The position numbers and the translations under genes are program-made. Source: a virus. Taken from it: a DNA stretch of 25,419 nt. The notes under the pieces are model-generated. The model was not told the origin of the DNA and did no database searches. It saw only the letters and a list, made by a program, of their open reading frames with translations. Positions 1 through 25,419 of this stretch are shown piece by piece (positions within the stretch are counted from its first letter, which is position 1; each line of letters starts with the position of its first letter). The stretch is taken from IMG/VR virus record IMGVR_UViG_3300035670_000091, one strand, 5' to 3'.

Positions 1-2
1 CG

Positions 3-344
3 CAGGCTCGACAGGTGATAGATGCCATGCTGGCGATGCCCTACGTGCCACGCTATGTTGTGGTTGAGGTCGGCGCTTACCGATACAACGGCACTATCTA
101 CTCCGTCCGTCGTGGTCGTGAGTCTGGCAATCTCAACGCTTTCAGCTGGGACCCCGCCACAAACCAATGGGAATACGCTGGCGCTGTAAAGTTCGAGCTA
201 CGTCCTGAGCACCGCATTAGTCTGGCCGAGGCGCTAACCTTCGGTGTGCAGACAGGCGTATGCGTTCACTGTGGCGCAACACTAACCAACAAGGCTTCGG
301 CCATGATGGGCATCGGCCCAACATGCCGTAAGAAATACGAATAG
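3..344 (+). CDS. DUF6011-like zinc-finger phage protein, 5' truncated
   Basis: C-terminal CVHCGATLTNKASAMMGIGPTC matches the CxxCG-x-L-x4-S-x3-GIGPxC pattern of DUF6011; the frame is open to the window edge, so the true start is probably upstream. Confidence 0.7.
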   Translation, partial: QARQVIDAMLAMPYVPRYVVVEVGAYRYNGTIYSVRRGRESGNLNAFSWDPATNQWEYAGAVKFELRPEHRISLAEALTFGVQTGVCVHCGATLTNKASAMMGIGPTCRKKYE

Positions 345-352
345 GAGACAAC

Positions 353-553
353 ATGTATCAAGGCACCTTAGTTCGAGACTTTACCTGCACCGAGTGCAGA
401 GACTCGTTCATTGACTACCCGTTCGAGTTCGAGCTCGACGAGAGCCAAGTCCTGTCGGACGATGGCATCCCATACGTATCCATCAGCTGTCCGTCATGTG
501 GCGGGGGCCAGGAGTGGATTGAAATCGCACTACCAGCAGGAGAAAACAAATGA
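353..553 (+). CDS. small acidic zinc-ribbon protein
   Basis: AGGAG RBS; CTEC...CPSC pairs; ATGA overlap with next gene. Confidence 0.7.
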   Translation: MYQGTLVRDFTCTECRDSFIDYPFEFELDESQVLSDDGIPYVSISCPSCGGGQEWIEIALPAGENK

Positions 554-843
554 CCGACAATGGCAAAGCCCCATACGTCACGTTCATGTGGCTAGAAAAA
601 ACATGGGAATACCGAGCACAGTTCTGGAAGGACTACAAGCTCGTCGACGAGAAGAGACTCACCAGTGACGAGGAGGCCACTCTCGACACTTACCTGAGCT
701 TCGTGTCGGAAGACAGTCCTATGGACGTGTCCGCCAGCGAGCTGTGGGAGCTCTACCACGACGGTGACCTGCCGTTCGAGGACGAAGACAGCAACTTCTT
801 GTGGATGCTGAACCAAATCATGCCTGAACCTGAGGAGGTGTAA
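550..843 (+). CDS. hypothetical acidic protein
   Basis: AGGAG RBS, ATGA coupling, 97 aa. Confidence 0.7.
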   Translation: MTDNGKAPYVTFMWLEKTWEYRAQFWKDYKLVDEKRLTSDEEATLDTYLSFVSEDSPMDVSASELWELYHDGDLPFEDEDSNFLWMLNQIMPEPEEV

Positions 844-845
844 TC

Positions 846-1022
846 ATGAAGCGATTCACTGTGGACTTCGAGGCTTGGACCACGCTCGAAGCTAAGGATG
901 TGGAAGAGGCATTTGCCAAAGCCCAAGGCATCATCAACGACATCGTGCACCTGTGCAAGCAGGATGGCATCGAGCTCGAGATGGTAGTAAGCGACGATGG
1001 CATCGAGCTAGACGAGGAGTAA
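846..1022 (+). CDS. hypothetical acidic protein, 58 aa (MKRFTVDFEAWTTLEAKDVEEAFAKAQ...DEE); not in ORF track
   Basis: Translated by hand; GAGGAGGT RBS just upstream; fills the gap up to repeat copy 1. Confidence 0.75.
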   Translation: MKRFTVDFEAWTTLEAKDVEEAFAKAQGIINDIVHLCKQDGIELEMVVSDDGIELDEE

Positions 1023-1028
1023 ATCCTC

Positions 1029-1104
1029 AGCGTGACCAGCAGGCATCGGAGTGCAAGCCTCCGACACGCACGACTGACCGCCGTCAGTTATCCAATGAAA
1101 GGAA
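1029..1104 (+). repeat. structured intergenic element, copy 1 (tRNA-like minihelix + hairpin + RBS)
   Basis: 65/76 ungapped identity with 1691-1766; stems GCGTG/CACGC, TCGGAG/CTCCGA and CTGAC/GTCAG. Confidence 0.9.
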
Positions 1105-1107
1105 ATT

Positions 1108-1374
1108 ATGAGCACCATCGACCTTCGCACGACTGTTGCGGACCTTATCGCTGAGCTATCCAAGCTCCCTGCTGACCAAGTTGTTGCTGTCCCTGTCCGT
1201 TGGACGTTGGACACTCTCAACGAGTGGTTCGAGGACGAGCTGATTGCGCCCTTGACCCCTGAGCAGTGGGCCGAGGTTTCTACTAAATACCTAGACGGAC
1301 TACCTAAGTTCTTCTGGGAAGACTCCGACGGCACCATGAGAGATGCCCTCGACGGATTCCTAAAGGACGAGTAA
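1108..1374 (+). CDS. hypothetical protein
   Basis: GAAAGGA RBS supplied by the repeat; TAATG coupling to next gene. Confidence 0.75.
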   Translation: MSTIDLRTTVADLIAELSKLPADQVVAVPVRWTLDTLNEWFEDELIAPLTPEQWAEVSTKYLDGLPKFFWEDSDGTMRDALDGFLKDE

Positions 1375-1685
1375 TGGAGAACGTTTACGCAGGAGCGGGA
1401 GCCTTCTACACCGTAGGTTCCGACCGCTACCCTGCCACCGTTGTGGCATGGAAAGAGTTCAAGTCGGGTGAGAACGCTGGCGAAATCCGAGAGGTAACAG
1501 TTCAGACTGATTCTTATCGAGCTGTCTCAGGACAGTTCCCAGATGCTACGTATGAGTTCACTCCGAACCCTGACGGACGAGTTCTCGTGTTCCGTAAGAA
1601 CAAGCGAGGACACTTCGTCAACGTCGGAGGTGGTTCATACCTACACGTAGGTGAACGTAGGTTCTACTACGACCCTCACTTCTAA
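1374..1685 (+). CDS. hypothetical phage protein (GSDRYPATV...G.R..Y.DP.F pattern)
   Basis: Coupled start; the motif resembles a recurrent small phage protein family of unknown function. Confidence 0.75.
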   Translation: MENVYAGAGAFYTVGSDRYPATVVAWKEFKSGENAGEIREVTVQTDSYRAVSGQFPDATYEFTPNPDGRVLVFRKNKRGHFVNVGGGSYLHVGERRFYYDPHF

Positions 1686-1690
1686 AGTGA

Positions 1691-1766
1691 AGCCTGACCA
1701 GCAGACATCGGGGTGCGAGTCTCCGACAGGCACGACTGACATCCGTCAGCCATCCTATGAAAGGAA
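1691..1766 (+). repeat. structured intergenic element, copy 2
   Basis: Stems GCCTG/CAGGC, TCGGGG/CTCCGA and CTGAC/GTCAG; compensatory change relative to copy 1. Confidence 0.9.
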
Positions 1767-1771
1767 TAACA

Positions 1772-2062
1772 ATGAGCACAATCATTGACCCCTGCGTGCA
1801 CTGTGGGCAGAGCACAGCCTTCGGCTTTGGTCGATTCGTCAACCGTATTGGGTATGACGATGGCTGGGCCTGCGCTGAGTGTATGGCTTACGAGTGCTTT
1901 GTCTGCGACGAGAAGGTTGACATGGACACCTACGTGTCGGACGAAGAAGAGTGGGGACACTACCACCCACGCTGTTTGCCCATTGAAAAGTGGGACGAAG
2001 CATCCAAGGAGTTCTTCGAGGGCATGAGCTCCGAAGAGCGATTAGCTTTTATGCTTACTTAG
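1772..2062 (+). CDS. Cys-rich putative zinc-binding protein
   Basis: ATG at 1772 follows the GAAAGGA RBS (the track start at 1757 lies inside the RBS); CVHC, CAEC, CFVC and HPRC motifs. Confidence 0.75.
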   Translation: MSTIIDPCVHCGQSTAFGFGRFVNRIGYDDGWACAECMAYECFVCDEKVDMDTYVSDEEEWGHYHPRCLPIEKWDEASKEFFEGMSSEERLAFMLT

Positions 2063-2088
2063 TTGTAGGCTCCAACAAGGAGGTTCGT

Positions 2089-2325
2089 ATGGACTTAGAT
2101 GCCATCATCAACATACTCAGACCAATTCCGTCTGAGTTTCACCACAACGACTATGCAACGAGAGCCATAGCCGTAGCAATCAAGCGAATTGGAGAGCTCG
2201 ATGCAAACGTTTCTACCGTTACCAACAGTGGACTTCTCGGAGACAGCGAGAGTCCTAGACAACAAGCGCCTGAACAAGCAAGCACTGGAGGGCTGGCAGA
2301 TTCTGCTGACCCTATTAGAGCTTGA
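2089..2325 (+). CDS. hypothetical protein overlapping the glycosylase gene
   Basis: Strong AAGGAGG RBS before ATG 2089; overlaps the next gene by 125 nt. Confidence 0.55.
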   Translation: MDLDAIINILRPIPSEFHHNDYATRAIAVAIKRIGELDANVSTVTNSGLLGDSESPRQQAPEQASTGGLADSADPIRA

Positions 2326-2689
2326 CCCTGCAGGCAACCATCGCACACCGAAGGGCTGGGTCAACCACCCTGCCGTAAAGATGTGGCGTGGCCACGAGCC
2401 GTTGCTCTGGGTTTACGTCATGTGTATGGTCCGAGAGTGGAAGTCCCGAGGATTCAACAGCACTATCGGAGACAAAGTGACGGAGACTATCCGTCAGGCC
2501 TACGACAAAGGACGTATAACTACGTTCGGCAGTGTTCCTTCGTGGATGCAGGACAAAGCTAAGTTCGCAGAAATAGCTACCACTCACCGCCAAGCTTTGC
2601 TTACCAAAGATTACGAATGGTATAGCCAGTTCAGCTGGGCAGAAGACACAGGGACTCGTCCAGAGTCTTACGAGTATGTATGGGAGTAA
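2201..2689 (+). CDS. pyrimidine dimer DNA glycosylase / T4 endonuclease V-like family protein (MSMEG_6728-like)
   Basis: MQTFLP start, LDNKRLNKQALE and HPAVKMWRGHE motifs typical of the family; GGAG RBS. Confidence 0.8.
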   Translation: MQTFLPLPTVDFSETARVLDNKRLNKQALEGWQILLTLLELDPAGNHRTPKGWVNHPAVKMWRGHEPLLWVYVMCMVREWKSRGFNSTIGDKVTETIRQAYDKGRITTFGSVPSWMQDKAKFAEIATTHRQALLTKDYEWYSQFSWAEDTGTRPESYEYVWE

Positions 2690-2922
2690 AAGTGAAACAC
2701 AGAACCTATGAGATAGTCACTGGTGTCTACCAGTGGCTTCTCGCACTACTTGGAATACCGAGCGGGGTTGTGGTCCTCGACATGTGGACCGATGCAATCA
2801 CGCCTCACCAGCGAGATGCACTGTCCTACATGCTGTTGGATGTTGCCTACTGGGGCGTAGGATTGTCAGCCGTCATTGGTCTGACATACTACGCAACCTA
2901 CCGTTACTACAACCGACGATAA
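2680..2922 (+). CDS. small membrane protein (two hydrophobic segments)
   Basis: Two ~20-aa hydrophobic stretches and a basic C-terminus; alternative GTG start at 2692. Confidence 0.65.
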   Translation: MGVKVKHRTYEIVTGVYQWLLALLGIPSGVVVLDMWTDAITPHQRDALSYMLLDVAYWGVGLSAVIGLTYYATYRYYNRR

Positions 2923-2941
2923 CCGAATAAGAAAGACCCAA

Positions 2942-3247
2942 ATGTTCAAACCAGCAACTTACCTTGATTACAGCCAAGCGCTGTGCGCCCAAACTGACCC
3001 TGAGCTGTTCTTTCCAGAAGGCGGTGGCTCCACCCAGCAAGCAAAGCAAATCTGCAACGCTTGCCCAGTGAAGAACGACTGCTTGATGGAGGCCCTTGTC
3101 AACAAATACGAAGACGGTGTCTGGGGAGGACTGTCCGCACGAGAGCGCATTCAGTTACGCAGGAGCAAAGATAGTCCGCTAAAGGTAGAGGTTGGCCGAA
3201 GAAAGGGAATACCAAATGTTCACAAGAGGATTAGAAGGAGTTCTTGA
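2942..3247 (+). CDS. whiB: WhiB-family Fe-S transcription factor
   Basis: C..TDPELFFP...C-x2-C-x5-C and GVWGG motif; basic tail. Confidence 0.95.
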   Translation: MFKPATYLDYSQALCAQTDPELFFPEGGGSTQQAKQICNACPVKNDCLMEALVNKYEDGVWGGLSARERIQLRRSKDSPLKVEVGRRKGIPNVHKRIRRSS

Positions 3248-3456
3248 TGTCCTTAGAAAAGCTAGAGATTATGACCGCAAAAGAAGTCGCAGAGTTCGCA
3301 GGGTTACCTTACCGTCACCTGTGGACCTATCAAAAGCGAGGCATCCTTCCGCCAGCGGACATGCACATCGGAAACAAGCCACTATGGTTGAAGCAAAGCT
3401 TGACCGAGTGGAAGCAAACCAAAGCCTCAACTGACGAAGTCATACAGGTTTACTAA
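3247..3456 (+). CDS. AlpA/MerR-like HTH protein, probable excisionase (RDF)
   Basis: MTAKEVAEFAGL...RGILPPAD...PLW winged-HTH pattern; directly upstream of the integrase. Confidence 0.7.
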   Translation: MSLEKLEIMTAKEVAEFAGLPYRHLWTYQKRGILPPADMHIGNKPLWLKQSLTEWKQTKASTDEVIQVY

Positions 3457-3463
3457 TGATTAC

Positions 3464-3506
3464 GCCCCCATGCCTTGGCTCACGCTAGGGTATGGGGGCT
3501 TTTTTT
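3464..3506 (+). terminator. intrinsic terminator between the HTH gene and the integrase
   Basis: 16-bp stem (3 G-U pairs) 3464-3479/3484-3499 followed by T7. Confidence 0.85.
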
Positions 3507-3522
3507 ATTTCTAGGAGGATTC

Positions 3523-4638
3523 ATGGCCTATGTAACACAGCGAGGTAACCGATTCACTGGTTACTACCGAGACAATCGAGGTAAGAAATACAGCGCAGGA
3601 ACCTTTGACACCAGAGCCGAAGCATTGGCTCATGCAGAGCGAGCAGAGCAGGCAGGCGGAGAAGGCCAGTATCGCCTCACCATGCCGTTGAGCGAGTATG
3701 TCGAAACATGGGTGAAGACTGCCGACCTTCTTCCGCTCACCAAAAAGAACTACCTTTTCACTCTACGGGCTCATGTGTTGCCGTATCTTGGGAAGAAGCC
3801 TGTCGGACAAATCTCTCGTGCAGATGTCCGACAGATGTTGGACAGCTTGCGTATAGCTGGTAAATCGGCTGCGCTCCGCCGCCAAGCAAAAGCTTCGCTG
3901 GGCTCAGCGTTGCAGGAGTTGGTCGAGCTGGACCAGCTAGACATCAACCCAACCCACAAGATAAGCATCAAGTCTGTCCAAGAGACAGCCGTCAGGGACA
4001 TCATCAGTCCGACAGAGTTCAAACAAGTCATTCAATCGTTGCCGACTCCTGGCGCTCAGTTGTTTGCACAGACGCTCATAGCGACAGGACTACGCTTCGG
4101 AGAGGCCACTGAGCTACGTGTAAAGGACTTCAATCCGTCAACGCAAGAGCTATACGTCCAACGCAGAGTGACAGAGCTCGGTGCGCAGAACAATAACGGG
4201 GAACGGTTCCAAGTTATTGCGGGCACCAAGTCGGGTCGCAGAAGAATTGTGACTGTCAGTGTCGAGCTGGCCAAGCTTCTACAGGACCACATCAAAACTC
4301 TCGATGGATTCCCCGACACCCTGCTGTTCAGCAAAGCCACGACTCTCCCGCAACAAACCTTGCTGGCCCGCTCCTCTAGCAACTTCAGCGGTCACCTGCC
4401 GAAGGACTCATGGCGCAGGATGTGGAAGACAGCAGTCCAAAAGGCTGGGTTAGATTGGCTACCACGCACACACGACCTTCGTCATGCTAATGCCACAACA
4501 CTGTTGAAAAACGGAGTGGACCTGCACGAGGTGAAAGAACGACTAGGCCACAGTTCCATAAGGACTACTGAGGTCTATCTTCACAGACTGAAGCATCAAC
4601 AAAGCAAAGCTTCGCAAGCCGTAGCTGAATTCCTATAA
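3523..4638 (+). CDS. int: tyrosine integrase/recombinase
   Basis: AGGAGG RBS before ATG 3523; catalytic R (TGLRFGE), K (GTKSG), HDLRH, LGH and Y (TTEVY). Confidence 0.95.
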   Translation: MAYVTQRGNRFTGYYRDNRGKKYSAGTFDTRAEALAHAERAEQAGGEGQYRLTMPLSEYVETWVKTADLLPLTKKNYLFTLRAHVLPYLGKKPVGQISRADVRQMLDSLRIAGKSAALRRQAKASLGSALQELVELDQLDINPTHKISIKSVQETAVRDIISPTEFKQVIQSLPTPGAQLFAQTLIATGLRFGEATELRVKDFNPSTQELYVQRRVTELGAQNNNGERFQVIAGTKSGRRRIVTVSVELAKLLQDHIKTLDGFPDTLLFSKATTLPQQTLLARSSSNFSGHLPKDSWRRMWKTAVQKAGLDWLPRTHDLRHANATTLLKNGVDLHEVKERLGHSSIRTTEVYLHRLKHQQSKASQAVAEFL

Positions 4639-4683
4639 AAGGAAGAAGGCCCTTCAGCCAAGGGGGGAGCTGAAGGGCCTTCT
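4634..4683 (-). terminator. terminator hairpin between convergent arms
   Basis: Perfect 15-bp inverted repeat 4644-4658/4669-4683, followed on the - strand by TCCTTTTAT. Confidence 0.85.
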
Positions 4684-4733
4684 CGCTTATAGCGATTGAA
4701 TGAAAGGAGCTTACAACACCACTGTTGGAAGCT
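4637..4733 (-). ncRNA. predicted small regulatory RNA with an anti-Shine-Dalgarno seed
   Basis: Upstream promoter match, 5' hairpin, unpaired CCUUUCAUUCAA, small hairpin, terminator with a C-rich loop; no convincing ORF. Confidence 0.6.
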
Positions 4734-4738
4734 TGATT

Positions 4739-4773
4739 AGCTTAGCACTGAAATTTTAGAAAGTGCAAGACAC
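4739..4773 (-). promoter_or_regulatory. sigma70/SigA-like promoter with adjacent GACAC box
   Basis: - strand reads GTGTC-TTGCAC-N18-TAAGCT, with TGn extended -10. Confidence 0.6.
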
Positions 4774-4825
4774 ACCGAAAAAAAGATAATTTTTCCCTCC
4801 ACCATCATCCACTCTTCTCCACGCA

Positions 4826-5496
4826 CTGTTATCAGATACTTAGTCTTCGATGGAAGTGCGAATTATCTGGGTAGTTTCAGACTCAGAAATAGGGTTTTGC
4901 ATCTCCCTCAAAGCCGATGCTCGGTCACCAAAAATAGCTGAAAGAACCCCTCCAGAGGTCTGTCTTTCGGCAGTGATTCTGATGAACTCTTTGTTCTCTT
5001 CTAGCTCCTTCAAAGACTTCACAAGCTTGAACAATCTGTCCACTTCTTGAGACACATTTGGGTCTGCGTAACCACCATTCATTTCCTCAGCAAACCGCAT
5101 GAATGCCACTCTTTGCCCCTGCATTTCAATGATTGCGGTCAATAGAGCCTTGAGCTGTTCCTTAGTTTTTACTTCCACTGGGAGGTTGAATGCACACTCA
5201 TTGTCTGGCTTGAAAGCGGGGCAGTTTGATGCCACAAAACAGGTGTTGCACTGCCTCAAAGACGACATGTTTGACTGCACAATCGGGACTTCCCGAAGCA
5301 CGTCCCGACCATCATCATCGGTCTCAACTATGGTCTTAGTTTTATACCCAAAAACAGGCATTGGAGCCCTGTCAGAGGGGTCTCTTTTGACTACTTCTGT
5401 GGGTCCTGACTTCCGCACTTCAACATCGCTGTTATCAGAAGACCCTAGGTCTAAATCCATCAAACCTGTGTATAGGGTGTCATCGCTGTTATCAGA
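4826..5496. repeat. three direct copies of CTGTTATCAGA
   Basis: Copies at 4826-4836, 5429-5439 and 5486-5496; the last two share 16 bp (CATCGCTGTTATCAGA). Confidence 0.75.
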
Positions 5497-6351
5497 TAGC
5501 ATGTCCTCGATAGAAGGCAATCCACCTTGAATAACTCGTAGCTCAGGCTTCTCTTTGTCCATCTTTGCCTCTAACTGTCGGTAGGACCAGATAGCTACCT
5601 TTGTAGCCTCTAGCGTGTCATCGGATACAAACTTATCGAAATCAAACCCGTTTTTCTCTAACAACGCCTTGTAGCGCTTGCGGGCTTGGTCTTTCATCTT
5701 CTTCGGATAACGGTTCAGCTTGGTGCCATCCCATACGATGGTCTCACCCCGACGCATGGGCGAAATCCAAGCCAGGGTCGATACGTAGTCAAACGGTATC
5801 TGACGGAGGTTATCTGGCTTTGCATACGACAGCGCCATCCATCGGGTGTCCGACACACTCTTCAGCGGCCGAATCGCCGCCGCCAAGTTGGGCACGGCAT
5901 CAACCGTGCTTCCTGGAATGCCGATGTTGACGTATTCTTCTGCCCAACGGCGAAGTAGCGGAACTCCGTAGGACTCATGCCAGACGACCCACATCTTCGG
6001 GTCGTTCAAGAATGCAGCTCTGTTCTGCTGAATCTTTGGTAGGCCCCACTTCTGAGAGTCAAACTCAAGCCAACCTTCGATGCGGTCGTAGTTGAGAGCT
6101 ACAAACTCCTCGTAGTCAGCAGCGTATTCTTCAATCTCTCGGTCACTCATCTCTGATGAGTCCACTTGAGATGCACCAGAGTCTACCCAGACTTTCATGT
6201 CTGAGAAGAAGTGCTCACCAATCAAGTAAGGCTTTGTCTTGGGTAGGCCACGCTTACGTAAGCCCCAGTAATTGAGCATGACGGACGTAACGCCATTACG
6301 CTCTAACAGAGTCCTGTTGGACGGAATCTCTACTCCACCGAAGATAATCAT
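4840..6351 (-). CDS. TGT (tRNA-guanine transglycosylase)-like domain fused to a Cys4/helical C-terminal domain
   Basis: VWVDSGA, VVWH and PFDYVSTLAW follow the order of motifs in phage TGT-like proteins; acidic linker; C-x2-C-x5-C-x8-C cluster. Confidence 0.5.
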   Translation of the reverse strand: MIIFGGVEIPSNRTLLERNGVTSVMLNYWGLRKRGLPKTKPYLIGEHFFSDMKVWVDSGASQVDSSEMSDREIEEYAADYEEFVALNYDRIEGWLEFDSQKWGLPKIQQNRAAFLNDPKMWVVWHESYGVPLLRRWAEEYVNIGIPGSTVDAVPNLAAAIRPLKSVSDTRWMALSYAKPDNLRQIPFDYVSTLAWISPMRRGETIVWDGTKLNRYPKKMKDQARKRYKALLEKNGFDFDKFVSDDTLEATKVAIWSYRQLEAKMDKEKPELRVIQGGLPSIEDMLSDNSDDTLYTGLMDLDLGSSDNSDVEVRKSGPTEVVKRDPSDRAPMPVFGYKTKTIVETDDDGRDVLREVPIVQSNMSSLRQCNTCFVASNCPAFKPDNECAFNLPVEVKTKEQLKALLTAIIEMQGQRVAFMRFAEEMNGGYADPNVSQEVDRLFKLVKSLKELEENKEFIRITAERQTSGGVLSAIFGDRASALREMQNPISESETTQIIRTSIED

Positions 6352-6833
6352 TCGAAGCGGAATCCCTCATGCTTTGAAATGCGACGGTCTTGAGTTCGTA
6401 GAGCATTTTGCTTTGCTACAGCCTCTTCGATGTCGGTCCATGCTCTAAGTTTACGGGGAGCATCAGGTCTGAACTCTGCACGAGTGTACGAAGGGACGCC
6501 AAACATAACTGAAGGAATCCCCATCTCAAAGGCATAAGCCCAGTGCTTGGGGTTGTTAGTGATGAACAGCTCTATACCGCCGAGGCTGCGGGCATGGTTT
6601 ATCTGACGTTTTACAGGCTCTTCATCCGTCAGATAGACGCTAGAGTCAATGATTTTGTCGAAGTCAACAACCTTGTTCTCATTCATCCATCGGATAGCTT
6701 CCGCTTCCTTCATGTCAGTGATGATGGTGACTCGGTTGTAAGCAGCTAAAGCCGCATACATCAGAACGCCTGTGATTATTGGCTTGTCTGAGTCGCTTTT
6801 TAGTACACCGTTTAGTTCTACGAGTATTTCCAT
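6348..6833 (-). CDS. HAD-superfamily-like protein with degenerate motif I
   Basis: ILVELNGVL in place of hhhDxDGVL; VTIIT (motif II-like); LFITNN in place of the DD motif. Confidence 0.55.
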   Translation of the reverse strand: MEILVELNGVLKSDSDKPIITGVLMYAALAAYNRVTIITDMKEAEAIRWMNENKVVDFDKIIDSSVYLTDEEPVKRQINHARSLGGIELFITNNPKHWAYAFEMGIPSVMFGVPSYTRAEFRPDAPRKLRAWTDIEEAVAKQNALRTQDRRISKHEGFRFE

Positions 6834-6836
6834 AAA

Positions 6837-7742
6837 TTATCCAGCTCTGTAAGTAGCTGCCCTTCTAACCAATGTGTCTGTATCAGGCAACGATACGCCA
6901 TAAGTAGAGACATCTACGGATGTCTTACGGCTGTCTGCGTGCTCTTTTAGCTTACGTAGCAGTGGCACAGCTCCTGAAGCTTTTGCGGACTGCCAGCGGT
7001 AGTTGTGGAAGTCTGAGTAGCCTTCGCCTGTAGGACCAAAAGCCTCTCTTCTTCCTGAATGAATCTCGTCAAACAAAGCGACACCTTGCTCCAGAGCGGA
7101 CTGCACTCTAACTTCAGCATTACGGCGCATCGCATCGTTGCGAGAAGCGCTCATGTCTTGAACTGCGGCAGTAAAGCGGGTGTGGATTTGTTTGGCGAGC
7201 TTTGAGTCATTCTCTGCCACAGTGTCCCAAAGCAAGTTTTTAGGAGCAACTTGTGCAGGGTCAGGGTAAACCGTCCATTCGTCATACTTGAGGTCGTATG
7301 CAGCGTATGGCTTGATACTACGAATGTCCGTAGCGCCTGGATTTACATAGAAAGTTAGCTCAAAGCCATTCCAGTTGGAGGTTTGAGGGTGAAGACCATT
7401 GTAAAACTGCTCGTTGATAGTAGAGCTAATCTCTTTGTCAGATAAGCCCATGTATTCAGGGTTAGCTTTGCGGAACTGCTCGTAATCTACACCAACAAGA
7501 CAGTCTAGGTCTCCTGGCTCACGAGCTGCCTGCCATTGGTAAGAAACGCCAGAGCCAGCCAGCCATGGGTGTGCCCACAGGTCTGAATGGCGATAAAAGT
7601 GGCTTAGAAAGTCATGTAGAAGCCGAGTGATGCCCTGACGGACCCAGCCCTTGAGGGCACGTCCCTCAAAGAGCTTTGGGTCTAACGTCGGCGCTGGTGC
7701 GCTGAAGTACGAAGTAGGGTTGAGCGCACCAAAATCAGCCAT
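6837..7742 (-). CDS. Pol beta-superfamily nucleotidyltransferase
   Basis: LAGSGVSY...GDLDCLV (hGS...DxD) plus a downstream ELTFYV strand carrying a candidate third acidic residue. Confidence 0.75.
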   Translation of the reverse strand: MADFGALNPTSYFSAPAPTLDPKLFEGRALKGWVRQGITRLLHDFLSHFYRHSDLWAHPWLAGSGVSYQWQAAREPGDLDCLVGVDYEQFRKANPEYMGLSDKEISSTINEQFYNGLHPQTSNWNGFELTFYVNPGATDIRSIKPYAAYDLKYDEWTVYPDPAQVAPKNLLWDTVAENDSKLAKQIHTRFTAAVQDMSASRNDAMRRNAEVRVQSALEQGVALFDEIHSGRREAFGPTGEGYSDFHNYRWQSAKASGAVPLLRKLKEHADSRKTSVDVSTYGVSLPDTDTLVRRAATYRAG

Positions 7743-7778
7743 GCAACTAGTTTAGAGAAGTTACATGGCCGTGTCTTG
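7743..7778 (-). promoter_or_regulatory. probable leaderless promoter with GACAC box
   Basis: - strand reads CAAGACAC-N16-TAAACT-N6-ATG; no SD sequence before the ATG. Confidence 0.55.
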
Positions 7779-7792
7779 GTATGTGTAACGGA

Positions 7793-8074
7793 TTACTCTC
7801 CGTCAGGAACGATGCCACGCTCACGTAGAGCATCCTTCATGAGGTCCTGAACCTTCGGCTGTGCAGGGGCGAGGTAGTTGACTACAGTTCTAGCTACTCT
7901 GTCAGCAAGAATCTGAGCCTCAAACTCGTCCACAATCTGCTTGCACAGCTCGTAGAGCATGTAGTTGTTACCCTGCTCCACACGCTCAGGCAAGGTCTCT
8001 GGCACATCAGCCATAGTGCCGATAGTGCCGTCCTCGTTAGCGGTGAGGAAGAAATAAGTCTTTACTTTGTCCAT
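7793..8074 (-). CDS. hypothetical protein
   Basis: TAATG coupling with upstream gene. Confidence 0.75.
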   Translation of the reverse strand: MDKVKTYFFLTANEDGTIGTMADVPETLPERVEQGNNYMLYELCKQIVDEFEAQILADRVARTVVNYLAPAQPKVQDLMKDALRERGIVPDGE

Positions 8075-8637
8075 TAGTCGTACATTCCCATCAATGAGCG
8101 TCGTTTTTGAGTGATAACTGAGTGCATAGGGCAGAAGTTACACAGGTAAATCTTAGGCATACCTGGGGCGTTCTTAGGGTCAGGCAAGCCGAGGTCTTTG
8201 CGCTCTGCTGCGGTCTTTGGTAGAAGACGCTTCTGCTCTGACTGATAGTCGTCACAGTGGTCAGCTGGGCGGAGGTGATACTTGTAGCACTGCATAGCAT
8301 CTTCTGCGAACTGCATCTTAGTGCTGTAGTAGTTGCCTTCTGGGGTCATAGCGTCAAGACCTGACGAGCCTCCACCAGTAAGCTGCTTGATAATCTCTTT
8401 CTGGTGCGCTTGGTTAGCCCAGGTTTTTACAGGGAGAATAAACAACTTGCCCTTGTGACGTTCACCTGACGGATACTCATGCTTTTCAGCAGTCATCTCC
8501 AGAAGCAGGTCAGTCTCTGGTGGGCCATCATGTGGGGGAAGCTCGTCAATCGTCTTGCACTCTAGGCAAACTAGAAGACGGATAACTGGTCCGTCGTGAT
8601 TGAGCTCCCGCTTACCAATTAGCGGTGCTTCAGCCAT
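8074..8637 (-). CDS. Cys/His-rich putative zinc-binding protein
   Basis: CLEC, C-x2-H...C and CNFC motifs; abuts neighbouring genes. Confidence 0.75.
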   Translation of the reverse strand: MAEAPLIGKRELNHDGPVIRLLVCLECKTIDELPPHDGPPETDLLLEMTAEKHEYPSGERHKGKLFILPVKTWANQAHQKEIIKQLTGGGSSGLDAMTPEGNYYSTKMQFAEDAMQCYKYHLRPADHCDDYQSEQKRLLPKTAAERKDLGLPDPKNAPGMPKIYLCNFCPMHSVITQKRRSLMGMYD

Positions 8638-8997
8638 TTACTTCTTCTTTGGCTTGGTGGTCTTAGGAGCAGTCTTCTCTACTAGCTGGGCGGCTAGTTC
8701 TGCTTCCTTCTTGGCCTTGTTGATGGCTCTGGTCAATGCGGCTTTCTTGGCACGCTCCTGAGCCTTGGCCTTCTTAGCGAGGTCCTCTGACACCTTTAGG
8801 TCTTGGTCAGGGGCAACTTCCTTTAGAAGCTCCTCAACCTTTTCTAAGGTCTTGTCTAGGTCTACAGACAAGTCAGCTGAACGCTCCCATACGGTGCCGT
8901 CCTGAACCTTGCCGTCGCCGTCATAATCTACGGCGAATACGTCTAGCTTGGCATCTTTCTTGCCTTCTAGACCAAATAGTTTTTTCCAAAATCCCAT
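8638..8997 (-). CDS. hypothetical protein with DxDGDG loop and Lys/Ala-rich tail
   Basis: TAAGGAG RBS; DYDGDGKVQD motif; basic C-terminus. Confidence 0.75.
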   Translation of the reverse strand: MGFWKKLFGLEGKKDAKLDVFAVDYDGDGKVQDGTVWERSADLSVDLDKTLEKVEELLKEVAPDQDLKVSEDLAKKAKAQERAKKAALTRAINKAKKEAELAAQLVEKTAPKTTKPKKK

Positions 8998-9023
8998 GTC
9001 TTGCTCCTTATGATTGCTGGGGA

Positions 9024-9236
9024 TTATTTACCAGGGTTTACTCTAGCCTCTTCTGGGTAGTCGGTGGTAATAAAACCATAACCATAGAAGGGGTGAAGTG
9101 ACTGACGGTTGTCGAGAGTCTTCTCGTCGCCTACTCCAGCCATAACTTCAGTGTCAGGGCGTGCCTTGCGGTACTTACCGTCAGTTGCGCCTTCGTTCAA
9201 GCTCTTGTTCATTGAACGGCTAGTGTTTACTGCCAT
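9024..9236 (-). CDS. hypothetical protein
   Basis: TGATG coupling; AAAGGA RBS. Confidence 0.7.
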   Translation of the reverse strand: MAVNTSRSMNKSLNEGATDGKYRKARPDTEVMAGVGDEKTLDNRQSLHPFYGYGFITTDYPEEARVNPGK

Positions 9237-9430
9237 CAGTTCATTCCTTTCCAGAATGGGTGCTCTGGGTCTGACAAATCTACGTGGACAGTCCCAGTGA
9301 ACGGGTCCTTGACCATTGGAGCGTTTACGGATGAAAACATTCCTTCAAGTACCTGTTGCGCAGGAACTAGGGTATGAGCGTTAGTTGCCGTCCTTTTTGG
9401 GTCTTGCGACCTGTCTGGAACGTCGTTCAC
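9236..9430 (-). CDS. hypothetical protein
   Basis: GTG start overlapping the upstream stop. Confidence 0.6.
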   Translation of the reverse strand: MNDVPDRSQDPKRTATNAHTLVPAQQVLEGMFSSVNAPMVKDPFTGTVHVDLSDPEHPFWKGMN

Positions 9431-9627
9431 GACATCATTCCCTTCACTCTACGCTCCTTACGAGCATTGTCGCAGGTAGAGCAGATGCCTTTGCTGTACA
9501 TAAACTGCACAGGGTCCATAATCAAGCCACACTGTGGACAAGGGTGCGAACCCTTATACATGGTAGCACCTTTGGCTACGGCGTACGCCTGTAACTCTAG
9601 GGTTTCGCCGCCGTCACCATCAAACAT
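9427..9627 (-). CDS. small zinc-finger protein
   Basis: CPQC...CSTC; AGGAG RBS. Confidence 0.7.
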   Translation of the reverse strand: MFDGDGGETLELQAYAVAKGATMYKGSHPCPQCGLIMDPVQFMYSKGICSTCDNARKERRVKGMMS

Positions 9628-9799
9628 TTTTACTCTCCTGTATGGATTGGTGCAGAGCTGCTGCTCTGGTTCTAACTCTCTTTGTTCTTTTATCTAGATG
9701 AGTACCCGCTGCATTGCTTTGGCGAATCTGTCTCATCCCCTGTATGTAGGCAGGATTTGCCGACTTGTAGGACTTCTGTCCGTTAGCCTTTTGCGCCAT
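9620..9799 (-). CDS. small basic protein
   Basis: ATG 9799 chosen for its shorter overlap; Arg/Lys-rich SNAAGTHLDKRTKRVRTR. Confidence 0.6.
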   Translation of the reverse strand: MAQKANGQKSYKSANPAYIQGMRQIRQSNAAGTHLDKRTKRVRTRAAALHQSIQESKNV

Positions 9800-10385
9800 T
9801 GTGACCTGCCATAAATGACCCAAGTCTGTTCATAGCTTTCCTGATTGGAGCCGTGCGCTGCTCTCCGATGCGCTGTGCTTTAGCCATCTGGAAGTCGTAG
9901 TCATCGTTGTATCCTTCAGTGCCCTCTACAGGGCCACCTGCAGTCTTGCCGCCAAGAGCCTGATAGGTAACGTCCTTGCGGCCCATCTTCTTGGTGCTCC
10001 ATCCAGCAGGCTTGTAGTCATCGTTCCACTTAGTCTTGCCAGTGGTCTGTGCTCCTGCCTTGTTGTACGCAATCTGTGGCAATGGGTCAAACGCTGACAA
10101 GTGAGTAGCTCCTGCCATCAAAACAGCGTGCTCAGCAGCTCTTTGTCCTACGTTTTCATACGGAGCGTCAGGGTGCTTGAACACGCTGGTCAACTCTCCC
10201 GAAGGCTTCACTGCGTATCCTGCTTTACCATCGTTAGTCAGGTACATCTTCATACCCTTGTAGTCCGACAGTTTGTGGATGTCTACTGCTGCGCCTTTTG
10301 GATTGGCTTTCTTTGCCTCAGAAATGCGCATGCGGAAGATGTTGGCCTCACTCGAAGCCAACTCAGTAAAGTGAGGAAAAGTCAT
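9783..10385 (-). CDS. GNAT-like fold protein
   Basis: DGKAGYAVKPSGELTSVF...GATHLSAFD...Y..AG...WNDDYKPAGW resembles GNAT-like domains of phage polyvalent proteins. Confidence 0.5.
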   Translation of the reverse strand: MTFPHFTELASSEANIFRMRISEAKKANPKGAAVDIHKLSDYKGMKMYLTNDGKAGYAVKPSGELTSVFKHPDAPYENVGQRAAEHAVLMAGATHLSAFDPLPQIAYNKAGAQTTGKTKWNDDYKPAGWSTKKMGRKDVTYQALGGKTAGGPVEGTEGYNDDYDFQMAKAQRIGEQRTAPIRKAMNRLGSFMAGHNGAKG

Positions 10386-10717
10386 AGGAAAGCCTCTTGG
10401 TGGTAGCCCCTAGGAGCGCCCTCGAGGGTAAGTCGATGACCCGACAAGTCAACGGTAGAGGAGTTGGCGTGCATCACATCGATTGCCTTCATAGCGCTGT
10501 TGGTGCCCGTAGTGAGGGCTGAGTGCGCCGACTTGTAGTCTTGGCGCTCATCAAAAGTCTGGGCTTTCATCACGTGGTTAAAAGCGTGGTCTAGTAGACC
10601 GTCCACATGGTTACGGTCAGTCTCATTGTCATACGCAATTGAGTATGCGTGCACGCCGCTCAAGTGCTGTAGAGACTCAATAGCTGAGTCAATGTGAAGA
10701 GAATCGTGAAATCCCAT
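10382..10717 (-). CDS. His-rich hypothetical protein
   Basis: AAGGA RBS; ATGA coupling. Confidence 0.7.
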   Translation of the reverse strand: MGFHDSLHIDSAIESLQHLSGVHAYSIAYDNETDRNHVDGLLDHAFNHVMKAQTFDERQDYKSAHSALTTGTNSAMKAIDVMHANSSTVDLSGHRLTLEGAPRGYHQEAFL

Positions 10718-10726
10718 AACCTATCC

Positions 10727-11116
10727 TTATACGTCCTGAAGACTGTTTCTACTGCTACCAGAATACCCTGCAACTCCGCCTGAGTACCAGCTAATTCGAG
10801 GCTCCTCGTAGTTGCGGTTGATGGATACAACATCCTCAATAGTGGGTTGGGTACGCTCGCCAAATCCAAAACGGTCTGGAAACAATCTGATTTGCGGAAG
10901 TGGTGGGCGTACCAACTCTTGTAGTGCTGCTCCAGGCATAGTGGCAGCAGCGATGGCTTGAGAGGTAAGTCTTTCTTGGTTTGAGGCCCATGGTCCGTCA
11001 TACGTCCAACGGGGCTTGACTACGTCCGTCGGCTCTCCTGCACGCCATGGCTTGGTGTGGTCGTACACACCATCAATCTGTTGTCCTGCTGGGACGTTGT
11101 AACCCTGAGTTGACAT
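10727..11116 (-). CDS. hypothetical protein
   Basis: TAATG coupling. Confidence 0.75.
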   Translation of the reverse strand: MSTQGYNVPAGQQIDGVYDHTKPWRAGEPTDVVKPRWTYDGPWASNQERLTSQAIAAATMPGAALQELVRPPLPQIRLFPDRFGFGERTQPTIEDVVSINRNYEEPRISWYSGGVAGYSGSSRNSLQDV

Positions 11117-12489
11117 TAGAACAACATCCCGTCTGAAGGCTCTTTGCTACGCAACCTCTTATCAGCTGTGTCAGTTTTTGGTGTTAGAGCAGCCGAGTAT
11201 TGTGGGTCCTGGCCTTCTGCACGTCGTGCTCCTGCCCAAGTAGTCTCTTGAACCAAAGTAGCAGGTACAGTAAAGTCCAGTCCTAGCTTTTGTTGCAGAT
11301 GAGTAGCGGTTTGATGAACTGCTTCTTGGTGAACAGCGTGCTCAATTCCAATTGGAGTTACTTTGGCGTCTTTCAACCCAACAGTTTGCACCTTTCCTGA
11401 AGGAGTGGTGCGTGACTTCTTAGTCACGTAGTTGGCATCAGACGAAGTGGTGAACGCCTTTCCAGGCTGAGCGTAGCTAACTCGTCGTTCCCAAAGGTCT
11501 GCAGGAGTGGACGCCTTATTAGAAAGTGCGCCTTCATTTGATGAACGAAGGTTGTGGAAATCGAAACTCTCTTGGTAGGCACCGTTGCGTAGGGCTTCTC
11601 CTACTTTTCTTGCTCTATCACGGTACTCTTCGTGCTCTGAGGTTCCTGGCTCAGACACCATGTGTGCTGCAGCATAGCTAATTTGCTTGGGGTTAGTGTA
11701 CGGACTAGACGCCTCCCCCTGCATTACAGATTGTGCATGGCTAATGTTTCCTCGAATAGCAGTCTTAGCTAAACCATCAAGGTCTACTCCTGTGGAATGC
11801 TGCTTAGCGATGTCACGCACTGCTGGATTAGTAAGCTCTGCTGCAACCTTGGGGTGAACTTCTGAGAACGGAACGCTCTTACCCCAGTGTTTTTCAGGGA
11901 CAGACACTACCCTCTCGCCGTTTTTGTTTCTCAAGTTACTTAGCGCATTGATAAGTGGGGCGTCAAAATGCACTACACCTGACTTGTGAGCGCTAATCAG
12001 TGCCGTCAAAGATTCTTTCTCAGCGACAGGGGCTGTACGTACGCTTAGTTTTGAACCAGCATCCAAGGCTGTAGAAATGCTGGTGTCACTTCCAGCAACG
12101 ATGTCATCTACTTGTTTTCTGTGGTTATAGTAAAACTCTGCTCCACCAATGTGCTCGTCAGGGAGTCGGTAAGTAGTCGCAGCGTTCGTAATGTGGCGCA
12201 CTCGCTCTTCGACTGCTTCGTGCATGTGGAAGGGCTTATTTACAGCGTCAGACAACGAGTCCTTAGCTTTCGCTGCCTTCTGGTACTCGTGTTCGGTAGG
12301 AGTAGTTCCACTTGCACTTCTTTTAGCAGGAATTGCGGCGATGTCTTTCAGCCCAGACCTAGTCTTCTTACTTACATCGCTCACTAATGAGACGGCTGTC
12401 TTCTGCTCTTGAGGACTTAGGTCCGACATTCTTAGGGCACGCTGGCCTGATAGAAACTCTGGACTTCTGTAGGACTTTTCTTTAGCCAT
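11116..12489 (-). CDS. large hypothetical protein, possible divergent HhH-GPD glycosylase-like phage family
   Basis: Ordered motifs G.EFY, KLS, PK..SY, PADLW.RR and VQETTW...R; start at the TAATG overlap (12489); the family call is tentative. Confidence 0.4.
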   Translation of the reverse strand: MAKEKSYRSPEFLSGQRALRMSDLSPQEQKTAVSLVSDVSKKTRSGLKDIAAIPAKRSASGTTPTEHEYQKAAKAKDSLSDAVNKPFHMHEAVEERVRHITNAATTYRLPDEHIGGAEFYYNHRKQVDDIVAGSDTSISTALDAGSKLSVRTAPVAEKESLTALISAHKSGVVHFDAPLINALSNLRNKNGERVVSVPEKHWGKSVPFSEVHPKVAAELTNPAVRDIAKQHSTGVDLDGLAKTAIRGNISHAQSVMQGEASSPYTNPKQISYAAAHMVSEPGTSEHEEYRDRARKVGEALRNGAYQESFDFHNLRSSNEGALSNKASTPADLWERRVSYAQPGKAFTTSSDANYVTKKSRTTPSGKVQTVGLKDAKVTPIGIEHAVHQEAVHQTATHLQQKLGLDFTVPATLVQETTWAGARRAEGQDPQYSAALTPKTDTADKRLRSKEPSDGMLF

Positions 12490-13016
12490 TATGACCACCT
12501 AGGACGTAGGTACGACAGACGCTGTGCACGCCTCTCATCAATGTTCACGGGTGCATCAGACCGCATGTTGGCCTTACCATCATTTACCAAGTGTGGTGGC
12601 GGAGCCATCTCCGACAGAATCGTGGCACGAGGAACCATGAACGTCTGGTTCTCTTTGTCATACTGAATCTTCATCTGGCGCTGCAGACCTGATTGTGGGT
12701 TGAAATCCATTGACCAGAAGTAGTGGTCAGGACCAATCTTTTCACCCTTGTGGACACCACGCTGGTATTGCTTTTGTCCTACACGGCTCTTGATGCTGTC
12801 CAACAACTTGTCGTCACGACGGCTACGGATAGTGCCGAGGTAGCCATCTGGGTATTCAGCAGACGGTGTACGGCCAATACCGATGCGAACCGCATCCAGT
12901 TCACCACGTGCTACAGGAGTTCCTGCGCCACCTTGGTTGTTATAGCCGTATAAACCGCCTGCGCCGAGCGACTGCCAGTTTTGGTTGGGCGCAAAGGAGT
13001 TGTAATCTCCTGGCAT
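12489..13016 (-). CDS. hypothetical protein
   Basis: AGGGAGG RBS; TAATG coupling. Confidence 0.8.
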   Translation of the reverse strand: MPGDYNSFAPNQNWQSLGAGGLYGYNNQGGAGTPVARGELDAVRIGIGRTPSAEYPDGYLGTIRSRRDDKLLDSIKSRVGQKQYQRGVHKGEKIGPDHYFWSMDFNPQSGLQRQMKIQYDKENQTFMVPRATILSEMAPPPHLVNDGKANMRSDAPVNIDERRAQRLSYLRPRWS

Positions 13017-13276
13017 TATCCCTCCCTAGGCACCTGTGAGACAGCTGTAGGCTCATCAAACAGTGTTGACTTACCTGTCTGAGAGCTGTAACCAACGCCT
13101 GCTGGGGTTCTCCAAGAGGTCTTAGACGCTAGCGAGCCCATGGTGGAGGCTTTTCCAGGTAGCGGAGCTTGAGGTCCCTGATACTCGTCAGAAGGAGTTA
13201 GGTCCTTCATCGGGGTAGCAGAAACCTTGTACTTGTTTTGTGCCCTAGATGCTGCCTGGTGTCCCCAGTCTTCCAT
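13016..13276 (-). CDS. hypothetical low-complexity protein
   Basis: AAGGAG RBS. Confidence 0.7.
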   Translation of the reverse strand: MEDWGHQAASRAQNKYKVSATPMKDLTPSDEYQGPQAPLPGKASTMGSLASKTSWRTPAGVGYSSQTGKSTLFDEPTAVSQVPREG

Positions 13277-13287
13277 TATGGGCTCCT

Positions 13288-13680
13288 TTAAAAGCTGCCT
13301 GTATCTTTGAACATGCTTCCGATGTCATCGGCAATCTGAACAGCAGTTTTGCTTACAAGCCTGCCCTTGGCAATAGTTGGGCCTACGGTTGGGTCCATGA
13401 AGTGAGAAGCATCAGCAGTAATCTTGTAGGCAGCACCGTTACGGTCCTGGCCTCCAGATACGCCTGGAGCGCCTTGCTCATCCGACATTACCTCGTGAGG
13501 AGTGTCAATCGGTCCGCTACCCAGGGCTACACGAGAGCTGTTAGCAGAACGAGCCATGTCGTAGTGCTCCTCGTGAGTAGGGTGCTGACGGCCGTTTGTC
13601 GGACCTGCAGCCTCTAGGTGGTTCGATGGAGCTCCAATGCGGCGACGCATTGCGTGCCCCATGTCAGACCATTCAGGCAT
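13288..13680 (-). CDS. hypothetical protein
   Basis: TAAGGAG RBS. Confidence 0.75.
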   Translation of the reverse strand: MPEWSDMGHAMRRRIGAPSNHLEAAGPTNGRQHPTHEEHYDMARSANSSRVALGSGPIDTPHEVMSDEQGAPGVSGGQDRNGAAYKITADASHFMDPTVGPTIAKGRLVSKTAVQIADDIGSMFKDTGSF

Positions 13681-13719
13681 AAAATCTCCTTATGTACGTA
13701 CTACAAGGGTACGCCGAAA

Positions 13720-14010
13720 CTAGCTTGCTGTAATGGCAAACATAATGGCGCTAATCTCGCCGTCACGGGACTCAATTGTGGTAAACCCAGGCTTACAAGT
13801 AAGGTCTAGGCCACGAGGAGCCACGTATCCACGAGCGATTGCGATTGCTTTAACGGCCTGATTTACAGCGCCTGCACCAACGGCACGGAGCTTTACCTGA
13901 CGGTTCTCATAGACAGCGTGGGCAATTGCTGATGCTACAGATTGTGGGTTAGAGCTAGCGGATACCCGCAGAAATGACTCTTCATTATTGCTGAGGACTT
14001 CTTCTGTCAC
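13720..14010 (-). CDS. spoVS: SpoVS-family (Alba-like fold) protein
   Basis: LRVSASSNPQSVASAIA...AVGAGAVNQAVKAIAIARGYVAP.G.DL...PGF is the SpoVS signature. Confidence 0.92.
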   Translation of the reverse strand: MTEEVLSNNEESFLRVSASSNPQSVASAIAHAVYENRQVKLRAVGAGAVNQAVKAIAIARGYVAPRGLDLTCKPGFTTIESRDGEISAIMFAITAS

Positions 14011-14069
14011 TTTTAGTGTTCCTTTGTTGTCGATTTAGTGTGCCATCCTCGACAACAATGGTGACAGAA
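14002..14069 (-). promoter_or_regulatory. hairpin sequestering the spoVS start codon
   Basis: Nested perfect inverted repeats 14002-14010/14061-14069 (9 bp) and 14024-14033/14049-14058 (10 bp). Confidence 0.65.
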
Positions 14070-14077
14070 ACTAATGG

Positions 14078-14677
14078 CTAATTGTCCCTGAACTTCAAGT
14101 CTTTTAGCTGTTCTACAACAGCTTTTTCTGTGGCATCTGAGGCGATACCAGCGGCCACACGGGCTAAGGCGTAGGAATCAGCAGCGTTATCATCATTAAA
14201 CTCTACGTTCCAACGCTTGTACATCTGCATCAGCATCTCCTGCTTCTTAGCAGTGCCCTTGCCTGAGGCGTATTTCTTCAGGGTCATAGGCGGAACCTGC
14301 AGAGGCGTACGCAAGTGCTCCTCGTACGGAATGACGCTGTACAAGTTTCCATCAAAGTAATCCCAGATAGTTAGCTTTACTAGGCCAGCTAGCTCTCCCA
14401 ACTTTAGGGCTGAGTGGGAGGCTAGCACGGTGCCCTCCATGGCGATGTCGGTTACTCGGCAGTTCTGCTTGTCCAAGAAGTCAAACTTATTCATCATCCA
14501 CCAACGGATGTCCGACAGACGTCTGACACCTTGGTAAGGGGATTTGTATACCCATGTCTCGTAGGCTTCTGGCTTATCGATGTTCAACGCAGTCATGGCA
14601 AACCCAGTCAAGGATTGGTCAATACCTACAGTGACTTTGCCTGCCAGTAGCCCTCCATCAAATACTTTCTCAGTCAT
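14078..14677 (-). CDS. ruvC: RuvC-like Holliday junction resolvase
   Basis: VGIDQSLTG, IAMEG, P.TLKKYASGKGTAKK and DDNAADSYALA motifs. Confidence 0.9.
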   Translation of the reverse strand: MTEKVFDGGLLAGKVTVGIDQSLTGFAMTALNIDKPEAYETWVYKSPYQGVRRLSDIRWWMMNKFDFLDKQNCRVTDIAMEGTVLASHSALKLGELAGLVKLTIWDYFDGNLYSVIPYEEHLRTPLQVPPMTLKKYASGKGTAKKQEMLMQMYKRWNVEFNDDNAADSYALARVAAGIASDATEKAVVEQLKDLKFRDN

Positions 14678-15095
14678 TTACTTTCCACATCTTGCAGAAC
14701 TTCATTAGCCCCTTAAAGTTGACTAATACGCCAAGACTGGCAGCAGAATGAGCATTGGCTATTGGTTGGGCACTCTGCGGTGGCTGAACAAACTCAATGT
14801 ATTTACGTAGGTGCTCAGTTTTGATGATAAACATCGCCTGACCATCAGGAGAGGCCTGCACCCACCATTTAGCTTGGGTGACGTTTATACCAGACGGGAC
14901 AGCGTCCGACTGGTCTGGATTACGAAACTTGTGAGTCTCTACGTAGATGTTGCCTGTCTCGTTCATACGATAGTCAGTCTTGACTTCAAACAGGTTGTTG
15001 TCTTCTCCATCGGCAAAGAACAGGTCTAGTAGGTCTTCGCCTACGTTCCCTCTATCTAAATCTCTGTCGAATCTGGGTTCGTATTTGCTTGCCAT
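14670..15095 (-). CDS. PD-(D/E)XK-like nuclease-fold phage protein
   Basis: FEVKTD...TGNIYVE...PSGI..T.A.WW pattern. Confidence 0.6.
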   Translation of the reverse strand: MASKYEPRFDRDLDRGNVGEDLLDLFFADGEDNNLFEVKTDYRMNETGNIYVETHKFRNPDQSDAVPSGINVTQAKWWVQASPDGQAMFIIKTEHLRKYIEFVQPPQSAQPIANAHSAASLGVLVNFKGLMKFCKMWKVND

Positions 15096-15229
15096 TCCCG
15101 TGTCTCTATCAGTTGTAGTGCTCGGTCTACGAAGTCTTGTGGTGTTCCTTGTTTTAGTAACAAGAGGTCGAGCTGCAGAAGGGTGGCGATAGCCTTCCGC
15201 TCTGCAGCCCGAATCTCTTGCTCAGTCAT
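15056..15229 (-). CDS. hypothetical protein, 57 aa (MTEQEIRAAERKAIATLLQLD...); not in ORF track
   Basis: Translated by hand; TAATG coupling with the nrdH stop; fills the gap. Confidence 0.6.
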   Translation of the reverse strand: MTEQEIRAAERKAIATLLQLDLLLLKQGTPQDFVDRALQLIETREWQANTNPDSTEI

Positions 15230-15519
15230 TAGGCAGCTACTGGTTCCTTGTAAGCGGCACGTGCCTTAGCGTCGTCGCTGTGAATGGCGTTGACTAGGTT
15301 TTGGATTGCTCCTAGACGGAACCCTGACCAGTGCTTGTTGCCTGCGGTGACCACGGGAGCGGCGGTGTACCCCAGCTCCTTAGTAACGTACTCCATCGCT
15401 TTTGCGTCAGTAGATAGGTCTACGACGTTATACTCCACGTTCCCTCTGGTCAATGTCTTCTTAGTCATTTCGCATTGGGCGCATGATGGCGTGGTGTACA
15501 CAGTTACCTGCATGGTCAT
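15229..15519 (-). CDS. nrdH: NrdH-redoxin (glutaredoxin-like)
   Basis: VTVYTTPSCAQC, APVV and HWSGFR motifs. Confidence 0.92.
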   Translation of the reverse strand: MTMQVTVYTTPSCAQCEMTKKTLTRGNVEYNVVDLSTDAKAMEYVTKELGYTAAPVVTAGNKHWSGFRLGAIQNLVNAIHSDDAKARAAYKEPVAA

Positions 15520-15533
15520 CTCTTTTCTCTTAT

Positions 15534-16004
15534 CTAAAAACCGTAGTCTTTACGGTTCGCTCTTTGGTCATTGGCACGACGAGTAATCTCCCTCGACACC
15601 AATGCCAAGTCACGCTCGTAATTAGATAAAAGCATGTCCACTAACTTGCGGTAAGCGTAGGCTTCTTCGTACTTAGCGGATAGTTGGCGCACTTCTGGGT
15701 CAAGGGAGATTTGTGCTTTGACGAGTGTAATACGTTCCCCCTTCACTGCGCTACCCATACGTTCTACTAACAGGCGATTTTCTTGCAATTCCATCTTCTG
15801 CTGGGCTGCTCGCTCTGCTAGCTGGGCTGTAGCCAACTCAGATGCAGCGAAGTCTGCCCACGCAGTCATCATGCTGAACGTCTCTGCCAGCTGCTCACTG
15901 CTTAGCAGAGTGATGTCTGCAGGGATGTGAGGGGCATCAAACTCAGGTCTGCTGAACTTTACAGCAAACTTGTCTAGTGCTTCCCATGCGGATAGGTCAG
16001 TCAT
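15534..16004 (-). CDS. helical/coiled-coil protein, possibly a UvsY-like recombination mediator
   Basis: AAGGAGG RBS and TAATG coupling at 16004; all-helical pattern; recombination gene context (function inferred). Confidence 0.45.
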   Translation of the reverse strand: MTDLSAWEALDKFAVKFSRPEFDAPHIPADITLLSSEQLAETFSMMTAWADFAASELATAQLAERAAQQKMELQENRLLVERMGSAVKGERITLVKAQISLDPEVRQLSAKYEEAYAYRKLVDMLLSNYERDLALVSREITRRANDQRANRKDYGF

Positions 16005-16852
16005 TAGTCCTCCTTGTATGGCTCGCAGTGCTTGCACGTGCTGCCAGGGTTGTTATTGCAGTCTGGAACTCGCTTCTCTTCAATCATAGACATTAGTCGC
16101 TCTGCCTTATCGAAGATGTGGCGCACTAGCTCGTAGTCACGCTTGACTGGAGGGAACTCTTTGTAGTCTTGGTCAGCCTTGAGTTCGTAGATAAATACAA
16201 TCTCTTCGATTGGGTTACCCATACGATTCATCAGCTCTAGGTACATCTGCCCCTGCAAGATGTGAGGACCAAATGGGCGACGGATGTTCTTCCATGCCTT
16301 CATGAAATCGCCATCAGCTTCAAAGATAAGGTTAGGTGCTTCGCTACGGATAGTTCCTGGGCCTAGCGACTTAATCTCGATTAGGCAGTCATCTCCGAGG
16401 CCCTTGACCCATCCGTCAGTGTGGCCTGCGATTCTGAGCTTGTCATCAGTTAGGGTGACCTCAGCGTACTCTAGGTGACTGTGGTTGCAGTGCTCACAGT
16501 TAGATGGAGATGTGCCCCAAGTGACCTTCTCACAGGATAAGCACTTGAACTTACCGTGAAGTACGCCCATCTCATAAAACCAGTTCTGCCACTTGGCGTG
16601 GATGTAGTGGCCTTCGTCAAATATGTTCTGAAGTCTTAGGTTTGGCTTCTCTGCAATCTTGGTGTGCCCGTTTAGCAGGAAGTACGAGGCCCTCAGGCAC
16701 CAGTCCCTCTTGATAATTTCAGACGGGTGTAGGACGTCTGTCCTACGGTCGCCTGCTGGGCGCTGCATTAGGTGGCGCTGTAGTGGTCCTGTTAGCTTTA
16801 GCTCAGCTTTCTTGGTGTCGAAAAACTTTGCTAGCTCTGACTTAGTTGGCAT
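16004..16852 (-). CDS. Cas4-like PD-(D/E)XK exonuclease
   Basis: HPSE...C, GHTDG, IEIKS, Q..MY and C-terminal Cys cluster (C-x7-C-x2-C); internal CxxC...CxxC insertion. Confidence 0.85.
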   Translation of the reverse strand: MPTKSELAKFFDTKKAELKLTGPLQRHLMQRPAGDRRTDVLHPSEIIKRDWCLRASYFLLNGHTKIAEKPNLRLQNIFDEGHYIHAKWQNWFYEMGVLHGKFKCLSCEKVTWGTSPSNCEHCNHSHLEYAEVTLTDDKLRIAGHTDGWVKGLGDDCLIEIKSLGPGTIRSEAPNLIFEADGDFMKAWKNIRRPFGPHILQGQMYLELMNRMGNPIEEIVFIYELKADQDYKEFPPVKRDYELVRHIFDKAERLMSMIEEKRVPDCNNNPGSTCKHCEPYKED

Positions 16853-17177
16853 GTGGTGTTTGCTCCAAACTGAATATATATTCTTTCAATGTCATCGTAC
16901 GACGGTACTTGCGGTGCCACTTACGTACCAGAGCGTTTCTCTCTCGGTGCGACATGCCTCCCCAAATTCCGTGGGCTTCCTCTGTTTCAATTGCTTCCCA
17001 AAGGCAGTATGCCCTTACAGGGCAATGGCTAGTCCCTGTCTCTCCCAAGCAGTACGCACGTGCTTTTGCTGCGATGTTTGAGTACAGTTCCTTATCACGT
17101 GGAGGGTAGAACAGCTCGGTATCTGCATCTTTGCAGCGAGCGTCTTCTCTCCACGACATTTCAAAGTTATTTGTCAT
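16842..17177 (-). CDS. whiB: WhiB-family transcription factor (second copy)
   Basis: W...A.C...DTELFYP, CPVR..C and GIWGG.S.RER. Confidence 0.9.
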   Translation of the reverse strand: MTNNFEMSWREDARCKDADTELFYPPRDKELYSNIAAKARAYCLGETGTSHCPVRAYCLWEAIETEEAHGIWGGMSHRERNALVRKWHRKYRRTMTLKEYIFSLEQTPHAN

Positions 17178-17481
17178 CTTTTTGAATCAGCTCCATGAAG
17201 TCTGTCTCTAGCAAGATGACGTAATCTTCTCCGTCAAGGTGGATACCAAACACTGGGGTTCGGCCATCCATAATTGCTTCTGTTGTTATCTTTCGAAGTT
17301 CAGCAGCTTGAATTGTTTTGGATTTTTTCCCTGTCCACTTGTGCTCGACCAAGTAATCGGCGGAGCGGACATCTCCTTTTCGACTCCAGAAAGCCCCTGA
17401 CGCTGCGTTAGTGGAGCCCCCAATAGCCTTAGCGATTCGTCTCTCGTGCTTTTGGGACTGCTTTTGTCCTTCACTCTTCAA
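17167..17481 (-). CDS. Hjc-like Holliday junction resolvase / PD-(D/E)XK endonuclease
   Basis: HERRIAK..G...SGA...KGDV...VEHK pattern. Confidence 0.75.
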   Translation of the reverse strand: MKSEGQKQSQKHERRIAKAIGGSTNAASGAFWSRKGDVRSADYLVEHKWTGKKSKTIQAAELRKITTEAIMDGRTPVFGIHLDGEDYVILLETDFMELIQKDDK

Positions 17482-17731
17482 CCTTGATGCCTACTTTACC
17501 TTCTAGATAGCCAGTGATAATGTGGGGTACCAAGAAGTACAGTTGTTCCCTGGTCCAACAAGTTTCGCACCCACAAAAAGCCTCACCTGAGAGCGTTGGC
17601 TCTGGCTCTGGCTCACCTTCCATCCAGTCGATATGGCAGTACAAAGAAGTCATGTACTCTTCGTATGCTTTTTCTAGTTCTTGTGACCAGTTCATGTCCC
17701 TAAGAATAGGGGTTACTCTTCTGTCACTCAT
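17471..17731 (-). CDS. hypothetical protein with CGCETC motif
   Basis: GGAGG RBS; overlaps both neighbours. Confidence 0.7.
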   Translation of the reverse strand: MSDRRVTPILRDMNWSQELEKAYEEYMTSLYCHIDWMEGEPEPEPTLSGEAFCGCETCWTREQLYFLVPHIITGYLEGKVGIKVEE

Positions 17732-18773
17732 CTTCGCCTCCTCCAGTGAAGCTGTCTGGGGTGCTCAGAACTTTATCTCTGAGCTCTTCGAATAAGTCTA
17801 CCTCTTCACGAACAGAATTAGCGAACGCCTCGAGGCCCTGCCACTTTCTATCTGCGTAATAGACCCACCCACCTTTACGGTCAACAATCTCTTTTACGAT
17901 TGCAAGTGAGGCAACTTCCTTAGCGGTGTCATAGTCTCCTGCCGAGAAAATGCTGTGACCCTGGAAGTAGAAGTCGACATAGGCTACACGCTGTGGTGGA
18001 GCAGTCTTGTTCTTGATGGTGCGAATTTTGATGCGCTGGCCTACACGGACCTTGTTAGTTCCTGAGCCAACTTCAATCCACTCGTCACGACGAACTTCTG
18101 AGCGGGTAAAGAAAGCGTAGTTTTTTCCCTCACCACCAGGAGTAGTGCGTGGGTCTCCGTGCATCACGCCAATCTTCATACGGTACTGGTTGATGATTAG
18201 GCCTAGAATCGGACGCTCATCCTCAATAAGGGAGCGCTTCATAGCAGCGCCTACAACACGGAAGAACTTATTGGTAAGCAAAGCGCCTTTACCGACAGTT
18301 AGCTCGTCCATGTTCTTCTCTGCTTCGGGAGCTGGAACCAGAGCAGGCAGAGAATCAATCACGATAGCGTCTACCGCTTTTGACTCAGCAAAGGCAATTA
18401 CAGCGTCGTAAGCCTCTTCCATTATGTTGGTCTCTACCACAATCACACGGCTTGTGTCGATTCCACACATCTCTGCATACTCTGGAACCCACTGCTCCGC
18501 CGCTACCCAAACTGTCGTGTGGTTTGGGTTCTTGGTTTGGTTGGCGGCAATGGCTTTAAGTGCAATCGCTGTCTTGCCATGGCTAGGCTCACCAATTAGC
18601 TCGTTCCATTGATTGCTAGGAAACCCGCCACCTAGGATGTAGTCAAAGGTGGTGCTTCCTGTAGTTATCTTTTTAATTGTGTCAGATTTAATGGTCTCAC
18701 CAAGTACGACAGTGTTCTCACCAAAGCGCTTGTTAATTGAGGCCATTACCTTCAGTGCGTCTGCATTAATCAA
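17724..18773 (-). CDS. recA: RecA-family recombinase
   Basis: Walker A GEPSHGKT, Walker B IVIDS, INQ.R.KIGVM.G.P.TTPGG and KNK.APP. Confidence 0.95.
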   Translation of the reverse strand: MINADALKVMASINKRFGENTVVLGETIKSDTIKKITTGSTTFDYILGGGFPSNQWNELIGEPSHGKTAIALKAIAANQTKNPNHTTVWVAAEQWVPEYAEMCGIDTSRVIVVETNIMEEAYDAVIAFAESKAVDAIVIDSLPALVPAPEAEKNMDELTVGKGALLTNKFFRVVGAAMKRSLIEDERPILGLIINQYRMKIGVMHGDPRTTPGGEGKNYAFFTRSEVRRDEWIEVGSGTNKVRVGQRIKIRTIKNKTAPPQRVAYVDFYFQGHSIFSAGDYDTAKEVASLAIVKEIVDRKGGWVYYADRKWQGLEAFANSVREEVDLFEELRDKVLSTPDSFTGGGEDE

Positions 18774-18972
18774 GTGACATATCCTTTACTGCTCTCATAG
18801 CAATCTTTATGCCACGAAGTGTCTGCTCGTCAAACGGACTGTCAGCAGCTAGCTGAGACAGTAGCTCAACTGCCTTTAGCTTGAACTCGGTTTTACCGTA
18901 GTTGTGTCCTCGACGCATAGCGTCACGATAGTGTTCAGCTGCAACTTGCAGGGGTACGACTGGTTGCTCCAT
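18766..18972 (-). CDS. hypothetical protein
   Basis: TAATG coupling. Confidence 0.7.
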   Translation of the reverse strand: MEQPVVPLQVAAEHYRDAMRRGHNYGKTEFKLKAVELLSQLAADSPFDEQTLRGIKIAMRAVKDMSLD

Positions 18973-19352
18973 TATTCAATCCTTCCAATAATGTTCTGTG
19001 GGTTGTAGTTATTAGTGGCGTCGTTACCACGAGCGCCCTTTGTATCACCTTCAACGTGTGCTCCAGTTAGAGCTCCGTAACGACTACCTGACTGCTGAAT
19101 TGGGTAACCGCAGTCATAGCAACGTGGGGCAGCGTTAGACACTGCCATGTAGTTCTGGGAGTAGCATTCTGGACAGTTCTGCGTTTGCTTAGCGGACATC
19201 GCACGCTCTGCAGGGTCACGCTGCTGTTGAATCTGCGGCATGGACTGCATAGGAGTCTGTGAGGGCGCTACAGGAAGGCTCTGCGTCCTTGCAGGAGGAG
19301 CAGGAGGCTGTTGCTGTTGTAGTTTTTTTGCCCACCAATCTGCGTTGTTCAA
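18972..19352 (-). CDS. Gln/Pro-rich zinc-ribbon protein
   Basis: CPEC...CYDC; TTG start with AAGGAG RBS. Confidence 0.75.
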   Translation of the reverse strand: MNNADWWAKKLQQQQPPAPPARTQSLPVAPSQTPMQSMPQIQQQRDPAERAMSAKQTQNCPECYSQNYMAVSNAAPRCYDCGYPIQQSGSRYGALTGAHVEGDTKGARGNDATNNYNPQNIIGRIE

Positions 19353-19759
19353 AGTAGTCTCCTTAACTTTCTAGGAAGCTTTAGTAGTCCAATGTCAACT
19401 ATCTGAGCTATAGCACCTACTAGCACTGAGATAGACACTTGCTCAATTAGCTGCCGAGTTGTGGCCCATACTTCCTTGGGTATCTTGTCATTAGGGTCCA
19501 GTGAGTTCTTTTGGTGCTCAACCGCTGCTTCAGATAGAGCGTGAGCGTAGGCGTACAACAAGGGAGTGAGGATGCTAATGTCGGAGACTCTGCGGTCGCT
19601 TTCGTCTTCTTCCATCATGGCGACTTCGTCGCTTATTGGGCTGCACCCTAAAACTAGTGCCAACTCATGAGGGTTGGTCATCTGAGAGTCAAGGATGAAC
19701 CCACGTAGTCGAGACGATACGTCAGCTAAAGTTATTGTTCTTCTTCGTCTCCACCACAT
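19349..19759 (-). CDS. hypothetical protein
   Basis: ATG 19759 overlaps the polA stop (TAATG); GGAGAGG RBS. Confidence 0.7.
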   Translation of the reverse strand: MWWRRRRTITLADVSSRLRGFILDSQMTNPHELALVLGCSPISDEVAMMEEDESDRRVSDISILTPLLYAYAHALSEAAVEHQKNSLDPNDKIPKEVWATTRQLIEQVSISVLVGAIAQIVDIGLLKLPRKLRRLL

Positions 19760-21759
19760 TATTTGGCCTCTCCCCACTTATCTACGATGTGAGCCTCTGC
19801 GATGAGTGGAACTGTAATCTCGTTTAGTCTAATGCCTTCCATTGACATTTTGATAGCACGTAGCGTGTCTTCAGCTCTGTCCTCTGGAGTAACGGTTACA
19901 AGTTCGTCATGCACAGTCAGCACAACATTGATGTCTGGTTCGGTCAAGAAGCAAGAGTGAGCTCTGACCAAAGCTAGCTTCATGATGTCAGCCGCTGAAC
20001 CTTGGATAACTGTGTTGAAAGCTTGGCGCTCTGCTCGTGACAGCATTCCAGGGTCCTTGGAAACTAGCTCAGGAAGGTATCTGCGACGGCCAAACAAGGT
20101 CTCTACATACGGGATAGGCGAGGTTTGTTTGGCCAAGCGAATTACTTTGGCTTTGTACTTAGTAATAGAAGAGAACTTAGCCTCAAAGTCGTTGAGTAGT
20201 TTCTTAGCTTCGGTTACAGTACAGCCAATCGAGCTAGCAATCTTGTCTGGTCCAACGCCATAAGATATAGCTAATACCAGCACCTTTCCTGCCTTGCGGT
20301 CTACGCCCATGGTGTCACCAATTGTGGTGTAGATGTCCCCGCCAGTTAGGTAGTTGTTTACAAGCACTGGGTCTTGAGCAAGAGACGCAATTACACGTGG
20401 CTCAATCTGAGAGTAGTCAGCAACCACCAGCTTGTACCCTGGAGGAGCAACAAATAGGTTTCTGATTAGCTTGCCGTAATCCCCTGAAGAAGGGATGTTC
20501 TGCAGGTTTGGCTCTGAGGACGAGAATCTACCAGTCTCAGCGCCGTGAGCCTTGAAGTTGGTGTGTACTCTGCCGTTAACTAGCAGGCTTCGTTTCTCAA
20601 TTAGCTTCTCTACACCATTGGTAACACGCTTTACTGTTCCTCCTGTGTACGGAGTAACGTACGTAGTGAGGAGCTTGTTGAGGTCCTGGTAGTGAAGAAG
20701 AGCGTCAATCAAATCGTCTTTACCACGGTAGAACTCTAGAGCGTCTGCAGATACAGAGAAGTGAGAAGCGTTTAGCTCTTCCCCTGCTCTGTACGCTTCA
20801 AACCCTTTTGGAGTAAATGCAGGCTTGAACTTCACGTTAGGTTTGATACGTGGCTTCTTACCTGGCTCGGCAGAAAACAACAGCTTCTGCTTTTCTGCAA
20901 CAGAGTTGATTGGGAAGACTTTGCCTGCAGTGCGGTACACGTTGGCTTCTGCCTCTACCTTATCCTTCTCAATTTGCTCTGCGATGCGGGTCAGCTGCTC
21001 TTGGTCAATGTAAGCCCCTGTCAGCTCCATGTCCGTCACGGCGGCAAGAACATCCATCTCTAGACGCCAAACCTTACGGAGGTTGCCTACAATCTTCGGC
21101 TCAAGCGAACGGTAAAGCTTCCAGGTGACCTCGGCATCTATAGCTGCATACTTAGCGACATCGCTGAAAGAGTGCTTGGAAATGTCTTCTCCAACGCCCT
21201 TCTCAATGACGATGCCTAGCTCTCGCTCGACCGAGTCCTTTAGATTCAAGCGGTTCTTGTTCAAGTTGTTGATAATGAACTGTGCCATAACGGTGTCAAA
21301 GTATGGCTTAGCTGGTGGTCTCTTACCAAAGTATTTAGCCACAGAGGACAAGTCAAACTTTAGGTTGTGACCCACCTTGAGCTTGTCGCTAAACATCAGT
21401 GGCTTGAGTGCCTTGAACACTTCTCCTGCGCTGAGCTGAGCTGGTGGTGCACCAAACAGAGGCGTCCACTTGCGTTGGTCTTTGGAGTAGTGTGCGTCTG
21501 TAACAGGCTTGCCCTCTTCGAGCCTTCTCTGTCCAGGAAGTAGTAGTGGCTTGTTCCATCCCTCAAACTCTCCGTTTGGGTGGCCCATAGGGATAACGTC
21601 GGTACGTCCGTCAGTCGCAAATGCAATCCAACAGACAGTGTTTACTACTGGGTAAAGTCGGTCGTCACCAATGGTTTCGACGTCGAATGCAAAGCCATCT
21701 ACTTTGCTGTATGCAGCGATGAACTCTTCCAGCTGCTCAGTGGTGGTGATTATATTCAA
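19759..21759 (-). CDS. polA: family A DNA polymerase (3'-5' exonuclease + polymerase, no 5'-3' exonuclease)
   Basis: ExoI FDVET, ExoII HNLKFD, ExoIII YAAID; motif A DYSQIEPR, motif B K...LAISYG, motif C VHDE; TTG start at 21759 after GAGGGA. Confidence 0.95.
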   Translation of the reverse strand: MNIITTTEQLEEFIAAYSKVDGFAFDVETIGDDRLYPVVNTVCWIAFATDGRTDVIPMGHPNGEFEGWNKPLLLPGQRRLEEGKPVTDAHYSKDQRKWTPLFGAPPAQLSAGEVFKALKPLMFSDKLKVGHNLKFDLSSVAKYFGKRPPAKPYFDTVMAQFIINNLNKNRLNLKDSVERELGIVIEKGVGEDISKHSFSDVAKYAAIDAEVTWKLYRSLEPKIVGNLRKVWRLEMDVLAAVTDMELTGAYIDQEQLTRIAEQIEKDKVEAEANVYRTAGKVFPINSVAEKQKLLFSAEPGKKPRIKPNVKFKPAFTPKGFEAYRAGEELNASHFSVSADALEFYRGKDDLIDALLHYQDLNKLLTTYVTPYTGGTVKRVTNGVEKLIEKRSLLVNGRVHTNFKAHGAETGRFSSSEPNLQNIPSSGDYGKLIRNLFVAPPGYKLVVADYSQIEPRVIASLAQDPVLVNNYLTGGDIYTTIGDTMGVDRKAGKVLVLAISYGVGPDKIASSIGCTVTEAKKLLNDFEAKFSSITKYKAKVIRLAKQTSPIPYVETLFGRRRYLPELVSKDPGMLSRAERQAFNTVIQGSAADIMKLALVRAHSCFLTEPDINVVLTVHDELVTVTPEDRAEDTLRAIKMSMEGIRLNEITVPLIAEAHIVDKWGEAK

Positions 21760-21780
21760 TTCTTCCCTCAAAGATGTGAA

Positions 21781-21818
21781 TGCGGTGGGTTGGAAAATGA
21801 ACAAACCAACCCACCGCA
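21781..21818 (-). terminator. hairpin between ssb and polA (partial terminator or stabiliser)
   Basis: Perfect 13-bp inverted repeat 21781-21793/21806-21818; weak U tract. Confidence 0.6.
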
Positions 21819-21831
21819 GTGGTGAATGGGA

Positions 21832-22503
21832 CTAGGAGACTAGCGCTCGTGCAATCTCAAGTAGCTCTTCACGTGGAGTCACATACGTTACGGAGCTGTC
21901 ATACAGTGGAAGGTTCTGTAGAGAAGATTCCACGGCGACTGGGTCTAGGTCCCACTCTTCGGCAAGGTCGGTAGCCTTGACTCGGTTGAGGGTGTACTGA
22001 GTCTTTGGACCGCTACCGTGCCGAGAAATTGCCCAGTAGTGCTTGCTCAATGGCCCCATCTTAGGGTCAATGTTCATTGCACGTAGCTGACGGGCAAAAC
22101 TAGGAGGGGCGGTGAGAATCTGGACCTTTGGGGTACCGTCGTTCTCGTCAGTAAGGACAACCACGTTGAAAGCGAACTTGTTACGTGGCTGGTCTCCTGC
22201 GATGTCGCAGAGAGGGCAGGACTCGTCAATACGAGGAGTCTGGAGACAAACGAAGGACTTCTTGCCCTCACGCTCAATCCAGTGCTGTGCGTACACATCA
22301 AATGGGTCGTCCTCTAAGAAGCGAACCAACTGAGTGGACTCGGTGAAACGGAAGTCGGTTGGGTAGTCGCCTGCTGCTGGCTTGTCAAGCACAGCTGCTG
22401 CTAGGTCCCATCCAGACTGCACGGAAGTACCGTGCTTTGGTGCTACGTCTGCTGAGTCTTCTACGAAGTAGTCTTGGGCAGACATGGTCGGGGAATCAAT
22501 CAT
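21832..22503 (-). CDS. phage single-stranded DNA-binding protein (gp32-like)
   Basis: VRFL...QHW...C...CPLC...FAFNVV...R.G.G.KTQY pattern; located next to polA. Confidence 0.65.
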   Translation of the reverse strand: MIDSPTMSAQDYFVEDSADVAPKHGTSVQSGWDLAAAVLDKPAAGDYPTDFRFTESTQLVRFLEDDPFDVYAQHWIEREGKKSFVCLQTPRIDESCPLCDIAGDQPRNKFAFNVVVLTDENDGTPKVQILTAPPSFARQLRAMNIDPKMGPLSKHYWAISRHGSGPKTQYTLNRVKATDLAEEWDLDPVAVESSLQNLPLYDSSVTYVTPREELLEIARALVS

Positions 22504-22521
22504 GATTCTCTTTCTTTGGTT

Positions 22522-22566
22522 AGTGAGGCTTTCGCTCTCGGTTGGCAGTGAGGCCGTATGGCTCTC
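22522..22566 (-). promoter_or_regulatory. tandem bulged-A hairpins in the ssb leader
   Basis: Two copies of GAGAGC-loop-GCCTCACT on the - strand. Confidence 0.6.
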
Positions 22567-23044
22567 AAAGGGTGTCTACTGCTTCTTTCCAACGCTTTAC
22601 AAGAACGTCAGTCAAATCAGCATGACGGTTCCACTCTACACGAGCAGAACCCAGAAGTCCACGTTTTGCAAATTCTTCGATGGCGATTTCTACAAGTTCA
22701 CGTGTGTACACACGATTGCCGTTTACTTTCTCACCGTTGAGCTGCTTAGAGCGTAGACGGAACGGAGCGATAGGGATGTAACCTTTGCGTTCCCACAAAC
22801 GTATCGTCACTATCTTTTTCTCAAGGGCCTGCGCAAGAGCTCCTACTGTGAACAGCTCTCGCTCCTCTCCCTTGAAAACCTTTTTGATGGGAGCTTCATC
22901 CCATCCATTTGACTCTCCCATAGCCTGCGCACGTCGTGCGACGGCCTTAGGAGTGTCTGCCTTGCGTGGCTGGCGTGACCCTGGGACAGTGTCTAGACCA
23001 GCAAAAGCTTTGAGGATGTCTTCCTCGCTACGAAGTCCTGGCAT
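22565..23044 (-). CDS. MerR-like HTH DNA-binding protein
   Basis: FTVGALAQAL...TIRLWERKGYIP...NRVYT. Confidence 0.8.
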   Translation of the reverse strand: MPGLRSEEDILKAFAGLDTVPGSRQPRKADTPKAVARRAQAMGESNGWDEAPIKKVFKGEERELFTVGALAQALEKKIVTIRLWERKGYIPIAPFRLRSKQLNGEKVNGNRVYTRELVEIAIEEFAKRGLLGSARVEWNRHADLTDVLVKRWKEAVDTL

Positions 23045-23046
23045 GG

Positions 23047-23487
23047 TTACCTCTTTGCGGTACGTAGTGCCCAGACAACCTTGGCAGGGTAGATACGCTC
23101 TAGCTCGTCCTCGGTAATCTTGCCCTCGTAAAAAGCAGCCATAAGCTTGTCTTCGTTTACGACTCGAACAGTTTCGTAGACATCGTCTTCGATTCCATTC
23201 TCAGAAAGAATCTTTTCAGCGTTCTCTTCGTCAAGTTTACGAGTAACTCGCTTCTGCTTTTCAATACGGACAACGCCGTCAATCTCGGCTCCGAGTTCTA
23301 GAAACACGTTGCCTTTGTCGTCAAACTCTCCGTCAGCTTCAATGTGAGCAAACAGGGAGTCTCGTAGAGTCTTCTGTCGACCCTCAAGCATGTCCAGTGA
23401 AGACTTTACCTGAAGGTACTCCCTCACTTGAGTGTTGATGTCGTTTGGGTCAGCAAACTCTCTTGGGTTTTCGTCGATGATTTTCAT
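23047..23487 (-). CDS. hypothetical acidic protein with N-terminal coiled coil
   Basis: AGGGGA RBS; replication-module context. Confidence 0.75.
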   Translation of the reverse strand: MKIIDENPREFADPNDINTQVREYLQVKSSLDMLEGRQKTLRDSLFAHIEADGEFDDKGNVFLELGAEIDGVVRIEKQKRVTRKLDEENAEKILSENGIEDDVYETVRVVNEDKLMAAFYEGKITEDELERIYPAKVVWALRTAKR

Positions 23488-23493
23488 GTTCCC

Positions 23494-23607
23494 CTACTTT
23501 GCACTTACTAGGCGACGCTTAGTAGCGTCGAATACTTTTGGGTTCTTCTTAGAAGCTTTTCCGTTGTTACGCTTGTCGTTGCGTACTCTTGCGCCTTTAG
23601 CGGCCAT
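23494..23607 (-). CDS. 37-aa highly basic peptide MAAKGARVRNDKRNNGKASKKNPKVFDATKRRLVSAK; not in ORF track
   Basis: Translated by hand; GAGAGGG RBS; fills the helicase-to-next-gene gap. Confidence 0.65.
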   Translation of the reverse strand: MAAKGARVRNDKRNNGKASKKNPKVFDATKRRLVSAK

Positions 23608-23618
23608 TCTTACCCTCT

Positions 23619-25184
23619 CTAAAACATTTTAGTGGTTAGGAAATCTATCAAACTTCCTACAGTCAAATCAACTCCACCCTTGGAGTTTATACCCTCTCCA
23701 TCCAAAATAGCATCAGCTATGTTGGACTTTTGTTTCAGCGTGTCGTACTGACGCTGTTCGATGGAGTCTTTAACAAGAATGTCTTGAATCGTAATAGTGG
23801 GCCATGTACTGGACGCACGATTGATACGACTGTTCCGCTGAACGGCAAGGCCTGCTGACCAAGGTTGGTCATAGTTGAGCAAGAGGTTCGCTTGGGGAAG
23901 GTCAACACCGTATCCTCCTGCATCTGAGCTGACGAGTACTCTGACCTTTGGGTCTGTCTGGAACGCAACTTTTGCCTCCTCTTTTTGCTTTGCATTCATT
24001 TCGCCTGTGTAAGGCCTTGCGTCGTAGCCACCTGCAGCCAGAGCTTGGACTATCTCTTCTACGGACAAAATGTAGGACGAAAAGACGACAGCCTTATACG
24101 ATGGGTCAATATCTAGGTGGTCCGACAGGTATCTGACAGCCACGTCTAACTTAGGTTTTTTATTCAGTGTCGGCAGAACGTCCGACAGTGAATGTATGTA
24201 GGAGCTACCGCCGACACCGCTATCAAAGGCATTAGCGCTCTTTTGTAGTAGTGCTGGGTTTGAGCAAAGCATACGCATAGCAGTAATCCTGGACATTACC
24301 TGCCCACGCAGTTCGTTAGCTGGGTCTCCAGGCTGATATGTCTGACCATAGTGGGCAGCTAGATTGAAGTTTGCTCCTAGGCTGTTTCTAGCCTCGAGCA
24401 ATAACTCATATAGGTCTTTGGCAATCTGGTCATACACCAGCTTGCCTGGCTTATCCATCGGCACCAAAATAGGCTCTCGGTAGATAGCGTCAGGCAAATA
24501 AGGGCGAACATCTTCATCAGTTTGAGACTTTCTAACTGAGTTAGCGACCAGAGTCCTATGTAGTAGCTCTAGGTTGCGGTATCGCTGAACGCCCCCAAAG
24601 TGGTTACGGACGATGAAGGTCTTGTCAAATAGGTCGAACCTACCCAATACTTTTGAGTCTACAAACTGCATGATGCTGTAAATCTCTTCGGGTCTTCCGT
24701 TTTCCACAGGGGTGCCTGTTAAGGCAAACCTAATAGGAATGTTTTTAGCAAGCTCTTTGACCTTCTTAGCACGCTTAGCTTTAAACCCTTTTATAGCGGT
24801 AGCTTCGTCGCAAATGATTGCTTCAAACGGAATCTGCTTGACTATCTCCCAGTCGTTAACTACTTGCTCGTAATTCATGATTACGTACATGTTGTCGCCC
24901 ATGTTTTTGTACTGTTCCTGGCGTTGCTTCGGGGTGCCGTCAATAACTAGCGCTGTCCAGTTGGTGAATTTAGCGACTTCTTTTTGCCACTGATACTTGA
25001 GAGATGCTAGGCAAAGAACTAGAGTGACAGAAGATAAATTGCCTTTGTTTCTCAGCTCTTCGATAGCAGCGATTGTCATAGGAGTCTTACCTAAGCCCAT
25101 TTCGTATGCGACAAGCACTTGCTTCTTGCGCACCATCTTGGCTACCGCATCTACTTGGTAGGGCTTTAGTTCTCCTTTAAACAT
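23619..25184 (-). CDS. SNF2-family SF2 helicase
   Basis: LKPYQ, EMGLGKT, DEAT, LTGTPVEN, GGYGVDL and QR.SRI.R motifs. Confidence 0.92.
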   Translation of the reverse strand: MFKGELKPYQVDAVAKMVRKKQVLVAYEMGLGKTPMTIAAIEELRNKGNLSSVTLVLCLASLKYQWQKEVAKFTNWTALVIDGTPKQRQEQYKNMGDNMYVIMNYEQVVNDWEIVKQIPFEAIICDEATAIKGFKAKRAKKVKELAKNIPIRFALTGTPVENGRPEEIYSIMQFVDSKVLGRFDLFDKTFIVRNHFGGVQRYRNLELLHRTLVANSVRKSQTDEDVRPYLPDAIYREPILVPMDKPGKLVYDQIAKDLYELLLEARNSLGANFNLAAHYGQTYQPGDPANELRGQVMSRITAMRMLCSNPALLQKSANAFDSGVGGSSYIHSLSDVLPTLNKKPKLDVAVRYLSDHLDIDPSYKAVVFSSYILSVEEIVQALAAGGYDARPYTGEMNAKQKEEAKVAFQTDPKVRVLVSSDAGGYGVDLPQANLLLNYDQPWSAGLAVQRNSRINRASSTWPTITIQDILVKDSIEQRQYDTLKQKSNIADAILDGEGINSKGGVDLTVGSLIDFLTTKMF

Positions 25185-25419
25185 AGGCAGCTTCTCCGTA
25201 GACAGAAGACTTGGCGTTGTAAATGCCCCAACGAATCTCTTCGTCAGTCATGTCACCTGGGTCTTTCTTTCCGCTGTCGCCGTAGTTGAAGTAAAAAGCA
25301 TTGATGCCATACTTAGTGGCTGCTTTACGGAACTCTGCGGAGGCCTTGCGGCCTGCATCATCTAGCTTTGGGTTGTCCATTGCTACTACAACACGAGACG
25401 AGGCTCGTATAAGTTTTAT
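25177..25419 (-). CDS. dnaG: DNA primase, C-terminal TOPRIM part (5' truncated)
   Basis: Frame open to the window edge: VVVAMDN...DDAG...KDPGDM. Confidence 0.75.
   Translation of the reverse strand: MKLIRASSRVVVAMDNPKLDDAGRKASAEFRKAATKYGINAFYFNYGDSGKKDPGDMTDEEIRWGIYNAKSSVYGEAAYV

What the first reader, a model, noticed from the sequence alone, without database searches (positions are those of the whole stretch)
1029..1766. Repeated tRNA-like minihelix element between accessory genes
Seen: two ungapped 76-nt copies (11 differences), each just after a stop codon. The outer stem has a compensatory change (G1032-C1067 vs C1694-G1729). The inner stem has a consistent A-U to G-U change. Most other differences fall in loops or unpaired flanks. 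The 5-bp and 6-bp stems are contiguous on the 3' side and capped by a 7-nt loop (UGCAAGC / UGCGAGU) resembling a tRNA T-loop (UUCGAGU). An 11-nt bulge replaces the D and anticodon arms, and the stem is followed by ACGA rather than NCCA. A second hairpin and the RBS follow. AGGC/GCCU vs AGAC/GUCU also co-vary, hinting at an alternative or tertiary pairing. Known: acceptor-plus-T-arm mimics are substrates for RNase P/RNase Z (tmRNA, bacterial Y RNAs, mascRNA). Inference: these are mRNA processing or stabilising signals, decoys, or a switch; I do not recognise it as a named RNA family.
Basis: partly seen in the sequence, partly recalled or inferred. Interest (0 to 1): 0.82.

Follow-up and report, generated by a model that had tools for sequence, protein, structure and literature searches.

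The report
tRNA-like RNA between actinophage genes
The two repeats are copies of a small RNA fold, widespread in phages of Actinobacteria and apparently absent from RNA catalogues, that mimics the top half and "elbow" of a tRNA; it sits between early genes and most likely tells host tRNA-processing enzymes where to cut or cap the phage's multi-gene messages.

Summary
Two 76-nt copies (1029-1104 and 1691-1766, 86% identical) lie 6-7 nt after a stop codon and ahead of a second hairpin, an RBS and an ATG.

They belong to a large family. I collected 262 distinct copies from viral contigs and cultured actinophages, including Mycobacterium phages Predator and LittleE and Streptomyces phage Joe, often 4-8 per genome on the coding strand.

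Thirteen of 15 proposed pairs show compensatory changes. Three tertiary contacts that I did not use to select copies covary almost perfectly. Many relatives carry the canonical tRNA T-loop (GGUUCGAnUCC) with a D-loop-like GG. The window's UGCRAGY loop goes with AG instead. This swap matches the A-into-UGCAA T-loop contact seen in the twister-sister ribozyme crystal structure.

So the fold is a tRNA acceptor/T-arm/elbow mimic on the sense RNA. Rfam gives only sub-threshold hits (tmRNA ends, mascRNA). The function is inferred, not shown: tRNA-style punctuation of polycistronic mRNA by RNase P and/or 3' tRNA-end enzymes. No RNA-end data could be obtained.

This scan has reported similar tRNA-like minihelices on other phage DNA before.

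The parts
1030..1073 (+). Copy 1 of the tRNA-like minihelix. Outer (acceptor-like) stem 1030-1034/1065-1069. Mini D-arm bulge 1035-1045 (C1036-G1042 pair; A1038 and G1039 contact loop G1053 and C1054; G1043-C1058 and C1044-G1057 tertiary pairs). Inner (T-like) stem 1046-1051/1059-1064. T-loop UGCAAGC 1052-1058. Discriminator-like tail ACGA 1070-1073.
   Evidence: Sequence; CM R1 hit at 62.8 bits, E 3e-12; family covariation.
1074..1087 (+). Hairpin 2 of copy 1 (CUGAC-CGCC-GUCAG), directly abutting the ACGA tail. It is not followed by a U-tract.
   Evidence: Family-wide, the spacer folds (mean dG -13 kcal/mol) and the hairpin starts 0-4 nt after the discriminator. T content after the hairpin equals background.
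1097..1110 (+). RBS GAAAGGAA (1097-1104) and the ATG (1108-1110) of an 88-aa ORF (1108-1374) with no family match.
1692..1735 (+). Copy 2 of the minihelix. Outer stem 1692-1696/1727-1731. Bulge 1697-1707. Inner stem 1708-1713/1721-1726 (one G-U pair). T-loop UGCGAGU 1714-1720. Tail ACGA 1732-1735. Tertiary pair A1705-U1720 replaces G1043-C1058 of copy 1.
   Evidence: CM hit at 67 bits, E 2.8e-13.
1736..1749 (+). Hairpin 2 of copy 2 (CUGAC-AUCC-GUCAG).
1759..1774 (+). RBS GAAAGGAA (1759-1766) and the ATG (1772-1774) of a 96-aa Cys-rich ORF (1772-2062; phrog_35699, function unknown).
846..1022 (+). Upstream cistron of copy 1 (58 aa). Its stop codon ends 7 nt before the outer stem.
   Evidence: The family-wide spacing peaks at 6-8 nt.
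1374..1685 (+). Upstream cistron of copy 2 (103 aa). Its stop codon ends 6 nt before the outer stem.

Best explanation
Each repeat encodes, on the mRNA strand, a 44-nt mimic of the acceptor stem, T-arm and elbow of a tRNA.

The fold:
- A 5-bp acceptor-like stem is stacked on a 6-bp T-like stem, giving 11 bp (12 bp in some relatives).
- A 7-nt T-loop is closed by an invariant G-C pair.
- An 11-nt strand folds as a one-base-pair mini D-arm. Its R-G dinucleotide docks on T-loop positions 2 and 3, as G18 and G19 do on psi55 and C56 in tRNA.
- The next two bases of that strand pair with the last two T-loop bases.
- A discriminator-like A-C follows the stem.

Inferred mechanism: the element lies in the polycistronic early transcript. 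It starts about 7 nt after one cistron's stop codon, the closest a fold can sit and still survive a terminating ribosome. It is followed within 0-4 nt by a stable hairpin and then the next cistron's RBS. Host enzymes that read the tRNA elbow and acceptor end probably cut the transcript at the element. RNase P on the 5' side is the most likely enzyme, possibly with a 3' tRNA-end endonuclease and the CCA-adding enzyme on the A-C tail. Each cistron would then become a separate mRNA with structured, nuclease-resistant ends: the tRNA-like cap and/or hairpin 2 at the new 5' end.

Shown: the fold, its strand, its family, its position and its tRNA likeness. Inferred: cleavage, the enzymes involved, and the effect on stability or translation.
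For: 1. A sequence-only pattern with N at all variable stem positions found, in IMG/VR, 44 distinct matches in the window's register. Of these, 42 had complete stems.
2. On 120 diverse copies, 99.8% of cells are paired and 13 of 15 pairs show compensatory changes. The covariation score is 0.642, against 0.151 for shuffles and at most 0.133 for slid partners.
3. Three contacts not used to select copies covary across 262 distinct copies:
   - col16-col31: AU 201, GC 42, CG 14, UA 2, wobble 3.
   - col17-col30: CG 255, GC 7.
   - col9-col15: 258 of 262 Watson-Crick, in four pair types.
4. Bulge col11 and loop col26 are G+U in 205 copies and A+G in 57, with no other combination. The G+U form is the tRNA G18/psi55 arrangement. 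[quoted passage not shown]
5. Relatives in phages Predator, LittleE and Joe have canonical T-arms, GGUUCGAnUCC.
6. The only Rfam signals are sub-threshold hits to the tRNA-like ends of tmRNA (21 bits) and to mascRNA (20-26 bits).
7. Strand: G-U 29 vs A-C 4 in the inner stem. All copies in a genome lie on the coding strand.
8. Position: the upstream stop ends 6-8 nt before the stem in 116 of 262 copies. The start codon lies 30-59 nt after the discriminator in 187 of 239. Hairpin 2 begins 0-4 nt after it.
9. Downstream genes are unrelated small early genes, so the element acts on expression in general rather than on one pathway.
10. Precedents read here: plant mitochondrial t-elements direct RNase P/Z cuts that form mRNA ends (PMC1920247). 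In M. smegmatis the tRNA-like module of YrlA is cut by RNase P and gains CA on an encoded C (PMC4201824), which parallels the conserved A-C tail.
Against: - No transcript ends or cleavage data exist for any copy.
- The stack is 11 bp in most copies, not 12. The acceptor-like stem is 5 bp, whereas the YrlA paper stresses a 7-bp acceptor stem as a major RNase P determinant.
- The tail is A-C-G-A, A-C-U-G or A-C-U-C, not RCCA.
- The base before the stem is A in 73% of copies. From my own knowledge, E. coli RNase P prefers U at -1.
- An RNase P cut would leave the upstream cistron with an unprotected 3' end only about 7 nt past its stop.
- About 20 conserved unpaired bases in 44 nt is more than a mere processing signal would seem to need. 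However, elbow mimicry explains most of them.
Confidence: 0.5

Rival explanations
1. An uncleaved insulator or stabiliser. The compact tRNA-like fold plus hairpin 2 is never cut. It acts as a roadblock to exonucleases and Rho, uncouples translation of neighbouring cistrons, and keeps the following RBS in a defined, open context.
For: - The spacing of 6-8 nt after the stop codon lets the fold persist next to a terminating ribosome.
- Hairpin 2 is stable and followed by an exposed RBS.
- In LittleE the element sits in a 5' UTR with no same-strand cistron upstream.
- tRNA folds are intrinsically nuclease-resistant, as argued for YrlA in PMC4201824.
Against: An ordinary GC-rich hairpin would do this job. 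It does not explain why the T-loop, the G19-C56-like pair, the G18/U55-like contact and the discriminator-like A-C are conserved in the way elbow- and end-reading enzymes need.
Confidence: 0.2
2. A binding site for a trans-acting factor other than the processing enzymes. Candidates are the ribosome (elbow contact with the L1 stalk or E site acting as a translation enhancer or standby site), a T-loop modification enzyme acting as a chaperone, or a phage-encoded regulator.
For: - The element always lies 30-59 nt upstream of a start codon with a strong RBS.
- In the window the duplicated block includes the RBS and the first codons.
- Other actinophages carry start-associated repeats of unknown role, SAS/ESAS (PMC7302621).
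Against: - No protein family co-occurs with the element among the neighbouring genes examined.
- The element spans phages of Mycobacterium, Streptomyces, Gordonia, Microbacterium, Bifidobacterium and Actinomyces. This favours a universal host factor.
- Hairpin 2 separates the element from the RBS.
Confidence: 0.12
3. A self-cleaving ribozyme that reuses the twister-sister T-loop/adenine module.
For: - The 11-mer GGUGCAAGUCC is identical to SL4 of the crystallised twister-sister ribozyme.
- There is a high density of conserved unpaired bases.
- Small ribozymes are common in phage intergenic regions (own knowledge).
Against: - There is no Rfam hit to twister-sister or any other ribozyme at E<=10.
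- The topology differs. There is no second strand opposite the bulge to carry a C-A cleavage site, and no P1/P2/P5 arrangement.
- Most family members have an ordinary tRNA T-loop instead.
- I also could not thread an HDV-like fold by eye.
Confidence: 0.05
4. A decoy for host tRNA-targeting defences or toxins, or another trans-acting small RNA released from the mRNA.
For: tRNA mimicry. There are many copies per genome in the earliest-expressed region.
Against: - There is no anticodon arm, the usual target of anticodon nucleases.
- The acceptor sequence varies freely through covariation.
- The fixed register with stop codons and RBSs points to a cis role.
Confidence: 0.05
5. A DNA-level element: a promoter, operator, or recombination hotspot for gene-cassette shuffling.
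For: - It is repeated in intergenic DNA.
- In the window, similarity starts exactly at the element and runs into the first codons of two otherwise unrelated genes. Such repeats could mediate illegitimate recombination as a side effect.
Against: - Compensatory changes in stems and tertiary pairs, together with the G-U/A-C asymmetry, cannot be explained by double-stranded DNA recognition.
- There is no sigma-70-like promoter at the copies.
- Hairpin 2 is not a terminator, whereas this phage's real terminators do have U-tracts (3464-3499 and 4643-4684).
Confidence: 0.03

Closest known systems
t-elements of plant mitochondria (Forner et al. 2007, PMC1920247)
   Same: These are tRNA-like folds with a conserved GGTTCRANYCC T-arm, embedded in mRNA precursors next to coding regions. 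Their borders coincide with mRNA 5'/3' ends made by RNase P and RNase Z, and non-encoded C/A is added to the released element.
   Different: They are organellar and few per genome, usually non-canonical cloverleaves rather than a 44-nt anticodon-less minihelix. No homology is implied. Cleavage is mapped there but not here.
mascRNA / MEN-beta tRNA-like RNA (Rfam RF01684)
   Same: A cis tRNA-like module whose RNase P/Z processing creates the end of the upstream RNA. It is among the best Rfam matches to canonical-loop copies (20-26 bits).
   Different: The scores are well below the gathering threshold of 42.5. mascRNA is vertebrate and nuclear, keeps an anticodon-like arm, and occurs once per transcript.
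tRNA-like domain of tmRNA (RF00023)
   Same: An acceptor stem plus T-arm with a reduced D-loop analogue. One Predator copy aligns to the two ends of the tmRNA model (21 bits, E 5e-5).
   Different: Below the gathering threshold (47). There is no mRNA-like domain, pseudoknots or G3-U70. ARAGORN calls no tmRNA.
tRNA-like module of Mycobacterium smegmatis YrlA (Chen et al. 2014, PMC4201824)
   Same: An actinobacterial RNA whose tRNA-like part is cut by RNase P in vivo and in vitro, and receives CA on an encoded C. This shows the host machinery accepts such mimics.
   Different: YrlA is a trans-acting Y RNA bound by the Ro60 orthologue. It has D, T and anticodon-like arms and a 7-bp acceptor stem. 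There is no Rfam YrlA hit here.
SL4 T-loop of the twister-sister ribozyme (PDB 5Y87; Zheng et al. 2017, PMC5660989)
   Same: The closing pair and loop are identical, G-UGCAAGU-C. In the crystal, an adenine from a G-C-A-A strand intercalates between loop A33 and A34 and pairs with G31, and G35 and U36 are flipped out. This explains the window's A1038/G1053 pairing and why the last two loop bases are free to pair with the bulge.
   Different: Only the module is shared. The ribozyme's L1 cleavage strand and its P1-P2-P3-P5 architecture are absent, and RF02681 gives no hit.
RNase III processing sites of the phage T7 early operon (own knowledge)
   Same: Conserved structured elements between early cistrons of one polycistronic phage transcript. 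A host endonuclease cuts there and leaves stabilising hairpins.
   Different: A different fold (long irregular hairpin), a different enzyme and a different host phylum.
Start-associated and other intergenic repeats of actinophages (SAS/ESAS, cluster EC/EG/EI motifs; PMC7302621)
   Same: Cluster-wide, same-strand repeats in short gaps just upstream of start codons of non-structural genes, with function unknown.
   Different: Those are 13-30-bp sequence motifs or simple inverted repeats specific to one cluster. This element is a covarying tRNA-like fold shared across many clusters and host genera.

Membership tests
tRNA (RF00005) | Cloverleaf with an anticodon arm; detected by ARAGORN or the Rfam tRNA model | tested here: not met
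   ARAGORN finds none in the window and almost none in 30 loci rich in copies. There is no RF00005 hit at E<=10. Only 11 nt lie between the acceptor and T stems.
tRNA-like top half (acceptor/T-arm/elbow mimic; structural class) | 7-nt T-loop U-N-C-R-A-N-N closed by a G-C pair (G53-C61, U54, C56, R57, A58) | tested here: met
   In the A1 copies, which were found by a pattern that fixed only the loop letters GUGCRAGY, the G24-C32 closing pair is present in 42 of 42. Canonical UUCGAGU loops occur in relatives found by the CM rather than by pattern.
tRNA-like top half (acceptor/T-arm/elbow mimic; structural class) | D-loop-like purines contacting T-loop positions 55 and 56 | tested here: met
   By covariation only. 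col11/col26 is G+U in 205 copies and A+G in 57, with nothing else. col12 is G and col27 is C in all 262, but both were fixed by my filter. No 3D data.
tRNA-like top half (acceptor/T-arm/elbow mimic; structural class) | Acceptor and T stems contiguous on the 3' side, giving a 12-bp coaxial stack, followed by discriminator and CCA | tested here: inconclusive
   The stems are contiguous, but the stack is 11 bp in most copies and 12 bp in a few with a G2-C43 pair. The tail is A-C-N-N (A 244/262, C 257/262); ACCA occurs in only 3 copies.
Processing signal for RNase P / 3' tRNase (functional class of t-elements, mascRNA) | RNA ends at the borders of the element; cleavage by the enzymes | not testable with these tools
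Twister-sister ribozyme (RF02681) | P1-L1-P2 with conserved L1 strands that include the C-A cleavage site, a multi-helix junction, and the SL4 T-loop | tested here: not met
   Only SL4 matches. There is no Rfam hit. No strand lies opposite the bulge.
tmRNA (RF00023) / mascRNA (RF01684) | Score at or above the Rfam gathering threshold | tested here: not met
   21 bits vs 47, and 20-26 bits vs 42.5, only for canonical-loop relatives. Nothing for the window copies.
Intrinsic terminator | GC-rich hairpin followed by a U-tract | tested here: not met
   T content in the 8 nt after hairpin 2 is 15%, against 16% background; 0.9% of copies have at least 5 T. The scan calls none on the + strand at the copies.
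Sigma-70-type promoter | -35 and -10 hexamers with 16-18 nt spacing | tested here: not met
   No promoter-like site at either copy.

The most novel reading that the evidence does not exclude
Phages of Actinobacteria use a dedicated, self-contained 44-nt tRNA-elbow mimic as a general punctuation mark for their early polycistronic mRNAs. Host RNase P, and the CCA-adding enzyme acting on the encoded A-C, would convert each cistron into its own mRNA carrying a tRNA-like cap. This would be a bacterial-virus counterpart of the mitochondrial tRNA-punctuation model. The two interchangeable elbow solutions (G/UUCGA and A/UGCAA) would show how a T-loop receptor can be rewired.
Probability: 0.4. Interest if true: 0.85.

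Novelty: new variant of a known kind. Interest (0 to 1): 0.72.

Why it matters
How phage early operons are processed is almost unknown outside E. coli phages. If this reading is right, it would give a mechanism for a feature seen in hundreds of actinophage genomes: the ~95-nt gaps between early genes that are left unannotated in model and biotechnologically used phages such as Joe, Predator and LittleE.

It would extend tRNA punctuation from organelles to bacterial viruses. It would also offer a compact, portable cistron separator for synthetic operons in Streptomyces and Mycobacterium.

Structurally, the family is a natural experiment on the T-loop. It has 262 variants with two alternative intercalating-base solutions and an extra 2-bp clamp. 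That is useful for RNA 3D-motif modelling.

In practice, a covariance model for this family would improve phage annotation and stop spurious ORF and tRNA calls over these sites.

Tried and rejected
- The whole genome of the window is not held.
- There is no close relative of the window in the phage collection.
- Rfam at E<=10 gave nothing at the window copies.
- Single-sequence folding z-scores were unremarkable.
- The supplements of the 10,006-csRNA catalogue (PMC10690425) are not held. I therefore could not check whether the motif is among its unnamed candidates.
- Literature searches for the motif sequence, for tRNA-like elements in mycobacteriophages, and in the Joe and Microbacterium phage papers found no description.
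- Considered and rejected:
  - twister-sister membership;
  - HDV-like and pistol-like folds (threaded by eye only);
  - riboswitch (too many copies, in front of unrelated genes);
  - attP or a tRNA-gene fragment (the 5' strand pairs, copies are multiple, and there is a register with the RBS);
  - terminator and promoter.
- phiC31 itself lacks the element.
- The genome-contig scan found real copies only in a Nonomuraea and a Sanguibacter assembly, so the element is rare in host chromosomes.
Full report
**The observation.** The window carries exactly two copies of a 76-nt repeat, 1029-1104 and 1691-1766, ungapped and 86% identical. Sub-motifs of it occur nowhere else in the window, while shuffles expect 0.05-0.22 matches. 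Each copy starts 6-7 nt after the stop codon of a small + strand ORF (TAA 1020-1022; TAA 1683-1685). Each is followed by a short hairpin, the RBS GAAAGGAA and an ATG (1108; 1772). Folding either copy alone is unremarkable (z about -1.1 to -1.5). Two copies could therefore not settle whether this is a structure.

**The setting.** The + strand operon (1 to about 3456) consists of small genes of unknown function. It also holds a DenV-like glycosylase, a WhiB-like protein and an Xis-like protein. It ends at a canonical U-tract terminator (3464-3499) and is followed by a tyrosine integrase. The minus strand holds replication genes and a DpdA-like transglycosylase. WhiB points to an actinobacterial host. 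No whole genome is held and no close phage relative exists in the collection.

**A large family.**
- A first exact pattern from the 3' half found one other viral contig. It held two copies in which all three helices had changed by compensatory substitutions.
- A second pattern fixed only unpaired bases and the two terminal pairs, leaving the other stem positions as N. It hit more than 100 IMG/VR stretches.
- Of 44 distinct matches in the window's register, 42 had complete outer and inner stems. That is an unbiased test of the fold.
- On these 42 copies, 9 of 13 pairs show compensatory changes. The covariation score is 0.456, against 0.132 for shuffles and at most 0.086 for slid partners.
- A covariance model built from them found further, more divergent copies in the same contigs, always on one strand and often in arrays of 4-5 within 3 kb.

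**Cultured phages and hosts.**
- BLAST and the model place the element in Actinomyces phage xhp1, Bifidobacterium phages BP677P1-8, Microbacterium phages Musetta and Welcome, and Mycobacterium phages Predator and LittleE.
- A Predator copy used as query hit 184 phage records: 113 Streptomyces, 34 Mycobacterium and 9 Gordonia.
- Streptomyces phage Joe has 7-8 copies in the gaps of its early operon; phiC31 has none.
- None of these sites is annotated.
- In bacterial genomes the strict pattern found real copies only in a Nonomuraea and a Sanguibacter assembly.
- The family therefore belongs to phages of Actinomycetota.

**Why it is tRNA-like.** The divergent copies settle this.
- Many have the canonical tRNA T-arm GGUUCGAnUCC, and their bulge reads A-C-Y-G-G-C-A-G-A-C-A, with a GG as in a D-loop.
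- Copies with the window's UGCRAGY loop read A-C-Y-A-G-C-A instead.
- Among 262 distinct copies collected by a structural scan, bulge col11 and loop col26 are G+U in 205 and A+G in 57, with no other combination.
- That is the tRNA G18/psi55 contact, with an alternative solution.
- The alternative is seen directly in the twister-sister ribozyme crystal structure. Its SL4 (G-UGCAAGU-C) is identical to the window's loop. There, an adenine from a G-C-A-A strand intercalates between the fourth and fifth loop bases and pairs with the loop G. The last two loop bases are flipped out.
- In this family those two flipped-out bases pair with the bulge. col16-col31 is AU 201, GC 42, CG 14, UA 2 and wobble 3. 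col17-col30 is CG 255 and GC 7.
- A further pair, col9-col15 (258 of 262 Watson-Crick, four types), closes a 5-nt mini D-loop.
- None of these three contacts was used to select copies.
- On a 120-sequence alignment the full structure is 99.8% paired, with 13 of 15 pairs compensatory and a covariation score of 0.642 against 0.151. Paired percentages for the two main stems are partly by construction in that set. The tertiary pairs and the earlier 42 of 44 result are not.

**Strand and rivals at the DNA level.**
- G-U outnumbers A-C by 29 to 4 in the inner stem, and all copies lie on the coding strand. The structure therefore forms in the sense RNA.
- No sigma-70-like promoter lies at the copies.
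- Hairpin 2 is not followed by U-tracts: 15% T against 16% background.

**Position.**
- Across the family, the upstream stop codon ends 6-8 nt before the outer stem in 116 of 262 copies, and 5-13 nt before it in 171.
- The base before the stem is A in 73%.
- The stem is followed by A (244 of 262) and C (257 of 262).
- A stable hairpin (mean -13 kcal/mol) begins 0-4 nt later.
- The start codon lies 30-59 nt after the discriminator in 187 of 239 copies.
- ACGA is the tail of one large subfamily, including the window. Streptomyces phages have ACUG or ACUC.
- The downstream genes are unrelated to one another and mostly of unknown function.
- In LittleE the element lies in the 5' UTR of a divergently transcribed gene pair, so an upstream cistron is not required.

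**Comparison with known families.** Rfam gives nothing for the window. For canonical-loop relatives it gives only sub-threshold hits: the two ends of the tmRNA model (21 bits) and mascRNA (20-26 bits). ARAGORN does not call the elements. The element is therefore not a tRNA, tmRNA, mascRNA, Y RNA or twister-sister ribozyme. It shares the tRNA top half with the first four and one 3D module with the last.

I found no description of it in these sources:
- the Joe paper;
- the Microbacterium phage survey, which lists other intergenic repeats;
- searches for the motif sequence;
- papers linking tRNA-like elements with mycobacteriophages.

A catalogue of 8,495 unnamed candidate structured RNAs from IMG/VR (PMC10690425) may well include it. 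Its tables are not held.

**Mechanism (inferred).** The conserved features are exactly those read by enzymes that recognise the tRNA elbow and acceptor end: the coaxial acceptor/T stack, the G19-C56-like outer face, the discriminator-like A and the following C. Two precedents were read here. Plant mitochondrial t-elements direct RNase P and RNase Z cuts that create mRNA ends. In M. smegmatis the tRNA-like module of YrlA is cut by RNase P and has CA added to an encoded C.

I therefore favour, at about 50%, tRNA-style punctuation. Host RNase P and/or a 3' tRNA-end nuclease would cut the polycistronic early RNA at the element. The minihelix and the abutting hairpin 2 would then serve as protective ends. 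The 6-8 nt spacing from the stop codon fits a fold placed as close as possible to a terminating ribosome without being melted; that point rests on my own knowledge of ribosome footprints.

Several observations weigh against this. The stack is 11 bp rather than 12. The acceptor-like stem is only 5 bp. A is preferred at -1. There is no CCA. No end-mapping data exist.

The main rival (about 20%) is that the fold works uncut, as an insulator or stabiliser. The remaining rivals, with confidence:
- a trans-factor or ribosome-binding role (0.12);
- a new ribozyme (0.05);
- a decoy (0.05);
- a DNA-level role (0.03).

**Earlier notes of this scan.** The scan has already reported tRNA-like minihelices between phage genes on other DNA. 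These include one in an oral actinobacterial phage and one with a TGCAANT loop, which may belong to the same family. Those notes are not independent evidence. They gave me the t-element paper, which I read. Another first-stage note on this same stretch pointed out the shared N-terminus. The alignment confirms that similarity begins exactly at the element and runs through the RBS into the first six or so codons.

**Verdict.** The family is large and apparently uncatalogued, and its function is still to be shown. It is a new variant of a known kind (tRNA-like cis elements in mRNAs). Interest 0.72.

Noticed in passing
window 1029-1130 vs 1691-1795: The duplicated block is not just the RNA element. 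Similarity starts at the element and continues through hairpin 2, the RBS, the ATG and about the first six codons (MSTI.D) of two otherwise unrelated ORFs, then stops. This suggests the element with its 5' UTR moves or recombines as a cassette head.
   Followed up: partly
window 4840-6351 (-): A 503-aa protein matching phrog_887, 'queuine tRNA-ribosyltransferase' (E 1e-55). It is probably a DpdA-like enzyme for 7-deazaguanine modification of phage DNA.
   Followed up: no
window 3464-3499 (+) and 4643-4684: A strong canonical U-tract terminator lies between the Xis-like gene and the integrase gene. The listed TTG start of the integrase ORF (3475) lies inside it, so the real start is probably the ATG near 3523. 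A bidirectional terminator sits where the + and - strand gene blocks converge.
   Followed up: no
L108 (Mycobacterium phage LittleE, record 25943-25990, minus strand): The element lies upstream of the reverse-oriented genes 34-33 inserted among tail genes. It overlaps the annotated start of gene 35 on the other strand, so that start call may be too long.
   Followed up: no
L111 (phiC31) 40702-40779: phiC31 lacks the minihelix. Its genuine tRNA-Thr gene, however, ends 1 nt before the start codon of gp29, a possible case of true tRNA punctuation in a related phage group.
   Followed up: no
L166:7916-7963, L160:4390-4437, L191:3179-3226, L120:3278-3325: A minority of copies have a sixth outer-stem pair (G2-C43), giving a 12-bp stack as in tRNA, with the A-C tail shifted by one base.
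   Followed up: partly
L113:6613-6706 (-), L199:6976-7058 (-), L120:6409-6496: ARAGORN makes odd over-long tRNA calls (83-94 nt, one with a 4-base anticodon) in loci rich in the element. At least the L113 call overlaps a minihelix and is probably spurious.
   Followed up: no
L107 (Microbacterium phage Musetta) record 1357-1404 and 61152-61199: The element lies inside the 3.8-kb direct terminal repeat, so it is present twice. Its loop is CGCGAGU (C at T-loop position 1), an exception to the invariant U54-like base.
   Followed up: no

Follow-up and report, generated by a model that had tools for sequence, protein, structure and literature searches.

Several small RNAs of Gram-positive bacteria (RsaE, RoxS, RNAIII, LhrC, 6C) occlude Shine-Dalgarno (SD) sequences by an unpaired, C/U-rich seed, with no need for Hfq. 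In phages, the c4 RNA is a processed cloverleaf that acts on one operon (ant) in lysogeny, and the T4 RegA repressor acts on early messages as a class through the SD/start region. Through the same region, the T4 RegB endonuclease inactivates early phage messages as a class (PMC1702504). P22 sar and lambda OOP exemplify small phage RNAs whose promoter faces the early operon (PMC12197685), and phage antisense RNAs controlling phage genes mostly have a single target according to one review. WhiA/WhiB promoters of Streptomyces and Mycobacterium combine a weak -35 with a GACACGCC-type box that lies upstream of it (PMC10243135, PMC13473873, PMC3781837).

The small RNA (sRNA) predicted here resembles c4 of P1/P7 as a structured phage RNA pairing in trans around the ribosome-binding site of phage mRNA, with RNA and target differing between sister phages (PMC12197685). 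It differs from c4 in having a hairpin-seed-terminator architecture, its own promoter and several unrelated predicted early targets. Membership in the Rfam C4 family was rejected on account of the lacking covariance-model match and cloverleaf fold, as well as the neighbourhood, in which the unit adjoins an integrase and a TGT-like gene instead of the icd/ant target operon. In contrast to the Gram-positive anti-SD sRNAs, the predicted seed corresponds to the 16S rRNA tail rather than to UCCC loops, pairing would continue over the AUG, and both the RNA and its targets belong to the phage. The 6C RNA (RF01066), which has two hairpins with C-rich loops, was discarded as an assignment at 26.9 bits against a cut-off of 47 and with just one loop; this partial match arises from a non-conserved loop absent in relatives L121-L130. 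Rfam returned nothing at E<=1 in the window, and local scans gave sub-cut-off, terminator-driven matches only. With sar and OOP, the predicted sRNA shares its size class and a promoter facing the early operon, but those RNAs are cis-encoded and perfectly complementary to one target, whereas here the predicted targets lie kilobases away and the pairing is imperfect. The T4 agents are proteins; the one proposed here is a base-pairing RNA. The likeness to WhiA/WhiB promoters extends to an A/T-rich tract above the box and a WhiB/WhiB2-class partner encoded nearby, with the differences that the box of the sRNA is on the template strand and directly adjoins the -35 position, that it would drive a phage non-coding RNA, and that the candidate WhiB is phage-encoded. 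The literature searched, which covered few subscription journals, held no description of such an RNA in an actinobacterial phage.

The minus-strand unit and its conservation

The window, that is, the whole stretch of 25,419 nucleotides analysed (IMG/VR record IMGVR_UViG_3300035670_000091), comes from an uncultured phage whose complete family members measure ~90-97 kb. An actinobacterial host is indicated by WhiB genes and by a TGT/DpdA-like gene akin to that of Streptomyces phages BRock and GiJojo. These two are the nearest cultured phages by protein (34%); ordinary genes come after their TGT-like gene, and the gap sequence studied here had zero DNA matches among cultured phages. A plus-strand arm of small genes, read as the early operon, has as its final three WhiB, an excisionase-like helix-turn-helix (HTH) protein and a tyrosine integrase with intact catalytic residues. 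A minus-strand arm, ending with the TGT-like ORF, converges on it, and the predicted sRNA unit sits in the 200-nt gap between integrase and TGT-like gene (Table 1). A strong terminator at 3464-3499 separates the HTH gene from the integrase, which may therefore be expressed apart from the early operon.

Table 1. Coordinates and properties of the features discussed, in window numbering
Feature	Position	Strand	Remark
Leader repeat with T-loop minihelix, copy 1	1029..1104	+	
Best predicted target, start of gene 1108-1374	1094..1118	+	22 bp, -25.6 kcal/mol
Leader repeat with T-loop minihelix, copy 2	1691..1766	+	
Weaker predicted target, start of gene 1772-2062	1757..1785	+	-18.2 kcal/mol
Early-arm WhiB/WhiB2-class regulator	2942..3247	+	matches 8DY9/8DY7, E 5e-22
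Tyrosine integrase	3523..4638	+	left flank of sRNA gap
Predicted sRNA, ~97 nt	4637..4733	-	84-99 nt among relatives; start deduced from distance to -10
Bidirectional intrinsic terminator, common to sRNA and integrase mRNA	4637..4684	both	covariation
Small hairpin	4683..4695	-	restricted to window and L114 lineage
Anti-SD seed (toehold)	4699..4710	-	mostly unpaired; 94% identity
Extended anti-start segment (SD, spacer, AUG, first codons)	4699..4723	-	
5' hairpin	4708..4733	-	sequence variable, pairing kept
-10 hexamer	4739..4744	-	TAnnnT in 10/10, 24-26 nt below box
-35-like hexamer	4763..4768	-	without conservation in relatives
WhiA-type box	4769..4776	+	7/8 match to GACACGCC; 96% pairwise identity
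TGT/DpdA-like gene	4840..6351	-	right flank of sRNA gap

The minus-strand promoter proposed in the initial annotation is present, with GTGTC (4773-4769) adjoining TTGCAC (4768-4763), an 18-nt spacer and TAAGCT (4744-4739). Its description as an extended -10 applies to the window, where TG is directly upstream of TAAGCT, but the TG is not kept in the relatives; nor is the -35 hexamer, in whose place the WhiA-type box is conserved. The fold proposed from 4733 was reproduced (-44.4 kcal/mol, z -6.9, the terminator contributing most), and leaves 4707-4696 unpaired between the 5' hairpin and the small hairpin. The latter, annotated at 5 bp, has 4 bp in the minimum free energy structure with 5 bp possible, and is not conserved beyond the window and the L114 lineage. 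The terminator is as described, its stem being 15-16 bp and its U-rich tail reaching 4637. The C-rich loop proved lineage-specific (missing in L121-L130) and for want of conservation was rejected as a second seed. Sequence comparison also bore out the RNA as ORF-less, having its own promoter and terminator and no conserved ORF. Neither an NrdR box nor a dif site was matched in the gap by eye.

The relatives compared are contigs fetched for ten integrase clusters, whose identity runs from 92 down to 57%. Their comparison establishes the unit, its strand and its conservation: it is kept on the minus strand in 10/10 relatives with 61-92% integrase identity, within gaps of 185-205 nt and in the order box, -10, hairpin, seed, terminator. 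Identity over eight distinct lineages amounts to 96% for the box and 94% for the seed, compared to 32% for the promoter spacer and 38-44% for the seed flanks. A seed diverging among relatives with conserved flanks had been set beforehand as the refuting observation; what was found is the reverse. TAnnnT occurs at its fixed distance below the box in every variant; at random GTGTC sites of the family the rate is 3.6%. The 5' hairpin starts ~6 nt below the -10 in every variant and shifts in sequence while holding its pairing (combined shuffle p 0.0014); owing to G-U pairs, it is more stable on the minus strand in 9/10. It was judged per sequence, and RNAalifold missed it because the MAFFT alignment leaves the hairpin unregistered. 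The terminator shows compensatory changes in 7/12 pairs. Lineage-specific elements are the -35 hexamer, the TG extension, the small middle hairpin and the C-rich loop. From these features of the sequence, a discrete minus-strand RNA is very probably transcribed from the gap.

Relative L132 (57% integrase identity) gave no sRNA homologue at the sensitivity available and carries ordinary early genes behind its integrase. Covariance models R1 and R2 gave terminator matches only on 50 more distant family records, an absence that weighs little as R1 scores the window itself at just 28 bits and many records are fragments. A lax pattern scan of IMG/VR had no match with the unit's architecture. Phage L343, fetched as held-out, carries the same RNA as L117, hence is not independent; its top predicted target is identical to that of L118. 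The distant relative L001 (9150-9225) has a like arrangement in opposite orientation: an anti-AUG plus anti-SD stretch is found on the integrase strand, immediately 5' of the terminator, and could be a 3'-UTR-derived counterpart or chance. A box with equal -10 spacing is found in a distant relative (L342:1400-1570, minus strand, record G003), ahead of a non-coding stretch that contains a T-loop-like motif.

Further observations concern the surroundings. CTGTTATCAGA boxes occur at 4826-4836, 5429-5439 and 5486-5496 of the window. The copy right behind the TGT-like stop is kept in most family loci, phages without the sRNA included, often as a perfect 13-bp palindrome, and these boxes are candidates for an operator or origin-like site. 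Distant relatives (L033, L039, L040 and many others) have a different promoter 60-180 nt after the TGT-like stop, leading into a gene whose N-terminus suggests a putative class II ribonucleotide reductase; in the sRNA-bearing phages, the promoter of the sRNA may have taken the place of this ancestral one. The minus strand of the window additionally encodes a second Wbl protein, nearest to WhiB1 (16842-17177), and a SpoVS-family gene (13720-14010) that is also kept in L114, L121, L122, L128 and L343.

Complementarity to early gene starts

The exact seed complements reported for the window are confirmed: the 10-mer AATGAAAGGA occurs in 25 kb solely at 1094 and 4699, and the 9-mer solely at 1095, 1757 and 4700. 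The seed is, however, identical to the 3'-terminal 8-9 nt of 16S rRNA in actinobacteria (checked for Mycobacterium and Collinsella), so that it is complementary to every strong SD and the 10- and 9-nt matches carry little weight alone; for this reason, specificity is to be sought in the longer anti-start segment. The same SD style is present in distant relatives showing no such RNA.

A 29-nt segment of each RNA was scored against every called start from -24 to +18. The best-pairing start is located in the early arm in 9/10 phages, and early starts outpair right-arm starts at p<0.02 in five of the six testable ones; 7-mer seed matches number 34/150 at early and 5/113 at right-arm starts, early starts having stronger SDs irrespective of the RNA. 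In a double-centred RNA-by-phage matrix, the own RNA is favoured at own early starts to a degree reached in 2/40320 permutations (2/5040 without the window), and taking in the full early arm of the window (L328, 100% identical over 8.6 kb) does not alter this; the relatedness of the phages means that such p-values overstate independence. The effect is nil at right-arm starts (p 0.72) and in gene interiors (p 0.40). The comparison thus establishes complementarity to own early starts as a property of these sequences, and the anti-start segment resembles an early gene start of the same phage. Shuffling outside the seed weakens the best pairing in 6/8 phages and fails to do so in L128 (p 0.29) and L130 (p 0.35). 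In three phages (the window, L128 and L130), mock RNAs made as complements of ordinary early starts give pairing of about the same quality. Mirroring both strands leaves the own-phage effect at the same strength, so that it does not separate RNA pairing from copying of a gene start at the DNA level.

In the window, the predicted duplex spans the AUG of gene 1108 by wobble pairs, and gene 1772 ranks below it, at 4 of 17. In the early arm of the window itself, genes that directly follow a minihelix repeat take ranks 1, 2 and 4 of 17, and a repeat-led gene is top-ranked in 5/7 phages (p 1.7e-4, uncorrected for kinship), compared to 0/7 with the bare 16S tail as probe. The proposal that one sRNA silences a set of genes with a standardised ribosome-binding site is supported to the extent that repeat-led early genes are the preferred predicted targets; the 10/9-nt seed match, as noted above, is not the source of specificity. 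The minihelix leader itself is kept family-wide with compensatory changes (L021, L027, L001, L132), including in phages that showed no sRNA homologue. No single orthologous target is kept across the clade; a DUF6011 gene falls within the top three in 4/7 phages. Scanned over the whole window, the 5' domain of the window's RNA also finds non-start sites ahead of those at gene 1108, such unrestricted scans being noisy. In phages whose early arm is complete, the starts of integrase, excisionase-like HTH and WhiB have low ranks. Considering also the prophage scan discussed below, the suggested lysogeny switch is not supported.

On the plus strand, the seed reads as an SD. The earlier statement that no start codon follows it is true of the window, but 7/10 variants read SD plus ATG at 4-6 nt; the ATG is missing in the window, L114 and L128. 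The peptides that would follow have 10-25 aa, mostly polar, with no shared length or sequence. Unrelated peptides and missing ATGs imply that conservation concerns the mirrored start region rather than a protein. The same properties led us to reject an antitoxin of a type I toxin-antitoxin pair.

WhiA-type box and candidate regulators

On the plus strand, the conserved box is exactly GACACGCC in 7/10 variants, and in three it has a single changed base. GACACGCC is the 8-bp WhiA/WhiB2 consensus of M. tuberculosis (PMC13473873); in the phage family, ~0.001 exact copies of this 8-mer would be expected per 200 nt. As a sequence match, the gap has the GACAC(GCC) box near -35 that marks WhiA/WhiB promoters. 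WhiA sites vary in orientation and spacing, and WhiA activates or represses (PMC10243135, PMC3781837). Each clade member encodes, just upstream of the integrase, an early-arm protein whose nearest match is the WhiB from the solved structure of the WhiA-WhiB activation complex, and in the window this protein is a candidate partner of host WhiA at the box. Its presence in the clade is not evidence of co-occurrence, since sRNA-less relatives also encode WhiB-family proteins there. The location of WhiB within the targeted early arm suggests delayed negative feedback. The opposite sign of control, with the box repressing, is possible, as the box adjoins the -35 position. The WhiB of phage TM4 is an inhibitor of whiB2 expression (PMC8612146).

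The box is also conserved near the early operon head in three phages (L328:3750-3870, L122:130-270, L129:100-240). There, an exact or near WhiA box belongs to a block in which TGTTAC is directly repeated at 11-bp spacing and an inverted repeat of 7 bp lies across a -35-like hexamer, possibly the early promoter with host-regulator sites.

Proposed mechanism and alternatives

On balance, we explain the locus by a trans-acting sRNA of the phage's own that would shut off translation of a subset of early genes after their expression. Transcribed from a sigma-A-type promoter with WhiA box and ending at the terminator shared with the integrase, the RNA would first bind an early SD sequence by its unpaired seed, which replicates the 16S anti-SD tail. 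Next, the 5' hairpin, weak at -5 to -9 kcal/mol, would open and pairing would spread across spacer, AUG and first codons, with 30S loading blocked as the result. Genes right behind minihelix leaders would be the preferred targets. Host WhiA and phage WhiB would turn the RNA on late in the early phase, and the RNA would damp early translation. Taking early shut-off and immunity together, repression of the phage's own early genes by pairing appears likely from the sequences compared. More tentative is the full picture of an early-gene timer, in which a mimic of 16S end and start region co-evolves with the standardised leaders of the phage's processed early messages and is switched on by host WhiA with a phage WhiB made from the very operon that it silences; as part of this picture, the phage RNA would be tied to cell-cycle regulators of the host.

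The same pairing might serve immunity, which we consider unlikely. In a lysogen or carrier state, the RNA would silence leaky early genes and block superinfecting kin in the manner of c4, and lineage-specific changes of the pairing segment would give heteroimmunity. The RNA gene beside an integrase with intact catalytic residues, the host-type promoter and a pairing segment that diverges fast and still tracks its own targets all accord with this idea, but integrase and HTH starts are not favoured targets, no repressor gene was recognised among the proteins examined, and no homologue was seen in distant integrase-bearing relatives. An integrase-alignment scan revealed no related prophage among the GTDB matches listed, the best of which had 27-31% identity. 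Distinct from the preferred early shut-off and rather improbable is the idea that the plus-strand SD-ATG is what matters, or is left over, as a captured or truncated early start or a read-through minigene refreshed by leader recombination, and that the RNA from the antisense promoter has no trans targets. The frequent SD-ATG arrangement, the equal significance of the mirrored test, the comparable pairing of mock RNAs and the ordinary early genes behind the integrase of L132 speak for it. Unrelated peptides and the three variants without ATG speak against it, as do the position of the site behind a strong terminator, the G-U pairs favouring the minus strand, and the retention on the opposite strand of box, -10 and a hairpin that starts exactly at the predicted +1. 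The RNA reading is the more economical given a conserved antisense promoter, strand bias and no conserved ORF behind a strong terminator.

The identity of the seed with the actinobacterial 16S tail over 8-9 nt means that many host SDs could pair, and the RNA might mainly silence strong-SD host mRNAs for host shut-off or redirection, phage-start matches being incidental. We hold this to be very unlikely, for a variable segment that tracks own early starts in each lineage is unexpected of a host-directed RNA. Least probable of all is cis-antisense action on the 3' end of the integrase mRNA (OOP- or sib-like) through ~45 nt of shared terminator. The convergent overlap (4637-4684) exists in all members, but it is locked in hairpins on both strands, and the conserved anti-SD/anti-AUG segment, located outside the integrase mRNA, would be left unexplained.

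Lastly, how actinobacterial phages turn off their early genes, and what role their common WhiB proteins have, is little settled (PMC8612146). The element described here offers a testable answer to both, namely a promoter with WhiA/WhiB box driving an RNA that would occlude early starts as a class, in effect an RNA counterpart of T4 RegA/RegB. If true, an RNA with multiple targets matched to the lineage would represent a design unlike the mostly single-target phage antisense RNAs, and it would provide a compact scaffold for silencing in actinobacteria that does not depend on Hfq. This short RNA has a named best target and ten natural variants exist, so that cognate and non-cognate pairs are at hand.

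Follow-up and report, generated by a model that had tools for sequence, protein, structure and literature searches.

A leaderless operon of BRock-like actinobacterial myoviruses encodes a DpdA-barrel fusion protein that may act as a small terminase subunit

Genomic context and gene order

Three closely coupled genes on the minus strand of a phage genome encode a nucleotidyltransferase (NTase), a degenerate HAD-fold protein and a 503-aa protein with a DpdA/TGT-type barrel: do their products form one machine and, if not, what does the barrel protein do? The initial annotation of this DNA (IMG/VR record IMGVR_UViG_3300035670_000091; the whole stretch of 25,419 nucleotides is referred to here as the window) had proposed a single nucleic-acid modification or anti-defence complex. 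The window comes from the genome of a tailed phage of Actinomycetota, a BRock-like actinobacterial myovirus: it encodes WhiB-like, SpoVS-like, RuvC, RecA, Pol I and helicase proteins in the same order as Streptomyces phages BRock and GiJojo. Closely related IMG/VR contigs reach ~95 kb, and related elements are also found in Streptomyces, Nonomuraea and Herbidospora assemblies.

The NTase gene (7742-6837, minus strand, 301 aa) is followed by the HAD-fold gene (6833-6348, minus strand, 161 aa) after a 3-nt gap, and the HAD-fold gene overlaps the barrel-fusion gene (6351-4840, minus strand, 503 aa) by 4 nt (ATGA). This close coupling is matched by co-occurrence in relatives. Among 80 IMG/VR loci picked via the 503-aa protein, the HAD gene is present in 77 and the NTase gene in 73, and every locus without one or the other is on a contig that ends too early. 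The three-gene order is kept in BRock, GiJojo and most loci near 30% identity, including the Streptomyces, Nonomuraea and Herbidospora elements; the operon is thus real and deeply conserved, with its order retained down to ~30% identity. Synteny extends beyond the three genes, as upstream genes of 187 aa and 93 aa and, further up, the SpoVS gene travel with them. In ~10% of loci an extra gene, often ART-like by motif, is inserted within the unit. Neither Pfam nor PADLOC named any of the three proteins, and searches of the PDB with their sequences gave nothing significant.

Transcription signals

A leaderless -10 hexamer, TAAACT (7749..7754, minus strand), precedes the ATG of the NTase gene by 6 nt. 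In 56 of 58 relatives a box of the TA[AG]ACT type stands at exactly this spacing (intragenic control, 0), and BRock has the same box and spacing, indicating that the leaderless promoter predicted in the initial annotation is a conserved element. The sequence CAAGACAC was absent upstream of the NTase gene in 56 of 56 relatives. None of 13 further genes tested in this region carries the -10 box, so the three genes stand out by transcription rather than by synteny. After the last gene, a 17-bp hairpin (4643..4684, minus strand) that is shared with a convergent integrase gene is a likely terminator. A -10 box of its own was counted for 19 of 59 fusion genes, but this count is confounded: most matches fall inside conserved codons at the 3' end of the HAD gene, and the box is intergenic only in BRock and GiJojo. 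Taken together with the comparisons below, the three genes are best described as one leaderless operon of BRock-like actinobacterial myoviruses whose products probably do not form one machine.

The nucleotidyltransferase

The first gene (6837..7742, minus strand) encodes a member of the Pol beta nucleotidyltransferase superfamily with a long helical insertion at approximately residues 170-225. A structure search of the PDB with its model (pLDDT 87) returned weak matches, mostly to nucleotidyltransferases (1ylq, Z 6.5 over residues 36-151). Matches to generic helical bundles (CNOT3/Not5, syntaxin) dominated the searches and were treated as uninformative. The protein matches phage NTase-domain proteins at E ~1e-8, and its model reaches a TM of 0.65 to an NTP_transf_2 cluster. 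The G-S motif, the D-x-D motif and the third acidic residue (E128) are all present on the Pol beta-type core, and G63, S64, D78, D80, E128, H228, R231, D244 and N247 are near-invariant in 58 homologues. The G-S and D-x-D motifs noted in the initial annotation are therefore family features, and the NTase is probably catalytically active.

The 58 homologues include 14 long proteins with GNAT, Arr-type ADP-ribosyltransferase, 2H or ParB domains, a type of mixture that is typical of polyvalent effector proteins (PMC5512222). The helical insertion is present in the stand-alone NTase and missing from these multidomain versions. The recurrence of the domain in effector-type proteins makes an active anti-host effector, one that would move an NMP onto a protein or an RNA end, the most likely role of the NTase. 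The resemblance to polyvalent proteins lies in this recurrence, and is limited in two respects: the window NTase stands alone with its insertion, and the Pol beta NTases described in PMC5512222 come from firmicute conjugative elements, making the likeness one of analogy rather than of shown membership.

The HAD-fold protein

The second gene (6348..6833, minus strand) encodes a protein that resembles HAD_PNKP/hydrolase clusters (TM ~0.6), with weak support from the PDB. Of 48 homologues, 7 carry the first (nucleophilic) Asp of motif I and 40 the second. The reading of motif I as a degenerate ExN thus stands as far as the degeneracy is concerned, but the Asn is peculiar to this copy. Motifs I and IV are never both intact in 34 aligned rows: where the D-x-D is intact, motif IV does not have two acids, and in the clade whose motif IV is acidic the first Asp is missing. 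The invariant residues cluster instead in a conserved C-terminal RPD motif. By its motifs, this protein is a pseudo-phosphatase, most likely acting as a non-catalytic partner or regulator.

The DpdA/TGT-family barrel

The third gene encodes a barrel (residues 1-274; 5530..6351, minus strand), an acidic linker modelled with low confidence (approximately residues 275-327; 5371..5529, minus strand; pLDDT <50) and a C-terminal module (residues 328-503; 4840..5370, minus strand). The structure matches of the barrel are about equally good to arcTGT, Cap10, DpdA and TGT (Z 15.4-16.2), led by arcTGT (Z 16.2, rmsd 3.7, 260 aligned residues), Cap10 (Z 15.7) and DpdA 7ui4 (Z 15.5); the next unrelated barrel scores Z 12. 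Structure searches thus return both the TGT-like and the HAD folds that the initial annotation had named. The family profile of the barrel matches phage 9g DpdA at 96.8% (E 3.1e-10).

As PDB sequence searches gave nothing significant, the position of the nucleophile was mapped by alignment to phage 9g DpdA rather than on a solved structure. Ser191 (codon 5779-5781) occupies the place of the Asp in the D-S-x-S-W motif of the 9g enzyme, and this Asp is found in 0 of 130 diverse homologues (~30-50% identity), in which the position is S, A, T or G. The Asp of the DSG motif (Asp57) and the second guanine-binding Asp (Asp98) align with those of phage 9g and are kept in 60% and 77% of the family, respectively; His125 is also kept in this copy, and some homologues have lost the DSG motif completely. 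The initial annotation had likewise noted a retained DSG and a missing second catalytic Asp. Median dN/dS values, taken over pairs that are not independent, are 0.07 for the NTase, 0.10 for the HAD protein, 0.05 for the barrel, 0.33 for residues 266-330 and 0.02 for the C-terminal module. Judged from its sequence, the barrel of the actinophage branch is catalytically dead, yet under strong purifying selection. This agrees with the earlier expectation of one active and two dead proteins, inasmuch as the NTase residues are near-invariant and the HAD and barrel motifs are broken.

The barrel fold, the DSG motif and the guanine-binding Asp are shared with the DpdA1 of Enterobacteria phage 9g and with the TGT superfamily. 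In contrast to these, the 503-aa family lacks the nucleophilic Asp and carries a C-terminal finger-hairpin module, and no preQ0 genes accompany it in the actinophages tested. The five DpdA subfamilies described in 10.1101/2023.04.13.536721 are base-inserting enzymes, and Streptomyces phages are not mentioned there. The 503-aa protein is a full-length member (E 1.2e-55) of PHROG 887, which is labelled queuine tRNA-ribosyltransferase and includes BRock gp36 (34% identical), GiJojo gp181 and BCD7 gp21. This label implies catalysis and ignores the C-terminal module, whereas the actinophage branch has no nucleophile: 'queuine tRNA-ribosyltransferase' or 'DpdA-like' annotations in actinophages are therefore not evidence of modified DNA.

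The C-terminal module

The C-terminal domain, which lay outside the initial analysis, is the most constrained part of the protein and points to DNA packaging. It consists of a Cys4 finger (residues 368-386), a helical hairpin (397-455), a short hydrophobic strand inferred from the sequence pattern, a G-G-x-L-S-x-x-F-G helix and a tail; the predicted model contains two long helices, although the monomer model of this region is of low confidence. Of 130 homologues, 123 have the finger. It is missing from a copy in Streptomyces rimosus that retains hairpin, strand and tail, suggesting that these three form the core of the module. In BS162P1 the module is a separate gene directly after the barrel. 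Intein-like insertions occur in three homologues (in the finger in two of them), which would fit an essential gene.

Among the 52 PHROGs members, phrog_6902 (terminase small subunit) is matched by 32 (best E 1.4e-4), and a relaxed tblastn search found the equivalent genes of Gordonia and Tsukamurella phages. These homologues lie directly before the genes for the large terminase subunit (TerL) and portal in GTE7, Woes, TIN4 and Monty (four genera), and another is upstream of TerL in one metagenomic contig. In hhalign, the module matches the GTE7/Woes/Monty/TIN4 gene at 96% (E 4.6e-9). The helical part alone scores 26, compared to at most 15.3 in 20 column shuffles, and the signal persists without the cysteines. 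The Cys spacing of the finger is equal in both groups, and an acidic tail motif shared between them is found in 44 of 130 homologues (2% in shuffles). The N-terminal half of the Gordonia protein aligns in register with the barrel, though its score of 18.2 is within the shuffle range (maximum 21.3). The sequence link between this module and the gene directly upstream of TerL in Gordonia and Tsukamurella phages is new here; our literature search, covering few subscription journals, found no paper describing a barrel-TerS-like fusion. In the ESM Atlas, the C-terminal part found matches at low scores only, and most proteins returned by a search for stand-alone versions were short, came from small contigs and are probably truncated.

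PHROG 6902 (putative small terminase; Gordonia GTE7, GMA7 and cluster CS, and Tsukamurella TIN) comprises proteins of 465-484 aa, similar in length to the window protein and with homologous finger, hairpin and tail. The leaderless -10 box starts the PHROG 6902 gene in the Gordonia group and the fusion gene in BRock and GiJojo. The two groups differ in position, as the PHROG 6902 gene abuts TerL and the 503-aa gene is remote from it.

When four copies of the C-terminal domain were co-folded, the ipSAE was 0.73 (best of three controls, 0.01), with at least 81% of contacts shared between runs and pLDDT of at least 71. Of proteins with solved structures, 20 of 30 homo-pairs and 1 of 23 single chains reach the ipSAE mark used; these figures apply only approximately to four copies and an alignment built for this analysis. 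The copies are arranged head to tail along the hairpin, and the interface pairs different faces of neighbouring copies, as occurs in rings (here with four copies only). The domain is thus predicted to self-associate head to tail.

preQ0 genes and the origin of the fusion

The absence of preQ0 synthesis genes noted for the window extends to BRock and two complete freshwater relatives, in which no QueC was found. In contrast, the barrel Asp is intact in Bacillus phage BCD7 and in five Bacteroides-phage-like loci. BCD7 encodes QueD, QueE, QueC and FolE just upstream of its barrel-fusion gene, and QueC and a QueE-like protein are encoded beside the barrel gene of BS162P1. As the barrel Asp and QueC are both present in BCD7 and the Bacteroides phages and both missing from the actinophages tested, catalysis and the preQ0 pathway were apparently lost together in the actinobacterial branch. 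This suggests that the actinophage barrel descends from an intact DpdA that is still found among preQ0 genes, fused in BCD7 and as an adjacent gene in Bacteroides phages, and that an enzyme once used for base modification was put to use in genome recognition. More tentatively, the joining of DpdA to TerS may have tied deazaguanine insertion to packaging in BCD7-like phages, with the actinophage barrel later kept for DNA recognition in place of a helix-turn-helix as preQ0 and the nucleophile were lost.

A putative small terminase subunit

We lean towards the interpretation that the 503-aa protein is the small terminase subunit (TerS) of the phage, with the dead DpdA barrel as its DNA-binding part. 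This assignment builds on homology, nucleophile loss, purifying selection and gene order, with self-association as a prediction. The hairpin, stalk and flexible tail of the C-terminal module follow the TerS plan (PMC9611059); the module has a homologue immediately ahead of TerL in Gordonia and Tsukamurella phages; its four-copy model self-associates; and it is the most constrained region, with intein-like insertions. The hairpin and strand would build an oligomeric ring, while the barrel, on its flexible linker, would take the place of the helix-turn-helix of other TerS proteins and bind phage DNA; the protein would work together with TerL. Further support comes from co-occurrence: the C-terminal domain and a full-length GiJojo-family TerL are found in the same 10 INPHARED records, a member of the 503-aa family is the sole phrog_6902 match in each of five genomes, and GiJojo has no annotated TerS. 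The genes adjoining TerL in GiJojo, G001, BCD7 and BS162P1 match no TerS family. The co-variation of the barrel Asp with QueC also favours the assignment.

Several observations weigh against it. The gene is remote from TerL in GiJojo, G001, BCD7 and BS162P1, and tens of kb away in this lineage. In two freshwater relatives the position immediately upstream of TerL is taken by a predicted helical ORF of 60-80 aa, for which a counterpart was recognized by eye in GiJojo; this ORF is a rival TerS candidate in the actinophage branch, and none was detected in BCD7 or BS162P1. The TerS label of the Gordonia gene rests on its position upstream of TerL (PMC4524720), and no experimental test of it was found in the literature. 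The TerLs of GiJojo and GTE7 have no significant BLAST similarity, the C-terminal region matches no TerS in the PDB by sequence, and any gene in the core of a single phage family would be expected to co-occur with TerL. Finally, canonical TerS proteins (P22, Sf6, SF6, PaP3, T4-like) share with the 503-aa protein a helical hairpin core, stalk, flexible tail and (predicted) head-to-tail oligomer, but it differs from them in having a 270-aa barrel and a Cys4 finger, no helix-turn-helix, and approximately three times the usual mass (~57 kDa, compared to 15-21 kDa). Since its N-terminal domain is a TGT barrel, the claim is that it works like TerS, not that it is a canonical member.

Alternative interpretations

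The original proposal, in which the three proteins join in a single complex for modification or anti-defence and the dead HAD and TGT folds read a phosphorylated or base-modified target (loosely like CdnD-Cap10), appears unlikely. A common promoter and terminator, an order found in all IMG/VR loci that extend far enough upstream, the place of Cap10 among the best fold matches of the barrel and a helical insertion that the stand-alone NTase carries and the multidomain versions lack would fit such a complex. However, the 503-aa family is wider than the NTase and HAD families: a profile search found no NTase homologue in BCD7, BS162P1 or GTE7 (it had no positive control there, though the same profile readily found homologues elsewhere), and no NTase adjoins the fusion gene of locus L123. 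As BCD7 and the Bacteroides phages have an intact barrel and no detectable NTase homologue, a three-protein complex would not be ancestral. The inserts in ~10% of loci are single and unrelated genes, several genes separate NTase, HAD and fusion in locus L117, the synteny reaches past the three genes, and neither a HAD domain nor a barrel is present in any of the 14 long NTase proteins. Type IV CBASS (CdnD, Cap9, Cap10), which also encodes a Pol beta-fold NTase with a TGT-fold protein, was rejected as an identification: Cap10 depends on D248 as nucleophile and on QueC as partner (10.1101/2025.04.06.647259), neither of which is found here, and the operon is phage-encoded, with no Gly-rich NTase N-terminus and no PADLOC match.

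A non-packaging role of the 503-aa protein as an oligomeric DNA-binding protein, for example in late transcription or genome organisation, would mean that the Gordonia homologue is mislabelled. The position-based label, the distance from TerL and the competing small ORF would all agree with this, and the predicted oligomer would suit any ring or filament; it is nevertheless improbable given that five lineages have a homologue immediately ahead of TerL and portal and that the domain architecture follows the TerS plan. It is very unlikely that the barrel is still an enzyme, inserting a scavenged deazaguanine or excising guanine by means of another nucleophile. Asp57, Asp98 and His125 are kept in this copy and selection on the barrel is strong, but there is no conserved acidic substitute at or for the nucleophile position, the DSG Asp survives in only 60% of homologues and QueC is absent from the genomes tested.

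If the 503-aa protein is indeed a small terminase subunit, it would supply the missing TerS of a large phage family and would be a TerS that recognises DNA via an enzyme-derived barrel, offering a direct route to ask where and when phages install deazaguanines. BRock, GiJojo, BCD7 and Gordonia cluster CS are cultured, and the assignment is thus testable. The 503-aa protein is matched by 833 clusters at 50% identity, and cultured phages carrying members of its family infect Streptomyces, Bacillus and Bacteroides.

Packaging and preQ0 genes

In the Bacteroides phage BS162P1, gp17 is QueD, and its gene (locus L127:8805-9341) lies directly upstream of, and overlaps, the gene for the large terminase subunit (TerL). 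This arrangement is a second link between preQ0 and packaging genes. In the actinophage branch, a 60–80-aa ORF, predicted to be helical, is conserved upstream of TerL (L087:5275-5514; L085, approximately 24060-24310) and carries no annotation in the Streptomyces phage GiJojo. Its product is a candidate small terminase subunit (TerS), and hence a rival to the TerS-like module of the fusion protein.

Operon surroundings

A tyrosine integrase gene (window 3475-4638) converges on the operon and is found downstream of it in 40 of the related loci, which suggests a temperate lifestyle. The operon lies between two inward-pointing CAAGACAC boxes (window 4766-4773, plus strand; 7771-7778, minus strand), of which the one upstream of the NTase gene is not conserved among relatives.

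Upstream of the NTase gene, nearly all actinophage relatives retain a 187-aa Cys/His-rich gene (window 8074-8637) that matches no family. A SpoVS-like gene (window 13720-14010) keeps to the region upstream of the fusion gene, a few kb away at most, in phages of Streptomyces, Bacillus and Bacteroides. The 200-aa gene at window 9783-10385 was found in only three of 84 loci; by eye, it resembles the GNAT-like domains of virion-packaged effectors.

Locus L123 has two other genes where the NTase gene would stand, upstream of those for the HAD and fusion proteins: one of the Acb2/Tad1-hairpin type (6561-6908), which is an anti-defence sponge family, and one of 210 aa with a vWA-like appearance. One distant relative has a TROVE (Ro-like) gene just upstream of the NTase gene (L118:1-1423).

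Insertions

At L060:2029-2364, L072:7074-7511 and L081:7202-7519, the NTase and HAD genes are separated by small inserted genes with a motif like that of Arr-type ADP-ribosyltransferases. Genes resembling these inserts, with N-terminal leaders in common, fill the right arm of the related genome G001. Three fusion-protein homologues (P0169, P0198 and P0217) carry intein-like insertions, each at a different site, and two of the three fall in the Cys4 finger.
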